Source: Methanothrix sp. (GTDB lineage Archaea > Halobacteriota > Methanosarcinia > Methanotrichales > Methanotrichaceae). From it: 64,000 nucleotides of DNA. The stretch spans positions 96,001-160,000 of the forward strand of contig OY821645.1 in assembly GCA_963682135.1 (NCBI GenBank). Direction: 5' to 3'. Positions 1 through 64,000 of this stretch are shown piece after piece (the first letter of the stretch is position 1; the number at the start of each line of letters is the position of its first letter). The translations under genes and the position numbers were made by a program. Below the pieces are notes generated by a model. That model saw only the letters and a program-made list of their open reading frames with translations, ran no database searches and was not told the DNA's origin.

Positions 1-93
1 TCACCGTATTTTCCTCTTTTAACTACGCCAACCAGCATGAATCATTGGATGAATGCTGGTGTTAATAGAGATTTGGCTGGGAAATCAAAAGAT

Positions 94-204
94 GGTCATG
101 TACTTGAGTTACAGAAAAGGTATCTTGAATCCCATCAGCTCCTTGATAGTCCATACATGATCAGTCATTCCTTCTGCCATTGCAGGTGTTCTTTGCTGCC
201 ACAC
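94..204 (-). mobile_element. IS1-family transposase 3' end remnant with probable terminal inverted repeat
   Basis: Minus-strand 204..109 reads [31 protein letters not shown], matching the RTPAMAxGxTDHVW C-terminal motif of archaeal IS1-type transposases. It is followed directly by a GGTCATGTACTTGAG end (94-108). The rest of the gene is missing. Confidence 0.7.
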
Positions 205-395
205 ACTGTGCCCGAACGCGCCCGCCCGGGGGCCCGCGAGCAGCTTTACGCAGTCTCATCGACACCTGGCTACCCTAATTTATGCGCAAGATTTTATAAT
301 CATTAATCAGTAACCTTAATAATATTAACGTTCACTATTAGCTTTCAGCGTGCTGAAAGCTAAGAATTTAGAGCCCGCATGCAAGAGGTAAGAAT

Positions 396-1283
396 ATGAA
401 ATCCAATAGAATAGCTGTCGGTATTATCATGATTGCCATGCTTGTCTCCCTTCTATCAATTTCATTGGTAGAAGGAAAAGATTTGACTCAATCGGATTAT
501 GAGGAGTACATTTTGAATTTTATCGGGGCAGCCTCTTATCAGTTGCCTGAACCGCCTTCTACTCTGTCGTCCCTTATCATGAGTTCCCCGAACCTCACGA
601 TGGGTGCTCTAAGAAATTGGGCATACAATAATATGCTGTCAACGACGCGTAACCTTTTGGATGCAGATCAGAGCGGCAACAAGGAGCAAATAGACTACTA
701 CAATAATCAGCTGGACCGCTGGCAAGCTGTGTATTCCTGCCTCAATGGAGATTGCGGGCATATGCAACAATTGGAGGCAGGTTCGGGGGCAGAACAGGCA
801 GGAACAGTACAGGCCACAACTGTCGCAACACCTGCCACAGGAAGACTTGCCGCCAATGGAACCAGTTATCAGAAAGGGGCGCTCCTCATTGGGCCCGTAT
901 CTCTTACAGCCGAATGGACCGATCCCCAAGATATCTTATTTCTTGATCAGGGCCGGCCTTATATCATTGTGGGAGAGGGGACATGCAGCCTCTGGGACAA
1001 CCCACCTGAACCGGATGGCGTGGATTCCTGCTTCGTTTATGCCAAATGGCGAATTGGAGATGTACCGCAAGTATGGGGTCAACTGGAATTGGTCGATCCT
1101 TCGGCTCACCTGAGCGATCTCATCGAGAGGAATACCGGAAAGCCGGCAGAATACAATCCATCCCATATCTATGAGGCAGTTGTCTTTGGAGAAGGAAAGA
1201 TGCTCAAAGCCCGTGTCTTCGATGGCGGAGGCTACAGCGATAATCACGGAGAATTGAGAATCAGTGTCTACCAGGCAATCTAA
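396..1283 (+). CDS. Secreted hypothetical protein
   Basis: 295 aa ORF with GAGG RBS and N-terminal signal peptide (MKSNR + hydrophobic stretch + VEG). A helical N-terminal part, a Thr/Ala linker and a beta-rich C-terminal part follow. Confidence 0.75.
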   Translation: MKSNRIAVGIIMIAMLVSLLSISLVEGKDLTQSDYEEYILNFIGAASYQLPEPPSTLSSLIMSSPNLTMGALRNWAYNNMLSTTRNLLDADQSGNKEQIDYYNNQLDRWQAVYSCLNGDCGHMQQLEAGSGAEQAGTVQATTVATPATGRLAANGTSYQKGALLIGPVSLTAEWTDPQDILFLDQGRPYIIVGEGTCSLWDNPPEPDGVDSCFVYAKWRIGDVPQVWGQLELVDPSAHLSDLIERNTGKPAEYNPSHIYEAVVFGEGKMLKARVFDGGGYSDNHGELRISVYQAI

Positions 1284-1842
1284 TGCTACAAATGGATTGG
1301 GATAGATGGATTGAGATGAGATATAATTTCAATTGCGCACGGCAGGCATACTGTACGCGCCCTGTAATCCATCGTCACTTATTTTTGGGCCACCGCGCAC
1401 TGTTCTCACGTCCTCAGCCTGAAATGGCACACCCTGCCGCCCCGATCTCTTGGGATCAAGAGGTGCTGAAACGATAATCGCAATCGTCTATATCTATTAT
1501 AAGTTATACGGCTGGTTGGCGATCCGCGGCAAACACTGTTTTTATCTTCCCTCCTTTACCCGGATCGCCATCCCTCATTTTATCTCTCGATCCTTTCATT
1601 AGTTCAAATATCCCAGCCCTTCGACTTGGTGGGGAGCTAGCCTAAGTCCGCCTCAATAACATTCATCATACCTTCTTTTGCATTCTGCCAAGTCGTCAAA
1701 GCGCGAGCCGCTCTGTCGGTCGTAGCGTCGCCTCGTCTTTTTCATGTGCTTCCCTCCATGAGTTGATGTTGCTTAACTCATTGTCTACTCGGAGGGGTTC
1801 ACTTCAATTCTGATGCTATAGGGTTTCGAGACATTCAGGACT

Positions 1843-4482
1843 CTATAATGAATTGGTTTTTTCGCGAAGCTGTCTTCTACCAATCCCCAAATAATCCTCA
1901 AATATGCGGTACTCCAGGTTATACAAAGCTGCCAGATCGTAACTCTCTCTGTCCACCATGCTCGGATCAGCCTTAGGATATCCCATAAAGCCTGGCCTGG
2001 CAAATAGGCCGTCCTTAAATACCTGAGATTCTGTAAATAACAGGAACTTGCCTTTGCCGTAATGCGCTTCTGCCAATACCACCCGCCCCTCAATGGCAAG
2101 AAGTGGCCTGCCTCCTTTGATGGCCAATCCCCAGGGCTTTATGGGCAATCCATCTTTCCACGCCCAAACCGTGTCCCTCAAGGAATCGTTTGCAGCAATA
2201 TCAGCAGGCTCTTGTAGATCATATGTTTGCATGCCGAAATTTTTTATTACATCCGACCAGGCCCCCTCTGAAGAAACCATGAGCAAAACGTTGTTTCCGC
2301 CTTTGATGTAATCTTGCAGTGATGCCAATTCTTCTCGTGACAATTCCGCCACTGGATCGATCACCACCATCGCTCTACCCTTGGCCATAGCATCCTGCAT
2401 CCGCTCTTCCATCGCCGGCGTCAAATTGACCCTCTGCGTCCATATGTAAAAGGTCTCATACTCTCCCTGCAAGTCTCCCCGGCTGGTAATATTTCCAGAA
2501 TGCTCCCCGTCAAATCCGACCGTATGGTTGTAATCATAGAACTGGCTGGGGATGGTGTTCTCCCCTTTTGTGGAAAATATCTGCAGCGCCCCGCCGACAG
2601 CAAGGGCTCCTATGGCCAGCACGACCAGCAGCGCTGCCATCTTCCGCTCTCCCCAGCTCTCTCTTCCCAGCAGGAATAGAGCCAGGCATGCGAAGATCAA
2701 TCCCAAGAGGAATAGGATCTGCTTTTCATTCTCATAGGAATTCTTGCGATTGAGGTACTCCATAGCCCCGATGACAAAATTGCAGGAGCCACCGAAGAAT
2801 ATCCTAAAATTGGATATGATGGTGGAATCGGCAAATGCCACAACTCTTCCTTTTCCATATTTCACTGCCACCGCCTGATTTAGGAGACCCCAAGCTGTGT
2901 CCGTGACTTGCGTGGGATCGTTCTCCCTTGTCTCTCTGAAAAATCCCACCGAGGCAAACTCGCCGGGATCGGCACGAAGGCCTGAGCCCACGATCACAGG
3001 CTCGCTCCAGAGAGGTGCCTCAAGGCTGCAGCCGGTCATGAAATCCAGATTGGGCATATACTTGATGACCGGATGCAGAAAGTTTTCTCGCTGGAAGTAA
3101 AATAGTCTTCCCTTGATGGTATTGACGGCATCAAACCCGAATTCTATTCCGAATTTCCCGGATAGTTGGTTCAGATTAGTGCCGATGCCGGCGAAGTTGG
3201 TATGATCGCCGATCAGGAAGAGTCCGCCTCCGTTCTCCACAAAACGCACTATAGCGTTAATTTCGGATGGTTGATAAGCGGAAGGAGTCTTTATTATTAA
3301 TATATCATAATTCGTTAGAATCTCATCAGTTATACGATCTGATATAATATCGGGGACGACTTTCGTTGCGCCTGTTACATTCCATTCCTCAAAAGACGGG
3401 CTTACGATACGGTCCACCTGATAGGTATCATTGAGCCATTCGATCATGCTGTAGGAATTGTAGGTGGAATTTTCCCCATACCAATTCCGGTCAAGCTTGA
3501 GTGTGGAGAACTCCCAGATGGAATGGATCTCATCCACCAAAACCCGTCCCTCCTTCTCTGTACCAGTATCCAGAAAGAGTGCTGAGGAGGTCAAACAGAA
3601 AACGCTTAGAATTGCCACCGTGAGAGCCATGGCCTTCTTTCTGTCCACCTGCATCTGGAAATCAAGCTTGAGTACTTCGGGAATTTTCAAACGGAGGAAC
3701 AGCAGCACCAGTGGCACAAAACTCAATATCAGCCACCAGGAGTCTGTGAAGATATCATTCCTCACACCAGCTGCTTCAGGTAAATCTCTGTAAAAAAATA
3801 TATGTACAAGAATGACATACCTCAGCAAGGAGTAGAGAATGCTGACGATAATGGTCAGAAGAGCACGTTTTAAGAAAGAAAAAATATTTTGCGATATTAT
3901 GAATAATATTAATAATGAACCAACGTATATCAAGATCCATGGATAGAAGCCAAGCTTTTCGAAGGTTACCGTAAAGGGGAACACCTTCTCTTGGGCAAGG
4001 ATAAAGACCACACCCCCATTTGCTGCTGCATCAATGCCCGTCAGGTCAAGGATGTATGCTATGCCGGAGGCCAGAGCCCCAGCAAAGTGATAATTTGCAG
4101 CCAGGATATAGTAGATGGAAAGGGCCAGAGACTGCAAGATAAGGACTGTCCCGGAAAATATGGCAGCCAGCCAGATCATAACCAATCTGGGAGCGACCAG
4201 AGCGACCGCAAGACCAACGATACAGATGATCAGGCCTGCATTATAAGGATAAGGGATCGCCCAGCTGGAGAGAAGCAGGGGGGGTAAAATGGCGCCGTAT
4301 TTCTGATCAATAGATGCATCAGTCCTCCAAAAGGATATGACGGAAATTGCTATCCCCAGCAGAAGGGATGATATGCCCAGAATAGAGCTGGTTGTCTGGC
4401 CGTAAATATCAACAGAGAACAACCAGAATGCAGCTAATGGTATCACTGCCAACCATAATAATTGCTTCATGCTTTGCATCAT
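1843..4482 (-). CDS. Large polytopic membrane protein: degenerate exosortase/archaeosortase-like TM region plus two DUF4350/GATase-like (GldG/IFT52-type) domains
   Basis: About 10 N-terminal TM segments. Soluble-domain motifs YDILIIKTP..E..AIVRFVENGGGLFLIGDH and YGKGRVVAFADS; a second copy LQDYIKGGNNVLL..YGKGKFLLF follows a 2-TM linker. Start moved from 4542 to ATG 4482 to remove the overlap with the upstream gene. Confidence 0.75.
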   Translation of the reverse strand: MMQSMKQLLWLAVIPLAAFWLFSVDIYGQTTSSILGISSLLLGIAISVISFWRTDASIDQKYGAILPPLLLSSWAIPYPYNAGLIICIVGLAVALVAPRLVMIWLAAIFSGTVLILQSLALSIYYILAANYHFAGALASGIAYILDLTGIDAAANGGVVFILAQEKVFPFTVTFEKLGFYPWILIYVGSLLILFIISQNIFSFLKRALLTIIVSILYSLLRYVILVHIFFYRDLPEAAGVRNDIFTDSWWLILSFVPLVLLFLRLKIPEVLKLDFQMQVDRKKAMALTVAILSVFCLTSSALFLDTGTEKEGRVLVDEIHSIWEFSTLKLDRNWYGENSTYNSYSMIEWLNDTYQVDRIVSPSFEEWNVTGATKVVPDIISDRITDEILTNYDILIIKTPSAYQPSEINAIVRFVENGGGLFLIGDHTNFAGIGTNLNQLSGKFGIEFGFDAVNTIKGRLFYFQRENFLHPVIKYMPNLDFMTGCSLEAPLWSEPVIVGSGLRADPGEFASVGFFRETRENDPTQVTDTAWGLLNQAVAVKYGKGRVVAFADSTIISNFRIFFGGSCNFVIGAMEYLNRKNSYENEKQILFLLGLIFACLALFLLGRESWGERKMAALLVVLAIGALAVGGALQIFSTKGENTIPSQFYDYNHTVGFDGEHSGNITSRGDLQGEYETFYIWTQRVNLTPAMEERMQDAMAKGRAMVVIDPVAELSREELASLQDYIKGGNNVLLMVSSEGAWSDVIKNFGMQTYDLQEPADIAANDSLRDTVWAWKDGLPIKPWGLAIKGGRPLLAIEGRVVLAEAHYGKGKFLLFTESQVFKDGLFARPGFMGYPKADPSMVDRESYDLAALYNLEYRIFEDYLGIGRRQLREKTNSL

Positions 4483-4496
4483 GTCATCCCAAATTT

Positions 4497-7019
4497 TTAC
4501 ATAGTTAGAATCTTCTGCAATAGCTCGATATTTCCCAACCACTGGAGCTGATACTGCTCCCGGTTTTCTTTTCCTACTCCTTGCGACAGATGTTCCAGAT
4601 TTTCATTGAGAAGGAACCTTGAGTCTCCGATGAGGATCACATTCCCCTGGCCTACATTTTTCTGAATAATCAGATTATAGGCGACGCCATTGTAGCGCAT
4701 CCATGCAATCGGCTTATACTCACCATCCGCCTGGACCGGATAGGCCTCCATGAACTTGGGTTTATGCCAGTACCGTTTCAGATTTTCCTGGGATACGATT
4801 GCCTGTCCTCCGGTAGCGTGGGTTTCTTCAATCCAGGGAAACGAGCCCAGAGGAAGGTCTCCAATCCCAAGGCCAAAAGACTTCAATATCAAGTCCATGG
4901 GACCGGCGCTTTTATGACCGGCGCACAGGATCAGCAAACCACCAGCCTCTACGAATTCTTTGATTTCCAGGGCATCTTTTGCAGTATAGTCTTCATTGGG
5001 AGCAATTATGATCGCAACCGACCCTTTGTGGATATCGGAAATGCTATTGTCTTTCTGCAAAATCTGAGGCAAAAAACCATTTCGAAAGAGATTCAAGGTC
5101 AATCCTGCCACGCCGTCATCTCGGTAGTTCTCCAGATTGAACTGGTTTAGATGAGTGTAATCTATCCAGGCCACGTCCACCAGAGGCTCTTCTGCAGCTT
5201 TCATCAAAGAATTATTGATGCTTGCGGCAAGTCCCAGTGAGAGGGCCGCTGCCAAAGCGAGATATATCAGGAATCGCAGAGAAATTTTAATTCTATATAT
5301 ATAAGCTGCAAGGGCAAAAAGAAGGAAAATGGATGCATAGTATTGATAGGCAGCATAATCTGATTCGCGGCTTGTCAACCAGGATGCGGAATTGTAGACC
5401 AGGTTATATCTAAACGGCAATTCATTATTGAATATATAAGATGTGTCCCCAAATACCAGCACCTTTCCCTTGCCATAGGTATCGCATGCTGCAATGACCA
5501 GGTCGCCTAGGACTTCGCCTGGTTCATAAATCCTGTCTCCGAGGTGTCCTGGCGTACTCTGATTGGATTTGTCCGAAAAAGCGAACCGTCCTATGATCAG
5601 GGGCCTGGCCTTGCCGCTAAGACTTAGAGATGCGCCTACGGATGATGTGGTCAGATCAAAATCCAAATCTCTGGTGACCGGATGGGGAAGGGCTGTGGCA
5701 GCGTACTGCCAGTGTTCCGGGATATAGTCCGCGGTGTCGGAATTGATTCTAATTCCGGTTGGGTCAAGCACATCATTCAGATAATCTCTTCCGGATGCAA
5801 AATCTTGATCCGGGACAAACATAGATGTATGCTCGGCAAAGACCAGAAGGCTCCCGCCATTTTTCACAAATTCTCTAATTCTCTGCAGATCGGTGGATGA
5901 GAATCCCTTTTTGAGGTTGAGCAGTATTAGAATATTGGCATCTTTTAGGGCGTCTTTCAATTCACGAGAATTTGTCGAGTTCAGGCTCTCTACCACTCCG
6001 CCCATATTCTCCAAATATCGCTTTATAGCTCCCACGGAAAAACCATCGTTCGGTGCAAAGGATTGATTTGCCTCTGGAAAGTTTGGAATATCAAATCCCA
6101 TCTCACTGTCCTTTTCATAAATCACTGCCCTGCCTATCCCCTCAGAATTAGAATAGGGAACTGTCGCTATTAGTAATATGGCAAAGAAGAGTGCTATTAA
6201 GATGGCCCCCTGCCCTGGCGATGGGACCCAGTTTCCAGGGTCAAGTGATTTGATCTTCATCTTTGATACAAAAATCAAGAATGGTATCATTAGCACAAAA
6301 AATATGAGAAATATGTGGTCAATATATTTATCCGCGCTGGACCAAATCCCAAGAACGGTCAGGAAATAGACCGCATAGAGCATTGCAAACCCCATCATGA
6401 CCGCAATTAATGCCTTGATCGGATGGGATGATCTCTTTTCGGATAATATAAAAAAGGAGACGACGCAGCAGAGAAACGTCAGAAAAATAAATGTGCCGCT
6501 GATAGTAGGACCGAGAGAGAGGGGGATGCCCTCAAGTCTGCCAAAAAAAGCAGATGCGGTTAATGATAATGATGTGAAGAATCTCCCGAAGAATGAATCA
6601 TTAATATTATATATATACAAGATTGAGTAAAATAGACTGCCCAATGCCAGAGCGGATATATATGGCTCATCTTCTCCTGCCGATCTCAAGAGCAGATCAA
6701 ATCCACAGATGAATATAATTAAGCTTAATATCCAGAATTCCGGTTTATCTATGCTTACCAGAGCTGCAAATGATAATAATATCAGAGATACGCCGGCAAC
6801 AGAAATAGAATTGATCTGTAGCTTTGTTAATGAGCTAATGTATGCTATCAGTAGTACGACCAGGCACAATATTCCGCAGACCCGCAGAAATATTGGCGAA
6901 GCGTACCCCATGTTGAGAGAAAAAAGGTTCAGGGAAAGCATAATTAATATAATTGAGGCCAATCTTTTGATAACGATAATTGCCTCCGTTGATGGACCTA
7001 TCATGAAATAGTCAAGCAC
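4497..7019 (-). CDS. Large polytopic membrane protein with two DUF4350/GATase-like domains, same architecture as 1843..4482
   Basis: About 9 N-terminal TM segments, then IREFVKNGGSLLVFAEH..YGKGKVLVFGD, 2 TMs, and IKEFVEAGGLLIL..VGQGNVILIGDSRFL. True start may be ATG 7004. Confidence 0.75.
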   Translation of the reverse strand: MLDYFMIGPSTEAIIVIKRLASIILIMLSLNLFSLNMGYASPIFLRVCGILCLVVLLIAYISSLTKLQINSISVAGVSLILLSFAALVSIDKPEFWILSLIIFICGFDLLLRSAGEDEPYISALALGSLFYSILYIYNINDSFFGRFFTSLSLTASAFFGRLEGIPLSLGPTISGTFIFLTFLCCVVSFFILSEKRSSHPIKALIAVMMGFAMLYAVYFLTVLGIWSSADKYIDHIFLIFFVLMIPFLIFVSKMKIKSLDPGNWVPSPGQGAILIALFFAILLIATVPYSNSEGIGRAVIYEKDSEMGFDIPNFPEANQSFAPNDGFSVGAIKRYLENMGGVVESLNSTNSRELKDALKDANILILLNLKKGFSSTDLQRIREFVKNGGSLLVFAEHTSMFVPDQDFASGRDYLNDVLDPTGIRINSDTADYIPEHWQYAATALPHPVTRDLDFDLTTSSVGASLSLSGKARPLIIGRFAFSDKSNQSTPGHLGDRIYEPGEVLGDLVIAACDTYGKGKVLVFGDTSYIFNNELPFRYNLVYNSASWLTSRESDYAAYQYYASIFLLFALAAYIYRIKISLRFLIYLALAAALSLGLAASINNSLMKAAEEPLVDVAWIDYTHLNQFNLENYRDDGVAGLTLNLFRNGFLPQILQKDNSISDIHKGSVAIIIAPNEDYTAKDALEIKEFVEAGGLLILCAGHKSAGPMDLILKSFGLGIGDLPLGSFPWIEETHATGGQAIVSQENLKRYWHKPKFMEAYPVQADGEYKPIAWMRYNGVAYNLIIQKNVGQGNVILIGDSRFLLNENLEHLSQGVGKENREQYQLQWLGNIELLQKILTM

Positions 7020-7049
7020 TCCTCAAGGCGATCTATTACCGTTCGTGTG

Positions 7050-7140
7050 TTCTTTAAGGTATTATATTTTTTTTTGTTATCTTCTTTGTAGATATAAGTC
7101 TTCCGCCTTTTATCAATTCCGAAAGGTACTTATATGGAAC
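7050..7140. promoter_or_regulatory. Divergent archaeal promoter region (BRE/TATA-like boxes on both strands)
   Basis: Plus strand CCGAAAGGTACTTATAT (7119-7135); minus strand AAAAAATATAATA (~7072-7060). Lies within the 207-bp gap between divergent genes. Confidence 0.4.
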
Positions 7141-7226
7141 AGTGCAAAAAGATGTAAAGGTTCATTGAGCGCTTCAATTGTATTTGCATCCGTTGGGCTG
7201 GAGTCATATCTGCGGGAGGGTTAGGA

Positions 7227-8504
7227 ATGATACGGGAACGATTGTCGTTGGTCATAGTCTTTTCTTTATTATCAATATGTATCGCTACAGCTTCGTCGGA
7301 GGCGGGATCTGATGCTAATTCAATTTCAGCAAGCAACACGCCTCTATTTGATTACAGATACAATCAGGTTGCAGAAGATTTAGGACTCTTGAAAAACGGC
7401 GCTTCCGAAAGCAAACTTGAATATGGGAGCATTGAGACTGCAAGCTTAACCCCTCTGGATATCCCTCAGAAAAAAGGCTGTAGACTCCAAATCAAGCAAG
7501 CTGACCTCACAATGGGTGTCTGCCAGTGGGAGACCGAGCAGACCTGCTTTGATAGCTGCGGCAGCACCTGTTCTGGTACCTGCGGCGGAACTTGCGGTAA
7601 CACATGTGGTGACACTTGTAGTGGTACCTGTTTGCTCAGCTGCCGGACTTGCATTCTCTCGTGCGGTGCAGACACCTGCGGCAGCACCTGCCAGGATAGC
7701 TGCGGTGGTTGCGGTCAAACATTGAGTTACACATGTGGGGATACTTGCGGGAATACCTGCAGAGACACTTGCATACGCACCTGTAGCAACACCTGTGCAA
7801 ATACATGTGGGCAAACGTGTCGCGGCACTTGTGCACGCACTTGCAGCAACACCTGTGCAAACACTTGTGGTCAAACTTGTGCCAATACATGTGGACAAAC
7901 CTGTCACAACACTTGCTTTGCCACCTGTCAGATGACCTGTGCCCGAACATGTCTGGCGACATGCTCGGCTACTTGCGCAGCTACTTGCCTGGCCACCTGC
8001 CAGCCGACATGTTCCGCTACTTGCGGCCCATATTGCGCAGGATCTCAAGCGGCTGCTCCTCTCAGTTCAAACGCTCCCCCGATGGCAAAGTCATCAACCA
8101 AGGCCCCTTTAATGGCGGAACAAAATTCGCTCAGGTCCTACAATGTTGTGGCAAATCCGCCGACATCGGTCAGTTATTTGGGAGCATATATTCCCTGGAC
8201 AGTCTTCCAGCAAAGCTTCTCTGGAAAAGAGATCTACGCCTGGGTTGAGACTGAGGGTGGCTGGGATATAGTCGCAAAGACACCAAAAGGCACATGGGTG
8301 CGCGAGTTCGTTTTCGTTCCGTCAAATGGAAATATGATCTTAAATGAAATCGCACCTGATGGAAATACTCGCAGCCAGAAATTCGAACAGGTAGTAGAGG
8401 GATACAAATATATCTGGATCTATGCGGGAAATCCGGGATATTACGTAAGCACTTTCGGAAATATTGACCAAAAAGGCAACAATGTGACCCTCGAAGTTTA
8501 CTGA
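7227..8504 (+). CDS. Secreted Cys-Xaa3 (TCxx)n repeat protein with C-terminal beta-rich domain
   Basis: 425 aa: signal peptide, ~60 aa acidic region, a block with 43 Cys mostly at 4-residue spacing and mostly preceded by Thr/Ser, an Ala/Pro/Ser linker, and a ~120 aa aromatic beta-rich domain. Confidence 0.85.
   Translation: MIRERLSLVIVFSLLSICIATASSEAGSDANSISASNTPLFDYRYNQVAEDLGLLKNGASESKLEYGSIETASLTPLDIPQKKGCRLQIKQADLTMGVCQWETEQTCFDSCGSTCSGTCGGTCGNTCGDTCSGTCLLSCRTCILSCGADTCGSTCQDSCGGCGQTLSYTCGDTCGNTCRDTCIRTCSNTCANTCGQTCRGTCARTCSNTCANTCGQTCANTCGQTCHNTCFATCQMTCARTCLATCSATCAATCLATCQPTCSATCGPYCAGSQAAAPLSSNAPPMAKSSTKAPLMAEQNSLRSYNVVANPPTSVSYLGAYIPWTVFQQSFSGKEIYAWVETEGGWDIVAKTPKGTWVREFVFVPSNGNMILNEIAPDGNTRSQKFEQVVEGYKYIWIYAGNPGYYVSTFGNIDQKGNNVTLEVY
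7542..8036 (+). repeat. Coding tandem repeat, 12-bp period (ACN TGY NNN NNN), with a 60-bp higher-order duplication
   Basis: About 40 TCxx units. RTCSNTCANTCGQTC occurs at 7776 and again at 7836, exactly 60 bp apart, with synonymous differences. Confidence 0.9.
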
Positions 8505-8606
8505 AAAAAGCAATCAGGGTGTCCCAATGAGACATTAAGTGCGAAACCGCGCTCAAGGGATGCTCCCCTATTTCTTTGCTCCAATTAAAAGCTTTGGCAG
8601 TACTCC

Positions 8607-9803
8607 CTAAACGCAGATGTTGTCGATATCGGAAAACGTGTGCTGTACAGTATTCTTTTTCAGGTTCAGGCACCTTCTGGCCGCTTGCACTGCTTTTTCT
8701 CGATCTTCATCCCGACAGTAGATGCCGAAGCGCCAGGTAGCCCTGTGGGCTCTCTCCAGAATGCTGACCAGAGGAGAGACATCTCGCAGGGGTCTTACTT
8801 CTCCTTCCACAAGAGCCGGAAAGTTGCCCTCTGGTGTATCCATAAGCGCCGGATTATCCACCAGAATGTAATCGGCATCTATCCCAGCTTCATGGGCAAT
8901 CTCCTGGCCCAGCGTCTTCTCACTTACCTTGAGAATTGAGGGGTCAAGACGTTCCAGGCCAACGTAAACCGCCCGCTTGAATATTCTCCTCGATCGGATG
9001 CGCCAAGCCATCTCAGCCGCATAGCCGCCAGACCGATCCAGGGAATTGAAGAGCTCTATGTCATCCATATCTTTCACGCTGCAAGCACTGGTCCCCTCTT
9101 CAATCATGTGCCGGATGGCTGCGGCTATCATGCACTCCGATATGCGGCAGACATGATGATAATAAACGGATGGATGCATGAGCAGCCGAGAAATGAGCAG
9201 AGATGTCGCCGCCTGCACGCCTCCTGCCTCCACCACCAGCTCTCCACTGTGCAGAGTCATCTTTTGCAGCAGACGCAGTCGATCTATTACTCCGTAAGCT
9301 ACGCCCGTGTAATGAGCATCTCTGATCAAGTAGTCCATCCTATCCACATCGATCTCGCCGCTCACGATCTGCCCCAGGCCGACTCCATTTACAGCGGCCT
9401 GGATCTCGGAGGCTTTCAGGCCGTATTTGTCTAAAACCGCCCGCAGTTCGCCTTTCTTCAGAATATCAATGATGCTCTCGTGCTCCTTTCGCAGGTAGGG
9501 GGCAAGAGCTGCTTCTGTGGCATGAGATAGCGGTCCATGGCCTACGTCATGCAGAAGCGCTGCGGCGCCTACCAGCATCCTATCCTCTTCCGGCAGGCCA
9601 AGATGGTTCGCGAGCAGATCCGCCAGGTGATAGGCACCCAGGCTGTGCTCGAAGCGAGTATGGTTGGCACCGGGATAGACCAGGCTTGCCAGTCCTAGCT
9701 GCTTAATCCAGCGCAATCGCTGCATCTGGGGTGTGTCTGCGATTTCCAGGGCAAGGCCTTCCAGCAACACATAACCGTGCACGGGGTCTCGGATCTCGGT
9801 CAT
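8607..9803 (-). CDS. HD-domain phosphohydrolase (SAMHD1/dNTPase-like family)
   Basis: IRDPVHG, QRLRWIKQLG, YPGANHTRFEHSLG, ALLHDVGHGPLSH, DVDRMDYLIRD, VYYHH motifs. Confidence 0.9.
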   Translation of the reverse strand: MTEIRDPVHGYVLLEGLALEIADTPQMQRLRWIKQLGLASLVYPGANHTRFEHSLGAYHLADLLANHLGLPEEDRMLVGAAALLHDVGHGPLSHATEAALAPYLRKEHESIIDILKKGELRAVLDKYGLKASEIQAAVNGVGLGQIVSGEIDVDRMDYLIRDAHYTGVAYGVIDRLRLLQKMTLHSGELVVEAGGVQAATSLLISRLLMHPSVYYHHVCRISECMIAAAIRHMIEEGTSACSVKDMDDIELFNSLDRSGGYAAEMAWRIRSRRIFKRAVYVGLERLDPSILKVSEKTLGQEIAHEAGIDADYILVDNPALMDTPEGNFPALVEGEVRPLRDVSPLVSILERAHRATWRFGIYCRDEDREKAVQAARRCLNLKKNTVQHTFSDIDNICV

Positions 9804-10056
9804 CAGGCATAGCTGTGAGTTTCCTTACATTAAATATTAGTGTCCCAAATTTTTAGATACATTTATATACCAATGCCGGATTGTCCATTCCTCTCATGGA
9901 GTCAATTCCTGGCATGGCAGGTGTCTTTGTGAGGATTTGCAGACATTCTTCTTTGTCAAGAGATTCTATATCCGGCCAACGTGCCTGATAATTTCAGAAA
10001 CAATTAAGTCTGATAAGATAATCTCCTTAATATTATTTCATCCGAAGGCGACATAA

Positions 10057-11760
10057 ATGTCAATGGAATTTGGTTACATTATCCTGTTGTTAGGCACCCT
10101 GATAGTTCTGGCGTTGCCTGCGGGAAGATATATTGCGAAAATCTTCAACGGCGAGCCCACCCCAGTTACACCTCTCATTCGGCCAGTCGAACGGGCGTTT
10201 TACAGGATGGCGGGTGTGGATGAGACGAGAGAGATGTCCTGGAGGAGATACGTTGCCGCCCTCCTGATCTTCAATGCCCTGGGTCTGGCTGCCGTATTTT
10301 TGCTGCAGGAACTGCAGGGCTTTTTTCCTCTCAATCCTCAAAACCTGGGGGCAGTTCGTTGGGATACGGCTATCAACACCGCCGTCTCCTTCACCACCAA
10401 CACCAACTGGCAGGCTTATAGCGGGGAACAGACGATGAGCTACCTCACCCAAATGCTGGGCTTGACTGTGCAAAATTTCCTCTCGGCTGCTGTGGGGCTA
10501 TCTGCAGCCATGGCCGTCATTCGAGGCTTCACCCGCAAGAATGCCGCCACCCTGGGGAATTTCTGGGTCGACCTCACCCGGTCGGTGCTCTATCTGCTGC
10601 TTCCCCTGGCATTCATCTGGGCTCTACTATTTGCATCCCAAGGCGTAATTCAGACCCTGGGACCCAATGTCATCGCCCATACGATCGAGGGAGATGAGCA
10701 GGTTATCTCTTTGGGGCCCGTAGCTTCGCAGGAGGCCATTAAGCTCCTGGGAACCAACGGAGGCGGCTTCTTCAATGCCAACTCCGCCCATCCTTTTGAG
10801 AATCCCACACCTATCACGGATTTCCTGGAGGTGTTGGCCATGCTGCTCATAGCGGCATCGCTTCCTTTCGCCTTTGGCGCATTGGTCAATAATCCAAAAC
10901 AGGGTTGGGCCATATTTGCGGCCATGTTCATTCTCTATCTCATGGGCTTGGGCTTCGCCCTCTGGGCAGAAGGACAGGGGAGCCCTCTGCTGGAGAAGCT
11001 GGGCGTGGCCGGCGGAGTCAATATGGAAGGAAAAGAGGTACGCTTCGGCGTAGCGGCATCGGTGCTCTTTGCCCATTCCACTACAGTAACCTCCGATGGG
11101 GCTGTGAACAGCATGCACGAGAGCATGATGCCTCTAACCGGCCTGGTTCTGCTATTCAATATGGTCATCGGCGAGGTGATATTCGGCGGAGTCGGTGTGG
11201 GACTGATAGGCATTTTCTTCTATGCCATCATGACCATGTTCTTGGCCGGCCTCATGATAGGCCGCACTCCTGAGCTCTTCGGCAAAAAACTTGAGCCCTT
11301 CGAGATGAGAATGGCAGTCATCGGTCTGCTGGCTCCTTCCATCGTTCTGCTGATGCTTGCCAGCCTGGCCATAATCCTGCCCCAGGGTCTCTTTAGTCTG
11401 AACAACGGCGGGCCGCATGGACTCACAGAGATACTCTATGCCTTCGCCTCAGCCTGCGGCAATAACGGGTCCGCCTTTGCCGGCCTGAATGCCAATACCG
11501 CCTTTTACAATCTTACTCTGGCACTGGCTATGCTGGTAGGCAGATTTGCCACGATATTGCCGGCACTGGCCATAGCCGGCTCCCTGGCGGCAAAGAGGAT
11601 AGTGCCTGCCAGCACGGCTACCTTCCCTGTCGCCAGTCCGCTCTTCGTGATCATGTTGGTCGGCACGATCATCATAGTCGGGGCTCTGACCTTCTTCCCC
11701 GTCTTTGTGCTTGGACCCATACTCGAGCACCTGATGATGTCGGCAGGCAGGACTTTTTGA
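10057..11760 (+). CDS. kdpA: K+-transporting ATPase subunit A
   Basis: [48 protein letters not shown] pore motifs. Confidence 0.97.
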
Positions 11761-13808
11761 GGAGGGATCATATGCACATCAATAAGTCCGATTTATGGCA
11801 GACGTCCCAGATAAAACAGGCCATTTCGAATTCCATCCCCAAGCTGGACCCGCGCCGCCTCTGGCGCAGCCCAGTAATGCTCGCCGTGGAGATGGGTGCC
11901 ATCCTGACCACTCTGATCACGGCGCGCGATTTGATCTGGGGTGGGGACGCGGCATTGGACGGCCAGATCAGCCTTTGGCTGTGGTTTACTGTACTCTTTG
12001 CCAACTTCGCTGAGGCTCTGGCAGAAGGACGGGGCCGGGCTCAGGCTGAGACTCTTCGTCAGGCGAAGAGCGAGGCCGTAGCCAGCAGACTGTTGGCTAA
12101 TGGCAAGATCGAGCAGGTAGCGGCTCAGCTGCTTGTTAAAGGCGATCTTGTCCTGGCTAAGGACGGCGATACCATTCCCAGCGACGGCGAGATCGTAGAG
12201 GGGGTCTCGCTGGTAGACGAATCAGCCATCACGGGCGAATCAGCGCCCGTAGTTCGCGAGGCCGGAGGCGACCTGTGTGGCGTCACAGGCGGCACAAGAG
12301 TCCTCTCCGGGAAGGTCAAGATCCTCATCACAGCGCAGCCTGGTAATACCTTCCTGGACCAGATGATAGGAATGGTGGAGAGCGCCAAACGCCAGAAAAC
12401 TCCCAATGAGCAGGCCCTGGAGATACTGCTCATAGGTCTTACCGGGCTATTCATGGTGGTTGTAATCACCCTCAATGTCTTTGCCGGGTACATGGGTATC
12501 ATCGTTCCCGTACCTGTACTGGTGGCGCTGCTGGTTTGCCTGATGCCTACCACAATCGGAGGCCTGTTGCCCGCCATCGGCATCGCCGGCATGGACCGGC
12601 TGCTTTCTCATAATGTCATCGCCATGAGCGGCAGGGCCGTGGAGGCCTCGGGCGACGTGGATGTGGTGCTCATGGACAAGACCGGTACCATCACCCTGGG
12701 AAACAGGATGGCCACCCAGTTCCTGCCCGCTGAGGGAGTGACGAAGGAGGAGCTGGCTTTGGCGGCGATGTACTCCTCCCTGGCGGACGAGACGCCTGAA
12801 GGCCGCAGCATAGTGGACTTATGCAAGGAGACTCTGGGTATCCGCGGCAGGGATATACGGGCGCCAGAGGCTAGCGTATTTATCCCCTTCAGCGCTGAGA
12901 CCCGCATGAGCGGCATAGACTGGGATAGTCGGCTGATCAGAAAAGGTGCACACGATGCCATAGGGCAATATGTAGAGAATCTAGGTGGCAGTATGCCGGA
13001 GGGCATCAGGGTTGCCGTGGAGAGCATCGCCCGGGAAGGCGGAACGCCATTGGTTGTGGCGGAAGGATCCAGAATCTTGGGTGCCATTCGATTGAAGGAT
13101 GTGCTGAAAACCGGTATCAAAGATCGATTGTCAAATTTGCGAAAAGTCGGCATTCGCTCCGTCATGATCACAGGAGACAATCCCATGACGGCAGCAGCCA
13201 TCGCCGCAGAAGCGGGAATCGATGACTTTATCGGCCAGGCTCGTCCCGAGGTCAAGCTGGAGGCCATTCGAAAGTATCAGAGGGAAGGTCACCTGGTGGC
13301 AATGATTGGAGACGGCACCAACGATGCTCCGGCTCTGGCCCAGGCCGATGTGGCCGTGGCCATGAATGCAGGAACACAGGCTGCCAGAGAGGCGGCCAAC
13401 ATGGTGGACCTGGATTCCAATCCTGCTAAACTGCTGGACATAGTGGAGATCGGTAAACAGATCCTGATCACACGAGGGGCGCTGACCACATTTAGCGTGG
13501 CCAATGATGTCTCCAAGTACTTTGCCATTATTCCTGCCATATTTGCGGCCGAATATCCCATGCTAAGTGTGCTGAACATCATGCATCTGGCAACTCCGAG
13601 CAGCGCTGTGCTTTCTGCGATTATATTCAATGCCATTATCATCCCTCTCTTGATACCGCTATCATTGCGGGGTGTGCGCTATACACCCACGACGGCCTCA
13701 CAACTGCTGAGACGCAATTTGCTATTCTATGGCCTGGGCGGACTGGCCGTGCCTTTTGTGGGCATCAAGCTGATCGATATGCTGGTTATTTTCCTGCATT
13801 TGGAGTGA
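11757..13808 (+). CDS. kdpB: K+-transporting ATPase subunit B (P-type ATPase)
   Basis: [29 protein letters not shown] motifs. Start may be ATG 11772 after GGAGG. Confidence 0.97.
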
Positions 13809-14398
13809 GGAAGATGTTCGAATATGCCAAAGAAATAAGGCCTGCAGTGATTCTGTTTATGGCCTTCTCTCTGCTCACCGGTCTTGCCTATCCTTTATTC
13901 ATAACCGGCATAGTCCAGACTGCCCTGCCTGCCAAGGCAGCAGGGAGCCTGTTGATAGTTGACGGCAGAATCGTAGGCTCAGAACTCATCGGCCAGACTT
14001 TCCAGAGCCCCGGTTACTTCCATGGACGGCCTTCGTATGTCAACTACAGTGCCAGCGACTCAGGTGCCAGCAACCTCGGGCCAACCAGTGTCAGGCTCAT
14101 GGAAGAGGTGAGCCGAAGGATAGATCAAGTCCGGCGCGAGAATAGTCTGCCTAATGATCTGAGCGTGCCCGCCGATCTGGTCATGAATTCCGGCAGCGGC
14201 CTGGACCCGCACATAAGCCGACAGGGTGCATTGGATCAGGTGGCGCGCGTGGCCGAAGCGAGAGGTCTGGCGCATTCTGTGGTGCAGGCGCGAATCGACC
14301 AGAATGTTGAGCCTGCCATGCTTGGCATACTGGGGCAGGAGAGGGTGAATGTGCTCAAGCTTAACCTGAACCTGGATGACATGACAAAGGAGAGTTAG
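13805..14398 (+). CDS. kdpC: K+-transporting ATPase subunit C
   Basis: [39 protein letters not shown] motifs. Start may be ATG 13814. Confidence 0.95.
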
Positions 14399-14401
14399 AG
14401 A

Positions 14402-16408
14402 ATGGCGAAGGATTTCCGTCCGGACCCGGATCAATTATTAGAGCGACTAACGCACGAGGAAAAAGTGGCCAGCAGCAGCCGTGGACATCTCAAGATTTTG
14501 CTGGGCGCGGCGGCGGGCGTCGGCAAGACATATCAAATGCTGGAAGAGGCGCAGCAACTAAAAAAGAGCTGTGTGGATGTCGTCGTTGCACTGGTGGAGA
14601 CACATGGACGGCATGAGACCGAGGTTCTGCTGGAGGGGCTGGAGGTTATTCCTCGCTGCCGTCTCAATCGAGGCGGTCTGGAGATAGAAGAGATGGATCT
14701 GGACGCAGTCCTGGCACGCCATCCGGCTGTCGCCCTGGTGGATGAGCTGGCTCATGCCAATGCACCGGACCTTCGCCATGCCAGGCGCTACCAGGATGTA
14801 GAAGAGCTGCTTGTTGCGGGCATAAGCGTCTACACAACCCTGAACGTCCAGCACATTGAGAGCCTCAATGATATCATATTTCAGATAACAGGAGTTCGAG
14901 TTCGAGAGACTCTGCCGGACAGGATATTAGAGCAGGCCGATGAGATTGAAGTTGTAGACCTGACTCCGGAGGATCTGCTGCAGCGGTTTAAGGATGGCAA
15001 AGTGTACGTACCCTCCCAGGCAGAGCAAGCCATTCAGCGCTTTTTCCGCAAAGGCAACCTGCTGGGACTAAGAGAGATAGCTCTGAGATATGCTGCTCGC
15101 ATGGTTGATGAGGACATGCGCACCTACATGGATGGGCATGGCATCCTGGGACCCTGGCCGGCTGGATCGAGATTGCTGGTCTGCATAAATGCCAGTGCCT
15201 TCTCCGAGCGTCTGATACGCATAGGGCAGCGCATGGCTGCAGACCAGGATGCCGAGTGGTTTGCGGTTTATGTAGAATCTCCTCAAGATACATCATCCAC
15301 GGAGACTGCTCGGGATCAACTGGCGCGCAACTTGACGCTGGCAAGAGAGCTGGGGGCAGAGGTCCAGGTTCTGAGCTCCCAGAATATAGCTGAGGAGGTC
15401 ATGGCCTTCTCCAGAGAACACAATATCACGGTAATCGTCGTCGGACTGCCGCGTCGCCGTTTTTGGAACCAATTGCGAAGTGGATCAGTGGTAAACGAGA
15501 TTATAAAACGGAGCGGACTGATCCATGTGCTCGTCATAGGCGGCGCACAAGCCGATCAGGCCGAACATGAGGCAGCGTCGCTTGCAGGCGACATGAACTG
15601 GCGGCAGTTTTTCGGCAGCCTCCTAATTGTAGCGGCAACAGTCGCTTTTTGCTGGCCGCTGCAAAATCCCCTGGGCCTCATTAACATCGCCATGATCCTG
15701 CTTTTGCCTGTGATCTACAGCGGAATGACCTGGGGCAAGCGCTCAGGTCTGATCACGTCGCTACTGGCCGTAGTCGCCCTGGATTTCTTCTTCGTGCCAC
15801 CTAAGATGACATTGGCAGTCGAAGATCTGCACTATTTGCCCGTGTTCATAGTCTTCGTTATAGTAGGAATAATAACCAGCTTTCTGGCGGATCTGGTAAG
15901 ATGGCAGGGCGAGAGCGCTCGTCAAAGGGAACGTTTTGTCTCCGCTCTTTATTCCTTCAGTCGCAACCTCATGGCAGCCGGAAACGGGCAGGAGCTCTTA
16001 AGCTGCGCCGCCCGAGAGATTGCCCAGGTCTTCGAATGTGTTGTGATGATCCTTCTGCCTGATGAAACCGGACGGCTCAGGGAACGGGCCAAGATGGGAG
16101 AACACCTGATATTTGATGAACGCAAGCTGGGTGTGGCCACCTGGGTCCTCAGACACGGCCAGGAAGCAGGACACGGCACGCAGACACTTTCCTCCGCGAC
16201 CCTCTCTTACCTGCCGCTCAAGACCAAAGAGGTCACCATTGGTGTTTTGGGTGTGGGACTGGGTAAGGAGGAGCAGCTCTTGCAGCCTGAGCAGAAGAGG
16301 TTGCTGGAAGCATTCACGAACATCCTGGCCCTGGCTTTAGACCGGAGAAATGAATTAGGCGTGCACACAGATGCAAATAAAAATCAAGCGGAAACTCTTA
16401 TATCCTAA
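14402..16408 (+). CDS. kdpD: KdpD-like sensor (KdpD + USP + 4TM DUF4118 + GAF) lacking HisKA/HATPase kinase domains
   Basis: GAAAGVGKTY, VDELAH, TTLNVQHIESLND, FFRKGNL motifs, a USP domain, DFFFVPP TM region and GAF. It ends about 20 aa after LALDR with no H-box (SHDLRTPL). Confidence 0.9.
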   Translation: MAKDFRPDPDQLLERLTHEEKVASSSRGHLKILLGAAAGVGKTYQMLEEAQQLKKSCVDVVVALVETHGRHETEVLLEGLEVIPRCRLNRGGLEIEEMDLDAVLARHPAVALVDELAHANAPDLRHARRYQDVEELLVAGISVYTTLNVQHIESLNDIIFQITGVRVRETLPDRILEQADEIEVVDLTPEDLLQRFKDGKVYVPSQAEQAIQRFFRKGNLLGLREIALRYAARMVDEDMRTYMDGHGILGPWPAGSRLLVCINASAFSERLIRIGQRMAADQDAEWFAVYVESPQDTSSTETARDQLARNLTLARELGAEVQVLSSQNIAEEVMAFSREHNITVIVVGLPRRRFWNQLRSGSVVNEIIKRSGLIHVLVIGGAQADQAEHEAASLAGDMNWRQFFGSLLIVAATVAFCWPLQNPLGLINIAMILLLPVIYSGMTWGKRSGLITSLLAVVALDFFFVPPKMTLAVEDLHYLPVFIVFVIVGIITSFLADLVRWQGESARQRERFVSALYSFSRNLMAAGNGQELLSCAAREIAQVFECVVMILLPDETGRLRERAKMGEHLIFDERKLGVATWVLRHGQEAGHGTQTLSSATLSYLPLKTKEVTIGVLGVGLGKEEQLLQPEQKRLLEAFTNILALALDRRNELGVHTDANKNQAETLIS

Positions 16409-16621
16409 GATCGCTATTGAGGCGAGCTTCAGATGGAATCAATGGCACATTGGAGGGATTTATTACTACAGCTTTCGACAGGATGAATACCGTTGGAGGC
16501 TGCTCTCGATCCGCATGAGTGATCTTTTTTCACAAAATGGTATATCAATTCCTATATGTTCGAACCTAGGTTCTCCATTCCTAATGCTTGAATCCTGGGT
16601 TTGAATTATGGGGAGGGATAA

Positions 16622-18184
16622 ATGAAGCTTCGAATCGTCTTTGATATAATAGGCACCGTGCTGAAGATCATGGGTTTGTTGCTCTTAGTGCCGGGAATGG
16701 TCTCGGCTTACTACCATGAAACCAGTGGAATTGCCGCCTTTGCTCTGACATCTCTCTTCTCTATAGGCACAGGCATCATCCTCAGTCGGCTGGGGACAAA
16801 AGGAGATGTGGGTGGTAAAGAAGCCTTCGCCGCCGTCTCTTTGGGGTGGCTTGCTGCCACGTTCTTCGGGGCTTTGCCCTTTGCATTTCTGGGCCTGGGG
16901 CCAGTCGATGCTCTCTTTGAATCCGTATCGGGCTTCTCGGCAACCGGGGCTACGATTCTTGTCGAGTCAAACGCCCTGGGGTACTACATTGTCAATTCCA
17001 CTCTGGTCAATAATAGTATCTGCGCCGATCTTATTAATGGGGTGACAGGCGATATGGCAGGCTACAATATCGCCTTGCGGGCCATAAATAGCCAGACATT
17101 TTACGGCCTGCTCTTCTGGCGCTCCTTCCAGCAACTCATCGGGGGTTTGGGCATAATTTTGATGGTTGTGGCCATCTTTCCCCAACTGCGCGTGGCCGGT
17201 CGCCAGCTTTACCGGGCCGAGACTGTTGGGCCCAGCAAGGATACCATCACGCCGCGGGCCACAGCCACTGCCAGAATTCTCTGGAAGGTGTATCTGCTCT
17301 TCAACGGCCTGCAAATAATACTGCTTTACGCAGCAGGCATGCCTTTTTATGATGCAGTATGCACTGCTTTTTCCACACTGGCCACGGGCGGCTTCTCTCC
17401 CCAGGCTTCCAGCCTAGTAGCCTACAACAGCCCCATCATCGAAGCAATTGTCGCCGTTTTTATCGTCCTGGGCATGTCTAGTTTCACTCTGCACTACAAA
17501 GTCCTCACCTCAGAGCGGCTGGCCTGGTTCAAAGATGAGGAATTCAGGTTCATGATCACCATCCTGGTCATCGCCACCGCAGTCCTGCTCTTCTTTGGCG
17601 GGATTGATGGGGGGCTGACGGAGCGTTTTCGGTTTGCCTCTTTCCAGGTCATATCATTCATGGGAACGTGCGGCTTTGTCAATTCCCTGGATTACGATAA
17701 ATGGTCTACTGCTGCTAAGCTGGCTATGATCATGGTCATGCTCATCGGGGGGTGCATCGGCTCGACTGCAGGTGGCATCAAAGTGGGACGGCTTCTGGTG
17801 GGCTGCAAGTATGCTTACAACGAACTTCGCCATATGATTCATCCCCATCTAGTGATGTCGGTTCGTCTGGGTGAGGCTCGTGTCCAGGAAGAGGTTCTCC
17901 GTCCCATGCTCTTCTATTCTTTCTTCTACCTGGCAATCTGGCTGGCACTATCTCTGGTTCTGGCCATGGTCTCGTCCGGTGATTCGCGAGTTGATCTCAC
18001 GGTCGTGGCCTCGGCAATTGCCTCCTGCATGGGTGGGGTGGGTCCGGGCTTTGGCATTATCACCTTTGACTGGTCGCAGATGTCGAATGCTGCCAAGATG
18101 ATCGGCTTCTTTGCCATGTACATCGGACGGCTGGAGCTGATGCCCATATTCTTATTATTTATTCCAGAACTATGGAGGAAATAA
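16622..18184 (+). CDS. trkH: Trk potassium uptake membrane protein
   Basis: FESVSGFSATGAT, LFWRS..Q.IGGLG, ATGGFS, GSTAGGIK, GPGFG, GRLE motifs. Confidence 0.92.
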   Translation: MKLRIVFDIIGTVLKIMGLLLLVPGMVSAYYHETSGIAAFALTSLFSIGTGIILSRLGTKGDVGGKEAFAAVSLGWLAATFFGALPFAFLGLGPVDALFESVSGFSATGATILVESNALGYYIVNSTLVNNSICADLINGVTGDMAGYNIALRAINSQTFYGLLFWRSFQQLIGGLGIILMVVAIFPQLRVAGRQLYRAETVGPSKDTITPRATATARILWKVYLLFNGLQIILLYAAGMPFYDAVCTAFSTLATGGFSPQASSLVAYNSPIIEAIVAVFIVLGMSSFTLHYKVLTSERLAWFKDEEFRFMITILVIATAVLLFFGGIDGGLTERFRFASFQVISFMGTCGFVNSLDYDKWSTAAKLAMIMVMLIGGCIGSTAGGIKVGRLLVGCKYAYNELRHMIHPHLVMSVRLGEARVQEEVLRPMLFYSFFYLAIWLALSLVLAMVSSGDSRVDLTVVASAIASCMGGVGPGFGIITFDWSQMSNAAKMIGFFAMYIGRLELMPIFLLFIPELWRK

Positions 18185-18185
18185 C

Positions 18186-19505
18186 ATGCGTATCTTAATT
18201 ACCGGAGCTGGCGAGGTAGGTTTTCTCATAGCCAGCGAGCTTTACGCGGATCATGATGTAACCGTCATAGACAAGAACCCGGCTGCCTGTGCCAGGCTGC
18301 AGGACATGGACGTGAAGGTCTTGCAGGGCAATTCTGCCAACGCCCGTCTGCTCATTATGGCCGGCATCAATAAAGCGGACATAGTAGCGGCTGTGACAGG
18401 CAACGATGAGGTGAATGTGATCACCTGCATCATAGCCAGTCACCTGGGCGTGCGCCAGACCATTGCTAGAGTAAGCAACCCGGAGTACATTGATCAGCCG
18501 GTCCAGGATCGAAAGGAGATAGGCATAAGCTACATGATATGTCCGGAGCTGGCCATGGCTGAGGATCTGGCTAGATCTCTGTATTTTCCGTCCATGCTCC
18601 TGGATAGGGAGCTGGCGGGGGGCAAGGTCGAGCTGATCGAGTTCAAGGTCACCGAAGAAATGCCTCTGCAGGGGCCAGTCGGTGAGGTCAATGTCAACCT
18701 TCCGGATGGCTGCAAAATCATGGCCATAAACAGAAAGGGTGATATCAGCATACCTTTGAAAGAAGATCTGATCATTTCCGAGGATCACCTTTTCCTCCTT
18801 TGCGACCCGAAATCGCTTCCCGATTTGAGAAGAATGCTTCACGAGGAGTCCTCGCCACATAAGGCCCTCATCGTCGGAGGTGGAATGGTTGGATTTTATC
18901 TGGCGAGCCGGCTGGAGAAGATGGGACTGGATGTGAAACTGATCGAAGTGAATACAGAGCGGTGCATAGAGATTGCAGACAAGCTCTCCCGCACAATGAT
19001 CCTCAACGGAGACGGAACTGACATCTCGCTCTTGAAAGAAGAGGGTGCAGAATTTATGGATGTGGTCTTCGCTGTCACCGGCCTGGATGAAAAGAACCTT
19101 CTCTGCTCATTGCTCGCCAAGCAACTGGGTACAAAAAAAATCCTCTCTCGAGTAAACAGGTATGATTACATAAAGCTCTTCGAACTGGTGGGAGTAGACA
19201 GAGCTGTCAGCCCTGGTCAGGTAACTGCCGATGCCGTGCTGCAGAGAGTTAGCGGAGGAGAAGAGGTTATAACCCTGAGCGACGAGAGAATGGAACTGGT
19301 GGATTTCATAGCCAAGGCGGGTGCTAAAATCATAGGAAAGAACGTCTGCAAAGAACTGCCCAAGGACTCCATGGTGGGCATGATCTTGAGAGATGGAAGA
19401 CCGATGATGCCCGATGATGGCTTTAAGGTCAAAGAAGGTGACCGCGTATTTGTGATGTCCATGCCCGAGGTCGTCGCCAAGGTAAAGAAGCTCTTCATAT
19501 CCTGA
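18186..19505 (+). CDS. trkA: Trk potassium uptake NAD-binding (RCK) subunit
   Basis: Two Rossmann motifs (ITGAGEVG, IVGGGMVG) and tandem RCK_N/RCK_C domains. Confidence 0.95.
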   Translation: MRILITGAGEVGFLIASELYADHDVTVIDKNPAACARLQDMDVKVLQGNSANARLLIMAGINKADIVAAVTGNDEVNVITCIIASHLGVRQTIARVSNPEYIDQPVQDRKEIGISYMICPELAMAEDLARSLYFPSMLLDRELAGGKVELIEFKVTEEMPLQGPVGEVNVNLPDGCKIMAINRKGDISIPLKEDLIISEDHLFLLCDPKSLPDLRRMLHEESSPHKALIVGGGMVGFYLASRLEKMGLDVKLIEVNTERCIEIADKLSRTMILNGDGTDISLLKEEGAEFMDVVFAVTGLDEKNLLCSLLAKQLGTKKILSRVNRYDYIKLFELVGVDRAVSPGQVTADAVLQRVSGGEEVITLSDERMELVDFIAKAGAKIIGKNVCKELPKDSMVGMILRDGRPMMPDDGFKVKEGDRVFVMSMPEVVAKVKKLFIS

Positions 19506-19598
19506 TTTCAGTCCAGGCACATATTTTTATAGCAGGGTGAACGGAGAGTTGTCGACAAAAGGAGGATGCACCCCGGCCCCCTAGGGTGATATTGTTCA

Positions 19599-21167
19599 AT
19601 GAGGATCAGGGTATTTCTTCGGCTTTTTGCCTCGCTTCTTAAGATTCTAGCGGTCTTGCTGCTTATACCCGGAGCCGTTGCTGCCTATTATGGAGAGACG
19701 GGGGGGGTCATCGCCTTCGCCGTAACTTCTCTTCTCACCCTAGCCTCTGGAATTGCTCTGGGGCGTCTCTCTTCGAGTGAGGAGCCGGGCCTCAAAGAGG
19801 GCTTTGCCCTTGTCTCTTTGGGCTGGCTTGGTGCTGCCTTCTTCGGCAGCCTGCCTTACGTCTTCCTAGGGCTCAGCCTCATTGACGGTCTATTCGAATC
19901 CATGTCGGCCTTTACCACTACCGGCTCCTCAATACTGACGGAGTCAAATGCAGAAGGCTACTGGATTATCAACAGCGCGTTAGCCAACAGCAGCCTGGCG
20001 CATAGCCTGGAGCTTGGCGTAAGGAGCCTGACTGCCAACAGCACATGGCTGCAGATCAGCAGCAGCCCGGATAAGACCTATATGGGACTGCTCTTTTGGC
20101 GGTCTTTTGCCCAGTGGCTGGGCGGAATGGGTATAATACTACTATTCGTGGCTATATTGCCGCGCCTGGGAGTGGCTGGACGACAGCTCTACCGGGCAGA
20201 GGTGCCAGGTCCGGATAAGGATGCACTCACTCCGCGCATAAAACAGACCGCCCGGGTGCTCTGGGTGGTCTACATCTTTATGACAGTGGCTGAGATCGTG
20301 TTCCTCTATGCGGTAGGAATGCCCCTCTTCGACTCGCTTTGCAATACCTTTGCCTCCATGGCCACAGGCGGCTTCTCTCCCCAGGCCCTCAGCATAGCCG
20401 CGTATAAAAGCGGGATTATTGACGGCATTATCACACTGTTCATGTTTTTAGCCGGAGCCAACTTCGCCCTTCATTACAAATTCCTAAACTCCGATCGAAA
20501 GGCCCTTTTCAAGGACGCAGAGTTTCGATTTTACAGCCTGATAGTCCTGGCGACTACCGCCATTATCGTTCTCTGGGGGGGCCTGCAGGGCGACATCATC
20601 CGTAAGATCCAGCTGGCCGGCTTCCAGGTGGTCTCCGTCATGACCACTACCGGCTTTGCCACGACGGATTTCGATCAGTGGACGGCTGCCGCCAAATTCA
20701 CTCTGCTGCTGCTCATGCTTATCGGCGCATGTGCCGGTTCCACGGGTGGAGCCATTAAGGTGGTAAGAATACTGTTGGTTCTAAAAAGCGTCTACCGCGA
20801 GCTGCTTCATTCCCTGCATCCCAAGGCCGTGATTCCCCTGAAGCTGGGGGGAATTTCGGTCAAGGATGAGGTGCTGCGGCCCAGCAACATTTTCGTGGCC
20901 ACATACTTATTCATCTTTGCCGTAGCCTCGCTGCTCCTGGCCATCATCTGCTACGACGATCCGCGCATGAATATCGAGTCCATCCTTTCTGCGGTGGCGA
21001 CAACGCTTGGCAATGCTGGACCGGGATTTGGCAGCGTGGGACCGATGTTGAGCTTTGCCGAAATTCATCCTGCCGGAAAGATGCTGCTCTTCTTTTGCAT
21101 GTGGATCGGTCGGCTGGAGATAGTGACAGCCCTGATGCTGCTGGTGCCTGAGTTTTGGAGGAAATAA
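19599..21167 (+). CDS. trkH: Trk potassium uptake membrane protein (second paralog)
   Basis: FESMSAFTTTGSS, QWLGGMG, ATGGFS, TTTGF, GSTGGAIK, GNAGPG, GRLE motifs. Confidence 0.93.
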   Translation: MRIRVFLRLFASLLKILAVLLLIPGAVAAYYGETGGVIAFAVTSLLTLASGIALGRLSSSEEPGLKEGFALVSLGWLGAAFFGSLPYVFLGLSLIDGLFESMSAFTTTGSSILTESNAEGYWIINSALANSSLAHSLELGVRSLTANSTWLQISSSPDKTYMGLLFWRSFAQWLGGMGIILLFVAILPRLGVAGRQLYRAEVPGPDKDALTPRIKQTARVLWVVYIFMTVAEIVFLYAVGMPLFDSLCNTFASMATGGFSPQALSIAAYKSGIIDGIITLFMFLAGANFALHYKFLNSDRKALFKDAEFRFYSLIVLATTAIIVLWGGLQGDIIRKIQLAGFQVVSVMTTTGFATTDFDQWTAAAKFTLLLLMLIGACAGSTGGAIKVVRILLVLKSVYRELLHSLHPKAVIPLKLGGISVKDEVLRPSNIFVATYLFIFAVASLLLAIICYDDPRMNIESILSAVATTLGNAGPGFGSVGPMLSFAEIHPAGKMLLFFCMWIGRLEIVTALMLLVPEFWRK

Positions 21168-21221
21168 AATAGCATAATTTCGGTTTTAGAGAGCATCGTC
21201 ATTTTGGGGCGCATATTCTTT

Positions 21222-22112
21222 TTACTTTTCCCGGATTCGCGCGTTGATTACCCTGTCCGACCTCAACAGAGCCTCATGCGTTCCCCCATAGTGCCTGGCC
21301 GCCTCTACCATAATCTGCTTGAAGCCCTCCAGATCACCAGCGTCTGCTTTTTCACTAAGCCGCATGCATTCCGCCACAAAAGTCTGCCGAACGGCTGCCG
21401 CCTTGGGATTCTTCTGGATGGAGGCATAAAGCTCAGGATTCTGATCCAAGATTCGGCCCACAAAATCGATCATGATCTCGTAGACCGGAGACATGAATTT
21501 TCTGGATCTTTGCACATCAAAGTCCAGAGTGCGCAGCGCCGCTCCTATGCCGATGTAGGCAAAATGAGTGAGCGCCTGCACCACCGCCATGATCTCGTCG
21601 TGCTCCTCTGCATCCAGGATTTCCACGTTGGCTCCGTCCGACGCGAAGAGCGACTGCATGATGGAAAGCCACTTTCCCGTCTTTCCCTCCACCGGCGTGA
21701 GGATGATGGTCTGGCCGCGAAGCGTCGGCATGGTAGGCCCGAACATGGGGTGCGTGCCCAAAACCTCCACACCCTTGGGGGCATAGGTCTTCATGGCCTT
21801 TACAGGCCCGGACTTGATGGAGGTCACATCCATGATCAGGCTGCCGGGATGCATGTGGGGCGCTACCTCACGGATTATCTCCACGGTCTTCTCGATAAGC
21901 ACACTGACCAGGACGATGTCGCTTTTTTCGACTTCCTGCATCATGTCCTGAGCATAGCGTACTCCCAGTCGCTCGGCTACCTCCACCTTGCCGCTCGGTC
22001 CCCAGACCGCCACATCAAAGCCCTTTTCCTTAAAGTAGCGGGCAAACCAGGAACCGGTCTCGCCCGTGCCACCCAAAATCAGTATGCTAGCCATTGCGCC
22101 ATCGCCCTCCAC
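21222..22112 (-). CDS. tyrA: Prephenate dehydrogenase
   Basis: ILGGTGETG Rossmann motif, DVTSIK, THPMFGP, EHDEIMAVVQALTH. Alternative start ATG 22094. Confidence 0.93.
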   Translation of the reverse strand: MEGDGAMASILILGGTGETGSWFARYFKEKGFDVAVWGPSGKVEVAERLGVRYAQDMMQEVEKSDIVLVSVLIEKTVEIIREVAPHMHPGSLIMDVTSIKSGPVKAMKTYAPKGVEVLGTHPMFGPTMPTLRGQTIILTPVEGKTGKWLSIMQSLFASDGANVEILDAEEHDEIMAVVQALTHFAYIGIGAALRTLDFDVQRSRKFMSPVYEIMIDFVGRILDQNPELYASIQKNPKAAAVRQTFVAECMRLSEKADAGDLEGFKQIMVEAARHYGGTHEALLRSDRVINARIREK

Positions 22113-22592
22113 GTCATCTGGTTATGAAGATGCATTTAAGCTTCCTAAAGCTTTGCATTTTGCCCATCTTCGAGCCAGTCGAGACTTTGCGCGAGATTCA
22201 ACCGTGTCCGGGTTCACGCGAAGGCGCAAAGTCGCGAAGTCCCGACGACACATGCCCATCGTCCAACCAGATTTCGCCTTCAAACAGACCGGGAGCCTGA
22301 GGGCCCCGGCCTCTTCCTAGGCAATGTCTCCCGCCCTTGTAGACTCCATGCACTTCACTTGCGAGCCGCTGGGTGAGCGGGCAGCCTTCTGCAAGGTCCT
22401 TCCTGCAGTTGCCTGAAACGGACCGGTGCATGAAAGGTGGTTCTATGGCACTGTTTAAAATTTGTAAATATGCTATAGAATTATAGGAGACAAGCAGGCC
22501 AAAATTCACGATTTTCTAAGCGTCACTCTATTTCTCGCAGACAGGCACATGAATGCAAAGATATACATAACTATCGCATAACATTAGAGCAC

Positions 22593-22766
22593 ATGAGCGA
22601 GATAGTCTTACAGGTGCCAGATGATGCTGGAAGACTATCATCCGGAGCAGCAGCCAGACTGGCAGGAATACCAAGAACGCTTTTCCTTACCAGATTGGCG
22701 AACTATGGTGTTGATACCTTTCGCCTGACAGAAGAAGACCTCAAGGCGGAGGCATCTCTTGCCTGA
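22593..22766 (+). pseudogene. UPF0175-family antitoxin-like gene with apparent internal deletion
   Basis: Not in the ORF track (57 aa): MSEIVLQVPDDAGRLSSGAAARLAGIPRTLFLTRLANYGVDTFRLTEEDLKAEASLA*. It has the UPF0175 GRLSSGxAAxLAG motif but lacks the usual central helix. Confidence 0.65.
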
Positions 22767-22845
22767 GATCAGGTGCATCATCTATCTCAAGACACTCCAT
22801 CAGCACCAGCAAATTGACCCCAAGCCGAGCACGATCATCTGTCAT

Positions 22846-23946
22846 CTATTCCTCTCTCATCTCCGTCTGCCCCCGCGCCAGCCTTATGGCCTCGTGCAGC
22901 TTTGCCTCCAGCAATCCCTTTGGCGGCAGCTCCACCAGATATTCAGCCACCCGGATCTCGCCCCGGTCGAGCTGCAACAGCTCAATCTGCTCCCGGTTCT
23001 TCTCGCCGCACAGTATCAGGCCAATGGGCAGATCCTCGCCCGGCCGGCGCTCGTACCTATCCAGCCAACGTAGGTAGAGTTCCATCTGCCCCTTGTGAGC
23101 GGGATCGAAACCCCCCAGCTTTAACTCTATGGCCACCAGGCGACGCAAGCTGCGATGGTAGAAGAGCATATCCAGGTAAAAGTCCCGATCGCCAATGGTC
23201 ATGCGTTTCTGGCGGGCGATGAAAGAAAAGTCGGTGCCCAGCTCCAGCAGAAACCTCTCCAGCTCCCTCAGTATGGCCGCCTCTAAATCGCGCTCACTGT
23301 AGGTGTCCTCCAGCCTCAGGAAGTCCAGTAGATAAGGGTCCCGAAAGACCAGATCGGGCGTCATGAGGTCCTCTTCCTGTAAGGCTTCCAGTTCCTGTCT
23401 GGCCAGTTTCTCGGGCTTGCGGGAGATGGCGGTGCGCTCATAAAGCATGCCCTGAATCTTCCGTCGCAGCGTTCGCACGCTCCAGCGTTCCACCCTTGTC
23501 ATCTCTGCGTAAAACTGGCGTTGCAGAGGGTCCTTGAGGTAGATGATTTCAATGAAATGGGACCACGACAATAGTCCAGACAGTGTCTGGACTATCTTGG
23601 GATCGTCGAAAACCTCGGCAAAACGGATCATGTGAAACACATTGCTGCGGCGAAATCCCTTGCCGTACTCTGCAGTCAGCCTCTCGCTCACCAATTCGAC
23701 AACTTTCGCTCCATACTCGGCCCGGTTCTCGGCTGGCAAGTCCTCGAAGATGCGCTTTCCTATCTGCCAGTAGAGCATGACCAGCTCGGAGTTAACCGAC
23801 TGTGCTACACGGCGGCGTGAATTTTCGACTAAGAAGCTGATATCGTCAAGGAGTCGCTTGGAGTCGATGGCATCGGTGTTTATCCCGGATTCTTTCATCT
23901 TGCCTGCCGATGGTAGCTCATCTTTAACCTTGAGATCTTTCGTCAT
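22846..23946 (-). CDS. DUF1016/YhcG-family PD-(D/E)XK nuclease domain protein
   Basis: LYWQIG, LSWSH, WSVRTL, DPYLLDFL, FLLELG, DMLFYHR.L..LVAIELK, GQMELYL, PIGLILC motifs. Confidence 0.92.
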   Translation of the reverse strand: MTKDLKVKDELPSAGKMKESGINTDAIDSKRLLDDISFLVENSRRRVAQSVNSELVMLYWQIGKRIFEDLPAENRAEYGAKVVELVSERLTAEYGKGFRRSNVFHMIRFAEVFDDPKIVQTLSGLLSWSHFIEIIYLKDPLQRQFYAEMTRVERWSVRTLRRKIQGMLYERTAISRKPEKLARQELEALQEEDLMTPDLVFRDPYLLDFLRLEDTYSERDLEAAILRELERFLLELGTDFSFIARQKRMTIGDRDFYLDMLFYHRSLRRLVAIELKLGGFDPAHKGQMELYLRWLDRYERRPGEDLPIGLILCGEKNREQIELLQLDRGEIRVAEYLVELPPKGLLEAKLHEAIRLARGQTEMREE

Positions 23947-24666
23947 GCCTTCACCGCTTGTCTTGGCCAGATTTCAGCTCAGCTTTTATTTTATCCCTTC
24001 GTCAGGAAGTCTCTGCCATTGATTCTTTTTGTTTCTTTCTTGTCGTCCTCGCGCCAGGAGGCCATTTCAGTTAGGTGCAAGTCTTGCAGTCCCTTCTGGC
24101 TCTCGTTGACTGATCTCAATTATCCCACATGGTCAGATCCTCCGACCTGTCTTGGACCTTGAGGGCCGCCTCCGCCTCTCCTTGCAGCCCTTGCCCCTCG
24201 CAGAGGCGGGCCCGCAGGCGCACGGGCGGCCTTCTGCAGGGCTCGGGCGTGCCTGACCAGCTACCAGGCGGTTCTTCTCAGGGCCTTCCTGCGCTAGCCG
24301 GCAGCGGTGTCGTGCATGAGAATAGTTTTAAGGCATTTTACTTAATGCTTATTATAATGTCATAGAACTATTTGGACTGGCATGCTGAAGACCTGCAAGT
24401 TATATGTACTACATTATACAAACCTCTCAACTCGGCTTAAATCGCCTTTAGCCTAACTTCCCATTTCACTACACTATGGAATGATTTATCGACAATTGCC
24501 CGTTATCGGATTTTCGGTGTCAGTGAGGATAAAAAGTCCCTGCAGAATCCGCCGTGCAACATCTGGGGGTCTGGCTCAGAAAGTATTCTTATAATAACAT
24601 CCCTGTGGTAAAAAAGTTATCAAAAAAGAGGGGATAAAAGTATAGGTTACACATATATAGCCTCTT

Positions 24667-26003
24667 CTAGTGAGGGATGCCTCCTACACGAAGTGACGGA
24701 TCTCCAAACAGTGGGAGCCTCCAAGGCTCAAGATAGCAATATACATCCTGTACAGTGACATCTCCTTTTTTGGGGGGAGCATACTTCTTGTAATGCTCTT
24801 GGACCATATAAAACCACATATCTCCCAAAATATTCTTACCATCTTGGAAAGCCTTAAAAAATAGTTTGAGCAAATCAGGTGCGGGGGAATTCCCAGTAAT
24901 TGTACTTCCCATATAAGCGATTGCGCCCGTATCCTTGGACATTGTCATTTCTTCAGCCATGCTATCATAATCGTGGTTGGCCTGGATGCAAGCGGGCTGC
25001 GGGGGCGTGGCGTTGAACTTTTCAGATTTTTCGGTTCCATCGTGTGGAATTCCAGCAGTGTCTAGATAGCTATTTAGCGGAGGTATTGGGGCAAATCTTC
25101 CTGTATCGCATGCTGCCGCTACAACCACAGGCAACCTATTTGAGTTCTTCAGATTTTGTACATGGGTAGTTGAATATCCTCCGTTAGGAATTCCCCAGCC
25201 TTTTGTGCCGCCATGACCCATATAGCTAACGAATCCGACTCCTTGGTCTATATAGAAATTAATCCATTCTGGACTAATTGGTTCCGTCGGGGATATCCCA
25301 TTAGCGATCGTACTTTGACAACAATTTCCTTTCTGATAAAGTTTATGCGTAATGAACCCCGGAAGATTCTCAGCTATGTATTCTTGCTTTTTGCAGATAT
25401 CAGAGACCCAGTTTGTAGTAGCAATAAGCAAAGCGGATTTTGCCCAAGATGACCTGTAGGCATTGCTTTCATAGTATATTAACTTTGACACATAATTTTC
25501 AACATCCTTTTTCGTGGAAGCCGGAATTCGTCCTACTGCAATGTTAGGAAATAGGTGTACATTGTCTGGATTTAAATCAAACTTATTAGGTATATTACCG
25601 ATATACACTTCCCCAAAAGATCCATCTTTATCTTCATCCCAGTCATCAAATGATTTACTAAGATATTCTTTAAAGATACACGCATAATAAAGATCTACGG
25701 GAACAAAGATGGTATGAAAATCTTTCTCATACTTTACAGGATCCCAGGTCCATTTTACATAGCGTACCGGGAATCTATCCACGTCGCCCAGGAGCATTAC
25801 GTATTTAATATTATCGGAAATGCAAAATGAATGGATACAACGCTTAACTTTTTCAGCCTCATCTCTGCCAGGATATGTTTTATAAATATGTTCAAGGCTG
25901 ATAAGCATAGTAGGGATACCGGTGCAGTTCTTGTGATCCGCAAGCGGCATCACGGCTTCCGCGAATTCCAGTGGAGTAATAATAATAATGAAATATTGGA
26001 CAT
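24667..26003 (-). CDS. Peptidase C25 (gingipain-like) family protein, apparently frameshifted near the N-terminus
   Basis: YVMLLGD, DLYYA, VGRIPA, YMGHG (catalytic His), AAACDTG (catalytic Cys), LFGDPSL. The RBS-preceded ATG 26003 is out of frame with the 24667..25953 ORF. Confidence 0.8.
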
Positions 26004-26477
26004 ATATATTCCGACCTCCTAACTTAATTTTGCCTTTTGAATGTCTGTATATATAAATGTTTTTCTATTCGTATCTAAGCTGACAGATATTCAGGGATGG
26101 CCTTTTGGGGCCTTTGACCGGAGGCCGCATCTTGCCTTGAGCCAGAGGAGAGCTGCCTCTTGTGACGTGTGAGGAAATCCTCTTGATGCATAGTTCGAGT
26201 GTGCATGTCGGTTTATATCAAATAAGATGACATAACAGAAGGTTGCGTTGGAACCGTATAAGAAGAGCATTGGGTGGAATTTGATTTTGTACCGGATTGT
26301 GTTTGACTGAGTCAAACAGCGGCGTCCCACTCCGATGCAACAAGTATCGGGGCATACAAGATGTCGCCGCATGAAAGTGGAATCAGGTTAATCTGATCCA
26401 AAATCCTAAGTTGAATACGCATGCCCTTTATCCCAGCCGCAGCAGGCAGTCGGGTATTACGTTTAAAAATAGAATTT

Positions 26478-27539
26478 TTAACATATTAACCTTTCATCTT
26501 TTTGAGTCTCTAATGATTGATAATATATACGGTTATTTATTCCGGTATGAAATAGATAAATTGAAGCATTACCTTTAGAAGGAACGCCAATTCCTGCCGC
26601 TAAGAGATTATTTGTAACTCCTCCACCGGGCACTTCTTTCCAGCCCGTCCACGTTTCAATAAAACCTGTTGCTTTTGTACATTTTAATATATTATAGTAT
26701 ATTCGTCTAGAATTTTCATTTGTTTCGTGGGATTTTGAACTGAATAGGTACAACTTATCCCAAATGCGGCAAGTTTCTGGTGGAAATAGAGCTCCCACTG
26801 AGGTTGAGTCTAATTCGCTCCATCCGCTCCATATTTGATCTCTCCCCATGTGACTATAATATATACTGTATCTGCTGAGGGCGTTTATTCCACGATAAAA
26901 AAGGTAGAGTTTGTCTTTATCTGGGGAATATGGTACATGATAATATTCTGCAGCCAATGGGGTAAATGTTGAACCTCTTCCTGGAACTTCATACCAACCA
27001 TCCCAGGTTTGGCTATTGTTCTTGGAGTTCATTTCCAAGGTACTCATATAGATGCAATCATTATCTCCAGTATGAAAGAGCCAAAGTTTCCCGAAAACGC
27101 GTGCAGCTAGCCTCATAGCTGTAGAACCTCTAATTGGTACTTCCTTCCAATTGCTCCAAGAACCGCCCTCCTCATAATTGTATAAAATTCTAGATTTGTT
27201 ATCCCTAAGGAAAAGGTAAATCCTATCATAATAAAAGCATGCCCTTAAACCCACATCTGTTGTAGCTCCACCTGGCACTTCGCTCCAATTGCCCCAAATC
27301 TCTCCTGCTTTCATGACGTTGTAATAAACGCGTTTATTTATGCCTTTGAAGAAGAGATACAAATCCTTTCCATCTGCCACAGCTGATAAAGCTCCATCGG
27401 TTCTGACTCCACCAGGGACCTCTTTCCAGATTCCATCCATAATGTTGTATCTCCGTATAATTCCTCGATGCAAAATGCTATTAAACTATAAGAAAATATC
27501 CATTGAATCCTTTATTGGTTCACGTATGGTAGTGGACAT
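26478..27539 (-). CDS. Trp-rich repeat beta-propeller (PLL/fucose-lectin-like), with an in-frame TAG near the N-terminus
   Basis: Six or seven repeats of W..W.EVPG.G.T...L.A......LYLF..G.N..IYY. The ORF track gives 26478..27473; upstream in-frame ATG 27539 is separated by TAG at 27488-27486. Confidence 0.7.
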
Positions 27540-27841
27540 GTCACAACTGGCAGGTCGTGAATAAGGATCTATTGGAGAAATCCGGATCGTTATATACTGA
27601 TTTTCTCAGGATAGTACTTAGTGAAGCTCAAAGTGTGCATGTCATCTTATATCAATATTATGACATCAATATCTTTAGATGGGATGATTTGTGAGCTATG
27701 GAAATGATGATTCAGGGTATATAAAGGAGGCATGTTTTCAGCATACAGATAAGTAGGATTTTATGTCGTAAGGACTAGCGGAGAGATCACTAGGTTGAGG
27801 CAATTTATTAGACGAGACAGACCAGATAGATCGTCAGGATA

Positions 27842-28233
27842 TCATTTAAAATCTTCGAAGTCGTGTATTCCATCGAGTAATCTCTTTATCGCTTTGGTAT
27901 TGCTCCAGACCTCGATGATCTCTGCTTTTTTGATTCTGTTGAAATGGTTATCGTTAGTAATCAGAACCGCATTGGCATAAAGGCAAGTCGCAGCATGAAC
28001 GATATCCGAAAATTCGCTCTCTGGAAAGAACGCTGCACAGATATCTATTTCCTCCTGAGACGGATTCACTTGGCATATTTCTCATATTCAAAAATAAGGA
28101 GTTCATTGGCAAAAAGCTCCGCTGAGCTATCCAGAAGATGATAGATAAGTTCCGTGCTCTTGGTCTATCTATGCTTTACTGCTGCGATAAAGACGGTGTT
28201 ATCGAGAAGATATCTTGAACTTTTGGCGGGCAA
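27842..28233 (-). pseudogene. PIN-domain (VapC) toxin pseudogene
   Basis: The N-terminal part YLLDNTVFIAA has an in-frame TAG (28167-28165) and TGA (28068-28066). The C-terminal part (SDIVHAATC..LITNDNHF) is in another frame from 28069. Confidence 0.8.
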
Positions 28234-28462
28234 GCTGGTTGCTCTCCTCTTCGATTTCGCTTTCGAGCTTATCAAGATCGATTGACTTAGCTTTTTCTAT
28301 TGCATCTTCAAGCAGCAATCGCAGGTTGATCTTCTTGAGGACGATCGTATCTTCTCCCAGATCCTCCGCTACGAACTCATCACCCTCTTTCAGCTTCATC
28401 CTGTGTCGAAGGTTGCTGGGTAGCTGCACTCTTCCCCTATCATCTACTTTAGCGAGCGGCAT
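28199..28462 (-). CDS. AbrB/MazE/SpoVT-family antitoxin (VapB-like)
   Basis: KVDDRGRVQLP..LR....LKEGDE swapped-hairpin motif; overlaps the start of the PIN pseudogene. Confidence 0.85.
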   Translation of the reverse strand: MPLAKVDDRGRVQLPSNLRHRMKLKEGDEFVAEDLGEDTIVLKKINLRLLLEDAIEKAKSIDLDKLESEIEEESNQLARQKFKISSR

Positions 28463-28741
28463 TCTTACCCATTTTACCCATCTATATTATAAATATTTAT
28501 GGCCTAAGACTCAAGGTTCCCGGCTATGAACTATCCGAATCTGCTCAGGCACGTTTTTGCGGTCTAGAGCCTGGATGACAGCGTACCTGTGGGTGACCGC
28601 AAGGACCGACATGGACATGCCTCCCTGGAGGCGCAAGGGCGAGAAGCAGCTGGACCTGCGTGGAAATTTCGTCGCATCGCTCTGACTTGATCCCAGAGGT
28701 CGCAAAGGGCAAAGACCGCACAACGTGCCCCTTTTCAATCC

Positions 28742-29566
28742 CTACCTCGCAGCCAGAGCCTCTCGAACCGCCCTCTCCATCACATCCACCGGAGCCTTTT
28801 TGCTCGTCCAGATCTCCAGAGCCCTGGCGCCCTGATAGACCAGCATCATGACCCCGTCCACTGCCACCGCTCCGGCGGCGCGGGCATCCTGAAGAAGCTG
28901 CGTCTCCCGGTTGTAGACGATATCAAAGACCGCCTGACTGCTCTGCAAAAGGCCACCGTCCAGAAGTCTCGGGTCGCCTGCTCGCATGCCTACCGATGTG
29001 CAGTTTATTATTATGTCCGCCTGAGGTACGAGCCTCTCCAGCTCTTGCAGAGAAAAGCCCCCGGCACCGACGCAGGCCGCCAGCTCCAAAGCTCTCTTTA
29101 GGCTGCGGTTGGCGATGGATATCTCTGCCCCTTCCTGCGCCAGAGTGTAGGCAATGGCCCGCGCGCCGCCACCCGCACCAATTATCAGCACATTCTTGCC
29201 CCTGATTTCGACGCCCGCATCCTGCAATGCCAAAAGCGCGCCCCATCCGTCTGTGTTGTAGCCCGCGACGACCTGCGGGCCGAAGGCCACTGTGTTCACC
29301 GCGCCTATAGCCCTGGCGAGAGGATCGGGCTGCAAGAAATCAAATTCAAGCGCTTTTTCCTTGAGGGGAATGGTCAGATTAAGCCCGGAAAATCCCATGG
29401 CTGCGGCACCACGAAGGGCATCTTGCAGATCCGCACAGCTTACCCGAAAGGCATGGTAGCAGGCATCTTCACCCAGCGCCCGCAAGGCAGCGTTCTGCAT
29501 GGCGGGAGATAGGCTGTGCGTTATTGGATCACCAAATATGCCGAAGATCTTCATAATAATCATCAA
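28742..29566 (-). CDS. aroE: Shikimate dehydrogenase
   Basis: HSLSP.MQN, GLNLTIPLKE, GAVNT, GYNTDG, GAGGGARA, DIVY, MLVYQG motifs. Confidence 0.95.
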   Translation of the reverse strand: MMIIMKIFGIFGDPITHSLSPAMQNAALRALGEDACYHAFRVSCADLQDALRGAAAMGFSGLNLTIPLKEKALEFDFLQPDPLARAIGAVNTVAFGPQVVAGYNTDGWGALLALQDAGVEIRGKNVLIIGAGGGARAIAYTLAQEGAEISIANRSLKRALELAACVGAGGFSLQELERLVPQADIIINCTSVGMRAGDPRLLDGGLLQSSQAVFDIVYNRETQLLQDARAAGAVAVDGVMMLVYQGARALEIWTSKKAPVDVMERAVREALAAR

Positions 29567-30783
29567 ATAATTTGCAGAATATACCCGAGGAGGCCACCCA
29601 CCAGAGCGCCGAAGGCCGTCGCTACGAGGTTCACGCCATTGTTGCTTAAAATGCCCCGGCTTTGCAGCGTTGCCCCGAGAAGGCTGTCAAAGTTCGTGCC
29701 CAGGAATCCGCCGATAGCAGCGACGACTATGCCGAAAACGCCTGCCATTCCCATGCCCGTGGCCAGCAGGCCGATGATAACGGCTCCGGCAAGAGAGGCG
29801 GCTTCGCCCAGAGGCGTTACGCCTCCATCCACACCCGGCTCTGTCTCTTTTAGAGTGGTTATCATGCGGGGTTTGGATCTACTGGTCTCACCAATCTCGC
29901 TGGCCAGAGTGTCCCCGTTGGCGGTAGCCACCGAGGCAATGAAGGCGAAGATGAAGACATCATTGCCATAGACTCCGTAGCAAATGGCCAGAACAAGAGG
30001 CACCAGGCTGTTGCTATAGACGTTCTTGTAGCCGCGTCTGCCTCCGTGAGACTGAGCTATTCCCAGCTTATGTTTATGGGAGTATCCGTAGCGAGTAAAA
30101 GCCCCTCCCAGCAAATAGAACGCGAGCAGAAGGATAAACCAGGAGATGCCGGCAAAGAGTATCACCAGCAGGCAGACTATGGTCTCGCTCAGCACGGCAT
30201 CCGAGTCCGCGGCTTTGGCCCAGTAGGCACCAATGCCCAGCACCAGGGCGAAGATGCAGATGAGAAGAATGCGCTGCAGCTCAGGCAGCGGGTAATCGAA
30301 AGAGAAGAGCCACATCACCATAGCGGTGCCAAAGGGTACTGTAAAGTCCCGCTCTTTGGAGACGTGATGCAGAAAAGCTCCGGAGAGTCCTCCCAAGATG
30401 ACCAGGAACAGTATCCTCTCAGAGGAGAGACTGCCTGCGGAGATCAGGCTCGCGACGGGATAGCCCAGACCAACATTGATGAGCAGATACATGATGCTGC
30501 CCGTCAGGGAATCGAACTTGCGAAAAGCGAGAGGGGCAAACGTTGAGGCCACAAAAGAGATGGCTATGACGTATTCCGGCAGATTGGTGTCCGTGAGTAT
30601 AAGCGCCGGCCTCATGATGAGCAGCATGGCCAGGGATGCACAGAGCAGGCGAGATCCCCGGTCCAGGAAGAATACGGCTGCTAGGGGAATGACTGTGAAA
30701 GAACCGGCATAAGGCAGCAACAGGACCATCAATCCGATAGCTATCCGGGCTATATCTTCCCGCTCCATAGGACTACATGACAA
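29563..30783 (-). CDS. DUF92/TMEM19 family membrane protein (TIGR00297-like)
   Basis: GRRGYKNVYSN, DTLASEIG, PGVDGGVT..G, DSLLGATLQ, NN.VN motifs. Confidence 0.88.
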   Translation of the reverse strand: MSCSPMEREDIARIAIGLMVLLLPYAGSFTVIPLAAVFFLDRGSRLLCASLAMLLIMRPALILTDTNLPEYVIAISFVASTFAPLAFRKFDSLTGSIMYLLINVGLGYPVASLISAGSLSSERILFLVILGGLSGAFLHHVSKERDFTVPFGTAMVMWLFSFDYPLPELQRILLICIFALVLGIGAYWAKAADSDAVLSETIVCLLVILFAGISWFILLLAFYLLGGAFTRYGYSHKHKLGIAQSHGGRRGYKNVYSNSLVPLVLAICYGVYGNDVFIFAFIASVATANGDTLASEIGETSRSKPRMITTLKETEPGVDGGVTPLGEAASLAGAVIIGLLATGMGMAGVFGIVVAAIGGFLGTNFDSLLGATLQSRGILSNNGVNLVATAFGALVGGLLGYILQII

Positions 30784-30834
30784 TTTTCATTGCAAAAATA
30801 CTTTGCCTATGGGAGAAGTGCATCAAGACCAACT

Positions 30835-31446
30835 ATGATTTACCGCCTCTACGAGCATCTCCTACAATCCAGGATCGCAAAGAGCAATCTGCCAGGCTGT
30901 GTAGCTGTTGTTCTTTGCAGCGGCGATCTATTGGATGAAGGTCTGTTGCGCCTTAGCCAGCTGCTGGAATGGAGCCGATCCATTGGTCTAACCTCCCTGG
31001 TGCTCTATGTGAACGATGATGCGCCCCTGCTTCTGCGCAAGATTGCCGCAGAGCTTGCGGCCGCGCCCGCCCAAATCAGCTTGCACACCGCAGAGGGCGT
31101 AGAGCAAACTGGCACCGGTGGCCCGCTCAAGGTAGTAATATCTCTGGGATTGGGAGGCAAGCGCGAGGTGACAGAGGCATTCCGAGGCATTCTCAAGGAG
31201 GTGGAAAAGGGAAATCTAAATCCCGAACAGATCGACGAAAAGGCCATTGAATCACATCTGCGATTTTCCCAGAAGCCTGATCTGGTGATTCGGGCGGGCG
31301 GAAAGAGACTGAGCGACTTCATGATCTGGCAGGCGGCTTATTCAGAGCTTTATTTTACCGATGTCAACTGGCAGGAGCTGAGAAAGATCGATTTCCTGCG
31401 AGCCATACGGGATTGCCAGAGAAGGAAGAGACGCTTCGGACGCTAG
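30835..31446 (+). CDS. cis-prenyltransferase (UppS)-like protein, probably a non-catalytic heteromer subunit
   Basis: PDLVIRAGG.RLSDFMIWQ..YSELYF and C-terminal RRFGR are present, but the N-terminal IMDGNRR motif is absent. ATG 30835 preferred over TTG 30790. Confidence 0.8.
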   Translation: MIYRLYEHLLQSRIAKSNLPGCVAVVLCSGDLLDEGLLRLSQLLEWSRSIGLTSLVLYVNDDAPLLLRKIAAELAAAPAQISLHTAEGVEQTGTGGPLKVVISLGLGGKREVTEAFRGILKEVEKGNLNPEQIDEKAIESHLRFSQKPDLVIRAGGKRLSDFMIWQAAYSELYFTDVNWQELRKIDFLRAIRDCQRRKRRFGR

Positions 31447-31467
31447 TCTACTAATATTCGGATATTC

Positions 31468-32112
31468 CTATGGCTTTGGTTTAGCAATGTCTTTCGCGGC
31501 AAGGATGGAAAGGAACCGGGCTGGAATCGTATCCGAGATGATGATATCATCGTTCACGGTCATCATCTTCACACCGGCCATTTGCGCCGCGGCGGCATCG
31601 GCCTGAATCACTCTGGGGTTGCCGGTACGAAATGTCGCTACATGCCAGGCTTTCTCGGGAGTGGTGGACAGATGAACATACCTTTGTGATGCAGATTTGA
31701 TGCCGATCTCCAGGATCCTGTCCGCTTCCTCTTCGCTTGCTCCATAATAGAGTTTGGGCAGCTTATTTTCCGGGTGATCAAGCTCCACATCTACAGAATG
31801 GCCATATCTGGCTCTGACTTTATCATCTACTATCTCATATCGCTGCTTGGAGTCAGACATTACGAGCGCAATCACCAATTCTTTGCTGGCCCAGCGATGC
31901 CTGCTCGTCACCACCTGGCCGAGCTTGTTGAGATCTACCCAACCGCGCGAGTCCATAACCAGGCCCAGGTCACCAGGGAAATGCCGCAGGCCTCCCGCGA
32001 CCAGCCGACCCAGCTGCTCCGTCTTGGTCTCATCCAAAAGAAGCTGACCGGCAGAGCCGCACTCGCAATGCTCTCCCCTGAAAAAACCGTGTTGAGGGCA
32101 ACGCTTGATCAT
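31468..32112 (-). CDS. kptA: RNA 2'-phosphotransferase (Tpt1/KptA)
   Basis: LRH, KQRYE, RARYGHS, RYVHLS motifs and an N-terminal CxxHG..C.CG archaeal extension. Confidence 0.93.
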   Translation of the reverse strand: MIKRCPQHGFFRGEHCECGSAGQLLLDETKTEQLGRLVAGGLRHFPGDLGLVMDSRGWVDLNKLGQVVTSRHRWASKELVIALVMSDSKQRYEIVDDKVRARYGHSVDVELDHPENKLPKLYYGASEEEADRILEIGIKSASQRYVHLSTTPEKAWHVATFRTGNPRVIQADAAAAQMAGVKMMTVNDDIIISDTIPARFLSILAAKDIAKPKP

Positions 32113-32205
32113 CTGTAGAACTCCTATCTCTCAAGGTAGACCTTCGCATAGATATATCTGACCGCTGAGCAAAGTCTCAAATATGTCCGCGCCAGATGAA
32201 CTTTT

Positions 32206-32421
32206 ATGCCCGACTCCAATGATGTCGAGAAAATGATATGCAAGATGCTTGATATGGGCGATGAGGAGTTATTGGCGGAAATGGAAAGGTCTTTCCGACT
32301 CTCGGATGAGCGCCACCAGCGGATCAGCGATACCCTGGAGGAGATGATGCTGGAAGTAGACCGACTCATCTCTAAAATTGACGAAATAGAGGACGAGCCG
32401 TTCGAAGATGAGGATGAGTAA
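32206..32421 (+). CDS. Small acidic hypothetical protein
   Basis: 71 aa ORF immediately upstream of and co-oriented with mptA; helical, acidic composition. Confidence 0.6.
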
Positions 32422-32432
32422 TCAAGCACAAG

Positions 32433-33395
32433 GTGACTTTAGTGGACAGCCTACCTGATATTCAAGCTTGCGAACCTGATTATCCCTTCAATTTAACCAG
32501 AGTGGGTGTGACCGGCGTCAAAAAGCTGGTGAAAGTTGAGCGAGGGAACGATGAGAGGCCCGTAGTTCTCATCTCCAACTTTGAGGTCTTTGTCGATCTT
32601 CCTTCTGACCGCAAAGGGGCCAATCTCTCCCGCAACTTTGAGGTGATCGATGAAGTTCTGGAAGAGGCCATAAACCGCCCTGTTTATGAGATCGAGGAGC
32701 TTTGTGGAGAGATTGCTAAGAGACTTCTATCCCGGCATGAGTACGCTTCCCGGGCGGAAGTAAAGATGAAAAGCGAGTACATTGTACGCAGACAGACACC
32801 GGTGACAAAAGTCAACTGCCAGGAAGTGGTGGACATCTTTGCCGAGGCGGTAGCCCGAGCCGGGCCCACCGGGTATGTGCGAAAGACTGTAGGGGCTGAG
32901 GTGCTGGGCATGACTGCCTGTCCCTGCGCTCAGGAGATCATGAAAGAGCAGGTTCGCCAGGAGCTGGCCAAAGCTGGGCTCTCTATGCAGGCGGCAGCAG
33001 AGCTTGCACAGCAGCTGCCCGTGGCCACGCACAATCAGCGCGGACGGGGCAGCATATCTGTTGAAGTTCATGACCGACGATGCGTTTCCATCGACCGGAT
33101 CATCAAGATCATTGAAGAGTCCATGAGTTCTAAAGTCTTTGGACTGCTCAAGCGTCCGGACGAGGCTGTGGTAGTGAAGAGAGCACACAGCAACCCGAAG
33201 TTTGTGGAGGATTGCGTACGAACCATGGCCCAGAAATTGGTCGAAGCATTTTCCGATCTTCCTGATGACGCCGCGGTGACCTTGAAGCAGATCAACGAGG
33301 AGAGCATTCACCAACATAATGCTTTTGCGGAAAGAACGGCAAAAATGGGTGAGCTGCGAGCAGAATTAGCTCGCGTTAAAGGGATTGATGAATAA
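32433..33395 (+). CDS. mptA: GTP cyclohydrolase MptA (FolE2 family; methanopterin biosynthesis)
   Basis: [51 protein letters not shown] motifs. Confidence 0.93.
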
Positions 33396-34170
33396 GGGAC
33401 TGAAAATGACTGAAATACAAAGCATAGCCGGTCCTCTCAGAGAGCTGCTCCAAGAGAGGGAGATCATATCCAGGTGTGAGCTTCTCCTTCGCACCTATGA
33501 TATTGTTCGGTCTGCAAAATTAAGCGACCAGGAGCGAATGGAGCTGGTCGAAACCGTGGGTGAGAGAATTGCCCCCGGCATCTTTGCGAGCATCATGAGC
33601 AAAGAGCCAGTATTTCCCGACCTGCCCAAGCTTGATACCTACACCCAAATCGATGGTCGCATCTTCCATTTTTCGCATTCCAAAAAATACAGCAAACAGG
33701 ACTTCAAAAAAGCAGCGGACATGCTTCTTGCCTCTCTTCCCGAGTTGAAGATCATCCTGCAACAATGCCTGGCGGATAGACTTACGGCTTTCATGAATGA
33801 AGCCGGGTACACCCTATCGGCACATAGCCCGCAAGAATTGACATTTTCAGCTGCAAAACGCAGGGCAAAGGTGTTTGTAGCCACAAGCGTAAAGTCTCTG
33901 GATATCAATAATTACACCACCGAGACGGGAATTGACTATATAATCCTGGTGCCAAGCAGCGAGACTTTGGAACCATTTGTGCAGTTCTTCCAAGAAAATG
34001 GACAAGCTGCAGAGGATAAATGTCTTAATATTTGGATAATGAACATGGAGAAGGGTACCATAGATCCATTTGTAGGTTATACTACCGATCTGGATATCTA
34101 CAATCAGTTCACCAATCCTCGTCTGGCAGAAATGGTGAGACTTAATTGGTCCCGGGGCAGCAGTCAATAG
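33385..34170 (+). CDS. Conserved hypothetical protein
   Basis: 261 aa ORF overlapping the mptA stop; C-terminal IDPFVGY..D motif; function unknown. Confidence 0.7.
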
Positions 34171-34317
34171 CTTGCTTGCCCGGGCATTTACATTTTTTGT
34201 TAATATTATTATAAGTTAATTGGCTTCCTGCTCTCGGAACTTTAGGCTAAGTATTATATAGATAGAGCACTCTAAAAAGAATGGAGAAAGCAAAATTCAT
34301 GGGGTGAGGTGGGGTGT

Positions 34318-35853
34318 ATGAAGTTTGATCTTAAGTTGTCAATCATGTTTCTGTTAATGATTAACACTGCCTTAGGTGCAGTAGGCGATGTGGGTATCTC
34401 GGATATGGATACAAATTCTTACCTATCAGAACAATCCGGCCAGGCATCGACGAACCAGCCATTGTTATCATCATACGGCAGTTCGTCCTATGGCAGTTAT
34501 ACCGCGCAGGGCCAGGATAATTCCCAGAGCCAACAATCCGCTTACCAGGCACCTCAGATCAGCGGGCCAATGCAAGAGCAAATGACTGCGGAGCAGCTGG
34601 GACTCTCCCAGCCGCAAATGGAGAGCTTCGCTCCCGACGGGAGTCTGGGTTTCGTGCCAGCCTCGCAGCCGGCCGACGCAGCTCAGATAATATCCGCGCC
34701 TGCGCAGTCTTCAGTTCCGTCTTCAACATCGTCTTTTGTTCAGGCGACATTTCCGGGTTCCAGCATCTGGTATTATCCCAGTTCTTTAGTTTCCGCCAAC
34801 AGATTCTATGTACAGACTGCTTCCGGCTTGAGAACGCTGGGAGGGTGCAGCTATAGAGGCTATCTTCCTCTTTGGGCGGATATCAAATCGAGCGGCAACT
34901 TTTTTGTCTATGAATGGTATCCCGGACGATCCACTCCCTCGGTGCGATGGTGGGGCTGGACAGGAAGTGGCTGGAAGAAAGGCTGGTTTTGCGGAGATGT
35001 CTCCGGCTGGCATATCCTCTGCTACAACAGCGGCATATGGTCCAACTACATCTACATTTATGTTTATCCCAGAGGCGCCACACTATCAGCGCCATCAGGT
35101 TACACAAGTGCCGCGTCAAGCATGAGCGCAGCATCTCTGCCCCTGAATGCGCCCATTGCTCCTGATCCGGCTGCCGAAAGGATTGTCTTGCCTGATTTCA
35201 ACCAATACAGGCCGATCACAGATCAGTCCTCTCAGAGTGGCTACAGTTATCCGGCGCAGGGAGGCGACCAGCTTGCTGTTTACCCCAGTTCAGCGAATCC
35301 CGCTTTGATCAACTCACCAAGTCAAGGCGCTTATGCTGGTGGGGCAATCCTTTCCGGCCAGGCAGGCACTTCAAGCAAAACCTGTACTACCTGTACAAGC
35401 TCCACAGTGATTACAGGCGGTGTTTCCAGCAGCTATCCCTATGAGACGGGTTGCCCAACCTGCGCCGCTCCAGCAAGCCAGAGCGCGCCTTACGGCTACG
35501 CTGCGCAAAGCTATCAAGCAGTCTATCCTGTGCCTTCTGTCTGCAGGTGCAATGAGTACTATGTCCAGAGCTGCCCGGGAAGGCTGGCAACAGTGGCAGG
35601 CGTATTTTGTGGGTCATGGCTGCCTCTCTGGTCTAAAGTAAGCCGGCCAGGTGCCTATTGGTCTTTTGAGTGGACGGCTTGTGGCAGCGGACCCGGCTAC
35701 TATTGCTCTCCTGAGATCAAGAACTTCGGCTACAAGAGCACTGGATGGTACCAGACCTGGTTTAAGGCAAATAATCCCGGTTGGCATATACTCAGCTACT
35801 GCTGCAATGATTGGTCCAACTACGTTTACGTCTATGTCTGGCCGGCAGACTAG
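34318..35853 (+). CDS. Secreted Ser/Gln-rich protein with two copies of a Trp/Cys/Tyr-rich beta domain
   Basis: Signal peptide ending ALG. Two homologous ~95 aa domains both end GWHIL.Y....WSNY.Y.YV.P. The linker contains CTTC and CPTC. Confidence 0.8.
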   Translation: MKFDLKLSIMFLLMINTALGAVGDVGISDMDTNSYLSEQSGQASTNQPLLSSYGSSSYGSYTAQGQDNSQSQQSAYQAPQISGPMQEQMTAEQLGLSQPQMESFAPDGSLGFVPASQPADAAQIISAPAQSSVPSSTSSFVQATFPGSSIWYYPSSLVSANRFYVQTASGLRTLGGCSYRGYLPLWADIKSSGNFFVYEWYPGRSTPSVRWWGWTGSGWKKGWFCGDVSGWHILCYNSGIWSNYIYIYVYPRGATLSAPSGYTSAASSMSAASLPLNAPIAPDPAAERIVLPDFNQYRPITDQSSQSGYSYPAQGGDQLAVYPSSANPALINSPSQGAYAGGAILSGQAGTSSKTCTTCTSSTVITGGVSSSYPYETGCPTCAAPASQSAPYGYAAQSYQAVYPVPSVCRCNEYYVQSCPGRLATVAGVFCGSWLPLWSKVSRPGAYWSFEWTACGSGPGYYCSPEIKNFGYKSTGWYQTWFKANNPGWHILSYCCNDWSNYVYVYVWPAD

Positions 35854-35960
35854 TCTTGTTGCGACTATTTCATTTTTTGCATCTCATCTTTTTGGGCGAT
35901 CGGTTTAAATACCGTGAGCTTGAACGAACTTCGGATTGATATTACCTCGGAGGATGTTTA

Positions 35961-36596
35961 TTGGCAAGAAGATCACAAAGAAAGGCTGAGAGCAGAAAGG
36001 CCAAGCAATGGTATAAGGTTGTAAGTCCGGAGATGTTCGGCAGAGTTCCCTTTGGTGAAACGGTAGCTAACGATCCGGAGAGGGTTGTGGGAAGGATCGT
36101 TGAGACCACCCTGGGAGACCTCACCAACAACTTCTCCAAACAGAACACCAAACTTAAGTTCAAAGTAGATCGCGTGGCAGGAGATTCGGCATATACCAAG
36201 TTCCTGGGCCATGAGATGACCACAGATTATGTGCGCTCCCTGGTCAAGAGGAGGACCTCGAGAATAGATTCCATTGTGGACGTAATCACCACTGATGGCT
36301 ACCATGTTCGGGTCAAGCCCAGTTGCTTCACAGTGAAGCGGGCGCGGGCCAATCAGGTCAAAAGCATCAGAGAGCTCTCCAAGAGAGTCGTCTTAGAGAG
36401 GTCAAAGAGTCTGGACCTAAACCAATTGATCCAAGAAGCTGTGGGTGGCAAGATCTCTTTGGATATCTACAAAGAGGCCAAGACTATCTATCCCCTCAGG
36501 CGCGTGGAAGTGCGCAAGACTGAGATCAAGTCCGAGCCAACCATGGCAACAGCAGCGCCTGCTCCCACACCGGAAGCTACGACAGCCCCATCTTAA
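35961..36596 (+). CDS. rps3ae: 30S ribosomal protein S3Ae (eS1)
   Basis: KQWY.V.SP, GRIVETTLGDLT, DYVRSLVKRRTSRID, IYPLRRVEVRK motifs; GGAGG RBS. Confidence 0.97.
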   Translation: MARRSQRKAESRKAKQWYKVVSPEMFGRVPFGETVANDPERVVGRIVETTLGDLTNNFSKQNTKLKFKVDRVAGDSAYTKFLGHEMTTDYVRSLVKRRTSRIDSIVDVITTDGYHVRVKPSCFTVKRARANQVKSIRELSKRVVLERSKSLDLNQLIQEAVGGKISLDIYKEAKTIYPLRRVEVRKTEIKSEPTMATAAPAPTPEATTAPS

Positions 36597-36845
36597 ATCT
36601 CATACGCCAAATCTAATGGCGATCTCCAGCGCCTTTCTTGCTGCGGAGCTTGAAGGGCGCGGTTAGAGATTTTTGTAGAATATAGCTTTGCTTTTTTAAA
36701 AAATCCCTCTCGTCTGAACAAAGGCGGTCATGTGATCATTCTTAAGGTCACTGATGCGGCTGGCGCCTCCGCCCAGGTAAGCGTCTTGGTAGAAGTGATG
36801 TTAGACGCAAAGTATTATAATACACTCTCGCGTAGCTAAAACGGC

Positions 36846-37313
36846 ATGACAAACGTCCCTGATATCCCCCTGGAGCAGATCCAGCAACGTGTAGTGGCCA
36901 TGTGGATGGGCAGCTTCTATGGCAGCAGCGGCTATGTGGCTCGCAAGCTCGGCAAGAAAGGTCTGCGCGAGTTTCAGGGTATCGGCGCTCATCAGGTAGC
37001 GGCCACATTTAAGCAGTTGGGCCTGGAGAAACCGGAAGATGTGGCTCTGGCCATGGCAACCAACGACAAGAACCTCTTCGGAAGCGTGGTGGAGGTCACG
37101 GAGAATAATGGCGTTGTGGAGATCAAACGTCATCGCTGCGGCTTGATGGAAGGCGCCAAATCCTTTGCTCGCATCGGGGCCGGCCTGATCGCTAAGGAGC
37201 ACTGCAAGACCTGCGTAGAAAGCCACTGGCAGAAGGTCTTCTCCAATCTGAAGATGAAGCTAGAAGTAGAACATACCGAGGACGGATGCATCATGAGAAT
37301 ATCAAATCAATAA
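36846..37313 (+). CDS. Hypothetical protein, possibly V4R/DUF6125-like with Cys ligands
   Basis: 155 aa with RC.L, C..C and a terminal C before a beta strand, a pattern seen in V4R-like small proteins. Confidence 0.6.
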   Translation: MTNVPDIPLEQIQQRVVAMWMGSFYGSSGYVARKLGKKGLREFQGIGAHQVAATFKQLGLEKPEDVALAMATNDKNLFGSVVEVTENNGVVEIKRHRCGLMEGAKSFARIGAGLIAKEHCKTCVESHWQKVFSNLKMKLEVEHTEDGCIMRISNQ

Positions 37314-37332
37314 ATTCAAAAATAAAGGGAGG

Positions 37333-37356
37333 ATCTGCATTACCAAAAATGCAGAT
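37333..37356. terminator. Hairpin between convergent genes
   Basis: Perfect 9-bp inverted repeat ATCTGCATT-ACCAAA-AATGCAGAT, with an A-tract nearby. Confidence 0.45.
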
Positions 37357-37430
37357 TCAGCCTCGCAAAAAAAATATTCTTTGCAAAGAATGATGCAGGG
37401 CTTGCTGGGGCTCTCTTCAAGACACTAATT

Positions 37431-38654
37431 TTATGCAGCTTTGCTTCGCAATTGAGCCGCTTTCTTCTTCATGTTCTGCTCAATGCGATCTTTATTAGCT
37501 TTCATCTTATCTCTGGCTTCCTTTACCTTTGCGGCTTGGCTCGATGCAGTCAATTTGCTATTCTTCAAAGAAGCACTCTTCGTTTTAGCGGTCTTTAATT
37601 TGATATTCTTCTTCGAGACTTTCGAGCTTTTTGCTTTATTAGCATTATCTGAGACTGATGCGCCATCGGTACTTGCACCGTTATCTTGACTAGTGACTTG
37701 CTCAGATTTCGGACTAATAGTCGGCTCTGTCTTGAACTCAATTATTGATACAGGCTCTCTTGCCGGGGTGTTTTCTGCGAGATTGGTTAAACTGCCGATA
37801 GCGGCTGATGGCAAGGATGTGAGAACCTCTGTGCTCGCGACCTCTGCTCCTTGAGAGTTTGCGCTCTCTTCATCGGACGGAACGCTGCTTTGTCCTTGGC
37901 TGGAAAGATCGCTGCTTGTGATCGTGCCATTCGCAGCATCTATCTGAGGCAGACTCACAGTGCTGTTAGCATTTGAGAATAAAGATTCTTGTTCTTGTGA
38001 ATTGTTCAGGGATTGATTAGTCGGCATTGGTACTATTGCAGTCTCATTAGTGGGCATTGGCACCATTGCAGTCTCATTAGTGGGCATTGGTACTATTGCA
38101 GTCTCATTAGTGGGCATTGGTACTGTTGCAGTCTCATTGGTCAGGTTGTTCATGTCGCTGCTTTTTTTTGCAGAGCTTGCAGAAGACGACGTGGAAGATG
38201 ACGAGCTATGATGTCTTGTAACGGGAGAGTTGCCGCTCTTTTCATTGACAGAACTCAGGGAGCTGCTGCTCGATGATTTGCCTGTGGCAACGACTCCCTT
38301 TGCGATCTGACCGGATGAGAGCGACACATTCATCTTCGAGAGGTTGGCAGGGCTTTGTTCCTTGGTTTGACTGCTCGTGTTTAGGGAAGAATTCGTGCTG
38401 ATATTTCCGCTATTCTCATTATCGCTCGCCGTAGATGGGATGCCGTTTTCCGGACCATTGAGATCAAGGCCAGCACCCTTGTAGTCTGGATTCGAAGCAA
38501 AAGAGACGAGATCGGATATGAGAAATATGGCCAGACCAGTCGTGCAAATCAACGCCAATATGATGAGAACGCTTATCAGCCTGGGATATTTATTTATTAA
38601 TTTTTCGCGAGCCAGACCATAGTAGGTGATGCTCGACCCCGCAAAGTCCTTCAT
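37431..38654 (-). CDS. Membrane-anchored Ser/Thr/Asn-rich low-complexity protein with a basic C-terminus
   Basis: One N-terminal TM, many N-x-S/T sequons, a decapeptide tandem repeat and a Lys/Ala-rich tail. Confidence 0.75.
   Translation of the reverse strand: MKDFAGSSITYYGLAREKLINKYPRLISVLIILALICTTGLAIFLISDLVSFASNPDYKGAGLDLNGPENGIPSTASDNENSGNISTNSSLNTSSQTKEQSPANLSKMNVSLSSGQIAKGVVATGKSSSSSSLSSVNEKSGNSPVTRHHSSSSSTSSSASSAKKSSDMNNLTNETATVPMPTNETAIVPMPTNETAMVPMPTNETAIVPMPTNQSLNNSQEQESLFSNANSTVSLPQIDAANGTITSSDLSSQGQSSVPSDEESANSQGAEVASTEVLTSLPSAAIGSLTNLAENTPAREPVSIIEFKTEPTISPKSEQVTSQDNGASTDGASVSDNANKAKSSKVSKKNIKLKTAKTKSASLKNSKLTASSQAAKVKEARDKMKANKDRIEQNMKKKAAQLRSKAA
38016..38138. repeat. Four tandem 30-bp coding repeats (NETA[I/M/T]VPMPT)
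   Basis: Unit ATTAGTGGGCATTGGTACTATTGCAGTCTC at 38016, 38046, 38076 and 38106, with few mismatches and no spacers. Confidence 0.92.
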
Positions 38655-38730
38655 ACATAAACAGATATTTTTTAAAGTTTATAACTTTTACGATCGATAA
38701 AAAATTTATTGAGTTATACTCTCGATCAAT

Positions 38731-39360
38731 CTAAGTGACAACAGGCATTCCTGCCGCCTGCCAGGCAGCAATTCCGCCCGAAAGGACGAATGCTTCGCGA
38801 TCTCCATAGACTCTCAGCGTCTGAACGGCAAAAGCGGCGTTGGTATCAGTCGCGCAGTAGACGGCTACCTTTCTGCCGGCAGGAATCATTCCCATCTGAG
38901 ATATGAGATTTTCCAAGGGGATGTTCAATGCTTCTGTAATATGGCCGGCCATGTATAGCTGCGGCGTCCTGACATCCACTATGGCCCAGTTCTTATCCTG
39001 GCTGGAAATGCTCAGGAACTCTGCAACGCTCATGAGATAGAAATCATTGTTCTTTGCCTCTTTAAGGAAGGAATCCGTCTTGACCATGTAGTCGGATGAC
39101 TGGCCCAGAGCCGAAGAGACCTGGACGGGGGATATGGATTCTACCGATGTGGTTTTCTTATAGGAATCATTAAGCGATGAAGTTGACCAAGGCTGGCCCT
39201 TATAGCTGTCTGTATTTGTTTTTTTCTCACTGAGGATCTGCTTATTCATTAGATCTACTTTGTCTTGATCATCCTGCACCTGGCTCTGTCCCCATGCACA
39301 TGTTTGGATCAGAAGGCAAGCCAGCGCTACTAAACAGAGTAATAGGTTAGTTGACCTCAT
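38731..39360 (-). CDS. Secreted rhodanese-domain protein
   Basis: Signal peptide; IVDVRT...Y..GHI..A.NIP, VYC and L.GG..AW motifs. Confidence 0.85.
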   Translation of the reverse strand: MRSTNLLLCLVALACLLIQTCAWGQSQVQDDQDKVDLMNKQILSEKKTNTDSYKGQPWSTSSLNDSYKKTTSVESISPVQVSSALGQSSDYMVKTDSFLKEAKNNDFYLMSVAEFLSISSQDKNWAIVDVRTPQLYMAGHITEALNIPLENLISQMGMIPAGRKVAVYCATDTNAAFAVQTLRVYGDREAFVLSGGIAAWQAAGMPVVT

Positions 39361-39584
39361 CTATAAACACCATTCACTACAGTATTTCTGCTCCTACTAA
39401 TAATGTTTGGCTTGCAGTCATAGCGCATGTGTGGGAAGCAACTGAAAACCTTTGGTCCATCTCAATCATTTTGTCTTACTAATATAATATTCATTATTCC
39501 TATATATAAAATGATGGTGCTGTAATTAAAACATTTGTTAAGTAAATTATATATACTGTAATAGACAAATTTAGCTGACTGAAG

Positions 39585-39959
39585 GTGAGTGGTATGAAGA
39601 AGTTCATTTGTAGAAACTGCGGCGCTTTAAATGTAGCATCGGAAGCGGATCTTAAAAGCAATGACGATTGGCTGCAATGTGCGCTTCCTCAGGGTTTCGA
39701 ATGGATTTTGCCTGCTGGGAAAATTACCCCTGTTATTGGCGAAGCGATATACATTTCCGGAATGGGGGAGCATCTCTCTCGCGAGGAATATTTAAATAAA
39801 CATGGCATTGATCCGGAAATTGCCTACAATCTGATGCGTGGAAACCATGGCTACCGATCCGCGTCGCGCAATCTTGCCGGATCGTCTCCAATAAAGAGTC
39901 AGATAAATACAAATAAAAAGGCTAAAAACTGGCTTGATGAGGATGACTGGACCTCATGA
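39585..39959 (+). CDS. Hypothetical protein with N-terminal CxxC
   Basis: 124 aa, FICRNCG; AT-rich TATA region upstream. Confidence 0.65.
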   Translation: MSGMKKFICRNCGALNVASEADLKSNDDWLQCALPQGFEWILPAGKITPVIGEAIYISGMGEHLSREEYLNKHGIDPEIAYNLMRGNHGYRSASRNLAGSSPIKSQINTNKKAKNWLDEDDWTS

Positions 39960-40255
39960 TGCCTAATAATAGCCTTGCTGCAATTTTATTCCTAATGAGA
40001 TTAGGGGGCAATCTCTTCACAAAGGCGGTAAATAGCCCCATTCTTTAGAGCGGCAACCTTCACTATCCCCGTGCATCTCCGATGCATAACCGTTTGGTAT
40101 TTCATGCATACCCTTTACACTTTCTTTTTTTGCGGCAAGACCAGTTTACCATGCTTTTCCCGTTGATATCTAAATCCAGGATTTGCCTGCAAGAAAATTG
40201 CTCATGATTAGATAGATTAAAATATGCATGTGAGGCAGTCACAATGCGCTGAGGA

Positions 40256-40810
40256 ATGAGTATGAAGGAGAGGCTTGATGAGATAGGTTCACGTCTTCGT
40301 GAGCTGAGGGAGCTAAATATGGTATCGTCCGAGGAGATGGCAGAGCACCTTAATGTGCCTGTGGGGACATACAACTGCTATGAAGATGGAAAGCTGGACA
40401 TTCCCGCCAGCATTCTCATCGGCATTGCGCGAAAACTCAACGTTGATACAGGCCTGCTTCTCACTGGCGAAGAGTCCAAGATGAGCATATTCACTATTAC
40501 TCGAAAGGGCGAAGCGGTTGAAGTGGAACGCAGAGAACAATATCACTACCAGAGCTTGGCCAGAAAGTTCGCTCATAAAAAAGCTGAGCCGTTTATAGTC
40601 ACCATCGATCCCAGGAAAGACGGCCCGTCATTCTACAGTCATCCTGGCCAGGAATTTGAATATGTGCTGGAGGGGTCTTTGAAGATCACTATTCATGACA
40701 ATGATGTAGTGCTAAACGCTGGAGACTCCATCTTCTTCGATTCGTCTTATGATCATTATATGCAAGCCCTAAACGACAGGCCAGTGAAGCTGCTGGCTGT
40801 GGTCATGTAG
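40256..40810 (+). CDS. XRE-family HTH / cupin transcriptional regulator
   Basis: N-terminal HTH ([14 protein letters not shown]) and cupin HPGQEF.YVLEG...GDSIFFDS...H. Confidence 0.9.
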
Positions 40811-40831
40811 TTGAGAAAGAGGAACTAGAAA

Positions 40832-42733
40832 ATGACGTCATTATTGCCTAAGTTCGTATCTCGGGTCGATTACAAGTCATATGAGGATTTTAAAGAAAAT
40901 CTTAAGATCCTAGTTCCCGAGAACTTCAATTTTGCCTACGATGTAGTCGATGCCTATGCCGCAGAATATCCAGATAAGCGTGCCTTAGTCTGGTGCAATG
41001 ATCACGGTGAAGAGTTGATCATCACCTTCAAAGATCTGAAGATCCAAAGCGACAAGGCCGCCAATCTCTTTTCTAATTACGGACTGAAAAAAGGGGATAC
41101 GGTCATGCTCACCCTCAAGAGCCGCTGGGAGTTCTGGGTATGCATGGTGGGCTTGAACAAGATCGGGGCAATCTCCATTCCTTCTACGCATATGCTAAAG
41201 GCCAAGGACTTCGTTTATCGCATCAAGAAGGGCGATCTGAAGATGATCGTTTGCATAGCTGAGAACGGGGTTCCGGGCGAGTTTGATGAGGCCCACAAGA
41301 GTTTGGGAAATATTTCCCTGGTTAAAGTCCTGGTAGGAAAAACTGACCAGACGCGCGATGGCTGGATAAATTTCAATAATGAGCTGGCTATGGCATCGCC
41401 GGATTTCGTCCGCCCGACCGGAGATCAGGCGACGAGAAATGAGGATATCCTCCTCGGGTACTTTACTTCAGGAACTACGGGATATCCAAAAATGGTCAAA
41501 CATGATCAGACATATCCCCTGGGTCATATTCTTACTGCCAAGTACTGGCAGAATGTGGAGGATGATGGGCTTCATTACACCGTGGCGGATACGGGATGGG
41601 CCAAATGCGCCTGGGGCAAGATCTATGGCCAATGGCTGGCCGGCTCGGCGGTCTTCGTCTACGATTATGATCGATTTGATGCCGGGAAGATGATGGACGA
41701 GATGGGCAAATACGGGGTGACGACCTTCTGTGCTCCCCCGACGATCTTCAGATTCATGATCAAGAGCGACATGTCCAGATATGACTTCTCCCGGCTAAAA
41801 TATGCGGTCACGGCAGGAGAGCCGCTTAACCCGTCGGTTTATGAGAGCTTCCTCGCGACCACTGGCCTGCGCCTCATGGAAGGATTCGGCCAGACGGAGA
41901 CAGTGGTCTGCATTGCCAATTATCCCTGGATGGATCCCAAGCCCGGCTCCATGGGAAAGCCCGCACCGGGATTTGATATTGTATTGGTGGGCAAGAACGA
42001 CAAATTATGTGAGGTGGGTGAAGAAGGCGAGATTGTGATCAAGACGGACAAAGGAAAGCCCGTCGGCCTTTTCACCGATTATCATTCCGATCCGGACAAG
42101 ACCAAGAGCACCTGGCATGATGATTACTACCACACGGGAGACACCGCCTGGCGGGATGAGGACGGATTCTTCTGGTTCATAGGCCGTACGGATGACATGA
42201 TCAAGAGCTCTGGCTATCGGGTAGGACCTTTTGAGGTGGAGAGTGCCCTCATGTCTCATCCATCTGTGATGGAGGTGGCCATTACCGGTGTGCCTGATGC
42301 CATTCGTGGACAGGTAGTGAAGGCGACTATAGTCCTGGCCAAAGGATTTGCCGCTTCCGATGAGCTAAAAAAGGAGCTGCAAGACCACGTAAAGAAGGTC
42401 ACTGCACCCTACAAGTACCCAAGGATCATCGAATTCGTAGAGGAGCTGCCTAAAACCATAAGCGGGAAGATCCGGCGGGTGGAGATCAGAGATAAAGACA
42501 AGCCCTATCCGGTCATCAATACCCTGGAATGCAAGGCATGCGAGCGGTGTATTGAGGCATGTCCCGCGGATGTATTGAAGATGGGTGACGAGCTGAATTC
42601 TCGAGGGTATCACTATGTGCTCTATTCAGGTGACGGCTGCATTGGCTGCGGAGCATGTTATTACACCTGTCCTGAGCCTCTGGCCATTGAGGTTCATGTG
42701 CCCCAGAAAGAGAAAAAAATAGAGGAGAACTAA
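40832..42733 (+). CDS. AMP-forming acyl-CoA synthetase fused to a C-terminal 2x[4Fe-4S] ferredoxin (VorC/delta-like)
   Basis: [28 protein letters not shown] and [11 protein letters not shown], followed in frame by [12 protein letters not shown] and [12 protein letters not shown]. Confidence 0.9.
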
Positions 42734-42737
42734 AAAA

Positions 42738-43781
42738 ATGGCGTCTCAGTTAATTGATGGAAACAAAGCCGTGATCGTGGGTGCTCTTTACGCTGGGTGT
42801 GACTGCTTCTTTGGCTACCCAATTACACCCGCCAGCGAGATATTGCATGAAGCTTCTCGTTATTTCCCCAAAGTGGGCCGTAAGTTTGTGCAGGCTGAAT
42901 CGGAAGAAGCAGCAATTAATATGGTCTACGGGGCGGCAGGTGCAGGGCACCGAGTGCTTGCGGCATCTTCCGGCCCGGGCATGAGCCTCAAGCAGGAGGG
43001 GATAACATATATCGCCGGTGCAGAGCTTCCCTGCGTTATTGTAGATATCTGTCGGGCGGGGCCGGGCCTGGGCAACATCGGGCCGGAGCAATCGGACTAC
43101 AATCAAGCTTGCAAAGGTGGGGGGCATGGCTGTTATCATAACATTGTTCTGGCACCGGCAAGTGTGCAGGAGATGTGCGACCTTACTCGCAAGGGTTTCC
43201 TTCTGGCCTTTAAATACAGAAATCCAGTAGTGGTTTTGGCTGACGGAGTGCTGGGGCACATGGTCGAACCTCTGGAGTTTCCCAAAGAGGCGCTCGCACC
43301 AACCATTGACACCACCTGGGCAGTGAATGGTCGAGCCGAGACAAGAGGCAATCTGATAACCTCAATTATGCTCAACTTCGATGAGATGGAGAGGCACAAC
43401 TACAAGCTGCAAGAGAAGTATGAACGCATAAAGAAGAATGAAGTGGCATGGGAGGGCTATCGGCTGGAGGATGCCAGTGTGGTGCTGGTCTCCTACGGCA
43501 TCAGCAGCAGGATCGCCAGGTCAGCAGTGGATGCTGCACGAAAAGAGGGCATCAAGGCCGGTCTCTTCCGGCCCATCACTCTCTTCCCCTTCCCGGAAAA
43601 GGCGGTGCGTGCGCTGGCCGAGCGCGGCTGCAAGTTCATCTCCGTGGAGATGAGCGACGGACAGATGCGTGAGGACATTCGCCTTGCCACCGGCTGCATG
43701 CCGGTAGAGCTGGTCTGCCGCTACGGAGGAAATTTGATCGGCATGGATTCTGTCTTGGAGAAGATAAGGGAGGTGGCTTAG
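42738..43781 (+). CDS. vorB: 2-oxoisovalerate:ferredoxin oxidoreductase subunit VorB (alpha-type)
   Basis: [45 protein letters not shown] motifs. Confidence 0.9.
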
Positions 43782-43783
43782 AG

Positions 43784-45229
43784 ATGGCAGCAATAGAGAA
43801 GGTGATCGGAGGTCATCCCGGCATATATGCAAAGTTTCCCAGGAAGGGGGGGGCCGCACCTACTGCCACCCATTACTGTCCTGGTTGTGGCCACGGCATT
43901 TTGCATAAGCTCATCGGTGAGGCTATGGCTGACCTTGGCATCCAGGATCGGTGTGTCGTGATCAGTCCTGTGGGATGCGCCGTTTTCGCCTACTACTATT
44001 TGGATTGCGGTCATATGCAGGCCGCCCATGGTCGCGCTCCGGCTATCGCTACAGGTATATCGCGGTCCGAGGACAACGCCATCATCATCTCCTACCAGGG
44101 AGACGGCGATCTGGCCTCGATTGGACTGAACGAGACCATTCAGGCTGCCAATCGGGGCGAGAAGCTGGCTGTATTCTTCGTCAACAACAGCGTCTACGGC
44201 ATGACCGGCGGCCAGATGGCACCTACTACCTTGATTGGAGAGGTCACGGCCACCACTCCAGGCGGGCGCATTGCCAGCGAACAGGGCTATCCCATTCACA
44301 TCTGCGAACTGCTGGATACGCTAAAAGCACCGGTATTCATCGAGCGAGCATCGCTTTCGGACATCGAGCATATCAGAAAAGCACGCCGGGCAGTCAAAAA
44401 GGCTCTGGAGATTCAGAGGGACAAGAAAGGATACGCCTTTGTGGAGCTGCTTTCCCCCTGCCCCACTATCTTGAGGATGGATGCCAAGGCCATAGCCAAT
44501 TTCGTCAATGAGCAGATGGAAAAGGAGTTTCCGCTAAAGCGATTCCGGGACAGATCCGCCGAAGCACAGGCCATAACCAGGGCTGAGAGTGACTTTTCTC
44601 AAGAAGCACTGGATAAGACCTTTGGCTGTGAGAGCGGGATATGCGTTTCGTTCCAGGAGGACCCGGAGTTTGCGGCCAAGGGCGTGAAGATCGCCGGCTT
44701 TGGAGGACAGGGCGTGTTGAGCATGGGCCTGACCCTGGCCCAGGCAGGCTTTGGCAGCGGACGCTATGTTTCTTACTATCCCGACTACGGACCGGAGCAG
44801 AGGGGCGGAACCTCGAATTGTACTGTGGTCATTTCCGGCCGGCCCATCGGCTCGCCGGTGGTGGACCATCCCGACGTGCTGGTGGCCTTCAACCGCCCGT
44901 CTCTGGAGAAGTTTGCGCCCACCGTCAAGAAGGGCGGAGTGATTCTCTATGACTCTTTAGCCGGACAATTCCAGGCACCGGAGGGCGTGAAAGCCATATC
45001 CGTTCCGGCCACGGGGATCGCTACAGAACGTGGGACTCCGCAGGCGACCAATACGGCTATGCTCGGAGCCCTGATGCAGGCGGGAAAGCTGGGTCTGCCC
45101 CATGAGGCTTATGGGAATGCCTTCCGCGTGACTTTTGCCAAGAAGCCCAAGCTCGTTACCAAGAACCTGGATATTCTGGAGGCAGGAGCGCAGGCTGCTA
45201 AGGTTCTGGAGATGGCAGCGAAAAAGTGA
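43784..45229 (+). CDS. vorA: 2-oxoisovalerate:ferredoxin oxidoreductase subunit VorA (beta-gamma fusion)
   Basis: [13 protein letters not shown]...IG and NN..YGMTGGQ (TPP domain), plus AGFGGQG and [12 protein letters not shown] (gamma domain). Confidence 0.9.
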
Positions 45230-45241
45230 GGAATTGGTTGG

Positions 45242-45279
45242 CCCACTCGCAGGGCGGGTGGGATGATTTTCGTTTTTTT
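45242..45279 (+). terminator. Hairpin plus T-tract after vorA
   Basis: CCCACTCGC-AGG-GCGGGTGGG followed by a T-rich run. Confidence 0.55.
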
Positions 45280-45328
45280 GCAATTCGGGACTCTACATTT
45301 ATCACTGAGAAGCAATAAGGGATAGAAT

Positions 45329-46339
45329 ATGGGAGTTGATTTGGGAGACCTGTTGCATCGAAAGAAGATCGAGATAAAGGACCTCTCCGGAAGATGGGTG
45401 GCAATCGATGCCTTCAACACCCTCTACCAGTTCCTGAGCATAATCCGGCAAAAGGACGGCACGCCGCTCATGGACAGCCAGGGAAGGGTGACCTCGCATC
45501 TATCCGGTTTATTATATCGCACCACTAATCTCATTGAAGCCGGGGTTAAGGTGGCCTTTATCTTCGACGGAAAGCCGCCCACCTTTAAAGCTGAAACGCT
45601 TGCGCAGAGGTCAGAGGCTAGGGAGAAGGCAGCATCCGCCTGGGAAGAGGCAAAAGCAGCCGGCCAGGATGGATTCAAGTATGCTCAGGCGGCCTCCCGC
45701 ATCAACTCCGAGATCCTGGAGGACGGAAGAAGGCTGATCTCAGCCATGGGGCTTCCCGTCATTCAGGCCCCATCGGAGGGCGAGGCGCAGGCTGCCAGCA
45801 TGTGCGCCAGGGGAGACGTTGAACTGGTGGGAAGCCAGGACTACGATTCGCTCCTCTTCGGGGCACCTCAGGTGGTGAGGAATCTGGCCATCACCGGCAA
45901 ACGAAAGCTTCCCAAGAAGAACATTTACGTGGATGTGGAGCCGGAGATTATCAATTTAGAGGAAGGGCTGGCACGCCTGGGCATCAGCCGAAAGCAGCTT
46001 GTGGAGATCGGCATTATGTGCGGCACCGACTACAACGCCGGATTAACCCGGGTCGGCCCAAAGACGGCTCTAAAACTTATCAGGGAAAAGAGAGACCTGG
46101 AATCCATCCTGGCCGAACAGGAAGAGATGATCGAAAGCTTCGCACAGATTAGGGAGTTCTTCCTTCATCCCGATGTCACAGATGATTACGAGATCAAGAT
46201 GAAAAAGCCCTGCGTGGATGAGATAGTCTCCTTCCTGGTTTCTGAGAGGGATTTTGATCAGGAAAGAGTTGAAAAAACAGCATTGCGGCTGGAGGAGGTT
46301 TACAGACGTGGCCAGAGCACCCTCGACCGATGGTTCTAG
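45329..46339 (+). CDS. fen: Flap endonuclease 1
   Basis: IDAFNTLYQFL, TSHLSGL, FDG, APSEGEAQA, SQDYD, GTDYN motifs and C-terminal PIP box QSTLDRWF. Confidence 0.97.
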   Translation: MGVDLGDLLHRKKIEIKDLSGRWVAIDAFNTLYQFLSIIRQKDGTPLMDSQGRVTSHLSGLLYRTTNLIEAGVKVAFIFDGKPPTFKAETLAQRSEAREKAASAWEEAKAAGQDGFKYAQAASRINSEILEDGRRLISAMGLPVIQAPSEGEAQAASMCARGDVELVGSQDYDSLLFGAPQVVRNLAITGKRKLPKKNIYVDVEPEIINLEEGLARLGISRKQLVEIGIMCGTDYNAGLTRVGPKTALKLIREKRDLESILAEQEEMIESFAQIREFFLHPDVTDDYEIKMKKPCVDEIVSFLVSERDFDQERVEKTALRLEEVYRRGQSTLDRWF

Positions 46340-47330
46340 CTGCACCGTCTCCGCCATCTCCGGCTACGACCTTGACCTGGATAAGGCTATTGATCTTATC
46401 CGGAAGAGCGGGGCGCGCCTTGTGGGATTGCAGGCTCCGGAAGGGCTGAAGAGAGCCATCCCTGCTCTGGCTCGATGCATTGAGGAGAGGACTGGAGCGA
46501 AGGTCATAATCTCTGGTGACCCTTGCTTCGGGGCCTGCGACGTTGATATGCAGCTGGCCCAGGAGGTGGATCTGATGCTCCATCTGGGCCATGCACAGCT
46601 TGAGGAAGGGCCCGGCAATGTCATCTTTCTGGAGGCCAGAATGAGAGAGGACCTAAGAGTGGTGGTGGAGAAGGCCGCCCAGGTCCTCAAGGCCAGAAGA
46701 GTAGGCGTTACTACTACCATTCAACATGTGCACAAGCTTGACCAGGCACTGGAGGCCCTCAAGAAGCAAGGCATCCAGGGCCTTGTCGGACCGGCAGGGG
46801 GCCGGATAAACCAGGCGGGCCAGGTACTGGGCTGCTGCTACTGCACAGCCCGGAACCTGGATGTGGAGGAGTATCTCTTCATCGGCACGGGGCAGTTTCA
46901 TCCTTTGGGCATCGCTCTGGCCACAGGCAAGCGAGTGGTAATCGCAGACCCGGCTAGCGGCGAAGTATCGGAAATCGATACCGATCCCATGCTTCGCAGA
47001 CGATTTGGGGCCATCGCACGGGCAGGGGAAGCAAAGCGTTTCGCTGTCCTGGTTTCAAAGAAACCCGGACAAAAACGGATGGATCTGGCAAAAAAGCTCA
47101 AGACCCTGGGAGAAGCCAGGGGATTGGAGATGTTTCTGGTCTATTTGGACAACATCGAGCCTGACAGGCTGCTAAACCTGGGAGCAGAGGCGGCAGTCTC
47201 CACTGCCTGCCCGAGAGTAGCTCTGGATGATGCAGCCAAGTACAGGATACCAATCCTCACGCCGCCCGAGTTCGAGGTGCTGCTGGGGGAGAGGAAGTGG
47301 GAGGATTACAGCTTTGATGAGATAGAATAG
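46308..47330 (+). CDS. dph2: Diphthamide biosynthesis enzyme Dph2
   Basis: LQAPEGLK, CFGACD, HLGH, GQVLGC, FHPLG, KPGQ, TACPR motifs. GTG 46308 chosen because GGAGGAGG lies at 46291-46298. Confidence 0.92.
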   Translation: MARAPSTDGSSCTVSAISGYDLDLDKAIDLIRKSGARLVGLQAPEGLKRAIPALARCIEERTGAKVIISGDPCFGACDVDMQLAQEVDLMLHLGHAQLEEGPGNVIFLEARMREDLRVVVEKAAQVLKARRVGVTTTIQHVHKLDQALEALKKQGIQGLVGPAGGRINQAGQVLGCCYCTARNLDVEEYLFIGTGQFHPLGIALATGKRVVIADPASGEVSEIDTDPMLRRRFGAIARAGEAKRFAVLVSKKPGQKRMDLAKKLKTLGEARGLEMFLVYLDNIEPDRLLNLGAEAAVSTACPRVALDDAAKYRIPILTPPEFEVLLGERKWEDYSFDEIE

Positions 47331-47464
47331 ATCTATTTAGCAGAATATGATCTGTTCAATATTTTTTATTAAGTGGCCGCTCTAACAAATCGGAATATGT
47401 TATTGATTAATTAGCGATTCTTGCATAATGGCATAGAAAACGAAACGCGAAGGAGGCATGGAAG

Positions 47465-48733
47465 ATGAAGTATTATTTAATTTTGTGCTATTTGATCTGC
47501 ATTATGGCTGCAGCTAATGCAGGATACGGAGCAGATTCTGAGGCGCAGGATATCAGGATAGGTGTAATGCTCCCCATTACAGGGGACTGGTCTTCACAGG
47601 GGGCCATATCGAATGTTGCACTGGGCATTGCCGATGATGATGTAAACAGTCTCCTGAAGGATATCGGCTCTTCTTGGAGGGTTAATCTAACTACTGAAGA
47701 TACTGGGACGGATCCTGAGACTGCTCTACGGGAACTGAAAAATCTTGGCGGGCAGGGGATACGTCTGGTAATTGCTGCTGTATCCAGCTCTGAGCTGTAT
47801 GCTATGAAAGATTACGCTAATGCCAATAATATAATGATAATAGGAACTGCCAGTACATCCCCAACTCTTGCAATACCTGAAGACAACGTTATCAGGCTGG
47901 TTCCAGATGATGTAAATCAGGGCAAAGCTATGGCAGAGTTGCTAAAATTGGAGAATATCACTGCGATAGTCCCCATAACCAGAGGAGATGTTTGGGGAGA
48001 GGGACTGCTAAATGCCACCAAATCTAGTTTTGAGGGCTATGGAGGAGTTGTGCTGGAAGGCGTGAGCTACGAGCCGGGAACTGACCTTTCTTCTGGGATC
48101 AATAAATTGAGTGCCATTGTAAAGGAGAGCAAGAGCAGATTTAGTCCCGCTGGAATAGGCGTCTACATGGTCTCATTTGACGAGGCAATACCTCTAATGG
48201 CTATGGCTTCCAGAGATCCTGAGCTATCATCGGTGAGATGGTTTGGATCAGATGGAATGGCGAATGGCTCCAGCTTAGTTGAGAACTCCACTGCCGCAGA
48301 ATTCGCCTGCAAAACAGGACTGATCTGCCCCATCTATGGAGTTCTACCTGGACAATTCATCCGGAATATGAGTGATTACGAAAATGTTATCGAGGTGATC
48401 AAGCAGAAGACCGGCTCCTCGCCCAGCGGCTATGCCTTGGCGTCTTACGACGCGCTATGGATCGCATCTGAATCCATGATTTTAAGCGGATCCGGCAACA
48501 CATCTCAGCTTAAGGAAGCTATTACCAACATCGCCAATAGGTTCACTGGAATTACAGGACCGCTCAGCATAAATAATGCAGGGGACAGAGAATCAGCGAC
48601 ATATCAATTTCTGGAAGTAAATAAAACCGACAACAATTACGTCTGGCAGATAGCGGGAGACTTCAGATCAGGACCAAGTGGCGGAGTGCTCAATTTCAAT
48701 GGACAGACCGCAAAGGTAAGGACTGTGCACTAA
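47465..48733 (+). CDS. Type I periplasmic-binding-fold solute-binding protein (LivK/branched-chain amino acid-like)
   Basis: Signal peptide; IGVMLPITG, EDT.TDP, STSP.L, R.VPDD..QG, YDA.W, F.GITG....N..GDR motifs. No permease or ATPase nearby. Confidence 0.85.
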   Translation: MKYYLILCYLICIMAAANAGYGADSEAQDIRIGVMLPITGDWSSQGAISNVALGIADDDVNSLLKDIGSSWRVNLTTEDTGTDPETALRELKNLGGQGIRLVIAAVSSSELYAMKDYANANNIMIIGTASTSPTLAIPEDNVIRLVPDDVNQGKAMAELLKLENITAIVPITRGDVWGEGLLNATKSSFEGYGGVVLEGVSYEPGTDLSSGINKLSAIVKESKSRFSPAGIGVYMVSFDEAIPLMAMASRDPELSSVRWFGSDGMANGSSLVENSTAAEFACKTGLICPIYGVLPGQFIRNMSDYENVIEVIKQKTGSSPSGYALASYDALWIASESMILSGSGNTSQLKEAITNIANRFTGITGPLSINNAGDRESATYQFLEVNKTDNNYVWQIAGDFRSGPSGGVLNFNGQTAKVRTVH

Positions 48734-48934
48734 TGAAGATTGGCTCTTCGCTGGGTCGTTTAGGCTGGACTTTGCGGAGAAATCTGATGCGGATAGTCCT
48801 TTATTCCTTTTTGTCTTTCAATAGCAGCGCTGCTCTCCTCGCGTTCTGCCCTGTATGAGCCACACCTGATAGACACACCTGCAATTCGAATCGACTATCA
48901 CCCGCAGGCGAAACCTTGGTTGGGGAAAACAAGC

Positions 48935-49224
48935 AGGCTCGGGAAGCCGGGGAATAAATCGACTGGCTATGATCCTTACGATTACTACGACATCGGCAAC
49001 TTCGATCAGAAAGGCGGTAGATCTACATGGTTCGGTTCCAAGGCAGATCCGATTGATCTTATTGAAACTGCGCACAACCATGGATGCAGGTCTACGCTGA
49101 TATGGCCTTCAACCATAATAGCGGGGGAGAGGCAGAGAAGCAGAATCCCATCGATTCCAAGATGCGTTGGACCCAATTTCGACCTGAGTGCGGACAATTC
49201 CACCGTGATTGGTCCTTGTGTTGA
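48935..49224 (+). pseudogene. GH13 alpha-amylase gene fragment
   Basis: STGYDPYDYYDIGNFDQKG...TWFGSK...LI..AH..G, then after a 1-nt frameshift (~49083) MQVYADMAFNHNSGG..NP....WTQF. Both ends are missing. Confidence 0.8.
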
Positions 49225-49357
49225 ACAACCGCTGCACATGGAATGGCGCATGGGTCCAAACCCGGAGGACCAACGGCGACCGCTGGACTGAACTTTGGGC
49301 GCCACTGCGAGGTTGTGCCGTGTATATCTCACTGTATTAATATATTATGATACTTTG

Positions 49358-50020
49358 CTAACGTCTGGCAGAATCATCGAACGCAATCTTCTTTTCGGTT
49401 TGGAAAGATCCCGAATAGATTTGCTCACTTTTATTCATATTGATCGACCAGCCTCGCATGTTCTTGATATCCCAGAGCCCCTCAAAGGCCAGTGCCGTGT
49501 CATAATGCATTGTATTATTGAAACGATTAACGGACCTGATGATATTACTCTCACTCTTGTCAACATGGCTCAGATTGAACCTCTCGCTCACGCTGGCACC
49601 GATGCCTTTTTCGAATAGCGGCAGTCTCGTGCTCTTGCTATTTTTGAGCAGTCCCCCCGTAAAGACCAGATCGGATTTCTGGGTGAAATCGACCTCTCTG
49701 CCAACCTTATTCAAGTTTCGTATAGATTCGAGGTTGATTGATCCATAGCCTTTCATCCATCCTTTGGAATCAATGGCACGATCGTGAAATGACCCTTTGA
49801 TGGAAACCTCTCCCCTACCACTTACCGTTGATGACTCATCAAAGAAGAATCCTTTATCTGCAGAAGGCTTCTCATTTATATGGTGCCTGAGACCATAGCC
49901 GGGAGTAAAATAGTTCACATTGGGCCCATAATCAGCCGCTTCGACACTGCAAAAAAAGCCCGCTGTCAACGCTAGGGCCATTGCCGCCATGACGATCAGA
50001 CCGAGCAAATTCCCTTTCAC
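49358..50020 (-). CDS. Secreted hypothetical protein
   Basis: 220 aa; signal peptide ending VEA; beta-rich composition. Confidence 0.7.
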   Translation of the reverse strand: MKGNLLGLIVMAAMALALTAGFFCSVEAADYGPNVNYFTPGYGLRHHINEKPSADKGFFFDESSTVSGRGEVSIKGSFHDRAIDSKGWMKGYGSINLESIRNLNKVGREVDFTQKSDLVFTGGLLKNSKSTRLPLFEKGIGASVSERFNLSHVDKSESNIIRSVNRFNNTMHYDTALAFEGLWDIKNMRGWSINMNKSEQIYSGSFQTEKKIAFDDSARR

Positions 50021-50349
50021 TGAAATATCTTGATGGCGAGATGAGATAATTAATCTTTTGATCCAATCTCATCTCGTCGCATATTTCATCTCGTCGCATA
50101 TTATATCTCATTTGCACCCTTGCGCGGCTGGTGATCCGCGGCGCCATCATCCTCTTTCAACTTTTGCAGATTATAGGGAGCTCAAACTCGCCTCGCAGAT
50201 CTAGCTGAAATCGCCCCTCATATACCATTCCTTAGCTTTGGACCGAGCAGCATCTGATTCTCTGCTATTGCCAAGTGCATCATGCTTGCCATGCTCAAAG
50301 AGAGCCATGCTTTTGTAGTACCATGCCCATCTATATTCCGGATTCATAC

Positions 50350-53300
50350 CTATGAACTAAAAATTTCTCTGACAACGTAGTACCTCAAAGAATCTGAATC
50401 TGCCGTCTGGAGATAAATATCTCCTGCCAGAGATACCTGTTTATTCCTGCTCAACTTGATGGGATTGTCTTTGTTGTTCATTGAAATGTGATTCCTATCA
50501 ATCTCAGAGATCACTAACTTGCCGAAGTATGTCTTTTCCTTGATTGGGGTGGGCGAATCGGAAAGCTGCCAGACTCCGTCTATGGTGGCCAGGTCCTGAT
50601 CAGCACCTTTAAAGCCATTCTTGAAATGAACGGCTATAATGACCACGTTTTTAAGATCTCCCACATCTTTTTTGTAGATGTAGGTCTTATCAGCCATGCT
50701 AGCAGCCTCCTGAGAAGGATATATGATTGCAGAATGCATAACAGATCCATTCTTGGACAGTTCCAGATAGATATTGTTGGCGTCAGTGGAAATGGACTTT
50801 ATGGCAAGCTCATAGCCCTCTTCCAGCTTCAAGGGGGTGTTGGTTGTGATTGTCATCTCTGTGTCATCATCCTTGAGGATTTTCAATAGCTGCTTCTTGG
50901 CCAGAGCACTCTTGTCTGTGGACTTATCGAAAAGGAAGGCTTTTGAGGAGTCTGATTCCAGGTTGCCATCTTCGAGGCTCTCATCTCCTCTTTCATATTC
51001 TGCAAAGTACTTCTCCCCTAGAAATCCGATAATTCCATACGATCCCCAATCCTCGAATTCAAAGCTGGTTGTCACGGCACCAGTGGTATATGTAATACCA
51101 TCTGGATCGGCAAGCTTGCCATCGGTGACAGTCATTCTCAGCGATTCCGTCTTAATATTTTTGTCGAGATCATAGTAGAAACCGGCAAAGTTGTCCGCCG
51201 TCCAGTCGTATGTATCCGATGCCACAGCGCCTCTCAGCTCGTAGGTATCGGGGTTGGTGATATCCTTGTAGATATAGTATCTGATACTATCGGCATCGGC
51301 AGTCTTGATTCCCATGCCGGGCATCAGGGAGATGTCCTTATTCCTGCTGAGGGTTAAGTCGTTGTCCTGATTATTCATAGTGACGCTGTCGGGCGTGACT
51401 GTCAGGATAGTCATCTTGCCGTAATTTGTGCCCTTCGACACATCTATTGCCTCATCAGAGAGCTGCCAGATTCCATCGACGGTTGCCAGGTTCAGATCTG
51501 CACCCCGGAAGGCGTTCTTGAAATGAACGGCGACTGTGACCGCATCCTTCGAATTGCCGATATTCTTCTTGTAGATGAAGGTTTTATCAGCCATGTTTGC
51601 GCCATCCCTGGACGGAAAAATCTTCTTTGTGGCCAGCTTTGTACCGTCCTTAGTGAGCGTGAGTGTTACCGTGTTGGCATAGATGTCAATTGAATCGATA
51701 GATATCATGTATCCGTCTTCAAGCGTGAGTGGCGTGCCGCTGGTGACGGTTATTTCAGTACCATCATCTATGAGGATCTTGAGAAGCTTATTGTCGGAGA
51801 GAACATTCTTGACCCCGGATTCCTCGAATAGCCTATCGTCGATGCTGCCGGTGGTATCAAGGTATCCGGCAAAGCATTTCTCCCCCATGAAGCCTATGGC
51901 TCTGTACGAACCCCAATCCTCAAAGGCGAAGTCATTCTTTTGGGCAGTGGTTTGATAAGAAAGCCCATAAGGATAGCTTCCGCTTAACTTGCCTTCCTTC
52001 AAGGTTGCAGTTAGCACCTCCGTACCCACATTGCCGTTAAGATCGTAGTAGAATCCCGCGAAATTCTGGGGATTCCATTCAAAGTCTCCCGTGGCCGCTT
52101 GGCTATGAATCTCGAATAGTTTATCGGATCCGATCGAATATGTGCTCTTCTCAATGAAAGCAGGTTCTGATTTTTGCTTGGCTGCAGTGCTCTTTTTTAT
52201 TGAAGATGATATGGTTTCAAGAATGCCATGTGAATCTGCCTCTTCATCTCCAGCCTCATCCTTGCCAAGCTTTTGCTCAGGTGAAGCTGCGCTTGATACA
52301 GGTTCTCTTATGCCTGTCCCAGGAGCATCAGTCTCCCCGGAAGCATCTGTTGTTGCAGCATATCCTTCAACCTTGGTGAATCCGCAGGGCGATTCGGAGT
52401 TTTGAGACCATGTAGCCGGGTCCGAGTCTTGGACTGTATAGGTGCCTGCCAATATGATTTCATTGGGATGGACAATCCAGTAGCCTTTGGGCACCTTGCC
52501 CTGGTCGAGACTGGTCTCAACCTCCCAGGGTCCATAGAGTTTGCCATAACCATTTCTCAGGCTGATAGTCCCTCCAGGTGCATCTGTGCCATGATTCCAG
52601 TGATAGGTGTCGATGTAGGTAATCATCTGAGGTTTATCGATAGTGAAAAACGGACTGCAGGTTGGATTGTTATCAACAGAGACTTTATTCCAGCTATTGT
52701 AGATCACTTCGCTTTCTTCAGGTTCAGTGACCTCAGTCTTGGAGTGGTATGGTTCCAGGATTGCCTTCTCGGTTTCGACATCAAAGGATTCTTGACTGGA
52801 TAGGCCAGATGTGGTTGCGGTTGCCATCTCACCAGCGTGGACAAGAGTCTCTTCGCCAGTAGCTCTGGACTTGAGGGATGCGGTTCCAGTTAGAACCTTC
52901 AATATTGATGAACTTCCAGTCTCTTCGCAAACAATTGTAGTGCCTTTGATTCCTGCCACTGCTTGGCTCATCTGAATTTCCATCGAGCCATCTTTCAGCA
53001 TTCTTTTGAAATTAATCCAGACTTTGCCACAGACAAGAGCGATTTTGCTGTCTTTCTCAGGCGGCGTGTCTATAATAATTTCAGATTCAGGCTTTAATTC
53101 AAATGTCGTCATATCATCAAAAGATAGTATCGCCCGGCTCTCTTCTGCGGTGCGTATATGATCATATAATTGAATTATTGATTTCAATCCGGCTCCCCGC
53201 CATGCATCCTCATCAGAATCGGGACGAATGTCAACCTGGCCGGTTAAAGCACTGAATCTCACCCCAGAATCACGGGAATACATTGTCTCTGGCAGGTCTC

Positions 53301-53970
53301 CGCCAGAATCTTGTGAGGATTTAGACTCAGACCACCAACTTTTATAGTCGCATGATCCTTGGCAGCAATATTTATCATCGGCAGGCGGAAGTTGTGTATC
53401 TTCCGCCTTAGTCTCTGCGGGAACGGGATTAGGTTTTGCAGGTGCGCCTTGATATTTATAATTGTAAGTAACATAGCCGTGCAGACCGCTTATCAATATA
53501 AAGCTGGTATATATTTCCAGCTCTTCGTCTTGCGAACCATCAGGCACCGTGTAAGTAGCCGTATTTTTTCCCTGTGGATTTGTGGACCGTCCTTCCAAAA
53601 ACATCACGCTATTAGCATAGATCCCCCCACTGATTGGAATATCATTGAAAGGGGAGGTGAAGGTCATAGAAAAGCCGATGTTGCTGCCCGGATCCATATA
53701 ATCCGGAGGTTGCGTCCATGTAACGTCGCTGCTGTGTGTGCCGGATCTTTCCTTGAAGCAATCTGCAGACCACTTTACACTGTCATGCCCCTCGCCGTTG
53801 GTCACGGTAATTGTCTTGTCGATATAGCAGGGAGGAAGGTCAATTTCCTCGTCCCTGGTTATCACTGGATCTCCCTGAAGGTACCATCCGTCACCGTTAT
53901 CCTGCGACCAAGCCAGACTGGATAAGGCGAATAAGGCAAGAAATAGGATCAAATTTAGTCTCTTAATCAT
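50350..53970 (-). CDS. Secreted multidomain protein: FecR-like domain plus two S-layer duplication (DUF1608-type) domains
   Basis: Signal peptide; FecR-like D.IRT..ESRA.L.F.D...L.PES and AVAGIKGT; two copies of W...NFAGFYYDL...TE.L..FEDWG.Y..IGF.GEKYFA..HFKN.F.GAD..LAT.DG.WQLSD. Confidence 0.85.
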   Translation of the reverse strand: MIKRLNLILFLALFALSSLAWSQDNGDGWYLQGDPVITRDEEIDLPPCYIDKTITVTNGEGHDSVKWSADCFKERSGTHSSDVTWTQPPDYMDPGSNIGFSMTFTSPFNDIPISGGIYANSVMFLEGRSTNPQGKNTATYTVPDGSQDEELEIYTSFILISGLHGYVTYNYKYQGAPAKPNPVPAETKAEDTQLPPADDKYCCQGSCDYKSWWSESKSSQDSGGDLPETMYSRDSGVRFSALTGQVDIRPDSDEDAWRGAGLKSIIQLYDHIRTAEESRAILSFDDMTTFELKPESEIIIDTPPEKDSKIALVCGKVWINFKRMLKDGSMEIQMSQAVAGIKGTTIVCEETGSSSILKVLTGTASLKSRATGEETLVHAGEMATATTSGLSSQESFDVETEKAILEPYHSKTEVTEPEESEVIYNSWNKVSVDNNPTCSPFFTIDKPQMITYIDTYHWNHGTDAPGGTISLRNGYGKLYGPWEVETSLDQGKVPKGYWIVHPNEIILAGTYTVQDSDPATWSQNSESPCGFTKVEGYAATTDASGETDAPGTGIREPVSSAASPEQKLGKDEAGDEEADSHGILETISSSIKKSTAAKQKSEPAFIEKSTYSIGSDKLFEIHSQAATGDFEWNPQNFAGFYYDLNGNVGTEVLTATLKEGKLSGSYPYGLSYQTTAQKNDFAFEDWGSYRAIGFMGEKCFAGYLDTTGSIDDRLFEESGVKNVLSDNKLLKILIDDGTEITVTSGTPLTLEDGYMISIDSIDIYANTVTLTLTKDGTKLATKKIFPSRDGANMADKTFIYKKNIGNSKDAVTVAVHFKNAFRGADLNLATVDGIWQLSDEAIDVSKGTNYGKMTILTVTPDSVTMNNQDNDLTLSRNKDISLMPGMGIKTADADSIRYYIYKDITNPDTYELRGAVASDTYDWTADNFAGFYYDLDKNIKTESLRMTVTDGKLADPDGITYTTGAVTTSFEFEDWGSYGIIGFLGEKYFAEYERGDESLEDGNLESDSSKAFLFDKSTDKSALAKKQLLKILKDDDTEMTITTNTPLKLEEGYELAIKSISTDANNIYLELSKNGSVMHSAIIYPSQEAASMADKTYIYKKDVGDLKNVVIIAVHFKNGFKGADQDLATIDGVWQLSDSPTPIKEKTYFGKLVISEIDRNHISMNNKDNPIKLSRNKQVSLAGDIYLQTADSDSLRYYVVREIFSS

Positions 53971-54114
53971 AGACAGTTATTTAGATGGAAAGTATATAAT
54001 TATAGCTAAGGCTTGATCTCTGCGGCTGTGGGTTGGATCTGGGTGGCTTGCAGGTCTTTGCACCACTGCAATTGTGCCGGCTGTAACACTGCAAGTCATC
54101 AAGGCCCCTATCAC

Positions 54115-55740
54115 TTATATATTGTATATTCTCTCGTACTTGCTGTCCAGGTATCTTAGAAAATCATAGGCTTGCGTCTCGTTTCCTGTTGCTATTTTCA
54201 TCAGCTGCGGCGTATCATAGATGGCACCATACTTGTAGACATGTTCTGCCATCCAGTCGACAGGTATGGAGAAATCGCCACAAGCAAATCTCAGGTCAAG
54301 ATCTGGATGGTCTCTTCTCATGGCTCCCTCCAATTGAGCGGAATTCATGGAAGCAATGGCATAAGCCGGGAAGTAGCCAAAGTTTCCATAGGCCCAATGA
54401 ACATCCTGAAGTATGCCGTTATTATCATCAGTTATGTTCAAACCCAAGTACTCCTTGTACTTTTGGTTCCATATCATCGGCAGATCGTCAACGCTGATCT
54501 TTCCCTCGAAGAGGTCGCGTTCTATCTCATAGCGAATAATTATATGAAGTATATAGGATACCTCGTCGGCGTCAATGCGGATCGGGATGATATTGAGCCG
54601 ATTGATGTATCTATGCATATCGTCCACCGAGACATTATCCATGTTTGGTCGAAACTCGTTCTTCATCTGAGGCAGCCAGTACTGCCAGAAAGCAATGCTG
54701 CGGGCCAGATTATTCTCGAATAGCCTGGCCTCAGCCTCAGCCATATCCATGCCCGGTTCCGTTGCAATGGGCATTCCCACGTACTCATCAGGAATCCTCT
54801 GGGCGGCTATGCCGTGACCGCATTCGTGAATCACATCCAGAAGGGCTATCTCTGGATTGTGATTGTCATAACGCAGGCTGGTTCTGACATCATGCATACC
54901 TATACTGTAGGTTGACGGGTTCCTCTTGGCTTTGACCATAATTCCTGCTTCGTAATCGAATCCCAGAGCAGATGTGAGATTCCTGAGCAAAGCCTCCTGT
55001 TTTTCTTTTGGATAGGTGGCGTTGCCATAGACATTTATGTCGGAGCCTTTTAAGCCCGACTCATTTATCTTGACGATCAGTTCGATAATGTGAGGCTTTA
55101 TGGTTTCAAAGAGCTCATCGCACTTGGCCGCAGTCATTCCCGGCATAAAGTCATCCAGGAGGGCGTCATAAGGATGCTCCTCATATCCCCACGCTCTTGC
55201 CTTCTCCCGGTTCAGTTCAACCAGGTCCTTTAGGTAGGGCTGGAATATAGAGTAATTGTTCTTCTCCCTGGCATTCTCCCAGGCAACCAGAGATTTGGAG
55301 ACCATCTCCGACTCACGCATAGCGAAATCTGGCGGAAGCTTTATCCTCTTGTTGTAGTCGCGATTCCACAGCCGGAGGTTTGCGGTTTCGATCTCAGACC
55401 AATTGCTGCCGTTATTAGCAATAGAGAGAAGCCTTCCGAATTCCGGATCGATCCACTTTTTATTCTTCAGGTCCTCCATATAGCTCTGGGCCTTGGCCCG
55501 ATATTTCGTAGCATTCTGAGGCATGGAAATATCCTGATCCCATTGGGAGAGGCCAATCATGGTATCGAGGTAAGCCATCTCCATGGAAGTGTTCAGGAGT
55601 AGGCTATATGCCTCTTTTGGAGTAATATCCGTACTATTTTTCTGGTCGGTCCTGCCCTGCATCTGGCAGCTTGCGCCCAGAGTGATAAGCAGTATCGTCA
55701 TTATCAGGATGAATCCTATCTTATGGATGTTGCAGCTCAT
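54115..55740 (-). CDS. M32 (carboxypeptidase Taq) family metallopeptidase with N-terminal signal peptide
   Basis: WDQ...MP, YDALLD, HECGH, IR.DADE..Y.LHI..RYEIE, GILQDVHW..G.FGYFP.Y motifs. ATG 55740 follows GAGGGAG. Confidence 0.88.
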   Translation of the reverse strand: MSCNIHKIGFILIMTILLITLGASCQMQGRTDQKNSTDITPKEAYSLLLNTSMEMAYLDTMIGLSQWDQDISMPQNATKYRAKAQSYMEDLKNKKWIDPEFGRLLSIANNGSNWSEIETANLRLWNRDYNKRIKLPPDFAMRESEMVSKSLVAWENAREKNNYSIFQPYLKDLVELNREKARAWGYEEHPYDALLDDFMPGMTAAKCDELFETIKPHIIELIVKINESGLKGSDINVYGNATYPKEKQEALLRNLTSALGFDYEAGIMVKAKRNPSTYSIGMHDVRTSLRYDNHNPEIALLDVIHECGHGIAAQRIPDEYVGMPIATEPGMDMAEAEARLFENNLARSIAFWQYWLPQMKNEFRPNMDNVSVDDMHRYINRLNIIPIRIDADEVSYILHIIIRYEIERDLFEGKISVDDLPMIWNQKYKEYLGLNITDDNNGILQDVHWAYGNFGYFPAYAIASMNSAQLEGAMRRDHPDLDLRFACGDFSIPVDWMAEHVYKYGAIYDTPQLMKIATGNETQAYDFLRYLDSKYERIYNI

Positions 55741-56066
55741 TATCTCCCTCTGTACGCAGACTGAAAACCTTCGAATATTTACTTGTTTCATCTCTTTGGT
55801 CATGGATCTTGAGAACGAGGGCAATATGGGGCACCACTGGAGCGCGGTAGACAACCTCTTCTTCTTGTTCCCATGCTATTTTATTGAATTGGAGCATTTC
55901 GCTTTCAGCATTTTTCAGATTCATGTTCGCGATGAACATCGCCTGATGTAGGCTATCGCATATCAGCGAATTTGCGCAGATCTGCATTGCCACAAAGGAC
56001 CTCGCTTTTGTTGTTTTTGCCCGACAGTGATATGATTGTAAAGATCCCATGCGTCAGAGCTAGGAG

Positions 56067-56543
56067 ATGCAAATGAGATTTCAAAGCAGCACAACTCTGG
56101 CATTGCTCTGTGCCTTAATCATCATCTGGTTGGGGGCGGCGCAGGCCACGGTGGTCGTCAACGAGGTGGAGTCAAATCCGGCCGGGGATGAGAGCGCCTT
56201 CAAGACCGCCATAACTGCCTGGTTTGAGCTTTATAATAACGATGATAAGGATGTTGACATCAGCGGATGGAGCATAAAAAACTCAGAGGGCAGATCGATT
56301 ATCCTCCCCCCGGACACAGTCATCAGAGGCCTGGATTACTATGTGCAGGATGTCAGGCCCGGGTGGCTGGCCCAGACCGGCGAGATCCTGGTGCTGACCG
56401 ATTCCGGCGGAACGGAGGTGGACCGGACGGCTGTTCTCAGCGACGAAGAGGATAATGAGATGGCCTGGACCCGAGATCCGGACGGAAGGAACACCAACAG
56501 CACGGAAGACTGGAAGTTCCTGGCCAACAGCCGCGGATTTTAA
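56067..56543 (+). CDS. Secreted lamin-tail-domain (LTD) protein
   Basis: Signal peptide; VVNEVE.NP.G, WFELYN, VDISGWSI, L.D..G..VD motifs. Confidence 0.85.
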   Translation: MQMRFQSSTTLALLCALIIIWLGAAQATVVVNEVESNPAGDESAFKTAITAWFELYNNDDKDVDISGWSIKNSEGRSIILPPDTVIRGLDYYVQDVRPGWLAQTGEILVLTDSGGTEVDRTAVLSDEEDNEMAWTRDPDGRNTNSTEDWKFLANSRGF

Positions 56544-57097
56544 TGGGATACGAGGCGTCGCTGGAGCTGGCCTGGGATGAGCTGGAGGCTCTGGCTCTGC
56601 AGGACTGCATGGTCTCGCTCCTGGGAGACGACTACCAGGTGAGGGCAAAGGAAAGAGAGGTGCTGCTGGCCAGCGGTGCTCTGGCCGGCCAGATGCAGGC
56701 CGTGCTCATCTTGCACTACATGATCGGCCTTTTAAGGCACGGCTACCATCCCAGAGGCGAATGGATCTCCTTCAAAGAGACCAGGGACGGTACTCTTTTT
56801 TGGCCGGCTTTCCAGAAGAGCACCATAAAACCGCTGGTGCAGAGCTTCCAGACCGACCCGGAGGGCCTGGTGCGAAATTTGGTGGAGCGCCTGGGCGGCA
56901 GGGAGGTGGATGGCGGAGATGTGGCATTCGAGGTGGCTACGTTTCCCGGCGTGTTCGTGAGGCTGGTCTTCTGGCAAGGAGATGAGGAGCTGCCGCCCGA
57001 GGCGAGCCTGCTCTTTGACAGAGGGCTGACGGAGATCTACAGCACCGAGGACGTGGCGGTGCTGCTGCTGGCGACGGTGCAGAAGTCAACAGAATGA
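56543..57097 (+). CDS. DUF3786-like protein
   Basis: LILHY, GEWISF.E, FP.V....W.GDEE.P....LLFD, EDVA motifs. Confidence 0.75.
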   Translation: MGYEASLELAWDELEALALQDCMVSLLGDDYQVRAKEREVLLASGALAGQMQAVLILHYMIGLLRHGYHPRGEWISFKETRDGTLFWPAFQKSTIKPLVQSFQTDPEGLVRNLVERLGGREVDGGDVAFEVATFPGVFVRLVFWQGDEELPPEASLLFDRGLTEIYSTEDVAVLLLATVQKSTE

Positions 57098-57147
57098 AAG
57101 CAATTGAACAGGCGTAGATATTTATTCGATCGAGCATATCGTAAAGC

Positions 57148-57354
57148 ATGCGACAGGTCATAGTCTACCCCGGAGAGAATGGCTACTTTGTGGCAGAAGT
57201 GCCCAGCCTTCCCGGCTGCATCAGCCAGGGAAAAAGCAAAGAAGAGGCACTACAAAACATCAGGGAAGCGATCCGGCTTTATATTTCCGTTTTGCAGGAT
57301 GATAACATTTCAGTTCCTGAAGAGCATTTTGACGTCCTTGTGGCAGTGGTATGA
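57148..57354 (+). CDS. hicB: HicB-like (UPF0150) antitoxin
   Basis: YFVAEVPSLPGCISQGKSKEEALQNIREAI motif. Confidence 0.85.
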   Translation: MRQVIVYPGENGYFVAEVPSLPGCISQGKSKEEALQNIREAIRLYISVLQDDNISVPEEHFDVLVAVV

Positions 57355-57421
57355 GCAGGCTTCTTGGCCTATGGATTAAAGATAACTGCATCAATTGAAA
57401 AAATCTATATTATCGATACTA

Positions 57422-58783
57422 TTATTCTACATATTCATAATGCCGGTATCCCTGATGATCAATTCCCACCAGGGCAAACTCACCCTTGGGCGGCAGCACG
57501 CTCTCTTTCTTCTTCCCTTCGTGAAGCTGCTCATAATCCTGCAAAGATATCTGCTTTCTCTCTGCTAGCCTCTGCATCAGACCTCTCAAGGGCACAGATT
57601 CGGCCTGCGGCTGGACAATGGCTGAGAAGAATAGTGCCGAGCAGCCGCTGCCGTAGGCTCCGAAGCACACTCTCTCTTTGGCCTGAATCTTCTGCAGCTC
57701 CAGCAGGCTTGCCAGGCCCAGGTAGATCGATCCGGTGTAGATGTTTCCGATCTGGCGGGAGAGCGTGGCCGTATCCCTGACCTTGGCTCCGAATGCCTGC
57801 AGGAATTGCTGCGACTTTGCAAAGCGCCGGGCGTAGTCCGCCTCTGCCGCCTGATATTTTTCTGGATCATCGTAATCCAGGGCGGCAGGCTCCCTTCCCA
57901 GCTCCCGCTCGATCTCGCTAGATCTGCGGCTCTCTCTCCAGTCGTGCCTCAGAATGGCAGCGGAAGCGTACTCGACCATTCTGGGATAGGGAATATGAAA
58001 GAGAAGATGCTCTACGAAATCTGTGACGCACTCGCCTTTTTCGGGAGTTATGACCCCCAGGCGCCTGGATTTGGCGGCAAATGAATCGAAGGCTCCTTGC
58101 ATGGCATCCAGATAGCACTGGTTGCTGTGCTTTCCGTTTACAACCGCAGTGGTGCAGCCCATGGGCCGGAAGAAGTCATTCTCGTCCCTGGTGAAGGATC
58201 CGTAGATCTGCTCCAGGGCCAGCAGACGGGGATTCTTCTTTACCAGCAGGGCAATGCTTCCCGCTCCCTGGGTGTACTCGCCTGCTGAGGCAAGCGGGTA
58301 CTTGGCCACATCCGAGGCGATGACAATGCCCACCTTGCCTTCCTCTTCCGCCGCCACCCAGTAGCTGAGGCTCTCCAGAGCAAAGGTCGTGCCGATGCAG
58401 GCTGCCTTGAACTCGACGGTGCTGCATTCCTGGAAGGAGCCATTGCCGTAGATCTGCTCCAGCATGCCGATGACGTAGGTCCCCAGGGCCTTGGCCTCAT
58501 CCGGAGCCGACTCAGTTCCCACATAGATCTTGCCGATCTCTTGCGGACGGAGACCAGTTCGCCGCATGAGATCCAATAGAGACATGGCCGCCATGCTGGC
58601 CGCGTCCTCATGCGCATCGGGAACGGCCATGCGTTCGATGCCGATTCCTTTAATCAATTTGCCGGGATCAATGCCACGATTAGCGGAGAACTCTCCTGCC
58701 AGGGGAAGAAAAAGCCTGGGCACATAAACAGATAGATCATCGATTCCCACTGCCTTGCATACAGGCACATTGTTTCCAGGCAT
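57422..58783 (-). CDS. mvaS: Hydroxymethylglutaryl-CoA synthase, bacterial MvaS-like type
   Basis: EDAASMA, VGTES, EFKAACIG (catalytic Cys), GEYTQGAG, DFFRP, FHIPY, GNIYTGS, YGSG motifs. ATG 58783 or TTG 58804 start. Confidence 0.88.
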   Translation of the reverse strand: MPGNNVPVCKAVGIDDLSVYVPRLFLPLAGEFSANRGIDPGKLIKGIGIERMAVPDAHEDAASMAAMSLLDLMRRTGLRPQEIGKIYVGTESAPDEAKALGTYVIGMLEQIYGNGSFQECSTVEFKAACIGTTFALESLSYWVAAEEEGKVGIVIASDVAKYPLASAGEYTQGAGSIALLVKKNPRLLALEQIYGSFTRDENDFFRPMGCTTAVVNGKHSNQCYLDAMQGAFDSFAAKSRRLGVITPEKGECVTDFVEHLLFHIPYPRMVEYASAAILRHDWRESRRSSEIERELGREPAALDYDDPEKYQAAEADYARRFAKSQQFLQAFGAKVRDTATLSRQIGNIYTGSIYLGLASLLELQKIQAKERVCFGAYGSGCSALFFSAIVQPQAESVPLRGLMQRLAERKQISLQDYEQLHEGKKKESVLPPKGEFALVGIDHQGYRHYEYVE

Positions 58784-58941
58784 GTCTTCAGTACTCCTGC
58801 TCAAGATTTGGCATCTCCTTGCTACCGGCTCATGCGTGGCTGGATATTATTTCAGGTTTTTGCTTATCTCTTACCCCTTTCGGAAAATATATCAATGAGA
58901 AACGCCTAACTACAATCTAGAATTTTAGGAGTGATAGAGAT

Positions 58942-59160
58942 ATGGCAGACGGAGATGTGTACAAAATAATAGAACTGGTCGGAACTTCCAAGACAAGCTG
59001 GGAAGAAGCAGTCAAGACCGTTGTTGATAGGGCCACTAAAAGCCTGAGAGACCTTCGTATTGCCGAAGTCAAAGAGCTGGATGTCCGGTTGGAGAACGGA
59101 AAGATCGCGGAGTACAGGGCTAAGGTAAGGCTCTCCTTCAAATATGAGGGTGAAGAGTAG
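58942..59160 (+). CDS. Dodecin family flavin-binding protein
   Basis: VYKIIELVGTS..SWEEA......A.K.LR...I.EYR....SF. Confidence 0.9.
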   Translation: MADGDVYKIIELVGTSKTSWEEAVKTVVDRATKSLRDLRIAEVKELDVRLENGKIAEYRAKVRLSFKYEGEE

Positions 59161-59205
59161 ATCCAGCTCAAAATATATTTTTTAAATTCAAATATAGTTC
59201 TCAAT

Positions 59206-60054
59206 TCAGATATCTTTGGGCACGACCTTGATCTCGAAGAGCCTGGGCCATAGTTTTCCAGTCACAAAGAGCCGATCATCTTTCGCGTCGTATGCAATGC
59301 CGTTTAAAACATCTACTTTGCTGCCCTGAAGATCGCTCTCCTGCAAAATCCCCTGCAAATTTATTTTTCCTTTCACCTCGCCGCTCTCAGGAGATATTAT
59401 CGCAATCCAATTTGTCGGCCAGATGTTGGCATAGATCTGCCCTTTGATATACTCCAGCTCATTTAGGCCCTCTTGCGGCCTGCCGTTGGTTGTGACCAGT
59501 ATCCGACCCTTCTCTGCAAAGCTCTCAGGATCGAGAATATGCAAAACGTCTGTGCCATCGCTCATGATCAGACTCTTACCGTCGGTGGTTATGCCCCAGC
59601 CCTCCGTCTGGTAGCTGAAGTTGCCAATCAGGGTCATATTCTCCTTGCCATAGACCAGGCCCAGGCCTGACTGCCAGGTAAGCTGAATGATGCGATCTTT
59701 CCATAGAGCTATGCCTTCTCCGAATAAGTTGCCATCCAGGAGCGTCTGCTTAAGAATCCGGCCCGTTTGCAGTTCGACGTGACATAGCATTGATCGCCCA
59801 TACAGCCCCGTTCCCTCATAGAGCAGTCCATCATCATAAACCAGGCCTTGAGTAAATGCCTGGCTGCTGTGGGGATAGACATTGATGATCTCGTAGCCGA
59901 AGAGGGGTATCGTACCTTCACCTTCCCGGACCAGATCAGAGCTGCCCTGCGCGGCAAAGACTACAGCTGCCGGGAGCACAATAGCCAGGAGGGCCAGGAG
60001 AGCGAATCGCGGTGTTGAGGCTTTTTTCATCGGCATGGCAATCATCTTCGGCAC
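59206..60054 (-). CDS. Secreted glutaminyl-peptide cyclotransferase (plant/bacterial type)
   Basis: Signal peptide; AFTQGL, EGTGLYG, FGEGI, QLTW, EGWG, MSDG, LNELE, ANIW, VLNGIA, TGK.WP motifs. Confidence 0.92.
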   Translation of the reverse strand: MPKMIAMPMKKASTPRFALLALLAIVLPAAVVFAAQGSSDLVREGEGTIPLFGYEIINVYPHSSQAFTQGLVYDDGLLYEGTGLYGRSMLCHVELQTGRILKQTLLDGNLFGEGIALWKDRIIQLTWQSGLGLVYGKENMTLIGNFSYQTEGWGITTDGKSLIMSDGTDVLHILDPESFAEKGRILVTTNGRPQEGLNELEYIKGQIYANIWPTNWIAIISPESGEVKGKINLQGILQESDLQGSKVDVLNGIAYDAKDDRLFVTGKLWPRLFEIKVVPKDI

Positions 60055-60174
60055 AATTTAAAAAAGTCTATTGGCACGGGGCTTTAAGAATTTTCCGCAA
60101 TTTATCTGGGGCGATCTTGTAAAGCAAAGAACTAAAATGCAGGGATAGTATCATGAGATCAACGAGAGGTTTTA

Positions 60175-60693
60175 ATGCAGATGGCATCCAGCAAGATATC
60201 CATAGTAATGGCCGATATCACCACACTCAAGGTCGATGCCATCGTCAACGCCGCCAACAACTCTCTTGTGGGAGGTGGAGGCGTGGATGGTGCCATTCAT
60301 AATGCTGCGGGCCCACAGCTCTGGGAGGAATGTCGTCGCATCGGAGGTTGTCCGACAGGCGAGGCCTGTATCACCGGGGGATACCATCTAGCTGCAAGAT
60401 GGATCATTCATACCGTAGGACCCATCTGGCGAGGCGGAGACAACGGGGAGGACGATCTATTGGCCTGCTGCTATAGAAACTCTCTGAATCTGGGCAAGCT
60501 GTATGGCATAAAGAGCATAGCATTCCCGGCAATCAGTGCCGGAGTCTATGGATTTCCTATGGAACGAGCCTGTCGCATTGCCCTTAGAGAGATGAACTCA
60601 TTCCTGGAGAAAAGCTGCGGGATTGAGATCATCGCCGTCTGTTTCAGTAATAGCGCCTACCAGTGCTACCAAGATGCTATGCGAGAGATTTGA
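60175..60693 (+). CDS. Macro-domain protein (O-acetyl-ADP-ribose deacetylase, YmdB-like)
   Basis: DIT....DAIVNAAN.SL.GGGGVDGAIH, IHTVGP, AFPAISAGVYG motifs. Confidence 0.92.
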   Translation: MQMASSKISIVMADITTLKVDAIVNAANNSLVGGGGVDGAIHNAAGPQLWEECRRIGGCPTGEACITGGYHLAARWIIHTVGPIWRGGDNGEDDLLACCYRNSLNLGKLYGIKSIAFPAISAGVYGFPMERACRIALREMNSFLEKSCGIEIIAVCFSNSAYQCYQDAMREI

Positions 60694-60707
60694 TAGATCA
60701 TTTTGGA

Positions 60708-61718
60708 TCAGCTCACACAGTATATGCCTATCGCTACCACAAGAAACGAAATTCCCTTTTGTTTCAACGAGCACCAATCTGTTTTTTCATTAATCACATT
60801 GGCCAGCCTCGGGGTGAGAACTCCCAGGCCCAGGATGATGAGCACAGTTACGATGGGCTGAAGCGCTCCTATGCTTGATACCAGGGTAACTGATCCGATG
60901 GCGTAGGCAAAAATGGAGAAGATGATTCCCAGGAATTGGAAAGTCTCCTCTGAGATCAAAGCTCCTACAGCCAGGCCACCCTGACCAAAGAAGCTCTTGA
61001 CCTCGCTGCGAATGGAAGAGATGCCTATGAGAGGCAATACCGCTATAAGACTGCCCAGAGATGACCAAACGTAGAGATTCCACCCATCGATGGAGATGAG
61101 CAGATACTTTAGGGAAAGATAATAGACCGCGGTTAAAACCCAGTACGACAGGAATGGCTTTATGGCAGGAGAAAGGTCACTTATAAATTGTCCAAATGGC
61201 TTGCTGATTAAGCTATTGTTAGTAAAGCCATTACTGTATAAATCAGTTCGATTAGATAAATTATTTTTGTAGGAGATGAGCAGAGTGCCAACGAGAAGCA
61301 ATAACCCTCCAGCATAATGTCTCAGCTCCAGAACCTCTCCTAGAAGAAGTGCAGAGCCTATGAATACAAATAATGGATACACATATTCCAGCGCAGATAC
61401 TTTAGAAATTTCTTCAATCGCTAAGGCCTTCATGTAAAAAATACAAGGAAATACCTGCAGGCTTCCGAAGAGAAGAGCAAAGAGGGATTGCGGGTACACG
61501 AAGTCAGCGCCTGATATCAAAAAAACTGGGATGATAAAGAGCTGCGAAGCTAATACCTGGCATACGATGTACGCATTGGAATCGTTGGTATAGCTGCTGA
61601 GAAGAAACTTATCCAGCAATCCTGCAACTGAGTAAAATATCATTCCCAAGAATGCGAATGCAAACCATTCCAGTTCGAATCCCTCCTTACCAAGCAGCAA
61701 TTTTTTGAGTAAGTTCAA
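60708..61718 (-). CDS. EamA/DMT-superfamily transporter
   Basis: About 10 TM segments with LLGE.L and A...G.V.LVS repeat motifs. Confidence 0.75.
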   Translation of the reverse strand: MNLLKKLLLGKEGFELEWFAFAFLGMIFYSVAGLLDKFLLSSYTNDSNAYIVCQVLASQLFIIPVFLISGADFVYPQSLFALLFGSLQVFPCIFYMKALAIEEISKVSALEYVYPLFVFIGSALLLGEVLELRHYAGGLLLLVGTLLISYKNNLSNRTDLYSNGFTNNSLISKPFGQFISDLSPAIKPFLSYWVLTAVYYLSLKYLLISIDGWNLYVWSSLGSLIAVLPLIGISSIRSEVKSFFGQGGLAVGALISEETFQFLGIIFSIFAYAIGSVTLVSSIGALQPIVTVLIILGLGVLTPRLANVINEKTDWCSLKQKGISFLVVAIGIYCVS

Positions 61719-62310
61719 AGATATGGCTATCGTTTACACCAGGTTACTGTTTCAATCAATTTAAGATCAATGTCATACTAGTTATACTTATTCAATTCTC
61801 TATTAATGAAACAACACCAATTATAAAATTTTTTATAAAAGTTGGATATTAATTACATTATTTGCCTTAATAACTGAGATATATGAAAAAGCAATAATGG
61901 ATGGATTTGCAAAAAGCTCTTCTTTCTACTATTATTATTATATATTTTCAAATATGATCTAACTCGACCCACTTTGTTTAGAATAGAGCCTAATACAACA
62001 TATTCATTTTAATAGTAACGATAACATTCCAACTCACATTCGCCCCGCGCGTTCCTCAGGTTTATACTCTCAGAAGGGAGGAAGGATCTTTGGGGATGAT
62101 AATCAGCATGCATAAAGAGTATTTTACTCAGGAAAATGGCAGGGCGCGCCGGCAAGGGCTTCTGCTAAGAATTGCCGAGAGACGCAAACGATCCCAACTG
62201 ACCGGACACATTCGGAGGTTTTCTGATAGGCCATAGCTTCAAAATGCGAGCATGCACATGAGAATATTAGTGAATATATAGGACTAAGCCGAAAAGGAGT
62301 TTGCTTCGAC

Positions 62311-62623
62311 GTATGTGTTTAGCTCTCAATCAATCATTCCCAAATTTGCCACAAAATGTTTTTAACCAGAATAATTAAATAATAGGATAATAATACTTGA
62401 CCATTAGGAGTATGCACGAAGGAGCAACAATCAAGTAACCTCAAGAGCGAATTGAACAATTGGAACGCGAGAATATTCTATCGAGAAAGATCTTGGGCGC
62501 ACTGCGCAACGACAAAGGAACTTCGACTCATGAGCGAATCATGACGACACTGGCACCTTGGGGACAGAATGGCCTGGACAGTCTCCAAATGCTAACTATG
62601 AAGCTGGCCAGCTAAACATGTAC
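62311..62623 (+). mobile_element. Internally deleted IS66-family-like element (MITE-like, 313 bp)
   Basis: Terminal inverted repeats GTATGTGTTTAGCT / AGCTAAACATGTAC (12/14 match) enclose a fused transposase-like N- and C-terminal remnant at 62412..62615 with an internal TAA. Confidence 0.7.
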
Positions 62624-62660
62624 CAAAATTAAAATCTATTAAAGGTTCACGACCTCAATT

Positions 62661-63062
62661 TTAATGAAGTAGAAAATCCTTCGTCCTATCGTTTTCTTTG
62701 GCTTGGCCTTCATCTTGTTTTACGGAAGTTTTGACCGCCCGGGCCTTCTTGGACTTCTTTGGTGGCTTGCTTTTGCCGTGCTTTGATTTTGCTTTTGGCT
62801 CATGGTCTTCCATAGTCATCTTTGGGGGCGCTTCCAGACGTACTTCTGACTCTCGCAGTGAGAATATCATCTCTCTTCCTTTCTGTTCCATTATGATCTT
62901 ATCCTCACGGCCAAGCCAGCCTAGTGCTCCGAAGATTTCTTCACGGCTCATAGATGTGGTCTTTACAAGTTTGGTAATGTTGCCCGGACCGTTTTGGTTA
63001 AGTGCTCGCCATACAACACCTGCTTTCATGCCAAATATTGATTCAACAGTTGTTTGCGTCAT
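62661..63062 (-). CDS. Winged helix-turn-helix protein (DUF2582-like) with a basic tail
   Basis: FG..AG.VW..L...G and ALGWL.REDKI motifs. ATG 63062 or 63101 start. Confidence 0.8.
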   Translation of the reverse strand: MTQTTVESIFGMKAGVVWRALNQNGPGNITKLVKTTSMSREEIFGALGWLGREDKIIMEQKGREMIFSLRESEVRLEAPPKMTMEDHEPKAKSKHGKSKPPKKSKKARAVKTSVKQDEGQAKENDRTKDFLLH

Positions 63063-63366
63063 AGTACATAAAAAGTCTGCAATTCTTATATATGAATACA
63101 TTGGGAAAATGTGTGATCTTTAAAATTACATAGAAAATGCAACTTCTGATTTCGCTATGCGTTCTACCACACCTGCAGATCGCTCCCTTCTATCCGCATA
63201 GTTGACCCTTTTTTGCGAACCGCCACAGCCCAATGCACCCGCTCCCGCGCACGCGAGCCCGAAAGCGACTATGCCAGTACTCTGAGCTTCTTTGCTCGTA
63301 ATATCTTCGTTCTGCTTTGTTCCCGCCTACTGCCACCGTTGGCAAGCATTCTGAGTAGATAATCAG

Positions 63367-63810
63367 CTAGAGCCTATTGTTATCGAAAATGGAAAAAGCC
63401 GGAGTTGATAATCTTGAGTCCTGCATTCCAAATGCACCTAATTTGATTATCCTATTATCGGATGTTGTGTTTGTCGGGTTATTGTCTACAGGAGTAGTTG
63501 TAGAACTGTTCTGACTTGAATTGCCATTGCTGGTTTGGTTAAGGGATGAATTGGTGCTCAATTTAGTATATTGCGAGAGCGATTTCGCCTGTAATGTCGC
63601 TCCAGGATTGCTGCCAAGGTTGTCCCTGACAAACTCATCAAAGTTAGACATATCGATGTTGGTTGCCCGGTCGCCCATGAAGCTGGTTGAAGAACCTCCT
63701 CCGCCGGAGACCGAACAACCCCCTGCACAACCTCCTTTTACCTCTGGAAGAGAGATGAAGAATGAGATGACCACCAGAAACAATATCGTATGCTTGATAC
63801 TAATCCCCAT
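63367..63810 (-). CDS. Secreted hypothetical protein with a GGCAGGC motif after the signal peptide
   Basis: ATG 63810 gives a clean signal peptide (MGISIKH + hydrophobic stretch + VKG), followed by an Asn/Ser/Thr-rich region. Confidence 0.65.
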   Translation of the reverse strand: MGISIKHTILFLVVISFFISLPEVKGGCAGGCSVSGGGGSSTSFMGDRATNIDMSNFDEFVRDNLGSNPGATLQAKSLSQYTKLSTNSSLNQTSNGNSSQNSSTTTPVDNNPTNTTSDNRIIKLGAFGMQDSRLSTPAFSIFDNNRL

Positions 63811-64000
63811 GTTCTTTCCGGTTAGGAGATTTCTGGTTAAAAGCCCTTCGATAATGGCTTCATTTTTCACAATCATGCAAAATGACTGCACGGTATTTCC
63901 GATAAAAAACTTCGGCGGCGTCCGTTTGCCCACCCCGCGCGTCCGCCCGGCCCGGATGGCAGCCACCGTCTCTTCCGCGTCTGCGGCTGCATGCTGTCCA

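Follow-up and report, generated by a model that had tools for sequence, protein, structure and literature searches.

Three adjacent genes in a 64,000-nucleotide stretch of Methanothrix sp. DNA (contig OY821645.1, positions 96,001 to 160,000; here called the window) were interpreted, with a probability of about 0.6, as a cell-surface module in which a heteromeric platform of two membrane proteins docks, holds or displays, and possibly matures, tagged cysteine-repeat proteins (the cargo). A functional link between the membrane pair and the Cys protein is well supported. The recurrence of the trio in distant archaea and bacteria points to an undescribed cell-surface machine, and no publication on this module was found in literature searches. 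An initial annotation, made from the letters of the sequence, had read the genes as a single functional unit distinct from canonical CXXX systems; recurrent linkage across genomes bears out this core inference. Its assignment of GldG/IFT52-type domains also stood, while its exosortase label did not. The features of the locus are as follows.

7227..8504, plus strand: cargo gene CysI, coding for a secreted Cys/Thr-repeat protein of 425 aa (ORF; period-4 Cys; orthologues 39-89% identical)
7227..7298, plus strand: signal peptide, about residues 1-24 (read from the sequence as MIRER, hydrophobic LSLVIVFSLLSICIA and TASS; putative cleavage site placed without a predictor)
7335..7454, plus strand: tag block, residues 37-76 (TPLFDYRYNQVAEDLGLLKNG...SL.P; invariant columns in orthologues, tag HMM)
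7521..8036, plus strand: Cys-x-x-Thr repeat region, residues 99-270 (length varies among orthologues)
8079..8504, plus strand: C-terminal Ig-like beta-sandwich "head", residues 285-425 (AF2 model; precomputed label PF27846)
7020..7226, no strand: AT-rich divergent spacer of 207 bp that separates the cargo gene from the pair
4497..7019, minus strand: first subunit of the pair, 840 aa, first-in-operon clade (ORF, Pfam, AF2, fold, tree)
6165..6992, minus strand: N-terminal polytopic membrane domain of the first subunit, residues 10-285, about 10 helices (AF2)
5364..6134, minus strand: GIFT domain 1 of the first subunit, residues 296-552 (fold matches; conservation over 116 proteins)
5205..5354, minus strand: two-helix membrane hairpin of the first subunit, residues 556-605 (AF2 model)
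4500..5183, minus strand: GIFT domain 2 of the first subunit, residues 613-840 (fold matches)
1843..4542, minus strand: second subunit of the pair, 899 aa, second-in-operon clade (ORF, Pfam, family profile, tree)

The spacer and the two tandem membrane ORFs (840 and 899 aa) were confirmed, and the divergent arrangement is kept in relatives (genomes G058, G065, G037, G060 and G003). The two minus-strand genes overlap by 46 nt; the length of the second subunit was counted from a GTG start, the start codon being uncertain.

The cargo contains 44 Cys and 35 TC dipeptides in 425 aa. An exact spacing of four was found in 36 of 43 successive Cys-Cys steps, and C-x-x-T was read in 33 of the 44 units, in agreement with the earlier description of a secreted protein with about 40 units. 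By direct reading, a basic n-region at the N-terminus is followed by the hydrophobic h-region MIRERLSLVIVFSLLSICIATASS. Cys makes up 25% of the repeat and is regularly spaced. This periodicity is well above chance expectation: periodic Cys runs of at least 8 occurred in 2 of the 2906 ORFs of at least 80 aa in the 3.04-Mb genome, the cargo being one of the two. The repeat region was modelled by AF2 as long helices at low confidence (pLDDT 25-70), so that "stalk" is a putative description of it. The head was well modelled (pLDDT about 85-95). Its fold matches were solely of the generic Ig/filamin type, and domains paralogous to it were present in 99 of 105 Methanotrichales genomes.

Both membrane proteins share one plan: a multi-helix membrane domain comes first, and two GIFT (GldG/IFT52/OST48-type) domains follow, with a two-helix hairpin between them. 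The same order, with the domains termed GATase-like, had been proposed in the initial annotation. It was recovered for the 840-aa subunit in an AF2 model (pLDDT 83.5, pTM 0.83) with helices at residues 10-285, alpha/beta structure at 297-550, helices at 556-574 and 581-605, and alpha/beta structure at 616-800, and the 899-aa subunit aligned with the family profile from position 11 to position 838 (E 4e-192). The second subunit is 25% identical to the first. ABC_transp_aux matches of 43.8 and 64.6 bits were obtained for the two proteins (cut-off 34.7), and DUF4350 and IFT52_GIFT were also above the Pfam cut-offs in both. In the first subunit, GIFT domain 1 matched the IFT52 N-terminal domain (5fms_A; Z 18.2, rmsd 2.8, 204 aligned) and OST48 (6s7o_G; Z 16.3), and GIFT domain 2 matched the S1P GATase-like domain (8uw8_A; Z 14.9) and GH42 trimerisation domains (Z 12.6-13.2). 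The hairpin carries a basic loop (read as RIKISLR) on its inner side. For the membrane domain of the first subunit, neither Pfam nor PDB gave a sequence match, no known family was found, and no fold was recognised in a search that barely probed this domain. Across the family, the membrane domain showed no conserved Cys, Arg, His or other polar, acidic or catalytic residues, and no conserved metal ligands.

The label "exosortase-like" had been attached to these proteins. PF09721 found nothing in the genome or in either membrane protein, profile-profile comparison (hhalign) with 7 archaeosortases gave a probability of 0.09%, and the absence of conserved Cys, Arg and His from the membrane domain argues against this label. 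A language-model lead to exosortase clusters (0.75-0.76) was rated below chance level, and inspection of the cargo found no C-terminal sorting signal. Cys at every fourth residue is a trait that the cargo shares with the Cys-Xaa3 repeat peptides targeted by radical SAM enzymes (TIGR04117), against which it gave a weak match (20.3 bits, cut-off 50); unlike them, it is secreted with a signal peptide, bears a tag and ends in a folded domain. A Radical_SAM match was absent from the window, as had been noted, the nearest being about 59 kb from the Cys gene. That the locus is a canonical CXXX-repeat radical-SAM system, or one of exosortase/archaeosortase-type sorting, is extremely improbable. Exosortase/PEP-CTERM, archaeosortase/PGF-CTERM and sortase/LPXTG are dedicated tag-and-machine sorting systems, and the logic of the present module is alike: a short conserved tag is borne by varied surface proteins, which are often rich in repeats, and a dedicated membrane machine encoded close by often serves several of them. 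However, its tag is N-terminal rather than C-terminal, its machine is not homologous and its membrane domain has no conserved catalytic Cys, Arg or His.

The pair resembles GldG (TIGR03521/PF09822), the accessory protein of the GldAFG gliding-motility ABC transporter, in being PF09822-positive with a membrane-flanked, predicted outward-facing domain. It differs in its TIGR03521 scores (12.6 and 19.9 bits, cut-off 389.85), in its two GIFT domains per chain and large N-terminal polytopic domain, in always being a paralogous tandem, and in that no ABC transporter genes recur beside it. The GIFT domains of IFT52, OST48/Wbp1 (oligosaccharyltransferase) and S1P are alike in fold and serve as non-catalytic docking modules; they differ in sequence (13-18% identity) and in belonging to eukaryotic proteins of unrelated complexes. 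A DUF4350/GldG-like extracellular domain is common to the pair and to the archaeal arCOG01314/DUF4350 "predicted secretion or membrane remodelling complex", for which Makarova et al. (2015) predicted surface-protein handling from gene neighbourhoods alone (PMC5898192). Compared with that complex, the pair is polytopic with two domains in each protein, has a tagged Cys-repeat cargo, and has no vWA or AAA+ partners among its recurring neighbours.

The 116 proteins of 58 tandem pairs were placed in one tree, in which a single branch (support 0.996, length 0.64) lies between the first genes and the second genes, 58 of each, without exception. This perfect split indicates ancient paralogy of the subunits, which always come in the same gene order and probably form a heteromer. 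The invariant positions of GIFT domain 1 in the first subunit were G388-G389-x-L391...H397-T398, N415, D428, G516-x-G518 and D525-T-S. Across the two subunit classes (116 proteins), H397-T398 was retained in 100% and 98-100% of members, with N415, D428 and D525-[TS][ST] conserved alongside, and the counterparts in the second subunit (H447-T448, N458, D471 and D572-S-T) were likewise conserved.

Invariance of this His-Thr/Asn/Asp/Asp-Ser-Thr cluster in both classes, over 58 systems, would also suit an extracytoplasmic maturation enzyme. The pair would then mainly be a catalyst that would modify the Cys and Thr of the repeat, or cut the leader-like tag, and release the product; glycosylation, thioether or disulfide cross-linking and tag cleavage, guided by the leader outside the membrane, are examples. 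His-Thr follows strand 390-394 of the GATase1-like fold (fold similarity from structure search), the place of the nucleophile in GATase1-type enzymes. Every repeat type retains two residues, Cys and Thr, the conserved N-terminal tag is leader-like, many cargo genes accompany one pair in some genomes, and GIFT domains have been proposed as sugar binders (PMC7226087). Maturation as the main role is nevertheless unlikely: across phyla, the neighbourhood of the pair shows no recurrent glycosyltransferase, oxidoreductase or other enzyme family, the membrane domain offers no conserved acidic or catalytic residues, and GIFT domains of solved structures are scaffolds or docking modules. It overlaps with the docking platform, and sequence alone does not part the two.

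Linkage within the order was surveyed in 105 Methanotrichales genomes, 17 of which had the window pair type. Cargo residues 1-280 were matched in 15 of the 17 genomes with the pair and in 5 of the 88 without it, so that the Cys protein rarely occurs alone, although such counts overstate significance because related genomes are not independent. In two of the five pair-less matches the Cys gene lies at the end of a contig, two are at E about 1e-3, and the fifth lies beside a 98-aa remnant of the second subunit. Of 10 loci with long flanks, 9 have a Cys-repeat gene no more than 3 kb from the pair. The linkage is repeated independently, with another kind of repeat, for a second type of pair (about 700 aa; identity 24-29%, summarised as 26%), which was present in 8 genomes. 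Secreted CPTGxx hexarepeat proteins were found in all 8 of these and in 2 of the 97 others, where both matches were weak or fragmentary; they adjoin the second pair type in 6 of 8 loci, one from another family of the phylum. There were exceptions. G002 retains the pair, the Cys gene being gone from the syntenic slot and a 223-aa Cys protein encoded elsewhere; G004 and G005 have a pair without an adjoining Cys gene; and in some genomes, e.g. G009, G090 and G005, Cys-protein genes outnumber pairs and lie away from the pair.

The cross-phylum set comprised 80 pair loci with 627 non-pair ORFs and included Verrucomicrobiota, Planctomycetota, Eisenbacteria, KSB1, Desulfobacterales, Spirochaetales, Thermoplasmatota and Theionarchaea. 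Of the 627 ORFs, 26 have periodic Cys runs of at least 8; the control genome has 2 such ORFs among 2906, and the enrichment over this whole-genome control is about 60-fold. The repeat periods were 4-5, 6, 7 and 13-15, with Thr in every type. Heptad Cys repeats were fused to varied heads (PBP_like_2, GEVED+DUF7901, transglutaminase core), which was counted as support for the stalk idea. The motif [ST]P[LA][FY] after a signal peptide was found in 33 of the 627 ORFs, whereas the control genome gave 10 among 2906. At least 40 of the 80 loci showed one or the other feature, tag or periodic Cys run. Neither was detected by the screens at 40 loci, many of which were short contigs or high-GC with poor ORF calls; some, e.g. 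Nitrospirota L163 and L164, look like true negatives. Homologues of the pair associate with Cys-repeat proteins across genomes, orders and phyla; the initial annotation had named the lack of such an association as refuting its reading.

Mere co-travelling of surface-protein genes in a variable region would be compatible with the imperfect linkage (G002, G004, G005, G101), with synteny by descent among close relatives and with the half of the distant loci that were negative. It is very unlikely and strongly disfavoured, given association with at least four unrelated repeat types in many phyla amid otherwise differing neighbours, the enrichment over the control, the phyletic match for two separate pair types and the specificity of the tag HMM.

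Tag columns L40, D42, Y43, R44, Y45, Q47, L52 and G53 were invariant in 16 cargo orthologues. A 22-aa tag HMM searched against 27,646 genome frames matched the cargo ORF alone (E 4.5e-6; next best 0.78). The cross-phylum consensus was SP[LA][FY]xxx[LMRY]xx[AQS], and the window tag block is the local version of this tag. The tag was also present on neighbours without Cys repeats in Verrucomicrobia and Thermoplasmatota. It was absent from the CPTGxx and heptad cargoes, so tag docking is not the whole story.

Metal or sulfide handling was judged distinctly unlikely. Here the extracellular Cys proteins would resemble metallothioneins and bind metal-sulfur clusters or soft metals (Fe, Ni, Co, Zn, Cu), and the pair would act as their receptor or transporter in uptake, detoxification or electron transfer. 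The evenly spaced Cys of the repeat and the large polytopic membrane domain of each subunit are in keeping with this, as are the carriers, most of which are named as anaerobic lineages in which thiols would stay reduced. Methanothrix requires Ni, Co and Fe and joins extracellular electron exchange, in an account whose relevant passages do not mention these genes (PMC10470525). Against this, no metal transporter, chaperone or regulator recurs near the pair, and the membrane domains are poorly conserved and without conserved metal ligands. The varied heads (Ig-like, phosphate-binding-protein-like, transglutaminase) and the Cys-poor proteins among the tagged neighbours fit general display or handling better.

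On the preferred reading of a surface platform, the cargo would be exported via Sec and cleaved, as its signal peptide suggests. The mature cargo would begin with the conserved tag TPLFDYRYNQVAEDLG..., followed by a Cys-x-x-Thr stalk of variable length and the Ig-like head. The paralogous subunits would assemble as a heteromer with the GIFT domains of both facing outward by topology. Most likely this platform would dock the cargo near the membrane through its N-terminal tag, hold or assemble it and possibly modify Cys or Thr, the Cys/Thr repeat projecting the head outward; the invariant cluster in both GIFT domains 1 would bind the tag or act on the repeats. A loop of the S1P GIFT subdomain contacts the Cys-rich protein SPRING (PMC11231238), which was taken as a precedent for docking of a Cys-rich partner by a GIFT domain. 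Co-folding of the first subunit alone with cargo residues 22-105 scored a median of 0.53 over 3 runs, with 0.00 for the best control. Of 157 solved complexes, 116 reached the mark used, as did 2 of 215 mismatched pairs; 18 of the 157 and both passing mismatches were at or below 0.60. The runs shared at least 30% of contacts at a partner pLDDT of at least 41 but returned no interface, and the model weakly supports docking of the N-terminal part of the cargo by the first subunit.

The two large membrane proteins encoded side by side in the window were treated as a pair. Taking all lines of evidence together, it is somewhat probable (about 0.6) that they constitute a dedicated handling platform for secreted cargo proteins carrying an N-terminal SP[LA][FY]-type tag, periodically spaced Cys residues, or both. 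The source genome, of which the window covers positions 96,001-160,000, is complete (3.04 Mb), and the nearest protein relatives are from sources named Methanothrix or Methanotrichaceae. The genes concerned are the following:

7227-8504, + strand: cargo gene, an ORF for a 425-aa protein with a typical signal peptide and 44 Cys
207 bp, AT-rich: spacer between the cargo gene and the pair
4497-7019, - strand: first subunit gene, 840 aa
1843-4542, - strand: second subunit gene, 899 aa, overlapping the first subunit gene by 46 nt

Successive Cys residues of the cargo are spaced exactly four residues apart in 36 of 43 pairs, with a periodic run of 27, and 33 of the 44 units read C-x-x-T. Both membrane proteins exceeded the cut-offs of PF09822 (ABC_transp_aux), PF14258 and PF23355, with DUF4350 and IFT52_GIFT among the Pfam matches. 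They are 25% identical to one another, and the genome encodes no other such genes. The first subunit was modelled with AlphaFold2 using 41 homologues (pLDDT 83.5, pTM 0.83), and the model was divided as follows:

Residues 10-285: about ten membrane helices
Residues 297-550: alpha/beta domain
Residues 556-605: helical hairpin with the basic loop RIKISLR
Residues 616-800: second alpha/beta domain

Because of the basic loops, both alpha/beta domains are predicted to face outward. Fold searches matched the first domain to the N-terminal domain of IFT52 (Z 18.2, rmsd 2.8, 204 residues) and to OST48 (Z 16.3), the second to the GATase-like domain of site-1 protease (Z 14.9) and to GH42 trimerisation domains, and the model to the GATase1-like protein 3rht (Z 16.0). 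By sequence and fold, the pair members belong to the GIFT (GldG/IFT52/OST48-type)/ABC_transp_aux/DUF4350 superfamily, with a class-I-GATase-like fold. The gene layout and the architecture common to both proteins, as described in the initial annotation, were borne out by the ORFs, the spacer, the Pfam matches and the AlphaFold2 model. A profile search of the membrane domain against PDB sequences returned only proteorhodopsin (E 0.14-0.2), and only scattered DUFs were obtained from Pfam at E<=10. In the Foldseek and VIA results for the 840-residue model the GIFT domains predominated, and residues 1-290 were barely probed.

The relationship of the two proteins was examined in a tree built from 58 loci, drawn from distant phyla and from the two pair types of Methanotrichales (types I and II). 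Each locus supplied two clean tandem ORFs of 650 aa or more; loci whose ORFs were truncated or contained N were excluded, as was a duplicate record. In the FastTree phylogeny (LG+gamma; 116 proteins, 703 columns) one branch (support 0.996, length 0.64) parted 58/58 first-in-operon from 58/58 second-in-operon proteins, with the 840-aa protein of the window in the first clade and its 899-aa protein in the second. The duplication is therefore older than all these lineages, and the gene order has not changed since. Judged from sequence, an ancient fixed-order paralogy of this kind is what would be expected for two distinct subunits of one complex. A polar cluster in GIFT1, the first of the two GIFT domains, is kept in both classes: G-G-x-L...H397-T398 (100% and 98-100%), N415, D428 and D525-[TS]-[ST]. 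The membrane domains of the two classes have almost nothing in common: first subunits conserve only W96, G106, Y131/Y135 and G38 there, and second subunits only P277. At E<=1e-30 the family comprised 554 representatives (50%-identity clusters), many matched over about residues 20-811.

Sixteen cargo orthologues (39-89% identity) were aligned. A conserved block directly follows the signal peptide (residues 37-76, PLFDYRYNQ..LG...G.S.SKL.YGSI.T.SL.P) and precedes the Cys-x-x-Thr array, the length of which differs among orthologues by four-residue steps. The C-terminal domain (285-425) is also conserved and was confidently modelled as a generic Ig-like beta sandwich; the C-terminus (...GNNVTLEVY) closes this domain, and there is no C-terminal hydrophobic segment. 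AlphaFold2 modelled the repeat as long helices at pLDDT 25-70, which appears too unreliable to pick among helical, beta-solenoid and extended-stalk forms.

The window cargo carries the tag as TPLF at residues 38-41. Together with many neighbours of pairs in other phyla it conforms to the consensus [ST]-P-[LA]-[FY]-x-x-x-[LMRY]-x-x-[AQS]-[VAI]-x-x-[LM]-[EG], which begins 27-37 residues from the start, just past the signal peptide. A tag HMM (22 residues, 15 seeds) found the cargo as its sole match among 27,646 frames of the source genome (E 4.5e-6; next best 0.78), and beside pairs it picked up non-seed proteins as well. Cargoes built of heptad or CPTGxx repeats do not carry the tag. Thirteen cargo proteins had no family in NCBIfam release 20 or in the Pfam copy searched; Pfam labels precomputed for the window's proteins are PF27846 and PF27016. 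The other periodic-Cys ORF of the source genome, at 572692-574710 on the - strand and outside the window, encodes a 672-aa secreted protein with CDDGNPCT-type repeats and has no pair near it.

Linkage of cargo and pair was surveyed in 105 genomes of Methanotrichales. Homologues of the 840-aa protein occurred in 23 of these, as type I pairs (44-100% identical, about 850 aa; 17 genomes) and type II pairs (24-29% identical, about 700 aa; 8 genomes). The Cys protein was searched for with residues 1-280, which hold the tag and the repeat, the widespread C-terminal domain being left out, and matches were obtained in 20 genomes. These comprised 15/17 type I genomes versus 5/88 others, the genomes being related and not independent. 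The two type I genomes lacking a match are 78% and 80% complete. Among the five pair-less genomes with a match, two have the Cys gene at the extreme end of a contig, two gave matches of E about 1e-3 to ORFs of about 100 aa, and one (G100) has a 98-aa second-subunit remnant beside a Cys-poor copy. At this last locus (G100:C119) the remnant (5523-5819) is 61% identical and the neighbouring Cys-protein gene (6528-7433) retains only 14 Cys; the module appears to be in decay.

Where type I loci had long flanks, the Cys-repeat gene lay within 3 kb of the pair in 9/10, in divergent, convergent or same-strand orientation. The exception (G002) keeps the pair and lacks the Cys gene in a syntenic slot that is still filled in its congener G001 (loci L065 and L064, respectively); a 223-aa Cys protein was found on another contig of G002. 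Three additional type I loci on short contigs (L069, L070, L071) were uninformative or negative. Runs of N or X were seen inside the Cys-repeat genes of two loci (L073 and L083). Cys repeats of this sort seem to assemble poorly, and their absence from draft genomes is therefore weak evidence.

Type II pairs go with a secreted protein of CPTGxx hexarepeats, which adjoins the pair in 6/8 loci, one of them in G173, a genome from another family of the phylum. The genomes of the two loci without an adjacent hexarepeat gene had 5 and 17 matches elsewhere. Within the order the hexarepeat query matched 10 genomes, namely 8/8 with type II pairs, one with a 119-aa fragment and one with a match at E 9e-5. 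Thus the two distinct pair types each follow their own kind of Cys repeat. Directly upstream of the type II pair, in 8/8 loci (L076-L082 and L114; e.g. L081:6619-7428), is a membrane-anchored protein of ~250 aa that begins with a signal peptide, has a beta-rich body, ends in a helix and belongs to no Pfam family. This protein is a candidate third subunit or, alternatively, a candidate adaptor for the tag-less CPTGxx cargo. In four loci a family-less secreted protein of 180-210 aa also accompanies the pair, whether of type I or of type II (L072:8197-8736, L073:4945-5484, L081:13756-14394, L082:2599-3216).

For more distant relatives, an alignment of ten homologues 25-31% identical to the window protein was used as the query, giving 121 related places in species-representative genomes. 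The best 80 of the 121 were analysed, a set that includes a few Methanotrichaceae records and one duplicate and that covers Verrucomicrobiota, Planctomycetota, Nitrospirota, Eisenbacteria, KSB1, Desulfobacterales, Spirochaetales, Bacteroidota, Thermoplasmatota and Theionarchaea. In 52/80 loci the pair was visible as two pair-like ORFs of 300 aa or more; most of the others are cut by contig ends. Periodic Cys runs of at least 8 occurred in 26/627 non-pair ORFs, spread over 23 loci, against 2/2906 ORFs of the whole source genome, the cargo being one of these two. Considering only loci with at least 3 kb upstream, 20/48 had a periodic-Cys neighbour, mostly directly upstream on the same strand. 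Repeat periods were 4-5 (TCxx), 6 (TCDxxx), 7 (TxCPxxx) and 13-15 (NPMDxxC...T), with Thr in all. The initial annotation had proposed looking for Cys-repeat proteins beside pair homologues in other genomes, and the association was found both within the order and across phyla.

A hydrophobic segment followed by [ST]P[LA][FY] was present in 33/627 neighbour ORFs versus 10/2906 control ORFs. The tag also occurs on neighbours devoid of Cys repeats: in Verrucomicrobia on Pro-rich proteins with CxxC..YH knuckles, and in Thermoplasmatota on one to three proteins of ~225 aa (SPLFAVRTQ...) encoded just after the pair. A tagged or periodic-Cys neighbour was found in at least 40/80 loci. This count is a minimum, since simple ORF calling failed in several of the negatives, which have high GC or lie on short contigs, and another negative bears the tag variant SPYY. 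Some loci, e.g. in Nitrospirota, look truly negative. Neighbour clustering of 101 pair loci revealed no family recurring across phyla except the cargo families. The heptad TxCPxxx repeats are fused to very different domains (transglutaminase core, GEVED+DUF7901 and PBP_like_2 in L145, L168 and L209), apparently as a portable stalk or linker.

Contact between cargo and pair was assessed by co-folding the first subunit alone with cargo residues 22-105. The score was 0.53 (median of three runs; best control 0.00), in a range (<=0.60) where a pass is more likely to be wrong than right if the pairing was not already probable; the pLDDT of the partner was at least 41, and contacts agreed by at least 30% across runs. 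A precedent is the GIFT domain of site-1 protease, which touches the Cys-rich partner SPRING (PMC11231238). The two membrane proteins would form a heteromeric platform, on which the Sec-exported cargo would dock via its N-terminal tag, beside the membrane; the platform might then retain, assemble or modify the cargo. Either anchoring or enzymatic maturation would fit, and the thiols might bind metal, form cross-links or serve some other purpose. The Cys/Thr repeat would serve as a stalk bearing a head domain, an idea suggested by the design of the cargoes, with tag, repeat and Ig-like head here and heptad repeats joined to varied domains elsewhere. Any specific chemistry on the cargo is less probable than the handling role itself. 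The fullest version is an unlikely one: an ancient archaeal and bacterial system, non-homologous to sortases, exosortases and known secretion systems, in which a four-GIFT heteromer would read the SP[LA][FY] tag and cross-link or modify Cys/Thr at a His-Thr/Asp site outside the membrane, giving rigid thioether-, disulfide- or metal-bridged stalks with varied heads.

Several known systems were compared with the module. The initial annotation had called the membrane proteins exosortase-like, and this identity was not upheld. PF09721 matched neither protein at E<=0.1, nor any of 20 N-terminal domains at E<=10; it also found nothing in the whole source genome at E<=0.001, though archaeosortases were found in relatives. 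Alignment of the N-terminal profile with 7 archaeosortases by hhalign gave a probability of 0.09%, and the exosortase language-model score (0.75-0.76) was lower than shuffled sequences reach. In exosortases and archaeosortases the membrane domain carries a catalytic Cys, Arg and His that are conserved; that of the pair conserves none of these three residues. Their cargo ends in a C-terminal signal of a motif, then a helix, then a basic tail; here, in contrast, the cargo lacks a C-terminal sorting signal and the conserved tag is N-terminal.

Identity with GldG was rejected, since the TIGR03521 scores (12.6 and 19.9 bits) fall far short of the 389.85-bit cut-off. GldG is encoded with ABC transporter genes of the GldA/GldF type, and no ABC transporter family was seen to recur beside the pair when all neighbours in 101 loci were clustered. 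The predicted secretion complex of the arCOG01314 type, as described by Makarova et al. (2015; PMC5898192), combines a signal peptide with a single C-terminal helix and shares its operon with genes for a vWA protein and a MoxR AAA+ ATPase. Set against that description, the pair proteins are instead polytopic with two domains; of the neighbours in the window, those tested encode an HD-domain protein and a family-less secreted protein, and vWA/MoxR partners were not recurrent in the 101 loci. The cargo was likewise rejected as a CXXX radical-SAM target (TIGR04117 at 20.3 bits, cut-off 50). The genome has 38 Radical_SAM matches, none of them inside the window; the nearest one, at position 163,840 of the genome, is some 59 kb away from the Cys gene. 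This agrees with the earlier statement that this is no canonical CXXX system. A core component of the Methanothrix sheath was also considered; the pair is present in only 23/105 genomes of the order and is therefore no core sheath part.

Current annotation names the membrane proteins only DUF4350 or 'Gldg family'. Methanothrix is a major methane producer. Nothing on the module was found in open-licence PMC papers and bioRxiv preprints, and it is unmentioned in the available portion of the DIET transcriptome paper (PMC10470525). If the handling role is true, several hundred large membrane proteins now labelled DUF4350 or 'GldG family' would receive their first functional context, and secreted proteins with evenly spaced Cys would acquire a dedicated partner and could be recognised by an N-terminal tag. 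Sequence-based prediction of cargo would then be possible in Methanothrix, Thermoplasmatota, the PVC group (Planctomycetota, Verrucomicrobiota) and many uncultured lineages. The module would represent a new type of tag-and-machine surface system alongside sortases and exosortases and an unstudied, lineage-variable cell-surface component of Methanothrix. It would also offer a route to the role of bacterial and archaeal GIFT domains, the eukaryotic relatives of which, in IFT52 and OST48, are poorly understood.

The surroundings of the module, in which no tRNA was found within window positions 1-10000, contain these further features:

396-1283, + strand: 295-aa signal-peptide protein, convergent with the pair, with no Pfam or NCBIfam family
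1716-1807, intergenic: short dispersed repeat of ~90 bp, just downstream of the second subunit gene
8607-9803, - strand: HD + HD_assoc_2 phosphohydrolase (PF19276, E 9e-71)
10057-14398, + strand: three overlapping ORFs (567, 683 and 197 aa), by eye a kdpABC-like potassium-uptake operon

Within the genus, 6 loci have the phosphohydrolase gene next to the Cys gene, which is probably plain synteny. The 295-aa protein is not kept beside the pair in relatives; two RNA-library contigs cover parts of it. In an RNA-labelled wetland metatranscriptome (run X1), contigs 90-99% alike were found on 840-1268, 2301-2483, 5912-6065 and 7397-8427, covering among other things stretches of the cargo gene and of both subunit genes. 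Such libraries may contain DNA, and neither level nor strand is visible in these contigs, which hint at relatives in the wetland habitat and are no proof of transcription of the locus. Three runs of unknown kind (X2, X4 and X6) contain the locus. For the ~90-bp repeat, 5 genomic matches of 80-100% identity were obtained; contigs of several runs end at it, and word depth there reached about 29,000 in X6.
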